A stretch of 64,000 bases of DNA, taken from the IMG/VR virus record IMGVR_UViG_3300028610_002065, positions 8,182 through 72,181 of that record; one strand, written 5' to 3'. Shown here piece by piece: positions 1-64,000 of the stretch (position 1 is the stretch's first letter; each line of letters begins with the position of its first letter). Below the pieces are notes generated by a model that saw nothing but the letters and a program-made list of their open reading frames with translations, did not search any database and had not been told where the DNA came from. The translations under genes and the position numbers were made by a program. Source of the DNA: a virus (lineage: Duplodnaviria > Caudoviricetes).

Positions 1-787
1 TGATCTTGTGATAAAATGGCCATCTATATGATGCTCCATTTAAAGTTCTTGGAACTGCAAGACATAGTAATGCACATAATGGACCAGCTATATATTGAAG
101 AGTTGAAGTTTTATTTCCAGGATTGGGATTGTATAATCTAATAGTTGCAGAATATGATGGAGAGTATCCACTATTAGACCATATCTGTGGAAAGTCAATT
201 CTATGCCCAGCAAGCATTTTATTAATTAGACCCATACCCCCGCCTAAAGTTCTTCCAATAGTACTAGTACTACCTTCAAGATTTTCTTTCATTTTCCTTA
301 ATCCGGCTGCTCCTTTTATGGCCATCTCTCCAGCACCTCTCACTATAGAACCCATACCGCCTTCCATTCCTTCTGCAGCTTGTTGTGCAATTTGTCCATA
401 AGAGGTAACAGCTTTAAGAGCATCAGCCTGACCGGACATTTGAATTATTTGGCTTAAGCCACCAGATGCAACATCAGTAAATTTTTGTAAGAATGTCTCT
501 GTGTATTCATTAGTAAATGTATCAGTTGGAAAGTTATCTGCAATGAAAGCAAATTTTAAAGGTTTGCCAATATCCTCTACTGAAAAACCATGGTTGCTTA
601 ATATTCTTGTGTATTCATCCCATCCCCTTAATGTGTTAATAGTAAACAATGTAAGTCCTAAACTAAAATTTGGTTCACCAGGAGTAATCTCTAACACAGG
701 CATGGAGTTTGCTATCATTTCATGATTTACATGTGCTGGCGGCGGAAGCCCAAAAACTCCCATATATGGTTTTAAAGATAATGACAT
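1..787 (-). CDS. Putative baseplate/tail-tube initiator-like structural protein (partial, runs off window edge)
   Basis: Read by hand, absent from the ORF track: ATG at 787 after a GGAGG RBS, open to base 1 (MSLSLKPYMGVFGLPPP...YSPSYSATIRLYNPNP...RWPFYHKI). Follows the tape measure gene. Function inferred from position. Confidence 0.45.
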   Translation of the reverse strand, partial: MSLSLKPYMGVFGLPPPAHVNHEMIANSMPVLEITPGEPNFSLGLTLFTINTLRGWDEYTRILSNHGFSVEDIGKPLKFAFIADNFPTDTFTNEYTETFLQKFTDVASGGLSQIIQMSGQADALKAVTSYGQIAQQAAEGMEGGMGSIVRGAGEMAIKGAAGLRKMKENLEGSTSTIGRTLGGGMGLINKMLAGHRIDFPQIWSNSGYSPSYSATIRLYNPNPGNKTSTLQYIAGPLCALLCLAVPRTLNGASYRWPFYHKI

Positions 788-799
788 ATAATCCTCCTA

Positions 800-3700
800 T
801 TAATTCAAAACACTATACGTTACATCATTTGCAGCGTTTGCTCCAGATCCCCAGAAATCTCTAACTATACCACCTCCACCTCCACCTCCACCAGAAGCAG
901 TGTTGCTTGTATTATTAGTTATAGTATTGTTTAACATTGTTGTATTGCCAATTGCAACTTTATTTGACTTGTCAGCTGTTTCATCTAATTTATCAGACAT
1001 TGTTTCGGCCATATTTTGAAGATGAGCTGCTGCTGCTTTTCTTTCAGATAACTCTTTTTGTACTGGGATGTTGAGAGTTTTTCCCGCTAAATCTACTTGT
1101 TTGATTTCTTGTGGCATCCCTCCTGCTCTAAGTTTTACCTTATACCACTTTCCATCAATTTGAGCTTTTACTAGTTTTCCTTCTTTGTTCCATTCTCCTG
1201 CGGTAGCTTTTAAAAGTTTAAGTGCATATTCTCCGCCTTCTTCTTGAAATTTTTCTATTTGCTCAGGTGTGAGACCTTTCTTTTTAATAAGACCAGCACC
1301 ACCCGCTGTTTCGAATCCACCTGGGATAGTCTTGGGTGCTTCAGGTTTCCAACCAGCTGCTCTCCTCTCTGCAAAAGTACCTTCATGAATCTCTTTTAAA
1401 CCTTTTAAGAATTTTCCTATGAATGGTAAGTCCTTTATTTTCTTAATAACTGAATTAATCCATTCTGTTACACCGCTAACAACTTTACCAAACATGTCTC
1501 CAATGAAACCAACAGCATTACCAACCCATGTAAATGGTTTTGTAAATGTATCCCACATTAGCGTTACAGTTTTTCCGTACCAAGTACTTTTATATTCCTC
1601 TAGTTTTTCTTTAACTTTTTCCCAAGCATTTGCTACAGTATTTTTAATAATTCCATATCCCTTTTTCATTGCCCAAATAAACATTAGGGGTGGAAATACA
1701 ATTTTTGGAGCCCAGAACTTAATCTGTGCCCAAACCTTTTTCCCAGTTGGGTGTTCAGTTAAATAGAATTTAACTAATTGAACCATTTCTCTTATGAACT
1801 TAAATGGAAATGAAACAACTGCCCACCATGCTTTGGCATATCCTTTTATTGGTGCTGTAATAGCGCTGATAGCTTTGGATATTTTATGACCTCCAACGAA
1901 TCCTAAGAGTGCTCCTGCTGCAGCTCCAATGGCACCACCAATTAATACTCCAATGGGTCCTCCAATTAAACCAATTGCTGCTCCGATGCCTCCCAATTTC
2001 ATAGCACCAGATAATGCACCAGCTGCTCCAGTCTCTTTTCCTCCTAAGAAACCTGCAATACCTCTAGTAATCCATCCCCCTACAAAACCTTCTGGAGATT
2101 CTCCTGCCCGTATTGCTGCAAGCATATCCCAAATACCCATTGCACCACCCACAACTCCACCCACTACAGCTCCACCTACTCCTGCTGCAACTTTTCCAGC
2201 GCCTAAAGCTACACGCCCAACTAATCCCGCTCCTGTTTTAGCTGCTCCTTTAGCAGCAAATTTCGCAGCAGCTACCCCACCTGCTGTTTTTCCAACCGCT
2301 GCTGTTTTACCAGCAAACTTACCAAGACCTTTTGCTCCTTTTTTCAGTCCTTCTCCAGCAGTTTTTATGAATCCTTTTCCACCTGTTTTAAATAGTCCTC
2401 TTAATCCAAGAGCAGTTAATAATGGAGATAAAATATTTCCAAGCAGATTTACGCCTACGTTAATAGCACTCTGAAACATATTGAAGCCAAACATGAGAAG
2501 TTTCCAACCCATACCACTAAGTCTTTTTAATCTTTTTGTCATTCGTCCTAAGAATGATAGTTGAGCTTCATTTGCTTTTCTGCTTTTTCTAACTTCTATA
2601 TATGATTCTACTGCAGTTTTAGTTTGTTTCCATCCCTGTTTAGCTGTCTCTTTTGCTTTTCCAAATGTCATTCCTACATATTCAACCCAACTTGGAGACT
2701 TTGGTTTTTCTCTATCTTCTTGTAACTCTTTTAATTTTCTGATTGCTTTAATATCACCAAAAAAGTCTTTCGTTTTTTCTGTACCTGCTTCTGCTGCTTC
2801 TTTGCCTTTCATTACTAATCCGGTTGCAGATACTTTTGCTGCTTCTCCTGCTTCTTTAGCTAAACCAAAAACAGATTTAAATCCACCTTCTTTTTTAAAG
2901 TTTTCTATTTCATCTTCTTCCAATCCCAAAAACCCAAGAAATCTATCATATATATCTTCTTTAATTCCTTCTCCTACTTTACCTTTTTTCTTACCGCCAG
3001 CTAAGAATCCTTTTACTTTTTGGAACATTGTATATCTATCCATTATAGGAGCTGTTGGTTCATAACCAGCAGCCACTGTTGCGGATACTCTTGTGTATTT
3101 AGCAATAGCATCTAGTTTTGGCATCATCATTGTATATGTAACACCAAGCATATTTGCTATTTTTAGAAAGACATTATCGGTTGCAGTTGCTCTCTTAACG
3201 TCTGATAAATATCCACCTCTAGCACCAAAGAGCCATTTAATAGGAGCACCAAGAACTGCTTTGAAACCTTCAGCGAATAATAACATTCCTCTAAAGGCGG
3301 GATTCTCAAGAAGGGTTCGTTGCCATGCAATTCTTAATCTTGATGTAGTACCAATGAAAGCTACCTTCAATTCTAGAAGAGCCTTTAACATTCTATCTTG
3401 CCATGCTCGTTCACTTGCACTACCACCCTTCTTAAACTCTTTTACAAATGTTTTAAAGAAAGTTTTTTGCTGTTCTTGAGTTGTTTCAACAATTTGTTTT
3501 ACTAACGAATCAACAGGGGCAATTACTTCTGCTGCATGAACTTGAACAACACCACCTTTTTTAACGTACCCTCCTGTCTGTAATTGCGGAGGTTTAGCTT
3601 GTAACTCTTTTTTCAGACTTGCAACTTCAGATGATAATGCTCCAAGTTCTCTTTCCTTTCCTGATACTTTTTCGCTGACTGATTTTTTTCCTCTGAATAT

Positions 3701-4267
3701 ATTAGATATCGAACTACCTGCACCACGCAAACCTGCAAGCATTGCTGCGCCAACACCTTGTCTTATCTTAGATATGGCTCCACGGAATACATCTGTTTCC
3801 ATAAACTTGGCAGCGAAATATCCAAAAATAGGAGTAGCTCTAGAAAGAGCCATCGCAATAGTATTGGTTTTGTTAATATGTATATCTTGTCCAATAGCTT
3901 TACCATATTGTGATATAGCATCTGCACTAGCTTGAGCAGTTGATATTGAGATGTTTTTCATTCCGATTGACATCTGCTTTATTGTACTACCTAGATTGTT
4001 GACTATTTTTCCATAACCTGAGGCAACATCAGCACTAATTTCATCTCTTGCATATTGTAGCTCTTTTCTTAAATCTTGTTGTTGCTGAATAATCGAACCG
4101 ACTTCACTTCCAACTTGTCTTCTTTTCTTTGTTTCTTCTTGAAGTAAACTATTAACCTGTTTGTGAAGACTATTGATTCTTCTTGCTCTATCACTAGCAA
4201 CCCGTTGAGAACTGCTAGCAAGAAGATCTGTTGCGGGTTTAAGTCGTTCTGGATCTTTATCTGGCAT
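800..4267 (-). CDS. Tail tape measure protein
   Basis: 1155 aa, Ala/Gly-rich helical protein with GAAIG/GGAIG hydrophobic repeats and Trp-spaced segments, in a terminase/baseplate block. Confidence 0.75.
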   Translation of the reverse strand: MPDKDPERLKPATDLLASSSQRVASDRARRINSLHKQVNSLLQEETKKRRQVGSEVGSIIQQQQDLRKELQYARDEISADVASGYGKIVNNLGSTIKQMSIGMKNISISTAQASADAISQYGKAIGQDIHINKTNTIAMALSRATPIFGYFAAKFMETDVFRGAISKIRQGVGAAMLAGLRGAGSSISNIFRGKKSVSEKVSGKERELGALSSEVASLKKELQAKPPQLQTGGYVKKGGVVQVHAAEVIAPVDSLVKQIVETTQEQQKTFFKTFVKEFKKGGSASERAWQDRMLKALLELKVAFIGTTSRLRIAWQRTLLENPAFRGMLLFAEGFKAVLGAPIKWLFGARGGYLSDVKRATATDNVFLKIANMLGVTYTMMMPKLDAIAKYTRVSATVAAGYEPTAPIMDRYTMFQKVKGFLAGGKKKGKVGEGIKEDIYDRFLGFLGLEEDEIENFKKEGGFKSVFGLAKEAGEAAKVSATGLVMKGKEAAEAGTEKTKDFFGDIKAIRKLKELQEDREKPKSPSWVEYVGMTFGKAKETAKQGWKQTKTAVESYIEVRKSRKANEAQLSFLGRMTKRLKRLSGMGWKLLMFGFNMFQSAINVGVNLLGNILSPLLTALGLRGLFKTGGKGFIKTAGEGLKKGAKGLGKFAGKTAAVGKTAGGVAAAKFAAKGAAKTGAGLVGRVALGAGKVAAGVGGAVVGGVVGGAMGIWDMLAAIRAGESPEGFVGGWITRGIAGFLGGKETGAAGALSGAMKLGGIGAAIGLIGGPIGVLIGGAIGAAAGALLGFVGGHKISKAISAITAPIKGYAKAWWAVVSFPFKFIREMVQLVKFYLTEHPTGKKVWAQIKFWAPKIVFPPLMFIWAMKKGYGIIKNTVANAWEKVKEKLEEYKSTWYGKTVTLMWDTFTKPFTWVGNAVGFIGDMFGKVVSGVTEWINSVIKKIKDLPFIGKFLKGLKEIHEGTFAERRAAGWKPEAPKTIPGGFETAGGAGLIKKKGLTPEQIEKFQEEGGEYALKLLKATAGEWNKEGKLVKAQIDGKWYKVKLRAGGMPQEIKQVDLAGKTLNIPVQKELSERKAAAAHLQNMAETMSDKLDETADKSNKVAIGNTTMLNNTITNNTSNTASGGGGGGGGIVRDFWGSGANAANDVTYSVLN

Positions 4268-4278
4268 TTATAAATCTC

Positions 4279-5166
4279 CTAAATTCTTCCAATTGCCTTT
4301 AGTGCTTTATTTCCATACCTCATATCCTCAGAAGCTATACAAATAACTTCAGATGGATATATGAGTTCTTGAATACAAATAGTAGTTAAATTTCTCATTG
4401 AAAATGCGTCATTGTAAGCATGATACATTGGAGCAATTATATGTTTATATTTTCCTCTAGATTGAAAAAATTTATCTATACTTGTTGTAAATATTTTTAT
4501 AAGGACCATATAGTCAGTTAACATATTGCTGAATTTATCTTCATTTATAGTACTAAGAGGTCTTAGCTCTTTATTTAGTAAAGCGTTATATTTCATAATA
4601 CTACTATTAGAAAAAACTTTTGAATTCTCAATTTCCAGAAAAATAAATCTTACTATTTTTTCAGCTGTCTTATCAGGTATTTCATTTATGCTAAAAATTC
4701 TTTGCCATAGATGTTTGTAATAGCTTATTAATTCAGTTTTAAACATAGTTAAAAACAAAGCTTTTTTCTCATTAGCAAACATATGCATAAGTTCATGGAT
4801 AGTCAGTTTTCCTAAGAAATTATTTCCAACAAATGAAAATACATTCGCATTATTACTCATTAAAATATAAACTTTTCCATGACCTTTATCATAGAACCCA
4901 AGTATAGATTGGCCGCTTACTGGAGCAAAGATTTTCCATGCAACAAATCCTCCAAAACCTCTGGTTAAGAAGCATGGGATTATCTTCCTTTTTTCAAGCA
5001 AGTTTTCAAATTTTGAGTAAGCTGCTTTTGTTCTTCCACATTTATCAATTGCTTTTAAGTATTGAGTATTCAGAAGGTTGGAACCGAATAGTGGATTCCC
5101 ATCTATTTTAGCGACTGGTCGTAAACCTACAGGAGGAACAAATACTTCAGTTAACTGGTCGTTCAT
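4279..5166 (-). CDS. Hypothetical protein with HExxH zincin-like motif
   Basis: 295 aa; GFYD...IHELMHMF motif; lies between terminase and tape measure genes. Confidence 0.5.
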   Translation of the reverse strand: MNDQLTEVFVPPVGLRPVAKIDGNPLFGSNLLNTQYLKAIDKCGRTKAAYSKFENLLEKRKIIPCFLTRGFGGFVAWKIFAPVSGQSILGFYDKGHGKVYILMSNNANVFSFVGNNFLGKLTIHELMHMFANEKKALFLTMFKTELISYYKHLWQRIFSINEIPDKTAEKIVRFIFLEIENSKVFSNSSIMKYNALLNKELRPLSTINEDKFSNMLTDYMVLIKIFTTSIDKFFQSRGKYKHIIAPMYHAYNDAFSMRNLTTICIQELIYPSEVICIASEDMRYGNKALKAIGRI

Positions 5167-5174
5167 AACATCTC

Positions 5175-6857
5175 CTATTTTTTATTATATAAACTCAGAA
5201 CATCTACAAATCCAGCATGATCTTGAATATTCTCTTTAATTGATGCCATAATTGATTCATTAGTTAAGTCGCCTGGCCCGTCCATATTTTTAGAAAGAAT
5301 ATCTGCCATTTCCATTTGAACAGATGAAAACTCTGCTGTTCCAACTAACATTGGTGGGTCATATTTTCTTACATACATAACACATGAAGTTGCTAATGCT
5401 AAGTCGTCTCGACATCCAATATCAGCTTCAACTTTACCATTTGGTTTTGTTACTAAACCTGTTAACTCTAAAGCTAATCTTTCTGATTTAATAACTTCAG
5501 GGAACTGTGTTACATATGAATACAAGGCATCAATCATTAATGGTCTTGTTTTTGTATTGGTCGATAGACCAGGCAACCAAGTCTTTTCTCCTCTTCTTTC
5601 TTTGTAAATCATTGTAGCAAATTCACTATGATATAATTGTTCAACAACTTGGTTTCCATATGAGTTTGATTCTATTACAACTAAACCTGGATATTGAGTA
5701 GCTAATACTTTCACAACCTTAACGAAATCAAGGACTTTGCATTTGCCTTGATATTCAGCTACTTGCTCCATTGTTTCATAGTCCCAAACTGTAATTGCTG
5801 ATTTATCGTTACCATGTTCTGGAGCTGTATCGACACCCATTATATAATATCTGCCTGGTAAATTGTTTGCGAATTTCCAAATTTCTCCATTATAAATTCT
5901 TAATTTTTCAATTGGTTCTCTTGCAGAATTTTGAACTTTTTCAACTGTTTCAGGTTCAAAGAATGATCCTTCTGCCGGTAAGAATTTTAGCTCTAATTCC
6001 TGAGCAATTTTTCTCATATCATTATCAAATAGCAGACATTGAGTTTTATACCAATCTGGATCGTTGGCTAACTCTTCAATTTGTTTCCAGTGAATAACGA
6101 ATGGTTCAAAAATATCATCTCTAGATACTGCTCTTTGGTATCTTTCAAAATACCATTTACCAACACCAATGGTTTTATTTGGAGTTGATAGAACAACAGT
6201 TCCATATGGGACTTTTGCTTTTTTAGCATGCATCTGATTAGTTGATAAAGTAGGAACCATTGAAGTCCATGCTGTATCAACATGATGAATAAATGCTGCC
6301 TCATCAATAACGAGAAATGTAATCGCCTTACCACGAAGCGTTTTCTCAGGAGCATTTGGATTAACAGGTGTAGCATATACCTTACTACCGTTTGTAAGAA
6401 TAAATGATTGTTCTGTCCTTTTTGCAAATCCTCTACCAAGAGGTCCTTTTGGCGGCTTCATCCATTCTGGCAGTTTTTCAATCATTCCCCTTATTGCTCT
6501 AGCAAAGTCTGTTGCTTCTTTTCCATCTTTAGAAATAATACCAACAACTGCATTATCAAAGAAAATCGTTAACCAGGCAGAGTATGCTTGAATAATTGTT
6601 GAAATACCAATTTGTCTGCTCTTCAATACCAGGACGTATCTTCTTTCCTCAACAAGTTCAATCAATTCAATCTGTTTCTTATAAGGTTGTAAAAATACAT
6701 CTTTCCCTGGTATTTCAATCAGAATATATTTCTTACAAAAATATTCAAACGTATTTTTGCATCTGAGATATTCAGTTATAAACTCATTGGCTATAACGCC
6801 AACATCGTCTGGTATAACTTGAATCTCTTCTTCATGACTTACTGCTAATTGTTGCAT
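5175..6857 (-). CDS. terL: Terminase large subunit (T4 gp17-like)
   Basis: VLKSRQIGIST Walker A, LVIDEAAF Walker B, RNase H-like nuclease motifs GVDTA..G.DKS, VIESN, DDLALA. Confidence 0.93.
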   Translation of the reverse strand: MQQLAVSHEEEIQVIPDDVGVIANEFITEYLRCKNTFEYFCKKYILIEIPGKDVFLQPYKKQIELIELVEERRYVLVLKSRQIGISTIIQAYSAWLTIFFDNAVVGIISKDGKEATDFARAIRGMIEKLPEWMKPPKGPLGRGFAKRTEQSFILTNGSKVYATPVNPNAPEKTLRGKAITFLVIDEAAFIHHVDTAWTSMVPTLSTNQMHAKKAKVPYGTVVLSTPNKTIGVGKWYFERYQRAVSRDDIFEPFVIHWKQIEELANDPDWYKTQCLLFDNDMRKIAQELELKFLPAEGSFFEPETVEKVQNSAREPIEKLRIYNGEIWKFANNLPGRYYIMGVDTAPEHGNDKSAITVWDYETMEQVAEYQGKCKVLDFVKVVKVLATQYPGLVVIESNSYGNQVVEQLYHSEFATMIYKERRGEKTWLPGLSTNTKTRPLMIDALYSYVTQFPEVIKSERLALELTGLVTKPNGKVEADIGCRDDLALATSCVMYVRKYDPPMLVGTAEFSSVQMEMADILSKNMDGPGDLTNESIMASIKENIQDHAGFVDVLSLYNKK

Positions 6858-6879
6858 AATATACCTTTAGTATTTGTTC

Positions 6880-8571
6880 TTAAGATCTATTAGTAGCAAG
6901 GAACTCATTTCTACGTTCTAATCGGTTTATTTCTTTAAGACGAAGATTCACTTCTACTCTTGAACAACCAGGCTGACTTATACCAAGTAGAGCATTTTCG
7001 CATTTTTCATTTTGAGCATCAAGAGCTCTTATTGTTTTCATATTTTCTCTAATTTCGACTCTGACTTCTTGGGATACTTCTTGAAATGGTTTTACTGGTG
7101 TTTGTGTTGTTTGTGTTACCACTTCCACACTGGTTTTAGCTGCTTCCTTCGCTGTTTCAATTACACTATCTACTGTTGCTCCATAAGTTAGATCAGCAAT
7201 TTTTTGAGCATTTCTTTCTGTTGCAGCTTTTTCAGGTAGTACAGATGCATCTGCTTTTGGTTTAGCTACATCACCTGCACGTTTGTTTGTTCTCATAAGT
7301 TTAACTTGGGCGGTTGTCTGCCAATTGTTTTGTCTTCTAAACCATATGTCTGTACTCCATAATATGTACTTCCCTTCTAAATCTGCATACTCAATAGTTT
7401 TTGGTTTAAATTTTACACATTCTCCAACTTTAATGAGATTTAAAACTGGTAGGTTTCTTTCAAGATCAATTGTTAAAGTTGATAAATCAGCTGTTCTTCT
7501 AGAAATTCTTGAGTTAAAAATAGTTTCATTTTTTTCATCCCCAGTATCTTGAATAAAATATCTTGTTCTTAATGCTGCAGAATCCACATCAATATTTTTA
7601 TTCTTATATATGAGACTATATTTTCCAGCTATATCTTTTAAATCTTGAGTAATTGTTTGTGATAGTGTATCTTTTGGTTTAATTATATGATTAATAGTTG
7701 ACCCTATTTTAGCAAATTTTGCATTACCGGCATAATCTGTATCAACTGTAGCATATGTATAGAAAGTGTTATCCTTCGAAACTTCATCTAATATTAAATC
7801 CCATATATTAATATCCATATCAGTTGCTATTTGATAAATTATAAAAGCTGGATTCTTTTGCATTTTAGCTGTCAAGTTTTTTATTTGTAATGTTTTGTCA
7901 TATTGACAAAAGACTGCTGGTACTCCATCAAAAAGACCAAATCTTTGATCTAGAAAACCGTCAAATGGATTTATAGCTGCTGAGTTATATTCCTTTATTA
8001 CTTTATAGAAAGTTGTTGGCGGAATACAAACTTGATCAATTGTATTCGAGTTTTGACCGTCTGAATCAAATTCTACTTTTGAAGCTCCTGCTGCTGAAGC
8101 AAGTGTGTTTATCATAGAGTTTAAATTGGTACCTAAGAAAACATCATTTACAACGGAGTTCATTATTTTATATGAATCTCTTACAACTGTATTAACTGTA
8201 TAATATCCCCTTTCTTTTTGTTTATTTTCACCCGTAGATATCTGATCTTTTTCATTTAACTGAAACTTTCCTTTTGTAAACATTAGATCTAGATCTATTC
8301 TTTCTCCTGGATACTGTTCTTCTCTTAATAAAGTTATTGCTAGTTTTATTGACGACCCACCGTACAACTGTTGAAGTATAATATCATTTGGATCTAATTC
8401 AAAAACTATGTCTACTGATTGGTATGCTGTTGTAAGGGATGAAATGAAACGAACCACGATTATATCTTGGGTGTAATCTAAATCATCAATGGTTATTTTC
8501 AAATCATAAGATCGAGTTGGGACAAATGTTCGGCCACCCTTATCTACATTTGGTGTTAGTTTTTCTGGCAT
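6880..8571 (-). CDS. Putative virion structural protein (baseplate hub-like)
   Basis: 563 aa, beta-rich; C-terminal GKYILWSTDIWF..WQTTAQVKL resembles ends of hub/gpD-like proteins; first gene after a terminator in the late block. Confidence 0.4.
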   Translation of the reverse strand: MPEKLTPNVDKGGRTFVPTRSYDLKITIDDLDYTQDIIVVRFISSLTTAYQSVDIVFELDPNDIILQQLYGGSSIKLAITLLREEQYPGERIDLDLMFTKGKFQLNEKDQISTGENKQKERGYYTVNTVVRDSYKIMNSVVNDVFLGTNLNSMINTLASAAGASKVEFDSDGQNSNTIDQVCIPPTTFYKVIKEYNSAAINPFDGFLDQRFGLFDGVPAVFCQYDKTLQIKNLTAKMQKNPAFIIYQIATDMDINIWDLILDEVSKDNTFYTYATVDTDYAGNAKFAKIGSTINHIIKPKDTLSQTITQDLKDIAGKYSLIYKNKNIDVDSAALRTRYFIQDTGDEKNETIFNSRISRRTADLSTLTIDLERNLPVLNLIKVGECVKFKPKTIEYADLEGKYILWSTDIWFRRQNNWQTTAQVKLMRTNKRAGDVAKPKADASVLPEKAATERNAQKIADLTYGATVDSVIETAKEAAKTSVEVVTQTTQTPVKPFQEVSQEVRVEIRENMKTIRALDAQNEKCENALLGISQPGCSRVEVNLRLKEINRLERRNEFLATNRS

Positions 8572-8590
8572 ATTTTAGATCCTCTTTTAT

Positions 8591-8599
8591 ATTTTGTTC
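8591..8599 (-). promoter_or_regulatory. Candidate late promoter motif GAACAAAAT
   Basis: Identical 9-mer at 61466-61474 and GAACAAAT at 6872-6879; each lies shortly upstream of a start codon in a putative late block. Confidence 0.4.
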
Positions 8600-8600
8600 C

Positions 8601-8646
8601 AAAAAAATGAGCGGGTTTGAAAGGAGCTGAAAGCACCCGCCCATTT
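8601..8646 (-). terminator. Rho-independent terminator-like hairpin with 18-nt loop and U7 tail
   Basis: Minus strand ATGGGCGGGT / ACCCGCTCAT followed by TTTTTT, between the DUF932-like gene and the late block. Confidence 0.7.
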
Positions 8647-8655
8647 AGAACCAGG

Positions 8656-9582
8656 TCAATTAGAACTTAACTGGCTCAAGACCTGGTGCATTCTAGTTGG
8701 GATTACAAGAACGCTTTCTGCAATATTTTCAAGCATCTTCTTTACATTCAGATTCTGCTCAAAACTTGTATATCTAACGATGGCTAAAAAGACTTGCCAT
8801 GCTGTTGGAGATCGACCTTGCTCTACCATATCATCGAGCATATCAGATATTTGTTCTCTTCTTCTTTTTCCGAATGATTCAATAACTTCAAGTAATGCCA
8901 TCATATCATCTTCACTGACTTGTTTTTGAAAGCTTCCATTGACCATTTCGATAATATCTTCATCAAAAACTTCCATATATGTGTTGACGGCTGAAGAAAG
9001 ACTTGTGGTTGATGTTTCAATATGGACTTGGCGAATCTCACCTAAAGTAAATGCAAATGTCATAACTCCTCGTTCGTTTAAATTTGTACCGATACCGAAC
9101 GCTAATGATGCTGCTCTGGTTCCGTTATAGCTGTTATTGACAATCATAATAGGAAAAACATCGGCGATGTCTGGAATACTGTGACTGCTTTGAATGGCTA
9201 TCTCATTTCTCATTCGGGCATAGTTGGAGTCAAACATTGCAGTTTCTCTGACAATGGGAACACCAACCTCACCAATTGAAGTTCGGATTCTGTCCATCAA
9301 TGCTCCATTGCCCACAAACTTATACATGTGAGAAACATACCCACAGTATTCATATCCTAAGGAGTCAGGACCTTTTGTGAAGATTCCAAGTAGAGGAACA
9401 CTTATAGAATCTGTTTGATGCTCTGGTACTAAATCTCTACTATCATCACCGCCGTATGTTATCTGTGGTAATAATTGTCTATATATAACTTCACAGTATT
9501 GATCTATATAGGAATAGAGTCCTTTATAATACTTAGTAACGTCTAAACCCATTTCTAATGCTCGTTCACTAAAAGGTGTCAT
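8656..9582 (-). CDS. DUF932/DUF945-like protein
   Basis: VS..YKFVGN...L and IMIVNNSYNGT..A motifs resemble the family NSYDG signature. Confidence 0.55.
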   Translation of the reverse strand: MTPFSERALEMGLDVTKYYKGLYSYIDQYCEVIYRQLLPQITYGGDDSRDLVPEHQTDSISVPLLGIFTKGPDSLGYEYCGYVSHMYKFVGNGALMDRIRTSIGEVGVPIVRETAMFDSNYARMRNEIAIQSSHSIPDIADVFPIMIVNNSYNGTRAASLAFGIGTNLNERGVMTFAFTLGEIRQVHIETSTTSLSSAVNTYMEVFDEDIIEMVNGSFQKQVSEDDMMALLEVIESFGKRRREQISDMLDDMVEQGRSPTAWQVFLAIVRYTSFEQNLNVKKMLENIAESVLVIPTRMHQVLSQLSSN

Positions 9583-9980
9583 TATGCACCATCCTTTACA
9601 ATTTTATTTATTGCTCCTTTCAGTCTCCATCTCATTCCTTCTTGAAATACTTTCATTCGTCCATCAAAAATATGTTCCACTAATATTCTAGTTAATATAT
9701 TTATGAGTTCTTTTGTGGAAACGTTTCCTGTTTTACCGGACGAACGATTTTTAGCAACATGAACACCATCTCTACGATCAACGAAAATAACAAAGTTGGC
9801 TCTATGCATACGTTCTGTAAGAGTTGGATGTTTGATTCGAATTACTCTTGCTCCTGTTCCACCTCCTCCTCCACTTGGAGAACATCCATCTATTGATATT
9901 TTCGAATGAAACTTCTTTTTCATCATTGAGTCAAATACTCTCGGATCGATTAAATCTAATTCTCCTGCTATTGGTGCCAT
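9582..9980 (-). CDS. Hypothetical protein
   Basis: 132 aa, GGAG RBS, TAATG overlap with next gene. Confidence 0.6.
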   Translation of the reverse strand: MAPIAGELDLIDPRVFDSMMKKKFHSKISIDGCSPSGGGGGTGARVIRIKHPTLTERMHRANFVIFVDRRDGVHVAKNRSSGKTGNVSTKELINILTRILVEHIFDGRMKVFQEGMRWRLKGAINKIVKDGA

Positions 9981-9982
9981 GG

Positions 9983-10585
9983 TTATCTCCTCGTTGCGAA
10001 AAATCTAAGATATAGTTGTCTTCCATCAAAGTCATAATTTTCGCTGTCAATTTTGACTTTAAATCTTCCTTCAAGTTCCCAGAAATATTCTGCTCTACTA
10101 GGAGTCCAAATTGAAGCGTGTGGGCACGATGGTTCATTTAAGAGCTCGGTTGTCAATAGAATATTATTGGCTTCAAAGTTTCCATCTAAGGGAATTTCAT
10201 CTAAAATCATTCTTGCTAGTATTTCATAGTTAGGGACAATCACATCAACAGTTCCTCCACGTTCAGTTACTGTTGATACGAGATAGATGAAATATAGAAC
10301 TTTTGTAAATGAAACGTGCTCGAGAAATCGGTAGATGCAAACCCGATCAAATGGAATAATAGTATTTTCCATAAATTCAAATGCATCACATTTGACATTA
10401 TATAATTCAGTCGCTTGTCCTCGATCAATTTTCTTAACCCATCCAGATGCTGCATCCTCTACATGTGCAGGTTCATTATTTAAATAAAACATGGTATCAA
10501 CATTTACAATAAAAGATGGATGTTTACGATCAACTGGTAGAATTTTTCCACTTGCGATATTTAATATTATTTCTGACATAATCAC
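9983..10585 (-). CDS. Class I SAM-dependent methyltransferase (type 11-like)
   Basis: LNIASG motif I variant, RFLEHV, RGGTVDVIVPNY. Confidence 0.7.
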   Translation of the reverse strand: MIMSEIILNIASGKILPVDRKHPSFIVNVDTMFYLNNEPAHVEDAASGWVKKIDRGQATELYNVKCDAFEFMENTIIPFDRVCIYRFLEHVSFTKVLYFIYLVSTVTERGGTVDVIVPNYEILARMILDEIPLDGNFEANNILLTTELLNEPSCPHASIWTPSRAEYFWELEGRFKVKIDSENYDFDGRQLYLRFFATRR

Positions 10586-10586
10586 C

Positions 10587-10844
10587 TCACTTTATTTTTT
10601 CTGTTCCGACTATTGTTGTATCATCCTTTAATAGAAGCTCGAGAAAGTCTTTAGCTAATAGATTTTTATCTTCTCCTCCTACAGTGATTCTGTGTTCATT
10701 TTTATCATATGATGAAATAAATCTAATTCCGATTTCATGTTTTCTAATATCCCATATCTTTAGAACTTTTTCAGGTCTAATGATAAAATTTTCTGACATC
10801 TCTGGATAATGAATTGCTCTGTAATCGTGTCTTATAATAATCAT
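10587..10844 (-). CDS. Hypothetical protein
   Basis: 85 aa, tiles with neighbours. Confidence 0.55.
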   Translation of the reverse strand: MIIIRHDYRAIHYPEMSENFIIRPEKVLKIWDIRKHEIGIRFISSYDKNEHRITVGGEDKNLLAKDFLELLLKDDTTIVGTEKIK

Positions 10845-11569
10845 TATACATACTCCGTTGTTATAGATTTTGTGAATGGTTCAATGTAAAATTTGAAGTA
10901 TCTTTGTTTATCAATATCATCTGGGTCCATAATCTTGATAGTTGATTGCGTGACCTCAAGTTGTCCATAACTTTTCAAATAGATATTATATCCATTTGTA
11001 GTTGGTATTGCAAAAAGATATGGATCATTTGATTTTAAGAAGGTATCTTTTATTTTTTGAAGATTAATAAATATTCGGCTCTTATTTGCAAAGTTAATTT
11101 TACATATTTTTTCAAACATTTTGTCCATATGTGGATAACGAAATGCTACTCCCTTTATAGTGATCTTATTATTACTATCATATGCTATATAAGTTTTTCT
11201 ATCAATTGAAATAATAAAAGTCAAGTATCTTCTTCTTAAGTCAATGGGGACATGTTGAATGTCTGTTATCCTTAACATTTTAGTTGTGATGATACCATCA
11301 TATTGCCTGAGGACAATTTCATCTTCTTCGATTCGATTCTGTAAAATATATTCATCAATTATTGAAGCTGTTGTAGTTCGAAGAGTTGAAGTTAACCTAG
11401 GATTGTCTCTCATTCGTTTTCCAATTTCAATATTTCTTTCTATTTTGTTTTCTCTATCTATTCCTGTCAAGTCCATCCCAAGTTTTTTCATGATGGTATA
11501 ATGACATGCTTCAATGTCATATAGATATGCTTCTTTTAAAATTAGTTTTACATTTGGATTTATTTGCAT
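10844..11569 (-). CDS. Minimal family B DNA polymerase-like palm protein
   Basis: YDIEACHYTIM (motif A-like), LRQYDGII (motif C-like), ITIKGV; only 241 aa and no exonuclease domain. Confidence 0.55.
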   Translation of the reverse strand: MQINPNVKLILKEAYLYDIEACHYTIMKKLGMDLTGIDRENKIERNIEIGKRMRDNPRLTSTLRTTTASIIDEYILQNRIEEDEIVLRQYDGIITTKMLRITDIQHVPIDLRRRYLTFIISIDRKTYIAYDSNNKITIKGVAFRYPHMDKMFEKICKINFANKSRIFINLQKIKDTFLKSNDPYLFAIPTTNGYNIYLKSYGQLEVTQSTIKIMDPDDIDKQRYFKFYIEPFTKSITTEYV

Positions 11570-11579
11570 GATAAAAAGG

Positions 11580-11866
11580 GGCGGTGGGGATGACTGGCGC
11601 TCTCATTGAACGTTCGTGGCCTCCAGCCATCGGGCCTGTGTTTCCCACCGCCAAACTCCTTTAATATTAAATGAGTGGGGACTTTATATTTAAATGCCAA
11701 CAGGGGCAAAACGTTGGGAACTTGTGTTGGCTCCACCAGAGACAAATGTCCCATCCCCACCCAAATTTTTATATATAGGTGAAGGGCAATCACCACCTAC
11801 TGGGGAGTCTACGCAGAAATTGATGCCTGGCACCCGTTTCGAATGTGTAAAAATAGCCCCTCACCT
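11580..11866 (-). ncRNA. Three tandem stem-closed structured RNAs (11580-11652, 11673-11762, 11777-11866)
   Basis: Each unit is closed by a 9-11 bp GC-rich stem (GGCGGTGGG/CCCACCGCC; GGGTGGGGA/TCCCCACTC; AGGTGAGGGGC/GCCCTTCACCT). G-U wobbles favour the minus strand; spacers are AT-rich; region is intergenic. Confidence 0.55.
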
Positions 11867-11872
11867 GGTACC

Positions 11873-12634
11873 CTATGCTAAGGTTTCGATGATCACATTA
11901 TCAATCTGAAGATGATGATTGATATCTGTAATCTCTAACTGTTTTTCCAGCAACCATGTCATGGCATCTTGAATTGTGGTCATATCTCCAACAGCTTTGG
12001 AGATTTGTTTATACCTTAGTTGTAATGCTTCACCATCAAGAGTTCCGCCAATCTTTGCAGCAATAGCTTCTGCGTCTGGAGCAGCTGGAATTTCGACTTC
12101 TTCATCTTTTTTCTTGATTCTGACAACGGCATATGGAATTGGAGCACCAGCAATATCCTGGCAGAATGTAGCGATCAAGCTAGTTCTGACTCCATAACAT
12201 TTGATGAGTATTTCATCGCTATACTGATAACGAATCTGAAATCCATTGTTATAGATTTCCATAATGTCTGCAGGAAGATCAAGAACAGGATAGACGTCTG
12301 CATTCTCAAATACTCTGAGATTACGTGGATCTTCTTCATCTTCGTCTTCTGTTGTTTTTGGTTCGCCAGTTTTGACGGCCATGATCAAAGTCTTGTCAGC
12401 ATCAACTCCACGAATAGCAACTTTAACTTCATTGATATTCTCAAACTTTTCAGATTCTCTTTCAAACCAGATTGACAGAGGCATGATGTTAATTGAAGGA
12501 ACCGAAGGAGTTGCTTCCTCTTCCTCAGTTGCTGCTTCCTCCGTTTCATCTGGCAGATCAAGATCAGCTTCTTGGAACATTACAGGGCCAGTAGTTGGGT
12601 CGTCTTTTACCATTTGTGTTAAATTATCTTCCAT
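11873..12634 (-). CDS. Hypothetical acidic protein
   Basis: 253 aa, D/E-rich, GGAG RBS. Confidence 0.7.
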   Translation of the reverse strand: MEDNLTQMVKDDPTTGPVMFQEADLDLPDETEEAATEEEEATPSVPSINIMPLSIWFERESEKFENINEVKVAIRGVDADKTLIMAVKTGEPKTTEDEDEEDPRNLRVFENADVYPVLDLPADIMEIYNNGFQIRYQYSDEILIKCYGVRTSLIATFCQDIAGAPIPYAVVRIKKKDEEVEIPAAPDAEAIAAKIGGTLDGEALQLRYKQISKAVGDMTTIQDAMTWLLEKQLEITDINHHLQIDNVIIETLA

Positions 12635-12658
12635 GTCTTTCTAATTCTCCTTTGATGT

Positions 12659-13024
12659 CTAGTCATATTTCCACTTCTTTGCATCCTCTTTGGGATTTTC
12701 TCTCCACTTACTGGCGTTAAGTTCTGTATATGTTTCAAGTGCAGCTCCTGCTAGAGCCATGATTTTAATAACCTCTTCGTACGCCTTTACGGGTGCGGCT
12801 GCTTTTGGTGTAGATGAGTTTCGCTCGCTACATGATTCCAGCCACGGTGGTAACTCGGTGTCCCATTTTTCTGTATATGCCTGAATAGCTTTATCAACAT
12901 ATTGCTTTAGAAATATCAGAAAACTTGGGAATGATAACTCTGAAAGATTTTTATAATCTCCAAATGCTGATTTTTCATAGTCTCTTTCTTTGAGATAGAT
13001 TTGAATAACATCGTTTAATCTCAT
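12659..13024 (-). CDS. Hypothetical protein, possibly MazG-like all-alpha NTP pyrophosphatase
   Basis: EEVIKIMALAGAALE helix resembles the EELIQVAAVAVA..E signature. Confidence 0.35.
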   Translation of the reverse strand: MRLNDVIQIYLKERDYEKSAFGDYKNLSELSFPSFLIFLKQYVDKAIQAYTEKWDTELPPWLESCSERNSSTPKAAAPVKAYEEVIKIMALAGAALETYTELNASKWRENPKEDAKKWKYD

Positions 13025-13758
13025 ACTAATAACCTCTCGATATAGTCCCTATTTTTAATCAATTTGTTCTTATGATCTGGCATATATTCTAGTACTAGAT
13101 CACCTTCCCATTTGTATCTGTATTTTAGATCTCTAACAAATCCAACCAAATTGAATATACCGTCAGGATGATTAATTGGAAGATGTTTTCCTATCTTCCT
13201 ATCCTTCGATTGATTTGATAGATGTATTACTGAGGTGTATTTCAAGAGAGTTGTCATGATCATATAATTCATCCATATTTCTTCAATATGACTTGTATCA
13301 ATAACCATATGTACAACCGGAGGATATTTAATACACCATTCCATAATATCCAAAGGACTTCTTATCATTTTTTTATTCTTATATGGGAATGTTTCGAGAC
13401 AAAGAATTAAACCTTGCATTTCCCATCTATGCATAAATTGATATACAAAATGATCAATTCCTTTATTTGGATGAATAACGTATTTAAAACATCCAAATTC
13501 ATTAAAGCAAAATTCAATCAAATTATTTATATCTTTTGGATTTTTCCTTAAAGTATCTAGTGGGAGATGAACTACTTTAACGTGGGTATGAGTTTTGCTT
13601 ATAGTTTTTGAAATGTCTTCTTTCATTCCCATAAACAAATCATATTTATATATTGCTAATTGAATCTTTTGTGGAATATTATCCAGTGCATATCTATTAT
13701 CTTCTCCAAAACCATATGAGATTGAAACATCAATGACTGGATTACCGTTTGTATCCAT
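13021..13758 (-). CDS. TIM-barrel protein, xylose isomerase/AP endonuclease 2-like
   Basis: VHLP, VIHP, CLET, IDTSH, IHLSN, HLP, VLEY metal-ligand pattern. Confidence 0.7.
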   Translation of the reverse strand: MDTNGNPVIDVSISYGFGEDNRYALDNIPQKIQLAIYKYDLFMGMKEDISKTISKTHTHVKVVHLPLDTLRKNPKDINNLIEFCFNEFGCFKYVIHPNKGIDHFVYQFMHRWEMQGLILCLETFPYKNKKMIRSPLDIMEWCIKYPPVVHMVIDTSHIEEIWMNYMIMTTLLKYTSVIHLSNQSKDRKIGKHLPINHPDGIFNLVGFVRDLKYRYKWEGDLVLEYMPDHKNKLIKNRDYIERLLV

Positions 13759-14648
13759 TATAAGTATCTCCTTCCATTAAACCCCCCCGGTATTCCTTTC
13801 CAGTTAATTGCAATAGCCTCGGATGTATGAATAGATTCTTCATGAGTACATTTGACAATCCAATCATGTAGTTCATTTTTATCATCTAAGACTTTAGAAA
13901 TTTTTCGAATTGCATCCTCAACAAACATTGGATTTTGTGCTGCAACTCTAGCAATCTCTTGTTCATCAACCCTTTTAATGACTGGATAGGGGAGTGTGAT
14001 TAATTCGTTTTCGACAGCTTCAATAATATCTTCTAACCAAACGTAATTATTTTCCGTTACTTCGACAACGATTTCCGCAAACGATCTTTGATTATGTGGA
14101 AACCCATCGAGATCATGTTCAGATAGATCGCTGCATAGTTCTGCTGAACAAGGACAATAAGATGCATACTGAATTGTAACTCCTTGAAAGAATTTGAAAA
14201 AGTCATACTTTATTCCATCTGAGAGGTCACTGAAGTCCTCTCGATGATTCAGTTGTCCTTCAAACTTACACTTATAATAGATGGGAAATTCATTTTTTGA
14301 TAAAATTGATTTTCGCTTTATCGGCATACGAAATTCAAATTTCATGTATGTAGAATCCGTTTCAAGATTTTTCTGTAATTTTGCAAGTATCTGTTTGATT
14401 AATTTATGCTTTAGTGGTAAGTCAAGATATGGTTTTAGAGTTAACAACAATCTCGACATTGAGATCCCTTTTATCTTTTCATTTAAGCTGGTTCTCATTG
14501 ACACATTTGCATTGAGTTGATGAAAACCTCCATACTTAGATTCTAAACTAAAAGGAACCTCAACATTTTCGACTCCAACCTGCATAATGGGGATTTGGAT
14601 ATCGGGAACTGAACATTGAATATCAGGTAAACTCTCTAGCGTCATCAT
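13758..14648 (-). CDS. folE2: GTP cyclohydrolase IB (FolE2)
   Basis: MQVGV, KGISMSRL, CPCS, HNQRS, NPMFVEDAIR, EESIH motifs. Confidence 0.92.
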   Translation of the reverse strand: MMTLESLPDIQCSVPDIQIPIMQVGVENVEVPFSLESKYGGFHQLNANVSMRTSLNEKIKGISMSRLLLTLKPYLDLPLKHKLIKQILAKLQKNLETDSTYMKFEFRMPIKRKSILSKNEFPIYYKCKFEGQLNHREDFSDLSDGIKYDFFKFFQGVTIQYASYCPCSAELCSDLSEHDLDGFPHNQRSFAEIVVEVTENNYVWLEDIIEAVENELITLPYPVIKRVDEQEIARVAAQNPMFVEDAIRKISKVLDDKNELHDWIVKCTHEESIHTSEAIAINWKGIPGGFNGRRYL

Positions 14649-14908
14649 TTATTTTTTCCCCCTAATACTAATTCCTTCGGGTCAAATAGAATTAGTTCTG
14701 TCGGCATACCACCCGAAGGTTCATCTTTTTCATCTTTTAGATTTTCCTCTGTTTTTCTTAAATGTGAAAGTGGACTAAGCGGATCACCCTTAGTTATACC
14801 CAATTTTCTTTTTTTTCTTTTAATAGAATGATCACGAAGAGTATCATTATAGAAATAGTCCATAGTAGAGGAAGTAGATGTTGAAGTTTCCCAACTAAAA
14901 GAACTCAT
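14645..14908 (-). CDS. Hypothetical protein
   Basis: 87 aa, ATGA overlaps on both sides. Confidence 0.55.
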   Translation of the reverse strand: MSSFSWETSTSTSSTMDYFYNDTLRDHSIKRKKRKLGITKGDPLSPLSHLRKTEENLKDEKDEPSGGMPTELILFDPKELVLGGKNK

Positions 14909-17904
14909 TTGTGATTAACCCCTATAACAGTTAGATAAGAGTTTAACAATTTTACTGATTCAGGTACCGTATTTAAATCTTTTGAATCTTCAATTAAATT
15001 TGATTCAATGAAGTTTCGTATATAGCTATTCTTTAAATCAATACAATCGGATTTGGTTGTCAAAAATTCAAATAGATTATGTGGAGCATCATGCCCAATT
15101 AGACATGCTGTTTCCATTTCGCCACATCTTTGACCGCCTTTGTTCTTCCGACCTCCGAGGGGTTGTAGAGTTCGTCTTGCATATGCTCCGATACCTCTGG
15201 CTGCTAATTTCTCTTCAGCAATATGAACCATTCTAAAGAAATAGATATATCCGACTGCAATTTCATTTTCTAATTTAACTTGAGATAAAGGATCAAAAAG
15301 CTCTGTTGTAAATGTTGCACCTGTGTAATCCATTGCTTTTTGTAGATCCTCTAATTTACAAGACTCGAACGGAGATTGAATAATTGTAAAGTCTTCTATA
15401 AACTCTTTGGTTATAATTTTTGGTAATGACTTTTCTAATTGGTCATAATACCATCCACCATCTGTCTTGTCAATAATTTTTATGAAATTTAAAAAGTATT
15501 TTTTAACTTCATCCTGATTGACTACCAGTTTTAGCATGTTGGTTTTCAATGCTTGAAGCGCAAATGCTAGATGCATTTCGTAGAGTTGACCAAAGTTCAT
15601 TCGGGAAATGATACCTAATGGATTTATACAAATGTCAAGATGTCTTCCATCGGGAAGCTGTGGCATTTTTTCATGAGGAACAATTCGAGAAATTACTCCT
15701 TTATTCCCATGCCTATTTGCAATCTTATCACCAACCTTAACTTTTCTAAAATGAACTCCAGCTATTTCTATTCTTACTCCATTAATTCTTTCACGTTTGC
15801 TTTTGTATTTACCGACAAACGAAAATTTATCAAGACCTCTATCTTTGATAAACTTTGCTGCCTTATCTTTTGATAAATGCCTTTTCATCACTTTTTGTAA
15901 ATCATTTTCTACATCTGATTGTTCTTGTAATTTTTTCTCTATCCATTCTTTATATTCCGGTACCTCTTCATTCCATTCGTTTGCATATATGTTAACTTCG
16001 GATATGATGAAGGTTTTTCTAGCAATCAATTCAATTGGTTCTGAAAATACTGAATAGAACTCATCTGAATTTAACTTCTTTAAAATTGCATATGGATTGC
16101 CTGCGTTAACAACGTCCAATACTTCTGGAAGTGGATCATATATGTCACCTTTTAATGAAAGTAGAACTTTATCCGGAGTTAATGAAAAGGATAAATCTTT
16201 GAAATGAACTGATGTTAGACTATCATCATTTACTAATCTGTCAGATATTACAATTCCATCTTCATAATTGTTGCCATAATAGATCATAACACCAGTTAAT
16301 AAATTTCGACCGATGTTGATTTTGCCATCTTTACAGAAGTTGCTTTCAGCTAAAACATCTCCTGTTTTAAATTTGTCTCCAGGTTTTACATAGATATTCA
16401 TAAAGTCAAGATGCTCAACATAAATTTTTCGATAACTAATATCAAAGATATCTGGTTCGCCATCTGTATATGCAACAATAATATAGTTTCGGTCTATAAA
16501 AATGACTTCGCCATCTTTCTTTGCTTGTTTAACAAATTGGGTATGTTGAGTAAACAACCCTTCACAACCTGAACTAATAAGCGGAACATCAAACTCTTTT
16601 AACATAATGGCCTGACGCATCTGTGATGATGCCATTTGTAATCTTGTCTGATCATCATGTTTTAAAAATGGAGTCATAGATACCGGAATAGAAATGGGTT
16701 GCTTCTCTGTAATCTCATCTGTGAACTTTAAATTTTCATCCAGAAAAACATTCGGAACAAGATTTTGTAATACTCCACAATTATCTCTATCAGGTGTATC
16801 AACTGGACAAATACGACCAAACATAGTTGGAGAGATGTCTCTTAAATGTTTTGGAATATTTTCTCTTTTGAATCCACCTGGTCCTAATAGGCTAGATCTG
16901 GAAAGTTTTGTTAATTCTTCAATTGGATTAATAGAAAAATCAAACTGAACAATATCAGATACATTACACTCTGATAAAATTTGAGTTGAATTGATATTGA
17001 ACTTTGGTTGTCTAGCTGTCCTATTTGAGAAGCATAAATCAAAAATGATCTTAGAGATTTTTGATACAACCATATATTCAAAACATCTTATCCTTTTATT
17101 AGTAAAAATAGTGTCGTCAATGGTTCTAATTTTTAAAGTTTCAATCAGTTCATCTAAAATCGAATTGGTTTCCAAAAACCTTGCTGTTAAAACATCAACT
17201 TTTGGGATAAGATCGAGAGCGTATAGAATATCTTCACCTTTTGACTTTTGATTGAAACGAGAATACGTTCGTCCTATTTCAACAATGAAATCATCTTGTG
17301 TATGTCCTATTGATTCATCATAATATGCTTTCAAATCTGCTCTTAGTGTTTCATATAGAAATCCTCTTGGATCTCTTAGATCAATCGTTTCATCAAGAAA
17401 GAAATCTTCATGAACTTTTTCTTTTCCATGGAACCCAAATAGAAGTAATGATAAGGGCACTTTTCTTCCCATAAAACTAACTTGAAGTCGAGGTATCTCT
17501 TTTTCTAAAGTCACAACTATTGTAGCGACATTAGTTCGGAGTTTAATACTTTCACCTCTCGTTACGACAGGTATATCAAACAATTGAAATAAAGGAATCT
17601 TTTTTCTGCCGTTTATGAATATATAATTTTCATCTATTAACTTTGGAATGTATATAGACAAGTCAATATTTGACTGCCCTTTTTGGAGTTTTATTGACAA
17701 GGTTTGTTTGAGAGTTCTTGACAATTCCCCCGATGAAAATCTCGACTCCTTTAAGTCGACTTCAAGGATTTGAAAACCAATCTCTTCGACTGGTTGTACA
17801 ATTTCTCTTACCAACGGTAAAATCTTTTCATAGTCTCTTTTTCGGATTGTGAAGATATTGTTTTCTTCACTCTGAATTTTGAATGTTGGGTTTATTATTT
17901 TCAA
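14905..17904 (-). CDS. rpoB: Multisubunit RNA polymerase beta-like subunit, set 1 (probable non-virion RNAP)
   Basis: GRICPVDTPD, HDDQTRLQMASSQMRQA, YNYEDGIV-like, GDKIANRHGNKGVI, GGQRCGEME; 999 aa, unsplit. Confidence 0.93.
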   Translation of the reverse strand: MKIINPTFKIQSEENNIFTIRKRDYEKILPLVREIVQPVEEIGFQILEVDLKESRFSSGELSRTLKQTLSIKLQKGQSNIDLSIYIPKLIDENYIFINGRKKIPLFQLFDIPVVTRGESIKLRTNVATIVVTLEKEIPRLQVSFMGRKVPLSLLLFGFHGKEKVHEDFFLDETIDLRDPRGFLYETLRADLKAYYDESIGHTQDDFIVEIGRTYSRFNQKSKGEDILYALDLIPKVDVLTARFLETNSILDELIETLKIRTIDDTIFTNKRIRCFEYMVVSKISKIIFDLCFSNRTARQPKFNINSTQILSECNVSDIVQFDFSINPIEELTKLSRSSLLGPGGFKRENIPKHLRDISPTMFGRICPVDTPDRDNCGVLQNLVPNVFLDENLKFTDEITEKQPISIPVSMTPFLKHDDQTRLQMASSQMRQAIMLKEFDVPLISSGCEGLFTQHTQFVKQAKKDGEVIFIDRNYIIVAYTDGEPDIFDISYRKIYVEHLDFMNIYVKPGDKFKTGDVLAESNFCKDGKINIGRNLLTGVMIYYGNNYEDGIVISDRLVNDDSLTSVHFKDLSFSLTPDKVLLSLKGDIYDPLPEVLDVVNAGNPYAILKKLNSDEFYSVFSEPIELIARKTFIISEVNIYANEWNEEVPEYKEWIEKKLQEQSDVENDLQKVMKRHLSKDKAAKFIKDRGLDKFSFVGKYKSKRERINGVRIEIAGVHFRKVKVGDKIANRHGNKGVISRIVPHEKMPQLPDGRHLDICINPLGIISRMNFGQLYEMHLAFALQALKTNMLKLVVNQDEVKKYFLNFIKIIDKTDGGWYYDQLEKSLPKIITKEFIEDFTIIQSPFESCKLEDLQKAMDYTGATFTTELFDPLSQVKLENEIAVGYIYFFRMVHIAEEKLAARGIGAYARRTLQPLGGRKNKGGQRCGEMETACLIGHDAPHNLFEFLTTKSDCIDLKNSYIRNFIESNLIEDSKDLNTVPESVKLLNSYLTVIGVNHK

Positions 17905-18085
17905 TATTGGTAGCCTCCAAGTAGTGATCTCTTATAAATTCAATTAGGTCTTTATCTTCCATATAGTACAGCTTATAATGCGGTATTGCATTTTCTATTA
18001 ATTGCCCCAAGCGGAGATCTGGAAATGAACCCCAAATGGTTTTTAATTCATTCAGGACTTCTGGAATTCTTTTGGGATCTCTCAT
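17867..18085 (-). CDS. Small conserved phage protein (DUF1040/YihD-like)
   Basis: MRDPKRI..VL..L..IW...PDLRLGQLI pattern. Confidence 0.6.
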   Translation of the reverse strand: MRDPKRIPEVLNELKTIWGSFPDLRLGQLIENAIPHYKLYYMEDKDLIEFIRDHYLEATNIENNKPNIQNSE

Positions 18086-18309
18086 TCTTTTGATTTCCTT
18101 TTAAACTTATAAAAGATTGAACCCATAACTCCCTCTTCAACTATAAATGATTTAACTTCATCTATAGTTTTTGCATCTTTGGGAAACACTTCAATAATAC
18201 ATTCCGCCATATTTGATAAATCCTCAGTTTTACTTTGGATCCATTCATTGTTTAAATCACCAAGGAATATATTAGTGAGAATTTTAGTTTCTAGTTCCTC
18301 AGAAGTCAT
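18082..18309 (-). CDS. Hypothetical protein
   Basis: 75 aa, ATGA overlaps. Confidence 0.55.
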   Translation of the reverse strand: MTSEELETKILTNIFLGDLNNEWIQSKTEDLSNMAECIIEVFPKDAKTIDEVKSFIVEEGVMGSIFYKFKRKSKE

Positions 18310-20966
18310 GTTATTCTTTCTCCCTTTAAGATTTTATCCATCACTCCGGAATATTTACCTTCGTATAATATTCCTTGAAGGATTGATCTTTTTGGATTTG
18401 AAAACGCCATAGCTAGAATCCAACTCTCTTGGTTTGGAGCAGATTGGATGCTATAATAATCTGGAGTAATTTTATCTCGGTTCTTTAACAGTCTCCACTT
18501 CCAATGGTTTTTCCACATGAGTTGAGCGACAACACATTCAAAGTGAACGTGATATATATCTTTATCATAAACATCGAACAATTCAGCAACTATATCAATG
18601 TATGTTTTTCTTTTAAATTTGTGTAGCAGTTCGGAAATAGATGCAAGATCTCCAATAATATCTTCTTGTTTCATTGAAGCATTATCTTCTTCTCCCTTTA
18701 TCATTGCTGAACCAGATGTATGAAATGTTCTTAAAACTAACTGGGTTCCTCTCTCACCAAGAGTTTGTGCTGCAATAATTCCAACGAATCTGCTATTTAA
18801 CTTTTTGTATAAATCACCATAACATCGACAACATACTTTTGGACTTTTACAAAGAATTGGACTTCGAATCATTATTTCTTTTCCAATTATATCTTTGAAG
18901 TTATCTTTAGTGATTTTGTATAAGGTTTTCTCATCTTCAGAAAGAGCGAATTTATTTATGAGCATTCTTGCTTTTCTTTCTGAAGTAACATCAACTGGTA
19001 ATAAATCAGTTGTGCCACAATCTTCTAATCCTTCATCAATTTGAAGATTGGCACATGTAAAAATTAATTTTCGTGAAAGATATCCTGAGGTGCCTGTGTT
19101 TAGTGCTATATCAAGTAATCCTTTTCTACAACCGTATGTTGAATAGAAAAACTCCTCTTGATTCAATCCTTCTAATAATGAATTTTTGATCGGATGTGGT
19201 AATATATGTCCATCAAAATTAGAGATGAATCCTCTTGAAAGAACTAACTGTCGAACTTGATCCCAGCTTCCTCTAGCTCCTGATTCAATCATATAAGAAT
19301 AAGAGAAATTTTTTCTCAGCATATTTGTAACTTCTGGGTTGGATAAAGATAATAATTGTTTTCTAGTTCCATCTTCAGAAAATATTTTTTCTTTGAGTTC
19401 AGTGATTCCATCTATACTGCACTCATTTAAAGATAATGTGCATCCTGATAAAGTTGCATACTTAAACCCCATCTTCTTAATATTATCTAAAATAATTGCC
19501 ACATCAGAATCCTTGTAAGCATCTTTAATTTCATTAAGAATTTCCAACAATTTCTTGTTGTCGATTGTTTCATTTACATCTGGATAATCATGTGGTAAAT
19601 AATTATTAAACTCTTCTCTTCCCCAATCAAATGATGTTGCATAATATATTCCTAGAATCACATCCTGACTTGGAATTGTTGTTAAACTCTCATTTGCAGG
19701 ACTATTTAGATTCTTTGTAACAAATATTTTTTCTCTTATCTCCTCTTTAGCTTCTTCAGTAATTGGTATATATACTGCCATTTGATCCCCATCAAAGTCT
19801 GCATTAAATGGTGGACATACTAAAGGATGAATCTTTATTACTTGATCTAATGTTACTTTAATATTAAAACCAAGCATCCCTAGTCTATGTAAAGATGGTT
19901 GCCTATTTAAGATGCAAACTTCATCCTTTGTTAGATCTTCACAGACCTTAAATAATACGGGAGATTGACTATCAATGCATTCATCAACAAAATCTATTGC
20001 TTTATTTAGGAGTTTGAATTTTCCTATTTCTATAATTCTTTTAGCAATAGGTAATTTGAAAATCTCAAGAACCATCAGATAAGGCAGTTTACATTGATCT
20101 AATCTAAGAGTTGGGTCTGGTGTAATAACAGCTCTACCGGAAAAATCAATTCTTTTTCCTAAAATGTTTCCTCTGATTAATCCTTCTTTTTTTGCCATTT
20201 TCTCAAGGATTCGATTATATAGTTCACTTATATCATTTTGTAATTGTTTGAAATAAGTGTAGTAAAGATTTTTATCTATCTGGATATTTATGATCGTATC
20301 TTTCATTGTCTCTTTCTTAGTGAGTATTTGAATATAATATCTATTGATTTTATCCATAAGATCTTTACCACTACCAGAACTTTTTGAAGTCGGTCTTAAG
20401 TCAGGTGGCAATACAATAATTTGGTTGATGATAAGACTGTCAAGATTGTCTTTAACTATTTGCCATTCTTTAATTCCTTCTGTAATCATATCAGCCGCCA
20501 AAGTTTCAACTAGAACATGAATGGCTTCAATTCGTTCCCATGTGTTAACTCCAGTTGGGATGCTTTCAGAATCAAGAGTTACAACCATCTCATTGTCAAT
20601 TAAATATAGAATGCTCTTATCATTTTTCATTAAATCATCAAGAGCACTCTTTAAACTACGACCACCTAGATCTACTAAGAGATCATAAAATATTGGATTG
20701 ACAACCGGAAGGGGTAATACAATTTTTGCGAATCTTTTTCTTCGCTCATCACTGTTTACAATATCAACTTTGCAATCATCGCATGTACCTCCGGATTTTG
20801 ATACTCCATGATATATACCACATTGGCATGTGTAATTTCTGACTGGCCCAAAGATTTGCTCTGAAAATAAACCTTTTGAGTGAAACTTCTTTTTTCCGAA
20901 TGTTTTTAAAGAGGTTACTTCCTCTAATGGTTCACAAAATTTATGATAATCTAAAATCTTTGGCAT
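18306..20966 (-). CDS. rpoC: Multisubunit RNA polymerase beta'-like subunit, set 1
   Basis: GLFSEQIFGP, CQCG..C.DC zinc finger, VLPPDLRP, LGKRIDFSGRAVI, NRQPSLH, catalytic FNADFDGD, TGTSGYLSRKL, TQLVLRTFHTSG; 886 aa. Confidence 0.95.
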   Translation of the reverse strand: MPKILDYHKFCEPLEEVTSLKTFGKKKFHSKGLFSEQIFGPVRNYTCQCGIYHGVSKSGGTCDDCKVDIVNSDERRKRFAKIVLPLPVVNPIFYDLLVDLGGRSLKSALDDLMKNDKSILYLIDNEMVVTLDSESIPTGVNTWERIEAIHVLVETLAADMITEGIKEWQIVKDNLDSLIINQIIVLPPDLRPTSKSSGSGKDLMDKINRYYIQILTKKETMKDTIINIQIDKNLYYTYFKQLQNDISELYNRILEKMAKKEGLIRGNILGKRIDFSGRAVITPDPTLRLDQCKLPYLMVLEIFKLPIAKRIIEIGKFKLLNKAIDFVDECIDSQSPVLFKVCEDLTKDEVCILNRQPSLHRLGMLGFNIKVTLDQVIKIHPLVCPPFNADFDGDQMAVYIPITEEAKEEIREKIFVTKNLNSPANESLTTIPSQDVILGIYYATSFDWGREEFNNYLPHDYPDVNETIDNKKLLEILNEIKDAYKDSDVAIILDNIKKMGFKYATLSGCTLSLNECSIDGITELKEKIFSEDGTRKQLLSLSNPEVTNMLRKNFSYSYMIESGARGSWDQVRQLVLSRGFISNFDGHILPHPIKNSLLEGLNQEEFFYSTYGCRKGLLDIALNTGTSGYLSRKLIFTCANLQIDEGLEDCGTTDLLPVDVTSERKARMLINKFALSEDEKTLYKITKDNFKDIIGKEIMIRSPILCKSPKVCCRCYGDLYKKLNSRFVGIIAAQTLGERGTQLVLRTFHTSGSAMIKGEEDNASMKQEDIIGDLASISELLHKFKRKTYIDIVAELFDVYDKDIYHVHFECVVAQLMWKNHWKWRLLKNRDKITPDYYSIQSAPNQESWILAMAFSNPKRSILQGILYEGKYSGVMDKILKGERIT

Positions 20967-20969
20967 AAG

Positions 20970-21203
20970 TTACTCCTCCGTTTTGAATGTTTCCATAAGA
21001 AATAAACCCATTGTAAAAAAGTGTTCCTTGACTTTTTTGGAAATCATTTTATCCAAGTCAGGCATCATCTCTTTTATAATGACTTGAACATCTTCAACTG
21101 CAAGATTAATCTCTCTTTCTTGAATAACTTTTTCAACTATCAGTTTGATATGATCTTCTAATGGTCTTATCTCATTTGCTTTTTTTAGTTTCTGACTTGA
21201 CAT
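20970..21203 (-). CDS. Hypothetical protein
   Basis: 77 aa, tiles with neighbours. Confidence 0.55.
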   Translation of the reverse strand: MSSQKLKKANEIRPLEDHIKLIVEKVIQEREINLAVEDVQVIIKEMMPDLDKMISKKVKEHFFTMGLFLMETFKTEE

Positions 21204-21429
21204 GTGTATTCACCTTCTTTTTGAGTTTGTTGCCATAAATATCAAGAAGTTCATCAACGTTTTGACTTCCTTGTTCCATTATTGCAGCAATTATTTTCTT
21301 AGAACTTTTCCTTACTACTTGAGTAAGACTGTCAATTGTTTCAGCAAGAATACCTTTCATTATGTTACGTGTTTTGTCTAGATTTTCCTTTGCCATTTTA
21401 CACCTCTTGTTTTCTATATTGAATTTCAT
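21172..21429 (-). CDS. Hypothetical protein
   Basis: 85 aa; true start probably MAKENL (GAGG RBS). Confidence 0.5.
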   Translation of the reverse strand: MKFNIENKRCKMAKENLDKTRNIMKGILAETIDSLTQVVRKSSKKIIAAIMEQGSQNVDELLDIYGNKLKKKVNTHVKSETKKSK

Positions 21430-21739
21430 TCCATGGGGTAAAGTAGCAATTATTCAAGTTGAATTGACTTAAAATTGTTTCGAGTAATTGTTGTGCATAA
21501 TGATTGAATGGCATTTTTCTTAGTTCATTTGGAATACAGAATTTACCACTGCTTGGTTGAGCATTTGGATGTTCTCCATTGATATGAACGTTATCTAGTT
21601 TGCCATCAATTATTGTAAGTTTATACCCTTTGATAAGATATTTACGTGGATACTTTATTATTCTGTAAACATCCCCGTTGTGAATGATTTTTTGTGGACT
21701 AATAAGGTTTTTAACTTCGACTTTTTTAAGATCCATCAT
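21398..21739 (-). CDS. Small E2/UBC-like protein
   Basis: GEHPNAQPSSGKFCI mirrors the E2 HPN...G.IC signature with a candidate catalytic Cys; ATGA overlap with the upstream ThiF gene. Confidence 0.5.
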   Translation of the reverse strand: MMDLKKVEVKNLISPQKIIHNGDVYRIIKYPRKYLIKGYKLTIIDGKLDNVHINGEHPNAQPSSGKFCIPNELRKMPFNHYAQQLLETILSQFNLNNCYFTPWNEIQYRKQEV

Positions 21740-22653
21740 GCTGCTCCTGTCTCTGGAATTAACTCAATTAAAATTTTATCATACTCTTTTGTACAAGACA
21801 CAACATAATTTTTAAAGTTACATGGTATTCTTGTTACAGAATCTAAATTTGTAATTAAATCATTTGCATTTTTTAAAAACCCCATCGGTATCACTGTTTG
21901 AGACATCGGCATAGATTTACTACCGACTATAACATTTAGATCATGCTTTTTATTTAAAGCAAGAATTGGAATAATTTTATCGGGAAGGTTAACGAATTTT
22001 TCATCTCCAGTATCATTTTCATATAAAACATCATATCGGCAGTTGTCAATCTTTTTTACATAATCTAACTCATATTTCTGTACTGACTTTAAATTAATTA
22101 ATGATTTAATTGTACCGCTATGTAAAATCATTGAAACTGTCATAGATGCATACCGTAGATCATCGCTTGTAAGAGTTTCTATATATCTACCATATAGCTG
22201 TTCTCGATAATGAACATTTTTTCTACAGTCAACAATAAGATATCTTGATGAAATATATAATCTACCATCAATATATGAGCCTCTGTTGTATGTGCTATCT
22301 CGACAATCAAGAACTAAATCTGTATTTGGCAAATATATATGATCTTTTGTTTCGTCAAATTTTATAGGAACTGTATCAACTTGAACGTTTGTAATTATAT
22401 CTTTTAATGCATCGACTTTTAATAGAGCAACGTCGATTTGCCTATATATTGAATTAGATAGATTTTTTACTTCAACTATATCGTGGTCTACAATAACTAA
22501 TTTCTCTAATCCTCCTAGATTAGAAACGGCTTCAGCAACGAAACCGCCCAATGTACCAACTCCAATTATTGTGACAGTTCGATATACCACGCTTATAGTT
22601 CTCCTTTCTTTATAGTGGGGGAGCGTGAACTCCCCCCCTGGCTGGCCTAGCAT
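21736..22653 (-). CDS. ThiF/E1-like adenylation enzyme (copy 2)
   Basis: VTIIGVGTLGG, IVDHDIVEVKNL, KVDAL, VLDCRD; true start likely the GTG of VVYRT after a GGAG RBS. Confidence 0.85.
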   Translation of the reverse strand: MLGQPGGEFTLPHYKERRTISVVYRTVTIIGVGTLGGFVAEAVSNLGGLEKLVIVDHDIVEVKNLSNSIYRQIDVALLKVDALKDIITNVQVDTVPIKFDETKDHIYLPNTDLVLDCRDSTYNRGSYIDGRLYISSRYLIVDCRKNVHYREQLYGRYIETLTSDDLRYASMTVSMILHSGTIKSLINLKSVQKYELDYVKKIDNCRYDVLYENDTGDEKFVNLPDKIIPILALNKKHDLNVIVGSKSMPMSQTVIPMGFLKNANDLITNLDSVTRIPCNFKNYVVSCTKEYDKILIELIPETGAA

Positions 22654-22656
22654 AAA

Positions 22657-23280
22657 TTATGCTGCTTCTGCTGACGCCTCTACTTTTACACTAGAGGCAC
22701 TTCGCTCCTTCAATAAAAGAGCTTCTTCTTGTCCTGCTGGGTTTGGCCGGTATTGTGATTTGTATTTATAAGTCTGATTGGCGATCTTTATCGGATAACT
22801 TAGAGGTAGCTGAAAAGCATATTTGGAGACACACTTTCCGTTACCATCAGATACTAAGATATCTATGGATGGATCAACCAATAAAATCTCTGGAATTTTA
22901 TCCTGAAATTCTGTATCATTATCCAGAGTTTTGCATTTAATCTCTCGCCTGACGGTTTCAAGATCTCTCCCAACTGGATTGATTTTGCCGTCATTTTCTT
23001 TTCGCATGAGAGCTTTCATTGCCCGACCGAAGGCTTTGTTCTTTCCCGCCTTCTTACAATAGACATCTTTAACTGAGCAGATCGAAACACCTCTTGCTTC
23101 AATCCGTCTCATTTCGCTGTTGATGAATAGGCATGTGGTGAATGCATTATTCAAGATCGGAGTGCTTCTATAATAAAAAGCAACTCTATCAACGCCATTT
23201 TGATCAAATATATTCTCGATATTTTTATCCATCGTCAAACCCCTTTGTTGGTGGGGGAGCCCCAATGGAGCTCCCACCAT
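22657..23280 (-). CDS. Hypothetical protein in ubiquitin-like cluster
   Basis: Likely start MDKNIEN; RGVSICS..D.YCKK.GK..A.GRA motif. Confidence 0.6.
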   Translation of the reverse strand: MVGAPLGLPHQQRGLTMDKNIENIFDQNGVDRVAFYYRSTPILNNAFTTCLFINSEMRRIEARGVSICSVKDVYCKKAGKNKAFGRAMKALMRKENDGKINPVGRDLETVRREIKCKTLDNDTEFQDKIPEILLVDPSIDILVSDGNGKCVSKYAFQLPLSYPIKIANQTYKYKSQYRPNPAGQEEALLLKERSASSVKVEASAEAA

Positions 23281-23285
23281 AGTTT

Positions 23286-23667
23286 CTATCCCTTACGACC
23301 GGCTGGTTTCAGGAATTCGAGACGGTCACCATTTTTCAGAACATAATTGGCATCCACCTCTTTACCATTGACGAGGCCAGTGGAAAGGCGATCCACATTC
23401 AGGACCTCTCTCAGGCCCGAACGGAGCGCTGGAGTTGCTCAGTACGGAGCTACCGGTAAAGTTAATACCTTGGAGGGGACCGGCGGCCTTTGCTTTAGGG
23501 GCCACAGACGTTCCGCCATCCTGATGTGCGATAATAGCATCAACCACAGCATCTTTCGCCAGTTTACTCAGACCGGAGATGCCGAGTTGTTGGAATGCCA
23601 TTTTCTTCAGACCTTTTGCTGTCATGCTATTCAGATCTTCACGTGAGTACACTTTTCTTCGTGCCAT
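23286..23667 (-). pseudogene. HeH/Rho_N-like + ubiquitin-like (beta-grasp) protein, frameshifted at ~23415
   Basis: Frame 1: MARRKVYSREDL...SSAPFG. The +1 frame continues LREVLNVDRLSTGLVNGKEVDANYVLKNGDRLEFLKPAGRKG-stop (23414-23286), a ThiS/MoaD/Ubl-type C-terminal half ending in Gly. Confidence 0.75.
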
Positions 23668-23681
23668 GTTACTAATTCTCC

Positions 23682-24371
23682 TTATGATGATTTTACGATT
23701 CTTGTTTGTGCATTTGCAGACAGTTGAAGAATATCAAAATATACCTCCGACTGTTGGTCGACCTGGCCCTTTACGATCGTTTTATAAAAGACCCAGCACA
23801 TGATGGTAGCTACCCCAAGATTTGTAAAATACAGTTGGGGTTCTGCTTGAGACAATTCTTCGCATGACATTTCTTCCGGTAACTGGTCTTCGGGATTGGC
23901 AATCTCAGGATGATATGCACAAAGATCCGGTGTTAAATCAATTCCTCCCCTCCGGACATAAACCTGCACATTACCATCTGTTAATTCGTTCCCACCAGAA
24001 ATAATTGTAACATCTCTCAATTGCATGCTGTAATTAGATATAATATTTCTGGTTTTGTGGTTGTCAACACAGATGAAGACTATGTCTCCTTCTCTGATAA
24101 CCTCCGCAACATTTGTTTCATTAATATATGCTTGAAACGAGTCAACTGGAACTTCGGGAAACTTCAACATAATTTCTGTAGCTTTCACATCCGCTTTGTT
24201 CCCGAATTGGTTAAACTCTTGCCGTTCATAGTTTTTTACTTCATAGTCGTCGCCATCTACTAAAAGGAGTTCCGCATCATAGTCTCTGCTATAATTAAGA
24301 AAGCGACATAGGCGTTCAATGAGAATACTGCCTACTCCACCTAGTCCTATAACTGTGATATTTAACTTCAC
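23682..24371 (-). CDS. ThiF/E1-like enzyme (copy 1)
   Basis: VIGLGGVGS, LVDGDDYEVKNYERQ, NKA, ICVDN..TR, ISGGNE, SCEE, QLYFTN. Confidence 0.9.
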   Translation of the reverse strand: MKLNITVIGLGGVGSILIERLCRFLNYSRDYDAELLLVDGDDYEVKNYERQEFNQFGNKADVKATEIMLKFPEVPVDSFQAYINETNVAEVIREGDIVFICVDNHKTRNIISNYSMQLRDVTIISGGNELTDGNVQVYVRRGGIDLTPDLCAYHPEIANPEDQLPEEMSCEELSQAEPQLYFTNLGVATIMCWVFYKTIVKGQVDQQSEVYFDILQLSANAQTRIVKSS

Positions 24372-26153
24372 TTACCCACCTCCACTTCCGAATACTCTTC
24401 TCATCATTTTCCTTAAAGAGTTATTGTGCTTATCTTCAGGACTTTGTGTTAAGAGAGGAATCTGTGGCTTCTGTGGATCTGGGAGCGGCTGTTTTTCTAA
24501 GGTTGAATCTTCTTCAGCTGCTGCCAGTAGTTCACCCGAATCCTTTTTGACAATCTTTTCGGATTCTATAGAAGTGCTGAATGGACTACAGTTGTAACCA
24601 TCCACCATGTATTCCCTACATTTAGGACAGGTTGCTACATCTCCTTCTGTTATAAATACGATCTTACATGATTTGCACTTATAAGACTGATTTGCTATAA
24701 GATTGCCCCCAGATTTGACTTCGATTTCTTCGTCTGACGTCGTGCCTGCTTCTGTTTTTCTATATTCGTTGAAATCGAGTTCCTCTTCGCAAAAAGGACA
24801 TGCATCTTCTCCTTTGTGGGTGAAGGTATTACCACATGTTGGACATACGAAATCATTCCCAATAACCGGATCCATAGGAGTTACATCAATTTTCTTCATA
24901 TCAATTTCATCCGGTGCTGGCTTTCCACATCCAGGGCAAATTGTTGATAAACCCAGATTAAATTTCAGATCACACTTATCACAAATTATATTGATTGATG
25001 TTTGACCTTTTTCAAACATATGATCATAGTTATCATCCAATACAAAGTTGTTGGTTTGTTCATCTTCATCGGGTCCGTCAACTTCTTCCGTATACTGTTC
25101 GATGGCCCAGTCGATTTTTTCATCCCTAAATAAACAGTTCTCACAGGGATTAAGATCTTCATCTTGATCATGGGGAGGAAATTCTATCCCAGCTGTTTTG
25201 TGTGGGCCAACATTTTGTGGAGGAATATGTTTACCTTGAACAACAGTCGGTGGAAGATTCTGCCTTCTCCACGGCTGACGATGTGCCCAACCCCAGGCAT
25301 CAGAGTCGTAATTGCCACCCCAACCTCGGTTGGCATATGCTCCATGACCATAAGCACGACCAAGACCAGCATAACTGTATGTTCCTTTTTCAACCACGTT
25401 CATCCATTTCTTATTGAAGCGTTTCTGGTGATCTGTTACTGTTACTGCATAGCGTTTATCATACTTTCGATGTGTGTATGAATACCGAGATGTTTGCTTC
25501 TCATCTTTGACGAGTTTTCCAGCCACATATTTATATACTGTCGTTGTCGCTTTTTGAACTTCCTCATCAATATCTTGGGTTAACTTTAGTTGTTCAACAT
25601 AGTCGTTTGGATTAACGATGATGCGATAACCATTGGCAACAATTGATGCTGAAATACTGATTTCTTCATCTCTCATGTTACCAAGGGTTATATGAAGTCC
25701 ATCAAAAGCTTCTTCATCTTTATCATCAGTTCCGGAGTGAAATGCCGACATTCCACCATGACTATGAATGGTTCCAATCATGGTTAATCCATCTATCGTT
25801 ATACCCCTATTGTAATCGCAAGCTCCACCGGTGACCTTCTGATGTGGGGGAATGATAGTATGGGTTTTCTTTTCTTCATTGTAGAACAGTAAAACAATTG
25901 CTTCAGCGTAATACTGATGATATACTGCTCTGAAGAACTCAATAACCTTCGCAAACTTTGGACCAGGGATTTTTGAAATTCTCATCCTGGCAGAAGCAGC
26001 AACACTTTCTAATGTTGAAATCTGATTGACTGGAGCAACACTATCCATGACTCCAATAGTTTTCTTCAAAAAGATTCCTTCTTTTGCTATAACATAATAA
26101 ACATCATCATCGGGCATTTGAGTTTGCCCGTCATTTACTACTACCTGGAACAT
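24372..26153 (-). CDS. JAB/MPN metalloprotease (PRTRC protein A-like) with C-terminal zinc ribbons
   Basis: EAIVLLFY...IGTIHSHGGMSAFHSGTDDKDE...GLHITLG; six CxxC pairs in the C-terminal half. Confidence 0.88.
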   Translation of the reverse strand: MFQVVVNDGQTQMPDDDVYYVIAKEGIFLKKTIGVMDSVAPVNQISTLESVAASARMRISKIPGPKFAKVIEFFRAVYHQYYAEAIVLLFYNEEKKTHTIIPPHQKVTGGACDYNRGITIDGLTMIGTIHSHGGMSAFHSGTDDKDEEAFDGLHITLGNMRDEEISISASIVANGYRIIVNPNDYVEQLKLTQDIDEEVQKATTTVYKYVAGKLVKDEKQTSRYSYTHRKYDKRYAVTVTDHQKRFNKKWMNVVEKGTYSYAGLGRAYGHGAYANRGWGGNYDSDAWGWAHRQPWRRQNLPPTVVQGKHIPPQNVGPHKTAGIEFPPHDQDEDLNPCENCLFRDEKIDWAIEQYTEEVDGPDEDEQTNNFVLDDNYDHMFEKGQTSINIICDKCDLKFNLGLSTICPGCGKPAPDEIDMKKIDVTPMDPVIGNDFVCPTCGNTFTHKGEDACPFCEEELDFNEYRKTEAGTTSDEEIEVKSGGNLIANQSYKCKSCKIVFITEGDVATCPKCREYMVDGYNCSPFSTSIESEKIVKKDSGELLAAAEEDSTLEKQPLPDPQKPQIPLLTQSPEDKHNNSLRKMMRRVFGSGGG

Positions 26154-28761
26154 TGATAAACCTCCCTGGTTCGTTTATAAAGTGATAGTTTGATTTTTCA
26201 CTGTAATGAAAAACACCATGAAAATTTGGATACCCCGGCAACATTCCTAGATCATCGCCTTGACTTCGTCTAATTCTTGGATTAGGAATACATTCATAAA
26301 TGTACTCCCTGGTAAATGTAGAATCCATTGGCCGTGTTTCTGGATAACCGCTATAATATTCCATATACTGAGCTCTAACCCCTCGATAATCCGGAAGATG
26401 GGTCACAAAATATCCCTCTGATGTTTTATAATTGGTTGTACCATTGATTAGATCTCCGGGTTGAGGTTTTATTTTGCTTAAATCAATTGGAGCATGTTTA
26501 AGGGTTGCCCATTTCTTTGCCCTCATAGTGACTCTGGTAAAATCTTTCATCATATCATCAAACCATATGGTCTGTCCATTTGAACAAAGAACTAATGGAT
26601 CTTTTCCACCAGTGTCTATTATAAAACCGACTATAATGTTTACACATTTTTTAGGAAAACCTGAATATCCAGATTCGTTAGCAATGATTTTAGTTCCAGC
26701 AGAAACTCGATTAAACACATTGGTTATTTTTCTTATTTTACCAATATTACAAAGTCCTAAATAACCATAAATGTATCTGATCTTTGATAAATTTCCATCT
26801 TTATCAGAAAGGATGAAATAAAGATCTTCACATGTCGACCTGCTCTCTCGTTCAACAATTGAGAACCCTGCAATCTCTTTAACCCTTAGAATATCATGTG
26901 GGTTTTTCCAGTCAGCTGTTACAACTTTATCTCCAACCCTAAACTCAAGGTCTAATAGAAAACCTGGAAGTTTGAATGTATCATTTTTGACTAGTTCAGA
27001 TATCATTCCATGTCTTGGACGACGAAGAGCGCAATTATTTTCATAAGCGAGAGCAGGTCCAGGAACTTCCCAAGCTAAAGTTTCTCGAGGTATTGCAGTT
27101 CCATCACTATTTGTGCTAATAAAATACATCTTTTTCCCTATTCGAAATAATCCGGGTAAAGGTTTTACATTACTTTCACGAAATAATCTTATACCAGATG
27201 AACTAGTTACTCCCTTTGTGCTCATCGGAAGACGATGGGTCACTCCACGTAGAGCACGGAAAGTATTTACAAACTCATATTCTACTTTCATTGATCCACT
27301 ACTAACTCGAACTCTTTTATAGTTCACTTTTGAAGCACACACCATAGGAGATGACCCTCTTGCATCTCTAATTAAAATATACGGTTCATCCTCTTTTAAT
27401 TCAATATTATAGACTGAAGGTTTTTCCATTTCGAATTTGGTAGCATTTATGTTTTCAGCTATATAATAGTCCCTACCAACTTTAAGTTCGGCTCTGCCAT
27501 CTCGTCCCACTCTAATAAAATCAACTGAACCATAATGTTCGCTACCGTCCTTATTAGTGAATATAAGGATATCTCCAGTTTTGACTTTGAGATTGTTATT
27601 TGGTAGAACCATTTCATTTGAATATCGGAGAGCTTTATTTGAGACAGCAATATAGTCTTTCACTTTCTTGGTAAGTTTCATCATAAACTTCTTACCATTC
27701 TTATCGACCATAACATATTTTAACTTACCACCATCTTGGAAACCTATAAATGAGTCGATGTATAATACGTCACCTCTTGAGTTAGTGAACGGATCTCCAA
27801 TACTTAGAAAATATTCTCCTACATATATACCGTTTGCAATATCATAAAATAATGGGAATTTCTTTCTCGATCTCGATGTTGGGAGAGCTTCCATATCAGT
27901 TCTTCCTGGAGCAAAAATGATTTCAGCTGCTCTTGAATAAGTCAATGATTTTTCTCCAATAACGTGAGCATCGTTTTTTACCTTTGTTAACCAGTGACCG
28001 ATATTACCATTTATTTCTATCCATTTGGCATCATAAATGAACAATGGATTTTGTGTTGTTAAGTACTCCCATCTAAGATAGTTCCCAAATTCAGATTCTT
28101 CTTTTCTATATGATTCATAGTTATAAGTATAGTCAGTATTGAAAACAGCTGACCAGAATACCATAATAACATTCTGAATTGTTTGGGTTAGAGAATGTGT
28201 CTCGAACTTATTTGCCTCGCCAAAGCAAACTCTTTGATTGCTAGAAATATTCAGAAGAGGAGCTTTAAGAAGATAATCTGACATCCCTCGCATTTCTTGA
28301 GTCCTTAAAAAGACCAGACCATCTACAAGATGTGTATCGTGTTCAATAAGTAGAATGAATATAACATATGGAAATGCTAAACTAAATGTTCTAGATGAGC
28401 CGCCAGATGCATCAAAATTCTTATATCCAAACTTTTCTAACACGTTTTCTTGTTTGAGTTGACTAACTTCAGATTCAAATCCCTTATGAATTTTTATAGT
28501 TCTGAGGGCTGGAGGTTCTTCAATCAATACCACATGACCTTTGTTAGTTTGTTCAATATATCTGCAATTAGGAGGCAGAATTCCAATATCTGAATGTCCG
28601 GATAGTTTTTTCATATAATCATTTGTGAAAAGAGTTCTTTTTACAATGATTGGTTTACCTTCATCCTTCATAGATCCAGCACCAGGTCCAGGAAATTCTG
28701 TTAATAGATATTGAGTATACTTAGGGTTAATCCTGATCTCTTGAATCAAATCGCTTTTCAT
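26131..28761 (-). CDS. Prokaryotic E2 family D (PRTRC protein B-like) N-terminal domain fused to a long beta-rich region
   Basis: IEEPPALRT..FSLAFPYVIF...LLKAPLLNISSNQRVCFG...FWSAVFN; ~600-aa uncharacterised C-terminus. Confidence 0.7.
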   Translation of the reverse strand: MKSDLIQEIRINPKYTQYLLTEFPGPGAGSMKDEGKPIIVKRTLFTNDYMKKLSGHSDIGILPPNCRYIEQTNKGHVVLIEEPPALRTIKIHKGFESEVSQLKQENVLEKFGYKNFDASGGSSRTFSLAFPYVIFILLIEHDTHLVDGLVFLRTQEMRGMSDYLLKAPLLNISSNQRVCFGEANKFETHSLTQTIQNVIMVFWSAVFNTDYTYNYESYRKEESEFGNYLRWEYLTTQNPLFIYDAKWIEINGNIGHWLTKVKNDAHVIGEKSLTYSRAAEIIFAPGRTDMEALPTSRSRKKFPLFYDIANGIYVGEYFLSIGDPFTNSRGDVLYIDSFIGFQDGGKLKYVMVDKNGKKFMMKLTKKVKDYIAVSNKALRYSNEMVLPNNNLKVKTGDILIFTNKDGSEHYGSVDFIRVGRDGRAELKVGRDYYIAENINATKFEMEKPSVYNIELKEDEPYILIRDARGSSPMVCASKVNYKRVRVSSGSMKVEYEFVNTFRALRGVTHRLPMSTKGVTSSSGIRLFRESNVKPLPGLFRIGKKMYFISTNSDGTAIPRETLAWEVPGPALAYENNCALRRPRHGMISELVKNDTFKLPGFLLDLEFRVGDKVVTADWKNPHDILRVKEIAGFSIVERESRSTCEDLYFILSDKDGNLSKIRYIYGYLGLCNIGKIRKITNVFNRVSAGTKIIANESGYSGFPKKCVNIIVGFIIDTGGKDPLVLCSNGQTIWFDDMMKDFTRVTMRAKKWATLKHAPIDLSKIKPQPGDLINGTTNYKTSEGYFVTHLPDYRGVRAQYMEYYSGYPETRPMDSTFTREYIYECIPNPRIRRSQGDDLGMLPGYPNFHGVFHYSEKSNYHFINEPGRFINVPGSSK

Positions 28762-29157
28762 TTATTCACCTCGTAAATATTTTACCTTCTTCGCAAATTC
28801 AGTCATGATTTTAATTGATCTGTGATCTTTAACCTCCCATACTCTTTGCCTTTTTGGAAGCAAAGCTTCATCGGGGTTTTTTGTGTCGATTTCCGTTAAT
28901 GGAAGAGTTGAGAAAATTATGAGATATGCTTCTTTTCCCTCTCTTTCTAAAGATATAAACCCGACTTCTTTTTTGTTTCTGCCTGGAACTTCCAGCGTTA
29001 ATAATGTATTTGGACCTTCTGAAAAATAATCCAAAATTCTTTTATCGAAATGAAAGTTATCACTTTCTTCTTCAATAATTTTAGTTGCAATCATATGAAG
29101 TTGTTCAATCAAATTATCTGACGGAAGCTCAGTTATAATGTCCTCTAAGATTCCCAT
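28762..29157 (-). CDS. Hypothetical protein
   Basis: 131 aa, GGAG RBS. Confidence 0.6.
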   Translation of the reverse strand: MGILEDIITELPSDNLIEQLHMIATKIIEEESDNFHFDKRILDYFSEGPNTLLTLEVPGRNKKEVGFISLEREGKEAYLIIFSTLPLTEIDTKNPDEALLPKRQRVWEVKDHRSIKIMTEFAKKVKYLRGE

Positions 29158-29168
29158 TTAATATCTCC

Positions 29169-29498
29169 TCATTGTGTTGGTTTTGCCCAGAATCTTCTAC
29201 CTCTTCGAGTTTCTAAATAATCAACCCTATCAAATGGGACTGATCTCCATCCAAGTTTCTCAAGATCATAAACATGCATAATCTTATTAACCTGAATCAA
29301 CTTTAATATTTTTTCAATATTAACTGATTTTGGATGATCCTCTTCTGGAATTTTTGTGAAGTCAAGAGTGCAACGCATGATTCTGTCCCGATTATCTTTT
29401 GTTACAAACTTTATTCTTACATCTTTTTCATCATAAATCTTTTTCCAAAATTGAACTGCGCTGACTATAATGTCAGAATCAATATCTCCACTAGCCAT
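29169..29498 (-). CDS. WYL_2/DUF2693-like SH3-fold protein
   Basis: VRIKFVTKD..DRIMRCTLD...VYDLEKLGWRSV pattern. Confidence 0.7.
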   Translation of the reverse strand: MASGDIDSDIIVSAVQFWKKIYDEKDVRIKFVTKDNRDRIMRCTLDFTKIPEEDHPKSVNIEKILKLIQVNKIMHVYDLEKLGWRSVPFDRVDYLETRRGRRFWAKPTQ

Positions 29499-30540
29499 GA
29501 GTATATCCCTCCCGTTTATCGAGATGTACTAAATCTTCTGGTCCTGTATCATTATCATTTATATACTTACTCATTAAATGACAAGTATGATTACATAACT
29601 TGCAGTACTCTTTTTTATCTCTTTTGATTGCAGCTTCTGCTATAAAATTTATACTACCAGCAGTCATAATCAAATTTTCAAGAGTTACTATTGATGGAGT
29701 ATGGACTCCTCTGATTCTTAAGCAAAGTCTAATTGAACCATCTGCATCAATTGAGATATTATGGAGGTCTTTATCAATTTCACAATTCATGTTTGATGGG
29801 AGTTTATCCCACATAGCTGGTATGAGTAATTTTTTCATATGAACATCTAAACTATCATCCTTCATAATTTTTTTAAATTGATCTGCTAGTTGTGCTGTTT
29901 GATGTACCAGAAGATTAAAATCTGTCATATTTGAAAAATCGTAATATGGAGTTTTCGCTATGTCAATAAAAGTGACATCTGCATTTATTTCATACTTACT
30001 TAGCTCTTTTAATAGATCATAAAGATATATGTAGTTATGTTTCATTGCAGTTATCTCGGCAACTACATCATCTACATATGCCTTTAGGTTAATTAAATTT
30101 TCTAAACCATGAATACTTTTTCGAACTCTGTCCTCTCCAGATTCTTTTTCATCATGGAACACTGGATCGACTGAAGCGGTGAACCCTTTTATTCGACCAT
30201 TAACTTTATCAAAAAGATTTTTAATTAATGGTCGAATCTCCTTTGTATTGTTGGAGATTATTGTATAGTGAATGTCTTCTCTATTACAATGATTGATAAT
30301 CTCATAAAGGTCTTTTCTTAATAAGGGTTCTCCGCCGTAGAATATATGAAACATATCCGGATTATGTAGTTTTAATTTATTCAAACCTTTGATAATATAT
30401 TTAGTTGACATTTCATTATTGTGATAATGTTTCATATCCGGATATTCTTCGGGTTTGTTTGGATAGTTTTTCACGATTGCACAATAATCACATTTGAGAT
30501 TACATCGTCTTGTCAACAACCAGTTTGCTATTCTAATCAT
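29491..30540 (-). CDS. Radical SAM protein
   Basis: CNLKCDYC, YGGEPLLR, ISN, C-terminal Cys cluster (CLRIR...CKLCNHTCH). Confidence 0.9.
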   Translation of the reverse strand: MIRIANWLLTRRCNLKCDYCAIVKNYPNKPEEYPDMKHYHNNEMSTKYIIKGLNKLKLHNPDMFHIFYGGEPLLRKDLYEIINHCNREDIHYTIISNNTKEIRPLIKNLFDKVNGRIKGFTASVDPVFHDEKESGEDRVRKSIHGLENLINLKAYVDDVVAEITAMKHNYIYLYDLLKELSKYEINADVTFIDIAKTPYYDFSNMTDFNLLVHQTAQLADQFKKIMKDDSLDVHMKKLLIPAMWDKLPSNMNCEIDKDLHNISIDADGSIRLCLRIRGVHTPSIVTLENLIMTAGSINFIAEAAIKRDKKEYCKLCNHTCHLMSKYINDNDTGPEDLVHLDKREGYTHG

Positions 30541-30920
30541 TAATCGCCTCCTATGAGCCTTATCTGTCCACCATTTTCTCTTATAATATCTTCTGCCTTT
30601 TCGAGCCGTTCATAATCCTTTCGTTCTAATACAACATAGGCTGCAAACTTTCCTTCATCAAGAATTGATATTGCTTCCTTAAATTCTTCTTTACCCATTC
30701 CCCAAAATTTTAATGGCATTTTAGTTGCTTCTGTAATCCAATCAACATCTTTCTGCTGTGTGTATTTTATTAATTTTATTTTATCATCAAAGAGTCTGAA
30801 GTATTCTCCAGTTCTTAAAGTAAAATATTGATCGAAGCACTTTCGAAGGAATTTCTCATCAAATGCGATTACATACATGGTGGACGAACTGTTAGTTACG
30901 AAATCAGCTTTTATTTTCAT
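30540..30920 (-). CDS. MKIKxDFVTNSS-motif protein 1
   Basis: Starts MKIKADFVTNSSSTMY. Confidence 0.75.
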   Translation of the reverse strand: MKIKADFVTNSSSTMYVIAFDEKFLRKCFDQYFTLRTGEYFRLFDDKIKLIKYTQQKDVDWITEATKMPLKFWGMGKEEFKEAISILDEGKFAAYVVLERKDYERLEKAEDIIRENGGQIRLIGGD

Positions 30921-33109
30921 TGCATTGCTAAAACCTCATCTGCTTCAAGCTGATCCTCATGTCTATGTGAAATCAAATAAATTGATTTCCCGATTTTTAA
31001 TTTATTCAAAACTTTTGATACCTGCATGATATTTTCATCATCCAAGCTATCGAATATTTCATCAAAAACTAGTATATTAATCTTCATATTTTGTATATTT
31101 GATTGAAGATCGCCGAGCGTTAATATTGTTGCTATATCAATAATTCTCGTTTGTCCACCTGATAATTGGACTCGAGAATTTGCTCTTGTAAATGTATCAA
31201 GCACATTAACAGAAATTTTATCTCTGAACTCTCCTGCCTTTGTTGCTGCAAGAGTATCAAATGAAACTACATATCTTCCATTTGTAAGTTTATCTAAATA
31301 CTCTGCTATCTTCTTATTCATAAATGGAATTGCTTCATCAATTAACATTGATGGAATACCTGATGGAGAATATGCTTCTTTCCAGAACTCATATTCATCT
31401 TTCATTTTAAGCAAGACTGCTTTAGTATCAATGAGAGTTAGAATTTCTCCTTGTATCTGTACTTCTTTTCTTTTATACAAGTTCAGTTGTTCTTCATCGT
31501 ATTCTCTTTTTGATTCTATATCAAATTGAACTCTGAATTTTTCTCTTTCTGAGTTAAGATTTGTAATAGATTCTTTGATTTGATCAATTTTTTCTTGCTG
31601 TTTATCTTGTACTCTTTTTTCCTCATATAATCGCTCTAACTGCAATTCAAGATTCAATTTATCATCTGCAAATCCAAGACTTAATGCCTTCTGTCCTGTC
31701 TGATATGATTGTTCGACTTTTCCCTCAGCATTCCTTAATCGAATCTCTAACTCTTTGGTTTTTCTTTTAAGTTCAAGATTGATTAATTCAATTTTATCTT
31801 TAATTTCATCCCTTTGACTATTTATTTTATCACTCCGTTCAGCTAGATGCCTCCGAAGTTTTTGACTATTAATCTCTACCTTAGCAGCTGATTCATTTAT
31901 GGATTGAATTGCATCATGATGTTTTTCAATCTTTTTTGAAATCTCTTTAATTTTAACTTCTGTTAGTTCTGTATCACATGTTGGGCAAGTTGCTATGTCA
32001 GCATCAATAACATTTTTATATAATTCATCAGCTCGTTCACCATGAGATGAAGCATCGGCTTCTAACTTAATGATTAAATTATCAAGTTCATGTCTTTGCT
32101 CTTGATTGAAGTTTAGAAACTCTTGCAACTGATCTCTCAAAGCTGTTTCTTGTTTTTGCAAGTCTTCTTTTACTTTATTTGTTTCTATTGTTATTTTGTT
32201 AATTTCTAATTGTGCTTTATTTCTAAAGTCATGTATTTTTAGTTCTTTTTGATGACTTAAGTTTTGACATTGACTTTCTTGCTTATCAGTTAACTGATTC
32301 AGATCTGCTTCAATTTCAGCAATTCTTTTTATAACATCATTTGAATTTTCTGACTTTAAAATTAGCTCTTCGTTGAGTTTACTATCCCAGAGAGTTATTA
32401 ATTCTAAGTTCTTTGATATGCTAGTTTCTATCTCTTTGATTTTCTTTTCTTGCTCATTTTCAAATTCATTCTTTTGTTTAATCAGAATTTTAATTTGGGC
32501 ATGCGCATCCCTAAGAAGATTATTTTTCACTTCATCATCTATGTGAAGTTCAGATAAAACCTCAATAGTCTTTTTAAGTTTGTTACTCGCTTCTGAATGG
32601 TAAACTACATATTTGAGCAAGTTAAGAATTTGTCTGAAGATTTCTTTTTTGTCTGAATCTGTGAGATCTGTAAAGAAGTCTTTAACCTTTTGCCCAAACA
32701 TCAAAGTGTTTGTAAATGTTTTTCTTGGAGTTAATATTCTTTCAATCTCAGGAAGAACTTCCTTATGACCTTTCTTTGTATCAACACCACCAACATTTAA
32801 TATGACTGTATTTCCTAACTTTGTATATTTGTGATATCTGGTTACTATATATTGTGTTGAGTCGATCATGAATTTTACCCATGTTTTACAATTACGACCA
32901 ACGGTATTGTTGACTACATCGTCTCCACGCATTCCACGACTTGTTATTCCATAGAGGGTAAAGAGAATAGCATCTAAAGCCATTGTCTTTCCGACTCCAT
33001 TTGGACCTGTCACTAGTGTTAGAGTATCATTTATGAACTCCAATACTAATGGATCAATATAAGGTCCATAATTTTCCATTCCCACTTCTTGGAATTGTAT
33101 ATTTCTCAT
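30917..33109 (-). CDS. Rad50/SbcC/T4 gp46-like SMC ATPase
   Basis: GPNGVGKT, coiled coil with CPTC hook, LSGGQ, FDEIFDSLD, ISH. Confidence 0.93.
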   Translation of the reverse strand: MRNIQFQEVGMENYGPYIDPLVLEFINDTLTLVTGPNGVGKTMALDAILFTLYGITSRGMRGDDVVNNTVGRNCKTWVKFMIDSTQYIVTRYHKYTKLGNTVILNVGGVDTKKGHKEVLPEIERILTPRKTFTNTLMFGQKVKDFFTDLTDSDKKEIFRQILNLLKYVVYHSEASNKLKKTIEVLSELHIDDEVKNNLLRDAHAQIKILIKQKNEFENEQEKKIKEIETSISKNLELITLWDSKLNEELILKSENSNDVIKRIAEIEADLNQLTDKQESQCQNLSHQKELKIHDFRNKAQLEINKITIETNKVKEDLQKQETALRDQLQEFLNFNQEQRHELDNLIIKLEADASSHGERADELYKNVIDADIATCPTCDTELTEVKIKEISKKIEKHHDAIQSINESAAKVEINSQKLRRHLAERSDKINSQRDEIKDKIELINLELKRKTKELEIRLRNAEGKVEQSYQTGQKALSLGFADDKLNLELQLERLYEEKRVQDKQQEKIDQIKESITNLNSEREKFRVQFDIESKREYDEEQLNLYKRKEVQIQGEILTLIDTKAVLLKMKDEYEFWKEAYSPSGIPSMLIDEAIPFMNKKIAEYLDKLTNGRYVVSFDTLAATKAGEFRDKISVNVLDTFTRANSRVQLSGGQTRIIDIATILTLGDLQSNIQNMKINILVFDEIFDSLDDENIMQVSKVLNKLKIGKSIYLISHRHEDQLEADEVLAMQ

Positions 33110-34131
33110 TATTTGTCCTCACATTCATGAATTATTTCCATAGCTATATGGAGATAATCATCTTGTTCACTTTGTGGAACTTTCTTGATATCCATATATT
33201 TTCTGTGAATATCTACGTCGCTCATCGAACTTGTGATTCCTCTGTCTGTGATGTCAACTTCAGTTTTATCAACAACCCTAATATCCATTTCGAGTGGACC
33301 CAAGTCGACCCTCTCTTTGAGTATGACCTTAACGTGTTGTCCGTCGGCTCGATATTTGTGTACATCCGCAAGAGCCTGCGCTCTATTGGACGAATCAATT
33401 TCGATTTCAATATGTCGCTTATAAGAGCTAATAGGAATAGAATCAACATCAAGCGTATCAGTGTCAACCACGAGAAAACGTTTGTCTTCATTTTTTTCAC
33501 CCCAATCTAATTGAATCAAAGATCCAACATAATACAATTTGAAGTTATCTTGTATGATTTCTTGTGGTTTATGATAATGTCCCAATAAGACAAGTTCATA
33601 TTTTCCAATCAAATCTCTGACTGAAATATCAGAAATAATACTCATTCCAGAATTTAGAACTCCTTCAGATAATCCAAAATGTGAAATTAGTATTCGTCCT
33701 TTATTTGTTTTAACTTGATTAACAACATCATGTGAATAAGGAATACAGAATAGTCCACCATCTTCCTGAGATTGGAATTGAGTCACCCAATCAACATTGT
33801 TGCATTTAGAAATAGCTCTTAATGATGATACTACATTTTGTCCTTTACCAGATAGATCATGATTACCATCTACTATGATAAATTGCAAATCTTCATATTT
33901 CTCAAAGAAATCAACCATTATTTCTTGAGCGATTGAATGGACAATAGATTTGTTATGATATATATCTCCGCCAATTACAATAACATCAATATCATTATCA
34001 CAACAATAATCTCCGACTTCGTTTAGAGCATTCTTTATACTATTCAATCGCTCAGGCAGTCCTGTTGTTTCTTCGCGTTTATCCTGACCATATCTGGATA
34101 AATGTATATCTGCTATAAACGCGAACTTCAT
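33109..34131 (-). CDS. Mre11/SbcD/T4 gp47-like metallophosphoesterase nuclease
   Basis: ADIHL, GGDIYH, GNHD, SHFG, LGHYH. Confidence 0.92.
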   Translation of the reverse strand: MKFAFIADIHLSRYGQDKREETTGLPERLNSIKNALNEVGDYCCDNDIDVIVIGGDIYHNKSIVHSIAQEIMVDFFEKYEDLQFIIVDGNHDLSGKGQNVVSSLRAISKCNNVDWVTQFQSQEDGGLFCIPYSHDVVNQVKTNKGRILISHFGLSEGVLNSGMSIISDISVRDLIGKYELVLLGHYHKPQEIIQDNFKLYYVGSLIQLDWGEKNEDKRFLVVDTDTLDVDSIPISSYKRHIEIEIDSSNRAQALADVHKYRADGQHVKVILKERVDLGPLEMDIRVVDKTEVDITDRGITSSMSDVDIHRKYMDIKKVPQSEQDDYLHIAMEIIHECEDK

Positions 34132-34355
34132 AGTTTTTCGTCCTCCCGTTCCTGAGTTTTTACTGGTTCGACTACTTTCTGAGCAGCTTCTTCATCCTGA
34201 TTAATGATTTCAATCTGTTCACTATCTCCAGTTCCTTGTAATATAGTCCCAAGCAATGGTATAAATATTGCTGAGAGAATCATAATGATTGCAATCACAA
34301 TCATTAATTCAATTAGAGTAAAACCAATTCTGTTATTAATTTTCTGTAGTATCAT
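34128..34355 (-). CDS. Prepilin-type N-terminal cleavage/methylation domain protein
   Basis: GFTLIELMIVIAIIMILSAIFIP class III signal followed by a short acidic tail; 75 aa. Confidence 0.85.
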   Translation of the reverse strand: MILQKINNRIGFTLIELMIVIAIIMILSAIFIPLLGTILQGTGDSEQIEIINQDEEAAQKVVEPVKTQEREDEKL

Positions 34356-34776
34356 CTTCTGGTCCTTTCACTATAATGTTTGATAGCATTTCTGCTGATA
34401 AAAGTTGAATAAGTCTTTCAGATTGTGCTCCAATATTATGTATTTTACCATCTTCAGGTCCAGAATCATAGATCTCAAGATTAAAATCTTTATTGCCAAA
34501 AATTTGTTGAAGAGTGTGAAATACTGTACGACTACTAACTGGATCTTCCTCCCAGTCACACCATAATAGACCTTGTTCTTTGAGAGTTTCCAATCCATTA
34601 TTTAGTGCATAAAGTGCTTTAACCCAATCGCCTTCTAGATGATCTAAAAGTTCACCGAAATCATATCTAAGATTGTCCGGAGTGATATGCTTTTTTTCTA
34701 TTACAAAATCTTTGGGAATGAATACAATATATGATGCGGAAGAACTGTTTGTGACGAAGTCTGTTTTGATTTTCAT
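34336..34776 (-). CDS. MKIKxDFVTNSS-motif protein 2
   Basis: Starts MKIKTDFVTNSSSASY. Confidence 0.75.
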   Translation of the reverse strand: MKIKTDFVTNSSSASYIVFIPKDFVIEKKHITPDNLRYDFGELLDHLEGDWVKALYALNNGLETLKEQGLLWCDWEEDPVSSRTVFHTLQQIFGNKDFNLEIYDSGPEDGKIHNIGAQSERLIQLLSAEMLSNIIVKGPEDDTTEN

Positions 34777-35066
34777 TAGTAATTCGAACCTCCGAAGTGA
34801 ATACAGTCTTGATCAACTTGTACTATATCGGTGAGGAACCATACCATATCAAAATTGTCCATAGATGTATTACCCTCAATCGAATGTTTTTTATCTTCAA
34901 TTATCCATGGAGTTAAATACAGTTTGCCTTTATAAGATTCTTCTACCATGGCAGCTAACTCAATATGATTAATTATCATATATATTTGCTTTTTAGTTAG
35001 ACAAGATTTAGGGATAGAGAAGCTAGCTGATGAACTATTTGTTACAAAATCAATTTTTATTTTCAT
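34776..35066 (-). CDS. MKIKxDFVTNSS-motif protein 3
   Basis: Starts MKIKIDFVTNSSSASF. Confidence 0.75.
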   Translation of the reverse strand: MKIKIDFVTNSSSASFSIPKSCLTKKQIYMIINHIELAAMVEESYKGKLYLTPWIIEDKKHSIEGNTSMDNFDMVWFLTDIVQVDQDCIHFGGSNY

Positions 35067-35244
35067 TTTCCTTACCTATTATATCGAGAGCTTTTTCTAA
35101 CTTCTCTTTTAATTCTGGGCATCCGCCACCATTTCTAATAGCAAATGATTTTTTACACATAACTTTAACTGCACATAATTCGCATGGACTTTCATCACCC
35201 AGAAGTAACGTAATCATTTTTTCCCATTGTGTTTTATAGCTCAT
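35050..35244 (-). CDS. Small Cys-rich hypothetical protein
   Basis: 64 aa, SPCELCAVKVMC...GCP. Confidence 0.55.
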   Translation of the reverse strand: MSYKTQWEKMITLLLGDESPCELCAVKVMCKKSFAIRNGGGCPELKEKLEKALDIIGKENENKN

Positions 35245-35250
35245 AATTTT

Positions 35251-35598
35251 TTACCTTAATGATCTATGGAATCTCCATATAAAATTTTTTGATTCGCCTC
35301 CATCTCTGAGGATATAATCATATACAGCTCCAATAACAGTTCCTGCCTCATCTCCAAATACACAATTTATTTCTTCTCCTGGCAGAAATTCTATATCTTC
35401 CCTAGCCGCTGATTCAATTAAACGTAGTTTTGTATATCTAGGATCTTTTTCATACCAGTCATATTCTTTAACGAATTGTTCTAATAAGTAAATATTTTCT
35501 AAAGCAAAGTCTGCTAAAGTTAATTTTTCATCTGATGTGTTTTGTATCATATATGAGGTTGAACTGCTGTTTGTTACAAAATCAATTTTTATTTTCAT
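35251..35598 (-). CDS. MKIKxDFVTNSS-motif protein 4
   Basis: Starts MKIKIDFVTNSSSTSY. Confidence 0.75.
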   Translation of the reverse strand: MKIKIDFVTNSSSTSYMIQNTSDEKLTLADFALENIYLLEQFVKEYDWYEKDPRYTKLRLIESAAREDIEFLPGEEINCVFGDEAGTVIGAVYDYILRDGGESKNFIWRFHRSLR

Positions 35599-35963
35599 TA
35601 TCCGTCATGCCACGCTTCTTGAATGTGATGTGGTGTAGATGTTATACCAAGTGTTTCAACAATCTGTAGTCGAACTCTTGATTTAAAATCTCTTAATGTT
35701 TCATCATCCTGCATACTAGAATATGTAATTCCAACCATTGGTGAAGCATAATATTCTGGTTGTGCATAACTAAGATCAGATCCGTGAATTAATGAAGCAA
35801 CGAGATCATATGCGCTTTCTTTCAACTCTTCAACTGTTATGTTTCGTCTTTCTGCAATAGTTTTTATATAGTCTTCTGGTATATTAGTCACATCCACATT
35901 AATACCAATGACTACAAAAGATGTTGTACTGCTATTGGTTACAAAGTCTGTTTTGATTTTCAT
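35598..35963 (-). CDS. MKIKxDFVTNSS-motif protein 5
   Basis: Starts MKIKTDFVTNSSTTSF. Confidence 0.75.
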   Translation of the reverse strand: MKIKTDFVTNSSTTSFVVIGINVDVTNIPEDYIKTIAERRNITVEELKESAYDLVASLIHGSDLSYAQPEYYASPMVGITYSSMQDDETLRDFKSRVRLQIVETLGITSTPHHIQEAWHDG

Positions 35964-36336
35964 ATTGTTCCATTCTTGTTACAAATTCTTTTACTTCAAT
36001 CAACTTAGTTGGAGATATTGTAGTTGCTCCTTCGCCATCAACATCAATAATTTTAAAGATTAGATTATCACTTTTTAAAAGTTCACGAATAAAAAGAAGT
36101 TCATATCCGTATGGCCCAAGCATAATTTCTTTACCATCTTTAAGAAGATTAATATCTTTTTTTATTTCATCTATCAATTTGTTTATCTCATCTGAAGATG
36201 GTTCTTCGTCATGAATATAATCTTTATACTGTTCGGTTTTGATGATTTTATTTTTTTCGATTTTATAATTTGATGGAATAAAAACTATAAAAGAAGCAGA
36301 TGAACTGTTTGTTACAAAGTCTGTTTTGATTTTCAT
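35932..36336 (-). CDS. MKIKxDFVTNSS-motif protein 6
   Basis: Starts MKIKTDFVTNSSSASF. Confidence 0.75.
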   Translation of the reverse strand: MKIKTDFVTNSSSASFIVFIPSNYKIEKNKIIKTEQYKDYIHDEEPSSDEINKLIDEIKKDINLLKDGKEIMLGPYGYELLFIRELLKSDNLIFKIIDVDGEGATTISPTKLIEVKEFVTRMEQYENQNRLCNQ

Positions 36337-37739
36337 TTTCCCCCCAATATTTCCATTGCGACTTCACGATCAATGGGATTCAATTTACCATCTTTGAAAA
36401 ATAGATATTGAATTGGCCATTCTTTTTTATCATAAAATTTCTGGCGAGGGTAAAATGTTCGTGATATGTCTGGACATCCATAGTCTACCATATCAATTAT
36501 AATTGGAGTTTTCTTTCCTTCTACTTCCCTTAGAATTCTTCCAGTTAATTGCTCAAGATTTCTAATTGGGGAAGTCATAATAACACAATCTTTCCAAGGA
36601 GCATCAATTCCATCTCTAACTTTACCTGGTGTTGCAAATGTGACTTTAAAGTCTAGTTGTTCTAGTTTAGGACCTGTACCACAGAATAAACCTTTACTTT
36701 CATGTTTTGTCTCTTTAAACAATTCATCAATTAATTTAATTCTTTCTGCTACACAGATCATATGACGATCCTTTTTTAAACGACCCAACAACCCCCTCAT
36801 TGCTTCCCTGAAGGGTTTTGACTTCTTTATCATATTGAGATATCTGGAACGCTGAAACTCACCTCCCCAATGCACATACCTGTAGCTCCGGGGTGTATCA
36901 ATTTGATAATCCAATAGGACAACTGTTACTTTGCCATCCATTGTTCCTTCAAGATCATCGTCTGAAAATATATCTCCAAGATGAAAACGAATTATATCTC
37001 CATTTCCATCATACCTATCTGGAGTTGCACTTAAACCATATGTATATTTTGCTGGAATATGAATTGAACATTCTGATAATCTTGGAGCTCCGATTGATGT
37101 ATGAACTTCATCTGCGACCAATACACCCACATCTGCATTATTTAAATGAGTTAAAAACTCTTCGGGTTTCCGCTTCAACAATGATCTGAATGTTTGGACC
37201 ATGGCAATGATTATTGGTTTTTTAAAATCATCTTCAAATGTATTAGAAGTTAATCTTGCAATATCATCTATTTTCAGATCTGTAAATTGTAAGAATCGTT
37301 CTTCCCATTGCTTTGCTAATGAATCTCGATGTACTAGAATCATTGACTTGCGTTTTCGTTTAGCAATCATATATATTGAAATGACTGTTTTACCAACGCC
37401 AGGTGATAACTTTAAAATTCCGTTGGGATATTTTAACAAGTATTTGATTGCTTTTTTCTGTGCATCACTTCTAGGAGTTATATTGTGATTGATCTCTATC
37501 GGAGCTCCTTCATGCTGATGATTGACAACCTTATAATGAAATGTATATTGTTGAATCGGGAAGTATCTTGGAATTAAAAGATACTTCTCCGACTCAATAT
37601 AAAATCTATTTATTATAAAGTTTGATTTATCATATGCAGTTGTCCGACGCTCTAAGAACTCCTTTATTTTAATGTAATATTCTTTATGCTGATCTTTCTT
37701 TGAAATTAGAAGACCAGAGCGTTGGATTATATTTAACAT
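36333..37739 (-). CDS. Superfamily 2 helicase (UvsW/XPB-like)
   Basis: SPGVGKT, ADEVH, GLSATP.RYDG, QLTGRILR. Confidence 0.9.
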   Translation of the reverse strand: MLNIIQRSGLLISKKDQHKEYYIKIKEFLERRTTAYDKSNFIINRFYIESEKYLLIPRYFPIQQYTFHYKVVNHQHEGAPIEINHNITPRSDAQKKAIKYLLKYPNGILKLSPGVGKTVISIYMIAKRKRKSMILVHRDSLAKQWEERFLQFTDLKIDDIARLTSNTFEDDFKKPIIIAMVQTFRSLLKRKPEEFLTHLNNADVGVLVADEVHTSIGAPRLSECSIHIPAKYTYGLSATPDRYDGNGDIIRFHLGDIFSDDDLEGTMDGKVTVVLLDYQIDTPRSYRYVHWGGEFQRSRYLNMIKKSKPFREAMRGLLGRLKKDRHMICVAERIKLIDELFKETKHESKGLFCGTGPKLEQLDFKVTFATPGKVRDGIDAPWKDCVIMTSPIRNLEQLTGRILREVEGKKTPIIIDMVDYGCPDISRTFYPRQKFYDKKEWPIQYLFFKDGKLNPIDREVAMEILGGK

Positions 37740-38165
37740 TTATTCCTCACTATAGCTGGCCCGGGATGTATCAGTTTCATAGATATCTACATAGTCAATA
37801 CTAATACCAAGTAGATTTTTTAACTCCCAGCCGATACTATCGTATAATACTTTGGCCATATTTTCTGCTGTTGGTTCGAATGGAGTTTCAACAACCTTTA
37901 ATTCTGGCAAGATTTCTTTCATCCTCTGAATTAATTCATAATCTACTTTATTGACCATTAAAGCATGATCAAACTTTTCTATGAACTCAAGGACTATTCT
38001 CTTTAAATCTCCAAAGTCAATAATCATACCATTTGAATTTAGAGTTTTGCTTTTGACTCCAATTTCAACTATGTAATTATGTCCATGAAAGTTTTTACAT
38101 GAGCCTTTGTGTTTACTTAATCTATGTCCCATAGAGAATGTAAATTGTTTTGCTAATCTGTACAT
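37740..38165 (-). CDS. queD: 6-carboxytetrahydropterin synthase
   Basis: GHRL..H.GSCKNFHGHNY, IDFGDLK, FDHA, PTAENMA, YET. Confidence 0.92.
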   Translation of the reverse strand: MYRLAKQFTFSMGHRLSKHKGSCKNFHGHNYIVEIGVKSKTLNSNGMIIDFGDLKRIVLEFIEKFDHALMVNKVDYELIQRMKEILPELKVVETPFEPTAENMAKVLYDSIGWELKNLLGISIDYVDIYETDTSRASYSEE

Positions 38166-38168
38166 TTA

Positions 38169-39464
38169 TTATCCTCCATACTGCTCTAATACAAAAGTAG
38201 TTAAATTTTCTCTTCTCTCAGTCAAATCAGTAACCTTCATCATTAATTGTGCAGTATCTGTATCAACTGTTAGAAGTTTTCTTATTCTATATTTATTTAA
38301 TATCTCTGAAGCAAGTTTCTTATCTACTCCAGTTTCTTTCTCAATTATTTCTAATGATTGATCTATGTCATAATGTTTTTCTAGACACTTGCTTAAAACT
38401 GGTCTCATTATGTCAAGAGCTTTCATTTCACTAATTAAACTATTAGCATCATAAATTTCATTTGTCAACATTGATTCATTAACTTCCCTGAACCTATTGA
38501 AAGTATTGAGTAACATTTGATCAATTGGCATAACTTTCACTTTTTGATTTTCATCCACAACTGTTGTTTCAAATGAAATAGTACCCTTTATTACAGTTTG
38601 TAACTTATTAACAAAGTCTTTGAATATCTTATCGCGGTTTCTTTCCCGCATAACTTGGAATACGATCTCGGTTTCTGTAACTGATAAATCAGAGAAACCA
38701 ATCATATTTTCTGCTAATTCTTTACTAAATTTGTTCAAGAAAGATTCGAATCTTTTTCCGGGAGGCCATGATCGAAGTTTAACCTTATTGAGTCTGGCGT
38801 CTACTTCAATAATTCCTTCGACTTCTATTTTTGCCTTCCCTACAGTTAGTAACTCATCTAATACGTTTGAATCAGAAACGATCTGACAATCTGTGATTGG
38901 TGCAATTATTGGTTTTCGTTTTCTTATTCCCAATAACCACAAAAGTCTTTTGTGTAAGTCTGAAACTGTATAACATGGAATATAAGTTTTAAACCCAAAA
39001 CCAATTCCCTGTGTATAGTCATTTCCTAATAAACAGATTGGATACATGGTTGGTAAAAACTGTGGCTCTTTATCATCTAACTCTGTGTCAATCCACGGAA
39101 CATACTTAACATATTTGAATGCTAGATCAATTGTTTCTTGAGGAATCCTACATTCAGTATATCTTGGAGCTGCTGCACCAATAGGTTCAACTCCAATTGT
39201 TGTTCCAAAACTACCTTGACCAGTTAAGAACCCTTGTCTTACTAATTGCACAATGGTTCCATAACATTCTCCATGTGGATGATAATGACCGATAGTGTAT
39301 GCATCAACCTGCCTTGACTTCACGAGTTTGTTTCTTGCAATTTTATATGCAGACAAAAGAACTCTTCTCTCTACTGGTTTCAATCCGTCTAATGCTAGCG
39401 GGAAGTTACGGTAGTTCGAATAGAGCCCATAGTCTCTGTATAATTCGGGCAAGATTTTGTCCAT
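38169..39464 (-). CDS. Type IIA topoisomerase subunit A (GyrA/ParC/gp52-like, no CTD)
   Basis: DGLKPVERR, YHPHG, AAPRYT catalytic Tyr, GIGFG; 431 aa. Confidence 0.93.
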   Translation of the reverse strand: MDKILPELYRDYGLYSNYRNFPLALDGLKPVERRVLLSAYKIARNKLVKSRQVDAYTIGHYHPHGECYGTIVQLVRQGFLTGQGSFGTTIGVEPIGAAAPRYTECRIPQETIDLAFKYVKYVPWIDTELDDKEPQFLPTMYPICLLGNDYTQGIGFGFKTYIPCYTVSDLHKRLLWLLGIRKRKPIIAPITDCQIVSDSNVLDELLTVGKAKIEVEGIIEVDARLNKVKLRSWPPGKRFESFLNKFSKELAENMIGFSDLSVTETEIVFQVMRERNRDKIFKDFVNKLQTVIKGTISFETTVVDENQKVKVMPIDQMLLNTFNRFREVNESMLTNEIYDANSLISEMKALDIMRPVLSKCLEKHYDIDQSLEIIEKETGVDKKLASEILNKYRIRKLLTVDTDTAQLMMKVTDLTERRENLTTFVLEQYGG

Positions 39465-39847
39465 GAACGTGCCTCCTCTAAAGGAAATACTGGATTCCCC
39501 AAACCTGAATCTGCTATCTCAAGATCTCCAGTCTGAAGATATACGATTGGGTCAAATAGTTTTCCTCCATAATTTGATGCAAATACTTTATGATGATCTG
39601 GGAGAAACATATATGAGTAATCTGTCATTCTACTATCTGGCCATAACCAGGGCCACTTTGCCCCATCAGTTTTTATAACACCTTTTCTTTCCTTAATGAA
39701 ATCAACAACTAATTCTTCATATAAGGTCGGATTGTTACATATTAAAATATCTAATAAGATACCATTTACATAACCATCCGAAAAGATGCTTCCTATCCAG
39801 TTAGCTGCTATACCCGTTCCGATATAAAAATCCGCTTTAGTCATCAT
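39395..39847 (-). CDS. Hypothetical protein
   Basis: 150 aa, WIGSI..DGY, WPWLW..S..TDY motifs; GAGG RBS. Confidence 0.6.
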   Translation of the reverse strand: MMTKADFYIGTGIAANWIGSIFSDGYVNGILLDILICNNPTLYEELVVDFIKERKGVIKTDGAKWPWLWPDSRMTDYSYMFLPDHHKVFASNYGGKLFDPIVYLQTGDLEIADSGLGNPVFPLEEARSWTKSCPNYTETMGSIRTTVTSR

Positions 39848-39997
39848 TGTTACCTCTTCAATCTACAGGAATAGGGTCTTTTTCCTTTATGCGGTTTTAA
39901 AAGTTTTGGAATCTTTGACTTACCCCAAATGCATTGAAATTCATTGTTATCATTGATTATTGCCTTTAGGCATGATGGGCAATCTGGAGTTAAGATT

Positions 39998-40246
39998 TTA
40001 GTTCTCATATTTCCTCTTTGCTTTCTCGATTCTCTTCATATACATTATCAATTTGTTGTCGCTGAGATCTCCTAAATAATTCAGTTCCATCTTCCTTAAG
40101 AGCCACCCATCTTTTATAAGATATTTGTGGGCTCTCATCTGTCTAAATAATGTTTTCCTGATTCTTGTTCGTTCAGTTCTGTGGTATTCCAGATGTTCAA
40201 TTAGTTGATTGTTCATTTTCACCTCTTCTTCACAAACGTATGCCAT
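39998..40246 (-). CDS. Hypothetical protein
   Basis: Likely start MNNQL after GAGG. Confidence 0.5.
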   Translation of the reverse strand: MAYVCEEEVKMNNQLIEHLEYHRTERTRIRKTLFRQMRAHKYLIKDGWLLRKMELNYLGDLSDNKLIMYMKRIEKAKRKYEN

Positions 40247-40508
40247 TTTTTACAAGCAATCCCACTTGAGAAGTTGTCAAATCATTTCTTATATAATGCT
40301 TCACCTTGTATTCCCCACGCCCAGTATGTTCTAATATTCCCAACCTTGTGAGTAATTGTCTGTAGTTATCAAGGGTAGATCCATAAGATCCTTTATGTTT
40401 TTCTGGCATGGGGCCTCTATAAACATGATGAATAAGTTTTTGTCGGTATATTGTATCTCCAATCTTTTTACTGTTTATATATTCTTTTATCATTTGCCAT
40501 ACGTTCAT
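40230..40508 (-). CDS. Hypothetical protein
   Basis: Likely start MNVWQ at 40508, overlapping the upstream stop. Confidence 0.5.
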   Translation of the reverse strand: MNVWQMIKEYINSKKIGDTIYRQKLIHHVYRGPMPEKHKGSYGSTLDNYRQLLTRLGILEHTGRGEYKVKHYIRNDLTTSQVGLLVKNGIRL

Positions 40509-40684
40509 GGCTTTCTCCTCTTCTTCATATCGTAGCACCACTCTCGTTCATTTGATTTATCGGGCAAAGTCTGTGAAGTGTAAGTCATCTTTTCAGGATT
40601 CTTTGTACAACTATGACTCACTCTGCTATACTTCCAATATCTACATTCGGGGCAGTTCTTTCTTTGTCGTTTTTGCTTTTTCAT
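40505..40684 (-). CDS. Small basic Cys-rich protein (59 aa, below ORF-track cutoff)
   Basis: Read by hand: MKKQKRQRKNCPECRYWK...SCTKN...EWCYDMKKRRKP; fills the gap and has an ATGA overlap downstream. Confidence 0.5.
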   Translation of the reverse strand: MKKQKRQRKNCPECRYWKYSRVSHSCTKNPEKMTYTSQTLPDKSNEREWCYDMKKRRKP

Positions 40685-42190
40685 TCAAAACCTCATTATA
40701 TCTTCGGGAAGTTGATATTGAATTTGATTGTCAATTAGATTTTCAAATGTTAAAATTTGAACTCTATCAATAGAACCAAATCTTCCTTGCTCTTTTGCTT
40801 CTTTTATAATTCCTTTTGTTAAAGTATCTTCAAATGTAATATAGACTCCGATATCTCCAGTTCCTTTCATCACCTCTAAACAAAATGCTTTGAAATGATT
40901 TTTGTTTGCCGAAGATGTAATTTGAACTATACCTTTTCTGGTTTCTTCTTGGTATGTAAATGAAAAACGACCATCAATTGAATTATCTGCTACCTGTTTT
41001 TCATTTCCAGTAACTTGATCAAGATACCATTTTATTGTTATCTCCTCAAGAGCAAACTTACTATTTTTTTGCTTTCCGAATATATTTTGATCAACTAGTT
41101 CTCTTAGTTCTTTTGAAGATTTTGGAATCCCCATAATATAATAATCTTTTTTTGTGATTAATTTTAATTTTTCAAATCTCTCTTTTGTTAATTGAATAGC
41201 TCTGTGATTTATATCTATACACACGAATCTTCTTTTTAGTTTAATTGCAGATGCAGGAGTTGTACCACCACCATTGAAAAAATCGGCAACTAGATCATTT
41301 TCATTAGTTGAGGTTTGAATTATTCTTTCTAGCAATCCTTCTGGTTTTTGCGTTGGATAACCGATTCTCTCTTTACCACTTCCAGGAACAGGATCAACAT
41401 CAGTCCATATGTCAGTCATAGCAAGACCACCTATATGATTTTGAAGGAAAACTTTAATTGACGGTTTTTTACCTCCTCTTGTTGGAAGTTTAGCATGACC
41501 TGCATTTAACAATCTTTGTAATTTTTCCTTACCGATAGAACTGGCTGTGTTCCAGTGATATGGTCCCATTCCGTCATTATCATCGTGTGGAAATCTCCAT
41601 TTAACTTCATAATCTGTAAATGGATTGATGGGTTTATTGAATTTATAATTCTTTGTTTTTGTATACCATAAAATTACATCATGATTTTTAGCTAAATACT
41701 TTGACCTTGCTTTACTACTAGCAGTATGTAAACATCTTTGCCATATTATCTCATTCCCGAAGTTACTAAATCCAAAAATTCTATCAAGAATAATTTTGAT
41801 GTAATGACTTGTCGTTGGATCACAGTGATGATATAAAGATCCAGTATCTTTTATCATCTTGTGTATATACCAATATATTATACCCATTATTGTAGTATAT
41901 GCTCTTAAAGAATCGTTTGGTAATAAATTTTGAAAAGTTTTAAGAAAGTCATAAAATGAAGGATCATTGCTTTTGAAGTCTTCAAGAAGATCAAAGTATT
42001 TTATAGTTGACCAGGTATCTTTAAATGCTTCTTCAGTTATATTTGTTTCTGGGTCGAATAAAATATTATAATTTCTATTACTATTAAATGGAGGGTCATT
42101 ATAGACAAGATCGATAAACTTTCGTTTTCCTTCATAATACCATTTTTTTAGAATATCTAATGAGTCACCTAAAATTAATTGATTAACCAT
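40685..42190 (-). CDS. N6/N4 DNA methyltransferase (beta class) with possible C-terminal nuclease-like domain
   Basis: DPPFNS before DFFNGGGTT; YPTQKPEGLLERII; C-terminal IDGRF...GIVQI extension. Confidence 0.9.
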   Translation of the reverse strand: MVNQLILGDSLDILKKWYYEGKRKFIDLVYNDPPFNSNRNYNILFDPETNITEEAFKDTWSTIKYFDLLEDFKSNDPSFYDFLKTFQNLLPNDSLRAYTTIMGIIYWYIHKMIKDTGSLYHHCDPTTSHYIKIILDRIFGFSNFGNEIIWQRCLHTASSKARSKYLAKNHDVILWYTKTKNYKFNKPINPFTDYEVKWRFPHDDNDGMGPYHWNTASSIGKEKLQRLLNAGHAKLPTRGGKKPSIKVFLQNHIGGLAMTDIWTDVDPVPGSGKERIGYPTQKPEGLLERIIQTSTNENDLVADFFNGGGTTPASAIKLKRRFVCIDINHRAIQLTKERFEKLKLITKKDYYIMGIPKSSKELRELVDQNIFGKQKNSKFALEEITIKWYLDQVTGNEKQVADNSIDGRFSFTYQEETRKGIVQITSSANKNHFKAFCLEVMKGTGDIGVYITFEDTLTKGIIKEAKEQGRFGSIDRVQILTFENLIDNQIQYQLPEDIMRF

Positions 42191-42192
42191 TT

Positions 42193-42528
42193 TTAACCTC
42201 CTGCTTGTGACCTCAACTCCTCTAATTTTTCTAAATTAGTATCTGGGTCTTCTATAAAAAGTATTGCTGTGTCTGTGTTCACATCTTCATCTTTCATATT
42301 GACATTCCAACCAATTGTTTTAACAACCTTTATTACGATTGCAACATCTTCTTCCATTCCATCAACCCATTCATTTAAAGTCAAGATTTTGTTTTCAAGA
42401 TTAACACTATATCTTGCAGATGAGGTCATCCAAAAATTGTTGTGACCAATTGCTTTAAGAGCTCTGATAGTCCAATCTTGTTCATATTTATTTACTTTAT
42501 AATCTGTTTTAAAATCTTCAATTTTCAT
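42193..42528 (-). CDS. Hypothetical protein
   Basis: 111 aa, TAATG overlap. Confidence 0.55.
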   Translation of the reverse strand: MKIEDFKTDYKVNKYEQDWTIRALKAIGHNNFWMTSSARYSVNLENKILTLNEWVDGMEEDVAIVIKVVKTIGWNVNMKDEDVNTDTAILFIEDPDTNLEKLEELRSQAGG

Positions 42529-44315
42529 TATGTCACTAATTTCCTTTTTTCAGTCGCACTAGAAAACAACTTCACAAGAGAATCAATGTTGTCACTATAA
42601 GCAACATTTATTAAATTTCGTGTGGGTTCATCTAATAAACATATTTTCAACTGTCCGGGATTCATTTCCCCGAGTCCCTTATAGCGCTGAATAGTTCGAT
42701 CCTTTTCTCTTGCTTTCTCTAGTTCTTTTTCACTCCACAATGGTTTGAAGTTACGACCTTCATTGATTGCAAACAGTGGTGTCTGAGCGACAAAATAATG
42801 CCCGCTCTTAATAATATCAGGAAGTAATATTGCTATAACCATTGTAACCAAACAAGCAATATGCGATCCATCTGGGTCGGCATCTGTTGCGCATATGATT
42901 TTGGAATATCGAATGTTAGCCAAGTTAAACTCTGGCCCGATTCCTGTGCCGATTGCTCGAATTAGCTCGCCGACTTCTTTGTTCTCAAGTACACTTTTTT
43001 TAGTTGTAATATTCGGAATACTTTTTCCTTTCAGTGGCAAAATTGCATGTATCCGTGGATCTCTTGATTGAATAATTGAACCGCCTGCTGACTCTCCTTC
43101 GACTATATAGAGTTCACCCCCTCGAGTTGTACAGTCTCTCAATTTTGTGAACTTAGTTGCAGCACGCCTTGTCGATGTGCCATTTGTTTTGATCTTTTTT
43201 GAATCTAACTTTGCTCGATACTCTTGAAAGGTTTCCATCAATTCTATGAAATAATCTTCACGCTCTTGAAAATGATGATCAAGTTGAATTTTAAATGCTG
43301 ATATAAACCGATCAAAATATGTTTTTACATTTATAAGTTTGTCTTTTGTTTGAGCTGAGAATTTTGGTTCTATAAGACTGAGCATAAAATAAACTCTTAA
43401 TCTATACAGAACATCATTTGGTTGAAATTTATATCCAAGCTTCTTAGCTTTTTGCATGAAGAAATCTTTTATCAAATCATAAAAGAAATTAACATGTGTT
43501 CCGCCATTATCAACTGGTAATAAGTTAACAGAAGAAATGATTCTTGGACTTATTGGCCCTTCATTCTCATAGGCAAAGATAGCTGTAAATTTTTCGGGAA
43601 TTTTCTGTGAAGATAAAACTCTTGCTATAACTTTTTCTTTACTTGTTAAGCAATTCATAGAAAAATGTTCAGCTTCACTTAATTGAAATATTTCTTTCTT
43701 CCCATCAATTATCAAAACAAACTTAATATCATTTGGCATCTCAGCAGACGCCGTGGTTAGTCTTCTCCTTATCCTTTCTATGTCTGGAGATAATGTCTCA
43801 AAGTATTTCTTATCTGGTTTAAATTCAATTTTTGTTGAGAATGGCATTGCCAGTGTATCTTTTCCATTCTTTTCAACAACTGATTTCTTTAACTTTGCTT
43901 TAATAAATTCATATTTCGCATGATGATCATTCCGATATACTTCAACTGTGTAGTATGTACTGAGAGCATTAACAGCTACCAGACCAACCCCATGAAGACC
44001 TGAACTGATCTGATAGGCTGTTTTTTTATCTTGAAATTTTGCTCCAGAAAATAGTTTGGATGAGACAATGATAGGGGTATCGTCCGAAAGTGGGATACCC
44101 CTACCATTATCTAAAACGGAGAAGACGTTAGTTTTTGTGTCAATAATGACAGCGACAATTTTTGCATACCCAGCGAGAGCTTCATCCAAAGCATTGTCAA
44201 GAGCTTCCTCTATCAAATGAACTGGATTGCTTGTTTCCCCAACATACATGCCAGGGTTTAATTGAATATGCTCAACTTCCTTCAAAACTCTAACGTCTTT
44301 GGCCGTATATACCAT
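42528..44315 (-). CDS. Type IIA topoisomerase subunit B (GyrB/ParE-like)
   Basis: EALDNALDE, DNGRGIP, GLHGVG, VEGESAG, PLKGK, DADPDG, YKGLGEM. Confidence 0.95.
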   Translation of the reverse strand: MVYTAKDVRVLKEVEHIQLNPGMYVGETSNPVHLIEEALDNALDEALAGYAKIVAVIIDTKTNVFSVLDNGRGIPLSDDTPIIVSSKLFSGAKFQDKKTAYQISSGLHGVGLVAVNALSTYYTVEVYRNDHHAKYEFIKAKLKKSVVEKNGKDTLAMPFSTKIEFKPDKKYFETLSPDIERIRRRLTTASAEMPNDIKFVLIIDGKKEIFQLSEAEHFSMNCLTSKEKVIARVLSSQKIPEKFTAIFAYENEGPISPRIISSVNLLPVDNGGTHVNFFYDLIKDFFMQKAKKLGYKFQPNDVLYRLRVYFMLSLIEPKFSAQTKDKLINVKTYFDRFISAFKIQLDHHFQEREDYFIELMETFQEYRAKLDSKKIKTNGTSTRRAATKFTKLRDCTTRGGELYIVEGESAGGSIIQSRDPRIHAILPLKGKSIPNITTKKSVLENKEVGELIRAIGTGIGPEFNLANIRYSKIICATDADPDGSHIACLVTMVIAILLPDIIKSGHYFVAQTPLFAINEGRNFKPLWSEKELEKAREKDRTIQRYKGLGEMNPGQLKICLLDEPTRNLINVAYSDNIDSLVKLFSSATEKRKLVT

Positions 44316-44326
44316 ATGCTCCTCCG

Positions 44327-45571
44327 TTAATCAATCCATACAACGGGTCCTGTTTTATTCAAAGACTTAGCTGAAGATCCTGGTCCTAAAATCCAGATGA
44401 TCTTCTTTGGTAATGCTCGTCTTGGAATTGCATTAATATCTTCAGTATACCCGTCTGTGAAAGCAAGGCAAACATCACATCCCAATTCTCTTGCTCTTTC
44501 AAGACCTGGTCTGAGAGTTGTTCCTCCTCTTCCTTTAATATTGAATTGGATATCTCTTATTTTCTTGACTTGATACTCTTTCTCCACAACAGCATCACAT
44601 TCAAGAACAGTTGTATAACAATAGCGGTCTTTTTCAATAATGTTCTTCACTCCAGAAAGACCTTCTAATATTGCTGCATTAGACATACTACCTGAAGTGT
44701 CAATCAAGACTGCAATATCAAAAGTTCTATCTCTCATCTTTCCTGGAAATGGAGAGATTTTGGGAATAACTTTCCCTCCAAGTTTGAAGACATAGACTCG
44801 CTTTCGGTTGATTCTTGTTGGACTTCTTTTATATTTACTGTATCGAGTTCCTTTAATCCACTTTTGGATAATTTGATAATACGGAGCTTTTGGTGGAGAA
44901 AGCGCTCCTTGGATCAAGTCAGCAATATGAGATGGTAGAGTTCCTCTTTCTCTGTTGAAAGTTTTAACGGACTCTCTAATAATATCCTGAATGTGATGAT
45001 CCAATTTTCTAGCTAAGGAACTTAAATCAGAAACTCCTTTCATATTTGACCAACCTTCATGCCCTCCAATCATTGGCACCTCTACGTTTACAACCTTATT
45101 CCGTAGTAACCAATAGAAGTATTTTTCTGTCAATTCATTGTCAGGCATACCCCAGTTTCCGGGGAGTTGTGGAGGCCACGGTTTTCCGTCGATAATTACT
45201 GGTTCTAATAACTTCATTTGCTGATTAGCTGCGCAATCAGAAGCAACATTCCAGACTTTAATCTTCAATGCTTTTCTACTTCTTTCAGTTTCATTCGATA
45301 GTATTCTTATAAGTCTGGGTATGTGCTTATTCAATAGATGCATTCCTTCATGCTCGATAACTTTTGTGAGATTTTCATCATCAGTGCCGTTCATCAAGGT
45401 TGGTTCATAAGCGAGAGTTAATGTACCATCATTCTCTGCCATAACTCCCATTATTGAACCGAACCCTGTCATTGGTCGACGTCTGATTCTTGAAAACAAA
45501 TAACCCCAATAGTTATACTTGAGCACGAATTTAGCAACCAGGTGTCTTAATCTTTCTCCCTGGTTTTTCAT
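44327..45571 (-). CDS. DUF2201-like metallopeptidase + vWA protein
   Basis: HEGMH...NVASD; DTSGSM, GGT, FTDG MIDAS motifs. Confidence 0.85.
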   Translation of the reverse strand: MKNQGERLRHLVAKFVLKYNYWGYLFSRIRRRPMTGFGSIMGVMAENDGTLTLAYEPTLMNGTDDENLTKVIEHEGMHLLNKHIPRLIRILSNETERSRKALKIKVWNVASDCAANQQMKLLEPVIIDGKPWPPQLPGNWGMPDNELTEKYFYWLLRNKVVNVEVPMIGGHEGWSNMKGVSDLSSLARKLDHHIQDIIRESVKTFNRERGTLPSHIADLIQGALSPPKAPYYQIIQKWIKGTRYSKYKRSPTRINRKRVYVFKLGGKVIPKISPFPGKMRDRTFDIAVLIDTSGSMSNAAILEGLSGVKNIIEKDRYCYTTVLECDAVVEKEYQVKKIRDIQFNIKGRGGTTLRPGLERARELGCDVCLAFTDGYTEDINAIPRRALPKKIIWILGPGSSAKSLNKTGPVVWID

Positions 45572-46848
45572 TTAACTTTTCCCTCTCCGGCAGCGACAAT
45601 GGGATCATAGAACTTCTTCTTATATGTGCGATCCTTATCCATCATTGCTAAATGAAGAGTTGTCATATACTTGAACTGGGGACTGAGTCTATCAAACCCA
45701 TCAATCTGCGAGATAAATAATGCCGCTGTATCAATTGGCATCATGAGCAAAAAGTCAAGACAATTCTGTAGTTTCCATGAATCTTTTTCAAATGGAGGCA
45801 TAGATGTGCCCAGATATGTACAGAAACCAACCATAAGTTCGCTGAGCTTTGAAGCGTCATTTTCTTTGACTAATTTCACAATCTTGTCCTTTACAGATTC
45901 GAAACTGTGAAACACATCCATTGGACGGATATGCTTTTTATCTCTGGCGAACTCAAGGAAGATTTTGGTCATATTGACATTGAGAAGACCGGAACCCTTG
46001 AGTTCAATTTCATCAAAGTCAATACTTCCACGAGCTATTTCCATCTTCCATAAATGATCAGATAGTTTTTCATAGCTAGCTGGGTTGGCATATACTGCGC
46101 CGATTTTTTGGGATTCAAAGTCGTACAGATACTCAGGAAATGTTTGGATGAACTCAATAATGAGGGGATGGAAATCTTGCTTTATAGCATATGTGAGAAA
46201 ATCGTGTGCATTGACTTCCACATAGAGATGTAATTGCCTTCGAAGACCTGCTGCATCTTCTAGGTTGTCCATCGAATACTCTGAGTCATCCGGATTGTCA
46301 ATTGAAAATACAAACCACCCTTTTGGGAAAGGGAGCGTGTGAACTGTATATTCATTCTGAATCTGCCACAGCAGTTGTTGGAGTTGATGGTCGCCACGTG
46401 AAAATTCATCAATCACGAAGATTCCATATGTTCCTTTGACCTTTGGAACAAAGTCAGAATAAAGCATTCTGAAATCACTAAACCCATGTTTATCTTCAAC
46501 TGGGAAGGGAATAATGAAGTCATCCCTTGAAAGAACCGGAGATTTAATCATCATTAATTCAAACTCTTTCTGATTCTTTCCTTTGTTCTTTTCATTATAA
46601 GCGGCAAAAATCTCCTCTGTCAATTCTTTGGCAATCTGAAAACAGATTTGAGTTTTTCCTACGCCGGCTGGCCCAATGATATGGTAACATTGTTTGTCAA
46701 CGTCTCTGCCTTTATTCCAGGCAATAATGGTATCTTTTATATCGTTTTTAAGTATCTCTTTAATCCCACCGATAGAAGTAACTGCAATATTCAGTCGCTC
46801 CTGGTACTTTAATTCCGCCTCTTGTTTCGCTGTATCATCATCTGGCAT
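45568..46848 (-). CDS. MoxR-like AAA+ ATPase
   Basis: GPAGVGKT, VIDEFSR, DAAGLRRQ; paired with a vWA gene. Confidence 0.85.
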   Translation of the reverse strand: MPDDDTAKQEAELKYQERLNIAVTSIGGIKEILKNDIKDTIIAWNKGRDVDKQCYHIIGPAGVGKTQICFQIAKELTEEIFAAYNEKNKGKNQKEFELMMIKSPVLSRDDFIIPFPVEDKHGFSDFRMLYSDFVPKVKGTYGIFVIDEFSRGDHQLQQLLWQIQNEYTVHTLPFPKGWFVFSIDNPDDSEYSMDNLEDAAGLRRQLHLYVEVNAHDFLTYAIKQDFHPLIIEFIQTFPEYLYDFESQKIGAVYANPASYEKLSDHLWKMEIARGSIDFDEIELKGSGLLNVNMTKIFLEFARDKKHIRPMDVFHSFESVKDKIVKLVKENDASKLSELMVGFCTYLGTSMPPFEKDSWKLQNCLDFLLMMPIDTAALFISQIDGFDRLSPQFKYMTTLHLAMMDKDRTYKKKFYDPIVAAGEGKVK

Positions 46849-46869
46849 TGGGACTCTCCTTTCAATTGG

Positions 46870-47820
46870 TTAGAATTGTATATCATCAAAACTAAAAGTT
46901 TTTGCCTCTTCTGGTTTATCTTCTGATGGAGCAGATTCTTTTGATTGCTCATCGCTTTCCATTGACATAACACCCTCTGGCGGTTTGGTTGGTTGTTCTT
47001 CACCATATCCAGAAACAGATTCTTGCTTACGTTTTGACCAATCAAATTTTTCATTGAATTGACCAACTGTTTCTTTTGACAACTTGAGGATTTTAACTAC
47101 AGCAGTTTTTACAATCTCTGGTCCTCGTTCTAATTCAAAAATGTTGACCATGTTTCCATATGAAGATTCTTCTTCACCTTTGGTAATCCTTGTAACAAAT
47201 CTCTTGTTGTTGACAACTGATTTTTCAAACTGTTTGCTTTGATCTGTAACTGGCTCAAATATTGGAGATAAATCTTCTTCATTGTAAAGATCGTTAAGGT
47301 AGTCAGAAACATTACTATATCTCATTCCTTTTCCTCTAAGAAAGACAAAGACTGGTTTCTTCTCATCTGTCAGAATAGGGGAACCATTTGATTTACAATA
47401 GATTCCAGCAACGAGTATTTGTGCTCGACAAGAATTGCAAAAATCATTTGCTGCTCTTTCTGCTGAAGTTATGGGACATGGACGAGGACTTCCATCCTGA
47501 AGTTTTGTCGTTCCATGGAATGTGCCTTCTTTATATGAGAAACATTCAGTGACTTCACCTTTTCCCTTTTGCGATTTGATCTTTGCGAGAATATCTTTTG
47601 TATGAGTAATTACAAGATTGACTTCATCTAAATTATACTCAACGCCACGAACCTGTAGTTTGCCAGACTTCTCTTTTATTCCAAGATGATTGTCTCGAGA
47701 TTTTCCTGAGACATAAACGCTATGGAAAAATTCATCTTCTGGAGGAACTTGCTCTCCTCCCGTTCCACCTTGATAACCTGTTCCCGACAAATCTTCATAA
47801 TCTTCAAAATTTTCAGCCAT
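46870..47820 (-). CDS. Putative single-stranded DNA-binding protein
   Basis: Aromatic/beta-rich core and acidic tail ending FSFDDIQF, in the replication block. Confidence 0.45.
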   Translation of the reverse strand: MAENFEDYEDLSGTGYQGGTGGEQVPPEDEFFHSVYVSGKSRDNHLGIKEKSGKLQVRGVEYNLDEVNLVITHTKDILAKIKSQKGKGEVTECFSYKEGTFHGTTKLQDGSPRPCPITSAERAANDFCNSCRAQILVAGIYCKSNGSPILTDEKKPVFVFLRGKGMRYSNVSDYLNDLYNEEDLSPIFEPVTDQSKQFEKSVVNNKRFVTRITKGEEESSYGNMVNIFELERGPEIVKTAVVKILKLSKETVGQFNEKFDWSKRKQESVSGYGEEQPTKPPEGVMSMESDEQSKESAPSEDKPEEAKTFSFDDIQF

Positions 47821-47837
47821 GTGTAAATGACCTCCTG

Positions 47838-48491
47838 TTATTTATTTGGGACTAAACACCAATTTTGTGCATTACGATCATCTGGTATTGATACCAGAGA
47901 AAACTCATGATTGAACCAGCATTTCATATACTGCTCCATAAGCTCACTTGAAATGAACTCGCATATCTTATTGTAATTTGGTAATTCAGTCAGCTCCGGA
48001 TCTTCTATAGTAATCGGATTAATCTTTCTAACTTTTGAATCAGTAATTTCTCCTGTGATGAGTTTCGGATGTGGGCAGTAAACGATTACTAGTTTACTTC
48101 CAACCATTCGATAAATCTCATTCTGATAAAAATATGAATTTGTATCTAAATCAAAAGCGACATTTTTTCCTGTAAGTACTCTATTGATAGATGTATGTTG
48201 CCTACATAGAATACCATCAGGTTCCTTCTCTTTGCAGATTTCACAATCAGAATGATCTATTGAATAATTCATTCTAATTTCAAATGTCGGTTCTGCTGCT
48301 TTCGAGAAGTAACCCAAGATTCTTTTTTTATTCAATAGAAACTTACCAATAGTAATTGGGTAAACATCGCATCCAAGTTTGTCAATAAACTTTTCAATTG
48401 AAATTTGCTTCATGTGTATCAACTCCTCTTTTTTAAAAATAAGAACAAAAACCGTGAGGGGCGAAACACTGGATGCCTCTGCCACATGCAC
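47838..48491 (-). CDS. Hypothetical protein (likely start MKQISIE)
   Basis: C..C...C..H cluster; GAGG RBS before the internal Met. Confidence 0.55.
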   Translation of the reverse strand: MHVAEASSVSPLTVFVLIFKKEELIHMKQISIEKFIDKLGCDVYPITIGKFLLNKKRILGYFSKAAEPTFEIRMNYSIDHSDCEICKEKEPDGILCRQHTSINRVLTGKNVAFDLDTNSYFYQNEIYRMVGSKLVIVYCPHPKLITGEITDSKVRKINPITIEDPELTELPNYNKICEFISSELMEQYMKCWFNHEFSLVSIPDDRNAQNWCLVPNK

Positions 48492-48587
48492 ACGGCTTGG
48501 TTATATTCCATAAGAATAAAACCATTGCCGTAGTCACATGTGACAGAGCCTCGATTTTTACCTGTAGATTTGCTCGATATGAAATCA

Positions 48588-48794
48588 TTAATTTTCATCT
48601 TTAATCTCATATTTATCTCTGAGCTTTTTTGGTACCTTTATCCTACATAAGTTAGCAACTCGAATGAGCATTTCAGGAGTCGTATTTCTGAGAAATTCCT
48701 CGATCCTTCTCCTTAGCTTACGCATCATTAATTCATTCTGCTCAGTCATGAAAGTCTCCTCAAAGCACAAGGGAGAGATAGACAGGAGTTTCAT
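48588..48794 (-). CDS. Hypothetical protein
   Basis: Short basic protein, likely start MTEQ. Confidence 0.45.
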   Translation of the reverse strand: MKLLSISPLCFEETFMTEQNELMMRKLRRRIEEFLRNTTPEMLIRVANLCRIKVPKKLRDKYEIKDEN

Positions 48795-49722
48795 CTTCTT
48801 GTATCATATCTCCCCCACCACCTGAATCTGTTCGGAGAAGATTAGTTTTTAAAGACCCAGTTTGTCCCAACTCTTGTGAACTAATTTGAATGTCTTTCAA
48901 TAAAGGAAGAATCTCAGTTTGAATATGGTCTGAAAATTCGCTTAATATTTTTTCGACTTCATCAGGATCAGCTTCCTTTGGGAATTTTGGCAGGACCAGC
49001 GCTGATGGACGAATTTTTCCTAACATTTTTAAACGAATCATCTCTGCTCCATAGCATCCACGAATCAGATATTTCCAATATGCTTCCCAATGTTGAGGAG
49101 ATGGCATAATTTCAACACCAACCGGAACTCCAGCAAACATGATTATAGCACCAATCTGATTTTCGACTGGTTCGAAAGCTGCTGCAAAGTTTTCAAGAGA
49201 TTTCTTGATTGATGGTTCATCATAAAAGTCTCTGATGTGAGCTCGACTGGTACTTCCTGGGACAATACCCCTTAACCAGATGCTGATTCTATCCCATATT
49301 TTATCGTATTTTCTTCTCGATCTGATGGTTGGATCAAGCAATGCCTTTCTCAATTCAATTGGCAGAATATCTTCATCATTATCACTTTCACGAAGAAGAC
49401 CACCTTGACTTGATTCAACACAGCAGGCATTATCAAACTGGGACTGACTGCGGCTGGCAACAACACCAGAACCTGACATTGCATGATCTTGTGCACTTTT
49501 TCCACGAACCATATAGTTGGCCGGAACAATAGCTGGACGGGATTGATCCTTATTTTCAAATACCATTGTTCCATAACCTGCAGTTCGGGAGAAAGTTAAG
49601 TTTTCAGGATCAGCGATATCTCCTCTCGAAGGACCAACAATTGGAACAACTGTCATTTCATCCTCTGATTGAATTGGACCAACCCCAAGATTTGAAAATC
49701 CTAACGTTTCAAAAATCGACAT
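48760..49722 (-). CDS. ARPP-1/DUF6569-like protein
   Basis: LGVGPIQ...MTVVPI, AQDHA...ACCVESSQG, Q.GAIIMFAG..VGVEI; adjacent to a TROVE-like gene as is typical of the family. Confidence 0.6.
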   Translation of the reverse strand: MSIFETLGFSNLGVGPIQSEDEMTVVPIVGPSRGDIADPENLTFSRTAGYGTMVFENKDQSRPAIVPANYMVRGKSAQDHAMSGSGVVASRSQSQFDNACCVESSQGGLLRESDNDEDILPIELRKALLDPTIRSRRKYDKIWDRISIWLRGIVPGSTSRAHIRDFYDEPSIKKSLENFAAAFEPVENQIGAIIMFAGVPVGVEIMPSPQHWEAYWKYLIRGCYGAEMIRLKMLGKIRPSALVLPKFPKEADPDEVEKILSEFSDHIQTEILPLLKDIQISSQELGQTGSLKTNLLRTDSGGGGDMIQEDETPVYLSLVL

Positions 49723-49727
49723 CTGTT

Positions 49728-51308
49728 TTACCTCCCGATTAGGTTTTGAAATTTATTGACTAAAAGACCCTTCACAACATCTGTATTTTCGATCATTCGT
49801 GTGAAGATAAATTCAGTCTCCACATACCTGTAGTCGTTGAGCGGAATCGGTTTTACATCTGGAACGAGTGCTCTTGCTGTTCCCTGTCTTGCATCAGCAG
49901 AGAATACCGGATTGAAATGAATCAGGTTAAAGTCATGACCTGATTCTTTGAAATGTTTGTAGGTATGAGCAAACATACCTTTTATTGCATTTTCATATCC
50001 ATCCGATAGAACAACAATATTTTTCACTCCAGTTTTAACCGCCTTGGTTAATCCTGACCAAAGGTCTGTGTGATTCATTGGGATAATCATAGTGATCGGT
50101 TTATCAGTTGGAGTTGTAACAACCTTACCACCGACACGAATGACCTCTTTGACATTAGACAAAATAGATAACAGACAGAGAGAAGTCAAAAGAGGGTGTA
50201 ACTTTCTTTCATCACTTCCTTCCATAGATCGTGATGCGTCCACGATTACCACACACTCACCAATATCAAGTTTATCAGCTTTGGTGATTCTGTAGTCAAT
50301 GGCGTCTGAGATTTCATTCATATCCTCAGTATCAGTTTGAGATAGTTTGAAGTAGAGCAGTTTGAAGAGTTCATAAATATCATGATTTTTATAATTGATT
50401 TTTATCTTCTTTGCTCCTACTTTCTTACGAGCTGCAATAGTTTGAATTTCTTCTCTTTCTGATACTTTTGACTTATCATGAACTTCAGATAACTCAATGG
50501 GAACTTTATATTGATTGCGAAAACCGACTACGGTTCTCAGGGGCATTCCCTTCATGTTCTTTTTGAAGTCCTCGACATTTCCTTCTTCGGCTGCTTTTCG
50601 CAGTCTCCAGTAGTATCCGATTTTTGGAAAATAAGCTACAGCTTTTTCGGTTTTATATACTGGTTGTTTATTAAACAAATGCAAGAATATTGGAAATGCA
50701 TCTGGACTATAGCGACCTATCCATTTATCAAACAGCTTTTCATCGCCGTTCAATATTTTGTGTGTGGTCTGTGGGCCAAGAGCATGCCTTGTCAACTTAC
50801 GAAGTTTGTTCTTGAAGTTTACAGCTAACCCATCCAGTTCTTTGTTATCTCGACTAAAGATGAACTCAAGAATTAACTTTCTTGTTCTTGCATTGTTCAC
50901 TTTTGAAAATCCTTCACCTCCAGTCAACATCATTAGATTCTTGATAGCTCTAGCGAAACGATCTTGCGATACCTTATCAAGATTATATCTGAAGATGTCT
51001 TTCTCAAAGTCTTCTGGGAGTGCATCTGGAACTAAATCTTTGCCGGTTCCAGTCTGTGGGTTAGCTAATAACATGTGATTCATAGCTCCCTTTGAAAACC
51101 CTGTTCCGCCCAACAGCGTGACAAGACCAAACATCACTCTATCGAACTTGAATAGTTGTTGCCACATTTGCAGCACTTGTAAAAACTGCTCATCGGCACC
51201 TTCATAGAACGCACCTTTTGGTGCATACTGCATAATCCCTGAGTCAATTTGCACTGGCAATCTTCCTTCAGCCATGCGAACAGCATCTTGTAACTTCTTA
51301 CGAGCCAT
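49728..51308 (-). CDS. TROVE/Ro60-like helical protein with C-terminal vWA domain
   Basis: 526 aa; basic helical N-terminal two-thirds followed by vWA MIDAS (VIVDASRSM, T.L..GL, VVLSDGYEN). Same size and architecture as Ro60/Rsr. Confidence 0.6.
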   Translation of the reverse strand: MARKKLQDAVRMAEGRLPVQIDSGIMQYAPKGAFYEGADEQFLQVLQMWQQLFKFDRVMFGLVTLLGGTGFSKGAMNHMLLANPQTGTGKDLVPDALPEDFEKDIFRYNLDKVSQDRFARAIKNLMMLTGGEGFSKVNNARTRKLILEFIFSRDNKELDGLAVNFKNKLRKLTRHALGPQTTHKILNGDEKLFDKWIGRYSPDAFPIFLHLFNKQPVYKTEKAVAYFPKIGYYWRLRKAAEEGNVEDFKKNMKGMPLRTVVGFRNQYKVPIELSEVHDKSKVSEREEIQTIAARKKVGAKKIKINYKNHDIYELFKLLYFKLSQTDTEDMNEISDAIDYRITKADKLDIGECVVIVDASRSMEGSDERKLHPLLTSLCLLSILSNVKEVIRVGGKVVTTPTDKPITMIIPMNHTDLWSGLTKAVKTGVKNIVVLSDGYENAIKGMFAHTYKHFKESGHDFNLIHFNPVFSADARQGTARALVPDVKPIPLNDYRYVETEFIFTRMIENTDVVKGLLVNKFQNLIGR

Positions 51309-51499
51309 CTCCTATCTCCTTTTTAACGTGGGATAATCATATTCAATTTTTTGGATGAAAAATAAATAGAACTTGCCTTCATAAATTGGCGCTCGGGGGA
51401 GTAAAACGTAGCGTCAAGAAACCCGAAAGTATCTGAATCTACGTTTAGTCCCCCTCGCATAAAATGGTGCCCTTAAAAAGAGTGAAAGATGTAAGGGTT

Positions 51500-51574
51500 T
51501 GGTTGATACACAAGAATCGAACTTGCGACAACCGGCGTGATAGGCCGGAGCTCTTCCAACTGAGCTAATATCTG
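51500..51574 (-). tRNA. Degenerate tRNA-Asp-like element, anticodon ATC, nested in a longer stem
   Basis: TAGCTCAGTTGGAAGAGC D-arm, CCGGC-CTATCAC-GCCGG anticodon arm, GCAAG-TTCGATT-CTTGT T-arm, CCA; only 5 acceptor pairs. Confidence 0.55.
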
Positions 51575-52078
51575 AACTTTCATCGAGTCTCTTTTAATGG
51601 GCATAAAATGAACCAGAAGTAATATATATAATGTGTAGCGTTCCCCTCGTTGGAGGAGAACAGTCGTACAGGTTTTGACACCTTGGAGACCGACTAAGGT
51701 CAATGCTGAAATTATACAAAGTCTTCTGGTCAAAATGGAGCCGGCACATGGATAAACATGTGTATCGTCCGGCATAAAATAAAAGGGGGCCATACATCCG
51801 ATATGCAAGTCTTCTGCACGCGGTGACCCCTAAGATGGTGGAAGCCGTGATCCTTCATGCCGCGGCGCAATCAGGTGACTCCCATAAAATGATGGGGCGC
51901 GATATCCAAAAGACCAGTCCTGCAATTAATTAGCAGCGATAAGGTTAGTGGCACGCCCCATAAAATAGAACTAGAAGTAGAGAATGACTTGTGGGTTATG
52001 TATTTAGCAGTACAATCCTGAAAAGTCAAAAAGTCTTCTAGTTGAAAAAGTCGGGAGTGATAAACGTAATGTGATAGA

Positions 52079-52159
52079 CTTGCCAGTCTGTGGTAGGCAA
52101 GACGGGAATCGAACCCGCGTTCCATGGTCCCATATACCATTGCTGAAACCAACGTCAGC
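52079..52159 (-). tRNA. Rearranged tRNA-like domain (Pro-like sequence; canonical register reads ATG)
   Basis: D-arm, ATGGT-ATATGGG-ACCAT arm, GCGGG-TTCGATT-CCCGT T-arm, CTTGCCT-A-CCA; the complementary GGCAAG lies 3' of the CCA, not 5' of the D-arm. Confidence 0.5.
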
Positions 52160-52259
52160 GTTCTGAAATTACATCAAGTCTCCCGAGAAAATATAGAATA
52201 AAAATAAGTCTCTAATATAAAAATTTAAATTAAAGAACGTTAGAAATGTATCTTTCAAT

Positions 52260-52276
52260 AATTAATATATATAGAA
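52260..52276 (-). promoter_or_regulatory. Candidate early promoter, 17-bp exact repeat TTCTATATATATTAATT
   Basis: Identical to 63658-63674; both copies are intergenic and head a block of non-structural genes. Confidence 0.45.
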
Positions 52277-52294
52277 ACTGAATTTTTAAAATGA

Positions 52295-52555
52295 TCATGT
52301 TGCATCAACTAAAACTGGATTACGTTCGTTGTTGAGATCGAAGATTAGCTTCTTACCAGGGAAGCTATCTGCTGTGTTCTTGATAATTTGCTTGGTCGCA
52401 CTTGGTAAAAAGTTGTTGTAATAATATAACTGGAGCCCACCCTTAAAATTGAATGCTACTCCGTCGGCTGTTTCTGAAACTTCAACCAATTCCTCTCTTG
52501 GAACTGTTATTTTAAAATTACCCTTCTTAATTGTTATTTGAGTTTTTTCAGACAT
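52295..52555 (-). CDS. Hypothetical protein
   Basis: 86 aa, GGAG RBS. Confidence 0.6.
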   Translation of the reverse strand: MSEKTQITIKKGNFKITVPREELVEVSETADGVAFNFKGGLQLYYYNNFLPSATKQIIKNTADSFPGKKLIFDLNNERNPVLVDAT

Positions 52556-53174
52556 TCAGTTCTCCTTCTCTTAATGCTAGTAAAATTGTTGTATTCAATC
52601 TTTTAGATTGTTCACAAAACCACTCTATCATATCGTCTTTATTATATGTTCTTAAAAAATCAGCAATTAACTTAGGATATGATCTAGTATCTGACTGCTC
52701 TTCTATCTCTGAAATTATTTTATTTCCATTTTGTTCACAATAATTTTCGAAACGCAGTGAGTTTATTTCTGGTTTTAGATACTTCCAAACATTAGTTATG
52801 AACTCTTCGTTGTCATATTCCAAAAATTTGATCAGTTCTATTACATCTGAAGTGTCTTCTACATCTTCAATTTTTACAATTTGGGGAAATATAAAATCAT
52901 ATCTTTCTTTAATGTAACGTATAATTTCAAAACATAATTCTTTTAGATCTCTAAATTCATATTCTTTTCTTAATAGCGGAATGGTTGCATTGAAACTTTC
53001 TTGAAACTCTCCCGTTCGGATACTATCAAGAATGGTTAGGAAATAATAACTCTTCAATGCAGCTTCTTCATATGGATAACCTGTTTGACTTTCAACTCTC
53101 AAGTCATCCATATCTTCTTCTGGCATATTTAATGAGTTTCCTAACAATGCTTGTAATGCTCTATCTTCGTACAT
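52548..53174 (-). CDS. Hypothetical acidic helical protein
   Basis: 208 aa, TAATG overlap. Confidence 0.65.
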   Translation of the reverse strand: MYEDRALQALLGNSLNMPEEDMDDLRVESQTGYPYEEAALKSYYFLTILDSIRTGEFQESFNATIPLLRKEYEFRDLKELCFEIIRYIKERYDFIFPQIVKIEDVEDTSDVIELIKFLEYDNEEFITNVWKYLKPEINSLRFENYCEQNGNKIISEIEEQSDTRSYPKLIADFLRTYNKDDMIEWFCEQSKRLNTTILLALREGELNV

Positions 53175-53869
53175 TATTTTTTGGCCCTCCGACTTGCAGT
53201 AAATTCTTTTTCCATTCTTCCGACTGCTCTTCCGACTGCTCTTTTCTGCTGTCTCTTGCGAAATCCTTCAAGGTTCTTTTCAGCTCGTTTAATCTTCTTT
53301 TTTGTAGGTCTGATTCTTTCATATTCTTTTGAGCCTTTTCTATATTTTGATAATTTCTCAATAGATCTTTTTCCATAAAGACCTTTGGTTATATTAGATA
53401 ATTCTTTTTCCCTTCGGAGAACTTCATCTGAAGCGTGGCTTACTCCTTTTACTTTTCTTGATAGAGCTCGTTGTCTTATTCCCACTCCTTTTTTCTTACT
53501 TATTGTAAATTCATCAGCTTCATGCCTTTTTGTAATTGCTCCCAGTGTCTTTTCTTTAGGTTTTAAATGTTTCTTTTTAACAGCATGTATTGTTTTAGTA
53601 CTTACATCTGTATGTGCCTGCATGGGATCTTTGATGTATTTGCTTGGCGGAAACCAAACCTGTTTAGAATATTTACCACTTGTTTTTCCACCAGCTTTCC
53701 TTATCTTTTGAGCAGTTCCTTTTTCAACTCCCTTTGTCCATTGACTTTGAGTTTTATGGAGCCGACCTTTCTTTATTCTTTTTAAATCACTTGCCTTTAA
53801 TTTACCAGCAGCGAGCATCCTCTTCCATTTGGACTCATATAAGTAATCTAAATAATCATCAAGTAACAT
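53174..53869 (-). CDS. Highly basic protein, possible internal virion protein
   Basis: Roughly 30% K+R by eye, with a short acidic leader MLLDDYLDYLYE. Confidence 0.5.
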   Translation of the reverse strand: MLLDDYLDYLYESKWKRMLAAGKLKASDLKRIKKGRLHKTQSQWTKGVEKGTAQKIRKAGGKTSGKYSKQVWFPPSKYIKDPMQAHTDVSTKTIHAVKKKHLKPKEKTLGAITKRHEADEFTISKKKGVGIRQRALSRKVKGVSHASDEVLRREKELSNITKGLYGKRSIEKLSKYRKGSKEYERIRPTKKKIKRAEKNLEGFRKRQQKRAVGRAVGRMEKEFTASRRAKK

Positions 53870-53873
53870 TTTA

Positions 53874-56800
53874 TTATCTCTCCAACATTAATGAAACAAA
53901 ATATGAATTTAATAAATCTCGACCTGGAGATACCTTTGGTTCTTTGTATTCAGCTTCTCCTTTTTGAATAATCTCTGCTAAAATTTCTTCTCTTGTTATA
54001 TAATCATCTGATAATGGTCCCATAAACTCTGCTAATACATGAGGTGCATTATAAGAGATGAATGAATAGGTATCGAGTTCTCCTAATCTTTGACCACCCT
54101 CACGCCTTTTGCCAGAAGTAGGTTGTCCTGTTTTTCCAGTTACAGGTCCAGTACTTCTGCCATAAATTTTTTCTGCTCCAAGATGTTCAAGTTTTGAAAT
54201 ATACATGTAACCACAAGGAACTTCTCTTAATGTTTTTGTATTGTATTCAGGCAACGTTAATCTATATCCTGATTTTAACCCCAATGATTTCAAAGCATTT
54301 TCGATATGTTTGTTATTTGGTGCTTGAAATGGTGGAATGATTATTGGATAAAATCCAGTTTTCTTAACTTGCTCAACTAACTTTTTAAATTGTATAGGTG
54401 GTAATCTATTCAGACCCGCTACTAATATGCCTGTATTTCGTCTGTTCGGTGAAGTATCAAGTTGAGAATATATCCTTTTGATTAAATCAATTATCTTCGT
54501 TTTAGTGGTCATTGTAACAATCAGTCTACCCATTTCTTTTGAAATTAATCCTGTATATAACTCATACATTTGACTAATGTTCATTCTGTTTAGAACACCA
54601 ATTGGATTTAATACTACTTCAATGATATCTCCATTTGGCATTCTCGGCATCATATTATCTGGTTCTACCAATGATATAATTCCTTTGTTTCCATAACGAC
54701 CAGCAAGTTTATCACCAACACCAACTCTTAACTCCTGTTCAACTTTAAATTTAATTAAAACTCCTTTTATTGTTTCACCTTTAAAAGAGAACTTTTCTCT
54801 TGGAATTTTTCCGTGTCTTTTAGCTGTTCTATCAGCATGATCTTTTATTTTTGGAAATTTACTTGGTGCAACATTTGAGTAAACTTGAATATCAACTATT
54901 TTTCCACCTGGACTTTTCTTTACAAATTGACCGGCAAATAAATCAGTTGATTCATCCTCTTCGAAACCAATGATTTCTTCTACATCTCCCATTGTTTTTC
55001 TAAGCAGAGGTTGTCCTTTTTCAATGTACTGACCTATTTCTCCTATGAACATAATTCTATCATTTTCTGATACTAAAACTTCTTCTTCAATACCATGTAG
55101 AGATGTTAATTTATCTTGATCAGACACACTTTGACTAATAACAATTCCATCTTCAAAATTATATCCTTTGTATGGCATCATTGCGACTAATAATGGACGA
55201 CCCAATGAGATGGTACCATCAGACATACAAGCACCTTCAGCAATAACTTTTCCTTTTTTAACTACATCTCCCGCTTTAACAATAGGAGTAAAAACACTAA
55301 GAGTATTTTTTCCAGATCCTGATTTTAAATGTGCTGGTGTAATATCAATTGCTTGACTTTTATTTCCACACTTTACATATATTGCATGTTCAGTTATTCT
55401 GGTAATCTTTCCATCACACGGAGATTTCTTAACAAAACTATTTGATAACACTCCAGTTAATATTGATTCATAACCTGATTGAACTGGAGGACTTTGAGGA
55501 TTCTTTAGTGGTAATGATTGTTTAGCTTGATTAGTTGCCATAATAACTCTAGCACCATCTGTGTTTTCAATGAATGGAATCATTGCAGATGTAGTTGATA
55601 ACATTCCACTACCTTCATTGTTACTTATAACTTTTTCAGCAAATAATCCTCTTGAAGATGATACCATTGCATCGACTGTTAGTTGTTGAATCAGTCCAAT
55701 GTTTTCACTCTCTGGTGTGTCAAGAGGATCTATATTACCAAAGTATGTTGGATGTAAATTTCTTGCTGCTTGAGAGATTGCTCTTTTATCAGGAATACCT
55801 CCAACCTTCTTTCCAACTGGAGATGTTCTTGTCATAGTTGCCATTTCTTCTATTGGATTTGCATATTCCATATTAACAACTAATTCTGTCATTAAGAAAT
55901 CACTTAATACTTTTGTTGGAGAAATGACGAACTCTGCTTCTTCGTTACCCGACAAAACCTGCGCTTTATATGTCGTGTAAGCAGCAAGAATTTGTTTTTG
56001 TGCTAAATGAACTAAGACTTCTGAATTTCTTATTCTTAAATTACTAAGATCATTTCGTTCAATAACATATCCTTCAACAACTTTAGCTGCCATATATTGC
56101 ATGACTTTTTCTAATTCAAATGGTAGTTGCTTATTTTTTAGAACTTGATTTACAACAGGATCAATAACATTCTTTACTTGTTGTCCTATTTGAAATGTTG
56201 AATTGATTCTTCCTGTATGCTCAATAATCCACTTCTCAAAAAAATCTTTTGTTCCAAAATCTGAAGTTGTTTTAAATCTTTCAATTTTAGCATGTAAGAA
56301 TGATTGACACATTTGCCTTTTTAATTCAGTATCAGCATTGGTGAATACAATGAATCTTCCATCGGGTATCTTGCTTACAAACTCTTGACCTTTTGGTTTT
56401 GTCTCTGTAAGTTCATATTTAATTTTATATCTTTTAAGGGTTTCATCAAATCCAAATGCATATGATAATAGAAAGATTAGAGGCATTTTATAAGTCATGA
56501 ATCCTTCAAGATACTTTTCACGACGAAGGTGTTTGGAGTAAATTCTAAATACTGAATATGAACTTTCAAATCTAGACTCACCTGGTTTTGGGAATGTTAT
56601 TGGGCATTGTGTTAATTGATTAATAAGGCATTTCTTTTGACCATATAGATTGAATGTTCCAGTGTTAGGATCAATTCTTGGAAGTTCTATTGAAATATTA
56701 TGAGTATTTCCAAACTCATCTTTAAGCGTAATTTTAGCAATATTGATATCTGATTTCATTAACTCACCAGACCTTTGAGGTTTTGGAGTTAAATTTATTT

Positions 56801-57953
56801 TTACAAATTTTATTGGAATATCTTCTTTCTCTAATACTTTAAATGAATTAGTTAAATCCTTTTTTAGGTTCTTCTCAAAGTCTAGTTTTCTTTTTTCATA
56901 CACATGCTCAGGAGATTTGTTTCCTACTATTTTTTCAGGACTGTAAGCAGCCACGCTTGGATCTGTACTATAACTAACTGTTTTCTGTGGTTTTATTATT
57001 TCGCCTGCAAAGTTTTTGTTTACAGCTTTAAGAGCTGCCAATTTTCTATTATTTGGAATGCTTTGTGTAATAGCTTTTGCTTTATCAAAGTCTCCACTAA
57101 CTCCAGCGAGAATTGATGCAGTAGCAACATCTGTTACTTCATCTTTTGTTACATCGCCAGATGTTATTTTAATAGTTTCATCTTCATCTCTTTTTAGAAA
57201 GTCTTCAATAGCACCACGAACTTGAGGTGTAGTTCCTCCCAATTGTTTATCAACAACTCTCGAAACAATATTAGCTGCTGTTTTTGTGCTTGATTGTATC
57301 TCTTGATCTGCGGGAGTACTCTTAACAGTTTTGAGATAGTGCACAACCCTTTGAAATTGAAATTCTCCATCTTTAATTAAGAGTCTATATCTTGGAAAGT
57401 CACCCATATAAGACATCATCATATGATCGAAAGGCAAAGTTTCGCCCTTTTTAATTTCTCTGATTAATGGAAATGATTTTCGATTTACAAAAGAGTTCAT
57501 TGCTTTTTTAGTATCAACAGAATAAAGTAATATCTTTTGATAGTTTCCGGGGAATCTTCCAAATGCTTCAGTTAAAGCATTTAATATTAAGAAACCAGTT
57601 CTTTGTCTATATGTAGTTGGTTTATATATGAGATCAATTGCTCTCAAATAGTTTGATAGATCAACAATTATATTTTTATTTGCAGGAACTTTTTGTTGCA
57701 TTGGATAAGGAATCAAACCAGAATTTTTATATAGTTTTCTTAATTCAGAAGTCAATCTTGTTCTGGGTATTTTAGTTGTAGGGACTACAAGTAGACGAAA
57801 ATCAACACGCTTCATATTCATACGAGAATAGTCATCTATGAATAAAGAATTCTCTCCAAGATAAACTAATAGAAAAGGGTTTTTTACATTTTCTGGAAAT
57901 CTCACACCATCAACTAAATGTGTGTATTGTTTCCAACTTTTAAACTGAATCAT
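53874..57953 (-). CDS. rpoB: Multisubunit RNA polymerase beta-like subunit, set 2 (probable virion RNAP)
   Basis: GNIDPLDTPES, PFIENTDGARVIMATNQAKQ, GYNFEDGIV, GDKLAGRYGNKGII, GGQRLGELD; ~350-aa N-terminal extension. Confidence 0.93.
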   Translation of the reverse strand: MIQFKSWKQYTHLVDGVRFPENVKNPFLLVYLGENSLFIDDYSRMNMKRVDFRLLVVPTTKIPRTRLTSELRKLYKNSGLIPYPMQQKVPANKNIIVDLSNYLRAIDLIYKPTTYRQRTGFLILNALTEAFGRFPGNYQKILLYSVDTKKAMNSFVNRKSFPLIREIKKGETLPFDHMMMSYMGDFPRYRLLIKDGEFQFQRVVHYLKTVKSTPADQEIQSSTKTAANIVSRVVDKQLGGTTPQVRGAIEDFLKRDEDETIKITSGDVTKDEVTDVATASILAGVSGDFDKAKAITQSIPNNRKLAALKAVNKNFAGEIIKPQKTVSYSTDPSVAAYSPEKIVGNKSPEHVYEKRKLDFEKNLKKDLTNSFKVLEKEDIPIKFVKINLTPKPQRSGELMKSDINIAKITLKDEFGNTHNISIELPRIDPNTGTFNLYGQKKCLINQLTQCPITFPKPGESRFESSYSVFRIYSKHLRREKYLEGFMTYKMPLIFLLSYAFGFDETLKRYKIKYELTETKPKGQEFVSKIPDGRFIVFTNADTELKRQMCQSFLHAKIERFKTTSDFGTKDFFEKWIIEHTGRINSTFQIGQQVKNVIDPVVNQVLKNKQLPFELEKVMQYMAAKVVEGYVIERNDLSNLRIRNSEVLVHLAQKQILAAYTTYKAQVLSGNEEAEFVISPTKVLSDFLMTELVVNMEYANPIEEMATMTRTSPVGKKVGGIPDKRAISQAARNLHPTYFGNIDPLDTPESENIGLIQQLTVDAMVSSSRGLFAEKVISNNEGSGMLSTTSAMIPFIENTDGARVIMATNQAKQSLPLKNPQSPPVQSGYESILTGVLSNSFVKKSPCDGKITRITEHAIYVKCGNKSQAIDITPAHLKSGSGKNTLSVFTPIVKAGDVVKKGKVIAEGACMSDGTISLGRPLLVAMMPYKGYNFEDGIVISQSVSDQDKLTSLHGIEEEVLVSENDRIMFIGEIGQYIEKGQPLLRKTMGDVEEIIGFEEDESTDLFAGQFVKKSPGGKIVDIQVYSNVAPSKFPKIKDHADRTAKRHGKIPREKFSFKGETIKGVLIKFKVEQELRVGVGDKLAGRYGNKGIISLVEPDNMMPRMPNGDIIEVVLNPIGVLNRMNISQMYELYTGLISKEMGRLIVTMTTKTKIIDLIKRIYSQLDTSPNRRNTGILVAGLNRLPPIQFKKLVEQVKKTGFYPIIIPPFQAPNNKHIENALKSLGLKSGYRLTLPEYNTKTLREVPCGYMYISKLEHLGAEKIYGRSTGPVTGKTGQPTSGKRREGGQRLGELDTYSFISYNAPHVLAEFMGPLSDDYITREEILAEIIQKGEAEYKEPKVSPGRDLLNSYFVSLMLER

Positions 57954-57954
57954 T

Positions 57955-60900
57955 CTATTTCTCCGTCTCCACCAAAGTTCCTGTTAATACTCTTTCCAGC
58001 ACGCTTGGTTCTTCTGGTTCATCTGTAATTAATCCAGTTCTAATAGATTCATTAATATTCTCGAAAGCTAATCCTTGAACGAAACTAGTTTTGAATACAG
58101 TCTGTTTCATATTTATCAAAACTGGATTCCATCTTCTACCAAGTCTTGCAGGTATTGCTAAATTTGATTTGTCTCTTAGTACTTGAGAGATTAAAACTTC
58201 TAAGTGAACTGTATCAAAATTTCTAAGTGGACCATACACTCTAAACAACTTAGTGAATAAATGATTTGCATCTTTGAAGATTTCTCTACCACTAAGTAAT
58301 CTTTGCGTATATAGAACTTGCTCTTTCATATCTTCATGCTCTAATGAAGTTTCAAGTAAAGTACTGTTTTTCTTAAAATGTAGTTTATAAAATTCTTTAC
58401 CTATTTGTTCCATTTGATATATAGGAATTTCAACTGGGTAGTCCAAAATAATACTAAACATTGAATCTGGAAATTCAATTCTACATACTAATCCTTTTGC
58501 GCTCAAATATGTTTTCTCTTGATTTACTTTTAAGTCTCCAGGATTTGGATAGTCACCAATTGCAATTGTAATGGTACAATCGTTTTTTACAACTAAATTA
58601 TTTTCTTGTTGATATAAATTTTTAGTAACAGTCGATTTTACGACCATTGGGTCATTTTGAATAATGTCACCAGTGATATCTTTTGAGATAATATCTACAG
58701 CTCCGCCTGTATGGAAAGTTCTCATAATGGTTTGCGTTCCAGCTTCACCAATAAGTTGAGCAGAAATGATTCCAACATATGGACTCTTATGCCTTTCTAA
58801 TAATTTTCCATAACATGTATGACATAATTTTTTAGATTCACAAAATATTGGACTTCTTAAATTAATTACATCTCCAACCTTGTGATCGTTTTTATTAAAC
58901 TCAATAAGTTTCCCATTTTTAATAATATATCTTCCGTCTATCCTATCAATTAACATAGATGTTAATCTTTGATCTAAAGTTCTTTTTGTTTTACAATCTT
59001 TTAACATTCTATCAACTTCAACTGAGTTTGCTACATATGCTAATTGTCTAGACATATATCCCGTACTAGCTGTATTTAAAACTCTATCAATGATACCTCT
59101 TCTAGCTCCAGCCGCTTGTTTAAAGTAATCTTTATTTGACATACCTTCAGCAAATGATGCGTCTATTGGATCTAAAACTTTACCAGATGGATCTGCAACA
59201 ATTCCTTTTGCTACAAGAATTTGTCTAGTATTTCCCCATCCTTTTGCAGAACCAGATTCTTGTAAATCATGTAAACCAGTTCCTCTCATATGTTTTTCTA
59301 ACATTTTTTCTGATTTCTTTATTAGTACATCTGCTTCTTGTGTTGAAGTTCCTTTTATCTGTTTCTTTATTTGTAATATTTCAGATGGCAATTCAACATC
59401 GTCTAACGTAAACGATGGTGCTAAAATAGTAGCAAATTTGAATCCGAGTCTTTCTAAATGAGAAAATGTTTCAATGGTTTGTTTTTGTCCATACTTCTCT
59501 AAAACTATAGGAATAGTACCATTTATATATTTGCTAGTTACTACATTATTATAAAATGGCCATCCTGTTGGGAATGCATCATTAAAGATTGCTTTACCCA
59601 TTGTAGTATTACGTCCTTTATATCTCACAGGAATATAAGGATCACTTGCTTTGGCAAGGTCTTCTTTACTAACAGCTATTGGAGAACTCGTCTTTTTAAT
59701 ATTTTTAGTCATTCCATATAGTCCAACAAGCATCTCTTTAGTAAATGAAAAATTAACTGAATGGGCATTATCTGAGCTTTCAGATTTCAACATTTTTTTG
59801 ATAACTTCTTCTTGTGACTCATTAGTAATGGGATGATATATTGCCATTGTATCTCCATCAAAGTCAGCATTAAAACCACCAACTTGAAGAGTACATAACT
59901 GAACAGTATTACCTGTTATAAGTATTGGGACAAATGGTCTAACACTTTCTGGTTGTAAAACAGGATCTCGTTTTGCAAGTACAACTCTCCCCTTCATAGC
60001 TACTTCAGTAATTTCAAATATTATATCAAACAATGCTTTTGGTATTTTATCTCCACTATGAATTGCTTTGAATACAGCTCGGATGCTATCAATAGAAAGT
60101 TCAAGTTTTATAAAGGATTTTATCTCCTTACCTAATTTTTCTAAAGCAGGTTTATTATAGTTAAATATTCTATGTAGTATGAATGGTTCAAATAATTTTA
60201 CAGCTAACCTTAGAGGCATACCAATCTCATTTACTTTTAACTGTGGACCTGGTGTTACGACCGCACGTCCAGAAAAGTCGGTACGCTTTCCTAATAATTG
60301 TGAACGTATCAACCCCCTTTTCTTTTGAATGAGTTTACGGACAAATTTATCATGTTCTAATACGGATTTTTGAAGTTCATAATTAAGGAGATCAAATAAA
60401 GGACCAGCTTTAGAAGCTCCTTTCATTTGAACTGATTTTCGTAATAGAACCGTATAGTAATCATTCAATGGATCTATGACCCACATTCCTTTTTGGTCTT
60501 GATAAGCCGGTCTTTGATCGGGTGGAATAACAGGTATGTCTTCAATAACAAGTGTGTTCTCAGAGAATGCTTGTTTAATCTTAATTATAAAATTTTCTCT
60601 GTCAGTAGTTCCGCCTCTAAATTTAATCTTTGGAAATATTTTAATAAATTCAGATATACCTGTAATACCATCAGGATCTCTTACTAGTGTACCTCTGCTA
60701 TCAACAGAAAAGGTTTCCTGTGATGAAAGAAACTCTTGAATCTTCATATCCAACTTTATCAAAAGTCCATATGCAGTTGGATGAATAACTCTAGAATTTA
60801 ATTTGATAAAAGAAAATGTCTTTTTTCTATCAACTGATTCTTCTGGTCCAAAAATTGATTCAGAAAATAATCCATCAGAATGATATTCTCCAGGTTTGGA

Positions 60901-60969
60901 AAACATTTCTGCAGATGTGACTGGCTTCAAACCTCTTTTAAATTTGTTAAGGTCTAAGAATTCTATCAC
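57955..60969 (-). CDS. rpoC: Multisubunit RNA polymerase beta'-like subunit, set 2
   Basis: GLFSESIFG, VIPPDQRP, LGKRTDFSGRAVV, FNADFDGD, TASTGYMSRQL, TQTIMRTFHTGG; no N-terminal Cys4 zinc finger. Confidence 0.95.
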   Translation of the reverse strand: MIEFLDLNKFKRGLKPVTSAEMFSKPGEYHSDGLFSESIFGPEESVDRKKTFSFIKLNSRVIHPTAYGLLIKLDMKIQEFLSSQETFSVDSRGTLVRDPDGITGISEFIKIFPKIKFRGGTTDRENFIIKIKQAFSENTLVIEDIPVIPPDQRPAYQDQKGMWVIDPLNDYYTVLLRKSVQMKGASKAGPLFDLLNYELQKSVLEHDKFVRKLIQKKRGLIRSQLLGKRTDFSGRAVVTPGPQLKVNEIGMPLRLAVKLFEPFILHRIFNYNKPALEKLGKEIKSFIKLELSIDSIRAVFKAIHSGDKIPKALFDIIFEITEVAMKGRVVLAKRDPVLQPESVRPFVPILITGNTVQLCTLQVGGFNADFDGDTMAIYHPITNESQEEVIKKMLKSESSDNAHSVNFSFTKEMLVGLYGMTKNIKKTSSPIAVSKEDLAKASDPYIPVRYKGRNTTMGKAIFNDAFPTGWPFYNNVVTSKYINGTIPIVLEKYGQKQTIETFSHLERLGFKFATILAPSFTLDDVELPSEILQIKKQIKGTSTQEADVLIKKSEKMLEKHMRGTGLHDLQESGSAKGWGNTRQILVAKGIVADPSGKVLDPIDASFAEGMSNKDYFKQAAGARRGIIDRVLNTASTGYMSRQLAYVANSVEVDRMLKDCKTKRTLDQRLTSMLIDRIDGRYIIKNGKLIEFNKNDHKVGDVINLRSPIFCESKKLCHTCYGKLLERHKSPYVGIISAQLIGEAGTQTIMRTFHTGGAVDIISKDITGDIIQNDPMVVKSTVTKNLYQQENNLVVKNDCTITIAIGDYPNPGDLKVNQEKTYLSAKGLVCRIEFPDSMFSIILDYPVEIPIYQMEQIGKEFYKLHFKKNSTLLETSLEHEDMKEQVLYTQRLLSGREIFKDANHLFTKLFRVYGPLRNFDTVHLEVLISQVLRDKSNLAIPARLGRRWNPVLINMKQTVFKTSFVQGLAFENINESIRTGLITDEPEEPSVLERVLTGTLVETEK

Positions 60970-61464
60970 TTATGCACTTTCTCCTGTTTTGCTAAGAACT
61001 AGATATTTTCTAATATTTTTAAACATATTTGTTATTTTAGCTTTCCTAGCAGCTGCTGATGCAGGTTTAGGAACATTTTTAACAAATGTATTATGTTTAT
61101 GATTTAATCTGTTTAACATTCCTTGAATATCGTTTACATCAAATCTGCCATCGCTTGTCAGTTTTTCTGCCATCTTAATTGATAAATGAATGACCTTCGG
61201 ATCTTCCATTCCATATCTGTTACAAACTGGAAATAAGTATGCAGAAGTATCTCTACCAATCGGATTTAACTTCATGAAACAGGCAGGTTTCATTCCATAA
61301 AGCCGATCTCGCATATCTTTTTTAAGAAGATACCCTATGCTTTGATCTGGGTTTATCAACTCATTTGCTCTTCTGATTAATTCAGAAAGGTTTTCTAATT
61401 CTTCTTGTATAAAATTATCTCTCATTGTCCTCCCTCCAGCGCTGAGGTTATAGCAAACTATCAT
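60970..61464 (-). CDS. Hypothetical protein (start may be MRDNF)
   Basis: GGAGG RBS before the internal Met; first gene of the block. Confidence 0.6.
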   Translation of the reverse strand: MIVCYNLSAGGRTMRDNFIQEELENLSELIRRANELINPDQSIGYLLKKDMRDRLYGMKPACFMKLNPIGRDTSAYLFPVCNRYGMEDPKVIHLSIKMAEKLTSDGRFDVNDIQGMLNRLNHKHNTFVKNVPKPASAAARKAKITNMFKNIRKYLVLSKTGESA

Positions 61465-61490
61465 TATTTTGTTCTAAAAATGACTTTAGC

Positions 61491-61567
61491 AAAAAAATGG
61501 AGCGGGAAAGTTAATGCTCCTTTGGTGATCTAGAATATCCTCAAGAACCTTTCCCGCACATTTTTTT
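61491..61567 (-). terminator. Large-loop terminator-like hairpin with U7 tail
   Basis: GCGGGAAAG/CTTTCCCGC stem flanked by A7 and T7; 3' end CCCGCTCCATTTTTTT resembles that of the 8601-8646 hairpin. Confidence 0.65.
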
Positions 61568-63008
61568 AAAAATCAGCATTCATTAGTTTGGTCATTTCGT
61601 CAACATACGGAGTCATATGACCTGCAAAATAGAGAGTATAGAATCGAATCATATCTTGCTCGATTTTTGATAATGGAATACCACCCATTTTATTTCCAGT
61701 TAAGATATCACAAAAATCAACTCTAGATACTCTTCCAACATAATGACATAGGAGATTGTGAGGCAGGATTTTTGTATTGAATCCATAGAAATTCAAAACC
61801 TCTTGTTGAATGTTTATATAATCATGAACTGCTTTGATCTTATATGTCGTTGATATAGACGGGCTTCTTAAAGGATAAAAATTAAGAAGTGAGATCATGT
61901 TCTTATATTCGCTTCCGAAAACCTTTCTCATGAGAGTTTGAATATAAGCAGCAAGAACTGCAGCATGCTCTGGAGATAATGTCTTAAAATGATGGTATGG
62001 AATTGAGGTCATCTGAGACAATAGTGGAAAAACCAACGTCTCGCATAAAGGAGAAGTGTAGTTAATCCCAGAAGCACGTTCATGAAAAGATACAATAAAT
62101 TCATCGTCATCAATTTTCTCCATGTCCATTGTACCTTGCCGTTGTAGTTGTTCGTAAATTTTTTCATATGCAATACCCTTTAACCTTCCAAGAGTATCGT
62201 TGTAACTATATGTTTTGAGGTTATCTGTATTGATTCCCTGTATATCCTCAGTTGATATACTATCGTCATATACGATTGACCCCTTATAAACTGATCTCAA
62301 GAACCACTTAACTGATTCATCAATTACGCCAACAAAATATGTAATTGGATTTTTGTTTTCCTCACAAAGGACAAGAATATTATTCATAATAAAATTAAAT
62401 ATTTCAATAATATGAACTCCAATATCCTTACCCTGAACATTTTTGATATACTCCCACATGAATCTATCTGTAAGATTATATCTAAAAGTCTTTGTTTTAA
62501 TTACATCATAAATTTTTCGAACTACATCGGTCTCGACTATTTCAGATGCCATCTTATTATAGACTTCACGATGTAATGTTTGCCCCAATTTAAGTTTTTC
62601 ACTATTGAAAATAACTGAATAAATTTTAAGGTAACACGATAACTGAAGGATTTTTTGAATCTCTTCGGGTTGAAATAGAATGGAATTTTTCTTTATCTTA
62701 GTTACATCTACAAACTGACTGTAGTCAACGCCATTCGAATCCAAATAGTCATTAACATAATCTTTGATGAGTTGTATACTATCGACTACAGTCTGAGGAC
62801 GCTTGTCAGGATCCTCACAATCAGATAAAAATTTCATGAACCAGTCACCGAATCCCTCCCCGCAATGTTCGGCAACTCTCTCTATGAATTTTGTCACAAT
62901 AAAAAATTTATTTGTGATTGAGGAAGGTGAGAGAAAGAGTTTTATTGGTTCGTAATCTCCATTAGTCACTAACCATTCTTTCGGGCCATTCTGCTTAATC
63001 TTAACCAA
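61566..63008 (-). CDS. Hypothetical all-helical protein, candidate sigma-like promoter-specificity subunit
   Basis: 480 aa; NPITYFVGVIDESVKWFLRS resembles sigma region 2.3-2.4; TTG start with GGAGG RBS; next to RNAP genes. Confidence 0.35.
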   Translation of the reverse strand: MVKIKQNGPKEWLVTNGDYEPIKLFLSPSSITNKFFIVTKFIERVAEHCGEGFGDWFMKFLSDCEDPDKRPQTVVDSIQLIKDYVNDYLDSNGVDYSQFVDVTKIKKNSILFQPEEIQKILQLSCYLKIYSVIFNSEKLKLGQTLHREVYNKMASEIVETDVVRKIYDVIKTKTFRYNLTDRFMWEYIKNVQGKDIGVHIIEIFNFIMNNILVLCEENKNPITYFVGVIDESVKWFLRSVYKGSIVYDDSISTEDIQGINTDNLKTYSYNDTLGRLKGIAYEKIYEQLQRQGTMDMEKIDDDEFIVSFHERASGINYTSPLCETLVFPLLSQMTSIPYHHFKTLSPEHAAVLAAYIQTLMRKVFGSEYKNMISLLNFYPLRSPSISTTYKIKAVHDYINIQQEVLNFYGFNTKILPHNLLCHYVGRVSRVDFCDILTGNKMGGIPLSKIEQDMIRFYTLYFAGHMTPYVDEMTKLMNADF

Positions 63009-63031
63009 TCAATTACCTCCTTTTTAGTTTT

Positions 63032-63085
63032 GGCGCCCACCGGATTGGCTATGGTTGAGTGGAAGAAAACCATACGATGGGCGCC
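63032..63085 (-). promoter_or_regulatory. Stable GC-rich hairpin in the leader of the sigma-like gene
   Basis: GGCGCCCA/TGGGCGCC and TATGGTT/AACCATA stems ending ~11 nt before the RBS. Confidence 0.55.
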
Positions 63086-63113
63086 GGGGCTGGTTACCCC
63101 AAGATTTTTGTGG

Positions 63114-63656
63114 TTATTTATAGTAATAATTAACTGCATTAACAACATACGCACCAATTTGTACATTCCACTTAAAATGTATAAAGATTGCTGACATGTA
63201 TCCTAGCACTAGATATGACCCCATGTTATATTTGCGATACATTTTCATTCCAAATATTTGACAAGCTAAAGTTAAAAAATGTACACCGATACAAATAGCT
63301 CTCATTATATAATATATTGGATTAATTTCAAAATTAGTAAATCCAAACGTAATATATCTTGCAGCTTCTATTACTGAAAATATTGCTGTAAATGCAACTG
63401 CTAATGGAGTCCATAGAGCTAACATTAGAAATTTAAACGATTCTTCAACTATGGGAGCAATCCAAGCTGTTAGAAAAGGATTATCTCCAACAATAGAAGA
63501 CAAACCAAATTCAACAGAGATCAAACTATTCAATGAAACATGCATAAGTAAAATAAAAAACAAAATGAAACAAGGTAGATCAATCCATAAGTTATCTGAA
63601 AATTTTAAGTTCATATCCGCCCCCTTATAAAAATTTACGAAAGTATCTCTATCCAT
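63114..63656 (-). CDS. PrsW-like intramembrane glutamic protease
   Basis: Several TM helices with APIVEESFK, F..IE, GVH, IHFKWN motifs. Confidence 0.7.
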   Translation of the reverse strand: MDRDTFVNFYKGADMNLKFSDNLWIDLPCFILFFILLMHVSLNSLISVEFGLSSIVGDNPFLTAWIAPIVEESFKFLMLALWTPLAVAFTAIFSVIEAARYITFGFTNFEINPIYYIMRAICIGVHFLTLACQIFGMKMYRKYNMGSYLVLGYMSAIFIHFKWNVQIGAYVVNAVNYYYK

Positions 63657-63657
63657 A

Positions 63658-63674
63658 AATTAATATATATAGAA
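63658..63674 (-). promoter_or_regulatory. Second copy of the 17-bp repeat TTCTATATATATTAATT
   Basis: Exact match to 52260-52276. Confidence 0.45.
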
Positions 63675-63690
63675 CGGTAATTATTTAAAA

Positions 63691-63978
63691 CTAGACTTTC
63701 TTTAAAGGCGTGTTATGTTTCATTCCCCTGTTTAATATTTCTTCAACAAATTTATCATGAAGGGCGACTGTTGAATTTACAAATGGTTTATTGACTGGTT
63801 TGCGTAAGACAGCTCCTGCATAGAGCATATGAGTTTTCTTATGATAATCTAGCAGGAGCTTGTCATTTAATAATGCAGGATTCTTATCCTGTATACTCTT
63901 GTAATTTTTTTTATTGTTTTGTTCCAATACTCGACGGCGAGCTTCCGCAACTCTTCGTTTTTTACCACAGCATGCCAT
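63691..63978 (-). CDS. Hypothetical basic protein
   Basis: 95 aa, MACCGKKRR start, GGGGG RBS. Confidence 0.6.
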   Translation of the reverse strand: MACCGKKRRVAEARRRVLEQNNKKNYKSIQDKNPALLNDKLLLDYHKKTHMLYAGAVLRKPVNKPFVNSTVALHDKFVEEILNRGMKHNTPLKKV

Positions 63979-64000
63979 TAAGAATTACCCCCTTAATCCG

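What the first reader, a model, noticed from the sequence alone, without database searches (positions are those of the whole stretch)
51736..51959. CCA-ended minihelices, one with a perfect alanine acceptor stem
Seen: 51836-51883 is a 48-nt RNA GGGAGTC...GGCTTCC-A-CCA with G1:C72, G2:C71, G3:U70 and A73; 51736-51773 is a 38-nt GCCGG/CCGGC-T-CCA hairpin; 51890-51959 has GGGGCG/CGCCCC-A. Known: G3:U70 with A73 suffices for AlaRS charging of minihelices and is used by tmRNA. Inference: chargeable mini-tRNAs that could donate Ala, act at stalled ribosomes, or titrate synthetases or uncharged-tRNA sensors.
Basis: partly seen in the sequence, partly recalled or inferred. Interest (0 to 1): 0.7.

Follow-up and report, generated by a model that had tools for sequence, protein, structure and literature searches.

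The report
CCA-tailed tRNA-end mimics in phage Ro60 array
The three CCA-ended hairpins are real small-RNA modules inside a row of non-coding RNAs that an uncultured huge phage keeps in front of its Ro60-type RNA-binding gene; they copy the acceptor end of a tRNA, but the "alanine" G:U pair occurs in one module of one lineage only and is probably incidental.

Summary
On the minus strand lie a 70-nt module (51959-51890, tail UCA here, CCA in relatives), a 48-nt module (51883-51836, G3:U70, A73, CCA) and a 38-nt module (51773-51736, U73, CCA).

They are three of nine modules in a 0.9-kb non-coding array. The array sits between a conserved promoter-like motif and a 526-aa gene whose predicted fold is Ro60. 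Gene order and array recur in all 13 related phage loci whose upstream flank was held. Six window modules carry a covarying scaffold; these three do not.

In 24 acceptor-type units from six genomes:
- N-1 is U in 23 and N+1 is G in 24.
- The tail is CCA in 20.
- G3:U70 occurs once, in the window.

The 70-nt family has compensatory changes in its stem and G:C or C:G at 3:70. The 38-nt module is 36-37/38 identical across four genomes. The 48-nt module is missing from every fetched relative and folds no better than shuffles.

Best reading: tRNA acceptor-end mimics, probably cut by RNase P and kept stable by CCA, as shown for M. smegmatis YrlA. Alanine charging is untested and has no comparative support. 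No RNA data exist. The scan has noted similar CCA-tailed minihelices and Ro60 arrays in other phage genomes.

The parts
52261..52274 (-). Promoter-like motif CTATATATATTAAT at the head of the array
   Evidence: Only two copies in 64 kb. The same motif heads the gap in every related locus. No terminator-like site lies inside the array.
52051..52186 (-). Module A: scaffold carrying a tRNA/tmRNA-like T arm. Its acceptor stem is closed by a loop (...CUUGCCU-A-CCA-CAGAC-UGGCAAG...).
   Evidence: Rfam tmRNA tRNA-like-domain match of 22 bits, below the gathering score. Stem changes are compensated in L011 and L013. The homologue in L011 is hit by scaffold model R1.
51969..52043 (-). Module B: short scaffold module
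   Evidence: R1 hit, 51.5 bits, E 3.5e-9; fold z -3.67.
51890..51959 (-). M1: 70-nt acceptor-type module, 8-bp stem GGGGCGUG/CGCGCCCC, A73, tail UCA (third element of the finding)
   Evidence: z -3.57. The family is found in L001, L011 (three copies), L013 and L017 (two copies). Four of 8 stem pairs show compensatory change.
51836..51883 (-). M3: 48-nt module with G1:C72, G2:C71, G3:U70, A73, CCA (first element of the finding)
   Evidence: z -0.77. Absent from all fetched loci. Weak end-to-end fit to the M1 model, 5.5 bits, E 0.46. Present in some metagenome contigs and absent from others.
51786..51830 (-). Module F: 7-bp stem GGGGUCA/UGGCCCC, no CCA, A at -1; perhaps a scaffold remnant
   Evidence: Fold z -2.29. 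Not hit by R1 or R2. Absent from L011.
51736..51773 (-). M2: 38-nt minihelix GCCGG/CCGGC-U-CCA (second element of the finding)
   Evidence: Fold z -3.10. It is 36-37 of 38 identical in L001, L011 and L017. The exact 27-mer occurs in only two IMG/VR contigs, both Ro arrays.
51611..51731 (-). Module C: scaffold module with a long cargo
   Evidence: R1 hit, 46.4 bits; fold z -6.08.
51465..51602 (-). Module D: scaffold enclosing a full cloverleaf (anticodon AUC), with an outer GCCC/GGGC-A-CCA end
   Evidence: ARAGORN and Rfam tRNA, 45.4 bits; R1 hit.
51387..51458 (-). Module E: short scaffold module with the end GCGAGGGGG.../...CCCCCGAGC-G-CCA
   Evidence: R1 hit, 52.8 bits; fold z -4.22; conserved in L011, L013 and L017.
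49728..51308 (-). Ro60-like gene (helical repeat ring + vWA domain with a MIDAS motif)
   Evidence: AF2 model, pLDDT 78. The top 13 Foldseek PDB hits are all Ro60/TROVE. VIA-align Z 11-13.8 over residues 18-525. DxSxS is invariant. No Pfam or PDB match by sequence.
48760..49722 (-). ARPP-1 domain gene, next to the Ro60-like gene wherever the downstream flank is held
   Evidence: PF20208, E 3.3e-22; synteny.

Best explanation
The three elements are minus-strand RNA modules of a roughly 0.9-kb non-coding array of nine modules (51387-52186). The array lies between a conserved promoter-like motif and a very divergent Ro60-like gene in an uncultured huge phage.

Six neighbouring modules carry the array's own covarying scaffold (P1, G-ACU, P2, UUCAG, cargo, P2', P1'). 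That scaffold is the likely Ro60-binding part. The three elements of the finding lack it. They are bare mimics of the tRNA acceptor end: U at -1, G+1 paired to C72, a terminal stem of 5-8 bp, a discriminator base and an encoded CCA (UCA in M1 of this genome).

Most likely mechanism (inferred):
1. The array is transcribed as one precursor.
2. Host RNase P cuts at each U|G junction.
3. The 6-7-nt AU-rich trailers are trimmed back to CCA.
4. The tRNA-like ends protect the released RNAs from exonucleases, as proposed for M. smegmatis YrlA.

M1 and M2 are selected RNAs with a job of their own beside the Ro60 particle. M3 is a lineage-specific, weakly structured module, perhaps a shortened M1 relative. 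Its G3:U70 is one wobble pair among many in these stems, not a conserved alanine identity mark.
For: Shown here:
- Sequence and coordinates.
- Ro60-like fold of the downstream gene with an invariant MIDAS motif.
- The block p208, p86, array, Ro, ARPP-1, p68, p217, p316 is the same in every related phage locus, as far as each flank reaches. L010 and L017 gave no p68 match.
- Scaffold model R1 gives 55 sense-strand hits, all inside these gaps, and none over 51736-51959. 91% of cells pair and 14 of 15 pairs covary.
- In 24 acceptor-type units, N-1 is U in 23, N+1 is G in 24, G1:C72 holds in 23, and the tail is CCA in 20. Such units are enriched against shuffles.
- M1's stem covaries.
- M2 is nearly invariant across genomes with 51-86% Ro identity.
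- M1 and M2 patterns occur in IMG/VR only in Ro arrays.
- G3:U70 occurs in 1 of 24 units.

From the literature:
- M. smegmatis YrlA, encoded upstream of Ro60, is cut by RNase P and gains CCA in vivo (PMC4201824).
- Phage Ro60 binds Y-like RNAs encoded upstream of its gene (PMC12135203).
- A 3' RCCA motif and residue -1 contribute to bacterial RNase P cleavage (abstracts of PMC12710915 and PMC10465520).
Against: - No RNA data exist, so transcription, the cuts and the 3' ends are all inferred.
- The host is unknown. If it were an archaeon, the RCCA argument would weaken.
- The acceptor-type modules sit together in mid-array rather than alternating with scaffold modules, and more distant relatives have arrays without them. 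They are therefore not needed to process the array.
- The Ro60 assignment rests on a predicted fold with modest TM-scores (0.35-0.45) and no sequence-level match.
- M1 here ends in UCA.
- Nothing shows that M1-M3 bind Ro60.
Confidence: 0.6

Rival explanations
1. One reading: M3, and perhaps the others, are charged by a synthetase (M3 with alanine through G3:U70 and A73). They would then act in translation, in ribosome rescue, or as sinks for synthetases or sensors of uncharged tRNA.
For: M3 has G1:C72, G2:C71, G3:U70, A73 and CCA. AlaRS in all three domains relies mainly on G3:U70 (PMC6451123 abstract), and RNA minihelices are used as alanylation substrates (PMC11392972 abstract). Chen et al. 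raise possible aminoacylation of the RNase P-cut YrlA (PMC4201824).
Against: - G3:U70 occurs in 1 of 24 units. The M1 family has G:C or C:G there. The unit at the same place in L011 has G4:U69.
- M3 is absent from all fetched relatives and from some strain contigs.
- M3's fold z is -0.77.
- There is no tag reading frame and no tmRNA features.
- Among 24 stems some identity set is matched easily. L013_E2, for instance, has G1:C72, C2:G71, G3:C70 and U73, the E. coli glycine set as I recall it.
Confidence: 0.07
2. Pure punctuation: the minihelices have no function of their own. They serve only as RNase P handles that cut the scaffold RNAs out of the precursor, like tRNAs in mitochondrial transcripts.
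For: The signature U-1 / G+1 / N73-CCA is shared by all units. B is followed by M1, F by M2 and C by D, so a cut at each G+1 would free the 3' end of the preceding module.
Against: - The M modules lie next to each other (M1-M3-F-M2 here; M1a-M1b-X-M2-M1c in L011), not between scaffold modules.
- Relatives L002-L010 have arrays with few or none of them.
- M2 is conserved in sequence (36-37 of 38), loop and bulge flanks included. A mere structural handle would not need that.
Confidence: 0.2
3. Decoys: the CCA-ended mimics soak up host factors that act on the tRNA acceptor end, such as toxins that modify or cut the 3' end, or tRNA-binding sensors. That would protect phage translation.
For: - Several different acceptor stems and discriminator bases (A, U, G) are kept side by side.
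- Modules are gained and lost like cassettes between strains, as in conflict systems.
- Next to the Ro60-like gene is ARPP-1, a domain described in predicted conflict systems (PMC9503650).
Against: There is no direct evidence and no known target. The stems do not obviously copy particular tRNAs. The host is unknown.
Confidence: 0.12
4. For M3 only: neutral debris, a recent truncated copy of an M1-type module on its way out.
For: - It has only a weak end-to-end fit to the M1 model with the same layout: stem, CC...GG, AU-rich bulge, stem, ACCA.
- Its fold is no better than shuffles.
- It is absent from all fetched relatives, and a strain contig joins the M1 end directly to module F.
Against: M3 keeps a perfect 7-bp stem, the exact AUUUUAU|G leader and ACCA. 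It is present with few changes in contigs of four other metagenome studies.
Confidence: 0.3

Closest known systems
YrlA-type Y RNAs with Ro60/Rsr in bacteria and phages (Rfam RF02553; Chen et al. 2014, PMC4201824; Thermus phage phiLo Yrl1/Yrl2, PMC12135203)
   Same: Non-coding RNAs encoded directly upstream of a Ro60 gene and made from one precursor, with tRNA-like parts. M. smegmatis YrlA is cut by RNase P and carries CCA.
   Different: - No match to RF02553, and no GNCGAA/CGAA motif seen.
- The scaffold here is G-ACU...UUCAG.
- There are 6-11 modules per array rather than 1-2.
- The three elements of the finding have neither a scaffold nor D or T arms.
- CCA is encoded, not added.
- The Ro protein has no TROVE match by sequence.
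Synthetic acceptor-stem/T-arm minihelices and microhelices, used as minimal substrates of AlaRS, RNase P, CCA-adding enzyme and EF-Tu (from my own knowledge; PMC11392972, PMC11221534)
   Same: M2 is an 11-bp coaxial helix with a continuous 3' strand, a discriminator base and CCA. M3 has a 7-bp stem with G3:U70 and ACCA.
   Different: These are natural, phage-encoded and conserved. M2 has a 6-nt bulge and a 6-nt loop that is not a T loop. The inner helices of M1 and M3 stack on the 5' strand, not the 3' strand.
tRNA-like domain of tmRNA
   Same: G1:C72, G2:C71, G3:U70, A73 and CCA in M3.
   Different: No T arm, no pseudoknots and no tag reading frame. ARAGORN finds no tmRNA. The only Rfam tmRNA match in the gap is module A, not the elements of the finding, and it is below the gathering score.
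Small stable RNAs of phage tRNA clusters (T4 species 1 and 2, rnaC/rnaD; recalled from memory, not checked here)
   Same: Phage-encoded small RNAs of unknown function, processed together with tRNA-like neighbours.
   Different: No sequence relation was tested. Those lie in true tRNA clusters, these in a Ro60 array.
Polycistronic tRNA operons separated by RNase P, and mitochondrial tRNA punctuation (from my own knowledge)
   Same: Short AU-rich spacers with U at -1 and G at +1 between successive acceptor-type units.
   Different: The units are not tRNAs, and they cluster together rather than flank other genes.

Membership tests
Canonical tRNA | Cloverleaf with D, anticodon and T arms | tested here: not met
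   ARAGORN and Rfam report only 51501-51574 (module D) in the window, and nothing over 51736-51959 even at E up to 10.
tmRNA | tRNA-like domain with a T arm, pseudoknots and a tag reading frame | tested here: not met
   No tmRNA by ARAGORN. The only Rfam tmRNA match is 52091-52156 (module A), 22 bits against a gathering score of 47.
tRNA-Ala acceptor identity | G3:U70 with A73, G1:C72 and G2:C71 in a 7-bp stem ending in CCA | tested here: met
   True for M3 only. M1 has G3:C70 and M2 has C3:G70 with U73.
tRNA-Ala acceptor identity | The G3:U70 pair is conserved in homologues | tested here: not met
   1 of 24 acceptor-type units. M3 has no homologue in L001, L011, L013 or L017. The base at 51842 in the closer metagenome contigs could not be read.
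tRNA-Ala acceptor identity | Aminoacylation by AlaRS | not testable with these tools
   This needs an in vitro charging assay.
YrlA / Y RNA (RF02553) | Match to the family's covariance model | tested here: not met
   No RF02553 match in the window gap at E up to 10, or in eight related loci at E up to 0.1.
YrlA / Y RNA (RF02553) | Encoded next to a Ro60 gene, on the same strand | tested here: met
   The array lies directly upstream of a Ro60-like gene in every locus with an upstream flank.
YrlA / Y RNA (RF02553) | Bound by Ro60 | not testable with these tools
   This needs an EMSA or a pull-down.
The array's own scaffold family (model R1) | P1, G-ACU, P2, UUCAG, cargo, P2', P1' | tested here: not met
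   R1 hits modules B, C, D and E in the window but nothing over 51736-51959.
Bacterial RNase P minihelix-type substrate | U at -1, G+1:C72, a terminal stem and a 3' RCCA | tested here: met
   M3 has all of these. M2 has a 5-bp stem and UCCA. M1 has an 8-bp stem and AUCA here, ACCA in relatives.
Bacterial RNase P minihelix-type substrate | Cleavage by RNase P | not testable with these tools
   This needs a cleavage assay or end mapping.
Ro60 / TROVE protein (the downstream gene) | Helical-repeat ring plus a vWA domain with MIDAS | tested here: met
   - Top Foldseek hits are all Ro60, E 3e-6 to 1e-3.
- VIA-align Z 11-13.8 over 377-398 aligned residues, rmsd 6.3-9.0.
- DxSxS is invariant.
Ro60 / TROVE protein (the downstream gene) | Sequence match to the Pfam TROVE domain or to solved Ro60 chains | tested here: not met
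   No Pfam family. No Ro60 hit by phmmer or by profile against PDB sequences.

The most novel reading that the evidence does not exclude
A clade of uncultured huge phages keeps a small battery of encoded, CCA-tailed mimics of the tRNA acceptor end. These include several stem and discriminator types and a nearly invariant 38-nt minihelix. They would work with a divergent Ro60 and its constant ARPP-1 neighbour as decoys or adaptors for factors that act on tRNA 3' ends. One or more of them, such as M3 through G3:U70, might really be aminoacylated.
Probability: 0.12. Interest if true: 0.75.

Novelty: new variant of a known kind. Interest (0 to 1): 0.5.

Why it matters
Ro60 with Y RNAs is an old RNA quality-control system, and its bacterial and phage forms are poorly understood. 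This case shows a divergent, Pfam-invisible Ro60 subfamily, common in marine sediment and subsurface metagenomes (more than 230 proteins). It comes with unusually long RNA arrays.

Inside those arrays is a class of module reduced to the tRNA acceptor end, with an encoded CCA. If these RNAs are made, they are natural counterparts of the laboratory minihelix. They would give a handle on what the tRNA-like parts of Y RNAs are for: end protection, processing or decoy.

For the finding as written, the main value is negative. The alanine reading rests on one non-conserved wobble pair.

Tried and rejected
The contigs of the closest Ro homologues (P0001-P0010, 82-96% identity) could therefore not be fetched, and the base opposite G3 in close M3 homologues could not be read.
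- Read laying showed contigs covering M3 with 2-13 changes.
- No RNA holder was listed by the look-up of sequencing runs.
- An M3 inner 18-mer has no match in IMG/VR.
- A single-protein scan of IMG/VR found nothing; the alignment-based scan found 10 loci.
- The genome-contig scan gave only a fragment and one distant MAG locus.
- No whole genome is held for this window.
- The Ro-like protein has no hit in Pfam, PHROGs or PDB sequences.
- blastn of the gap against GenBank phages matched only a 56-nt tRNA-like piece.
- ORFs overlapping the array (111, 67 and 93 aa) match relatives only in patches and in more than one frame. This is nucleotide conservation, not coding.
- A loose scan for stems ending in NCCA has a high background, 15 in shuffles against 37 observed. 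It was replaced by the stricter test.
- M3 as a member of the M1 family remains only a weak hint.

Full report
**1. What is in the sequence**

All genes of the window lie on the minus strand. Read on that strand, the gap 52294-51309 holds a chain of structured units.

- M3 (51883-51836, 48 nt) is GGGAGUC...GGCUUCC-A-CCA, with G1:C72, G2:C71, G3:U70, A4:U69, G5:C68, U6:G67 and C7:G66.
- M2 (51773-51736, 38 nt) is GCCGG-ACGAUA-CACAUG-UUUAUC-CAUGUG-CCGGC-U-CCA. That makes an 11-bp helix with a continuous 3' strand and a 6-nt bulge where a tRNA would carry its D and anticodon arms.
- M1 (51959-51890, 70 nt) has the 8-bp stem GGGGCGUG/CGCGCCCC and A73. Its tail is UCA here.

Each of these, and also modules D and E, starts with G directly after AUUUUAU. 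Fold energies against shuffles give z -3.57 (M1), -3.10 (M2) and -0.77 (M3). ARAGORN and Rfam see only one tRNA-like element in the window, inside module D. They see nothing over 51736-51959, even at E up to 10.

**2. Context**

The window comes from a huge phage. It encodes two sets of multisubunit RNA polymerase beta/beta' genes, a terminase, topoisomerase II, SbcCD and a ThiF/E2/JAB set. No whole genome is held.

The 526-aa gene directly downstream of the gap (49728-51308) has no Pfam, PHROG or PDB match by sequence. The case that it is Ro60-like is structural:
- An AlphaFold model built on 36 homologues (pLDDT 78) finds only Ro60/TROVE structures as its 13 best Foldseek hits. These include Ro60 of Thermus phage phiLo and Deinococcus Rsr (E 3e-6 to 1e-3).
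- VIA-align gives Z 11-13.8 over residues 18-525.
- The C-terminal domain is a vWA fold whose DxSxS (MIDAS) motif is invariant in the family.

I take the protein to be Ro60-like with about 0.8 confidence. The TM-scores are modest (0.35-0.45), and helical repeats can reach such Z-scores by chance. The next gene carries an ARPP-1 domain (PF20208).

**3. Relatives**

The protein family is large: 237 hits at E of 1e-3 or better among the 8000 candidates scored, the 120 listed being 51-96% identical. I obtained these loci:
- ten from IMG/VR, two of them (L008 and L009) with identical gaps;
- four from JGI and other metagenomes, of which L011 (86% identity) and L013 (81%) carry the upstream flank;
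- one more through the M2 pattern (L017);
- a distant MAG locus (L016).

The block p208, p86, non-coding gap of 0.7-1.3 kb, Ro, ARPP-1, p68, p217, p316 is the same in every phage locus, as far as each flank reaches. L010 and L017 gave no p68 match. Every gap begins with the motif CTATATATATTAAT, or a close variant of it in a few loci. That motif occurs only twice in the 64-kb window. No terminator-like site lies in the array.

**4. The scaffold family, and why the three elements do not belong to it**

Most units share the layout P1, G-ACU(n), P2, UUCAG, variable cargo, P2', n-A, P1'. A covariance model built from 25 short units gives these results:
- 55 sense-strand hits, all inside the gaps. 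In the window they are modules B, C, D and E only.
- On the model alignment 91% of cells pair, against 34-48% when the partner is slid.
- 14 of 15 pairs show compensatory change, and 214 cells are changed on both sides against 68 in shuffles.

This is the likely Ro60-binding part, but that is an inference. It is not the GNCGAA motif of YrlA, and Rfam's YrlA model matches nothing here or in the relatives. The scaffold model does not hit 51736-51959.

**5. The acceptor-type units as a class**

I tabulated 24 units from six genomes that start after a U-rich leader and close with a terminal stem:
- N-1 is U in 23 and N+1 is G in 24.
- G1:C72 holds in 23.
- The tail is CCA in 20, UCA in 3 and CCU in 1.
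- The discriminator is A in 15, U in 5 and G in 4.

Units of the form U|G + at least 7 bp + N + CCA number 8, against 1.04 +/- 1.08 in dinucleotide shuffles. Some of these units are scaffold modules with an added acceptor-like end (D, E, L017_S). The CCA ends are therefore a property of the array in this subclade, not of the three hairpins alone. More distant relatives (L002-L010) have few or none.

**6. Each element**

M1 is a family.
- It has one to three copies in L001, L011, L013 and L017.
- In the terminal stem 4 of 8 pairs show compensatory change: pair 2 GC to UG, pair 3 GC to CG, pair 5 CG, UA or AU, pair 8 GC to AU. 93.5% of cells pair, against 35-55% when slid.
- Pair 3:70 is G:C or C:G, never G:U.

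M2 is 36-37 of 38 identical in the window, L001, L011 and L017. The differences lie in the bulge, while the Ro proteins are only 51-86% identical. Its stems never vary, so there is no covariation evidence. The case for M2 rests on conservation and on its fold energy. Exact M1 and M2 patterns occur in 2.9 million IMG/VR contigs only in the two Ro-array contigs.

M3 has no counterpart in any fetched locus.
- L011 has at that place a different 50-nt unit, GGGGCGGG.../...CCCGUCCC-A-CCA, with G4:U69. L013 has none.
- With filters off, M3 fits the M1 model end to end with the same layout, but at 5.5 bits and E 0.46.
- Contigs of four other metagenome studies cover M3 with few changes. One contig of X6 joins an M1 end directly to module F.
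- Other contigs skip M1+M3+F or F+M2, with the junctions in the shared leader or the CCA tail. The tool warns that such joints in metagenomes can come from other organisms.

Modules thus behave as cassettes.

**7. The alanine reading**

G3:U70 is the main mark of tRNA-Ala for AlaRS in all three domains (PMC6451123), and minihelices serve as alanylation substrates (PMC11392972). M3 therefore has what is needed on paper.

The comparative evidence does not favour selection for it. It occurs once in 24 units. Wobble pairs with G on the 5' strand occur at positions 3, 4 and 5 (one, one and two cases), and U:G pairs at positions 2, 4, 6 and 7. A G:C to G:U change needs one transition and keeps the stem.

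Other stems match other acceptor sets just as well. L013_E2, for instance, has G1:C72, C2:G71, G3:C70 and U73, the E. coli glycine set as I recall it. I put functional alanylation at about 0.07. It cannot be excluded without an assay.

**8. Mechanism proposed**

The nearest precedent is M. smegmatis YrlA. It is encoded upstream of Ro60 on one precursor with YrlB, is cut by RNase P in vitro and in vivo, and carries CCA. The authors suggest that CCA, and possibly charging, protect the RNA from exonucleases (PMC4201824). Phage phiLo Ro60 binds two Y-like RNAs encoded upstream of its gene (PMC12135203).

U at -1, G+1:C72 and a 3' RCCA are features that bacterial RNase P uses (abstracts of PMC12710915 and PMC10465520; the rest is my own knowledge). 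I therefore propose one transcript from the conserved motif, RNase P cuts at each U|G, trimming of the 6-7-nt AU-rich trailers back to CCA, and stable small RNAs as the product. All of these steps are inferred.

The M modules lie side by side rather than between scaffold modules, and M2 is conserved in sequence. For those reasons I rate pure punctuation lower (0.2). I favour a role of their own beside the Ro60 particle. A decoy role (0.12) is a speculative alternative.

**9. Verdict**

The thing belongs with Ro60/Y-RNA systems, which are known in phages. It differs from them in the scaffold motif, the array length, a Ro60 that sequence methods do not recognise, and the bare CCA-tailed modules. 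I therefore rate it a new variant of a known kind.

Earlier notes of this scan describe similar CCA-tailed minihelices and tRNA-flanked Y RNA arrays in other phage genomes. I did not test those.

Noticed in passing
window 52051-52186 (-): Module A carries a tRNA/tmRNA-like T arm whose acceptor stem is closed by a loop after the CCA (CUUGCCU-A-CCA-CAGAC-UGGCAAG). Pair 3:70 changes from G-C (window, L011) to A-U (L013). The layout is that of M. smegmatis YrlA, which RNase P cuts in this loop.
   Followed up: partly
window 51465-51602 (-): Module D nests a full cloverleaf (Rfam tRNA, 45 bits; anticodon AUC) inside the scaffold and an outer GCCC/GGGC-A-CCA stem. The homologous cargo in relatives has a different anticodon loop in nearly every genome (UCC, AUA, UUA, UUG, AAU, GAU), so decoding is unlikely to be its job.
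   Followed up: partly
window about 51330-51365 (-), and the same place in all loci: A conserved element AAAAAWTGGATAT-N9-10-TACGTYG lies 30-60 nt before the start codon of the Ro60-like gene. It may be a second promoter or an operator.
   Followed up: no
window 48760-49722 (-) and all loci: An ARPP-1 domain gene follows the Ro60-like gene in every locus whose downstream flank is held, including a distant Microscillaceae MAG contig (L016: Ro 22% identical, ARPP-like 30%). The ARPP paper text I read lists ARG, HIRAN, WYL and deacetylase contexts, not TROVE.
   Followed up: partly
L016:300-380 (+): Upstream of the distant bacterial Ro-like gene lies CAGGG-ACUU-GAGGGUUAA...UUAACCCUC-UUCCUA-CCCUG. 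By eye it has the same P1, ACU, P2 scaffold, though model R1 did not report it.
   Followed up: no
window 51737-52018 (joints): Metagenome contigs of related strains skip whole modules (M1+M3+F; F+M2; others), with junctions in the shared AUUUUAU leader or the CCA tail. This suggests that the array evolves by unequal recombination between these repeats.
   Followed up: partly
window 52261-52274 and 63659-63672 (-): The exact motif CTATATATATTAAT occurs only at these two places in 64 kb, and it heads the RNA array in all relatives (L007 has two copies). It is a likely promoter for one of the two phage RNA polymerases.
   Followed up: partly
L007:5684-5798 (+): A long hairpin lies between the p68 and p217 homologues. 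Two plant or animal microRNA precursor models of Rfam hit it, well below their gathering scores, which is surely a hit on shape alone.
   Followed up: no
window 21736-28761 (-): Two ThiF/E1-like genes, a JAB domain protein with zinc ribbons and a protein with a prokaryotic E2 domain form a ubiquitin-like conjugation set in the phage.
   Followed up: no
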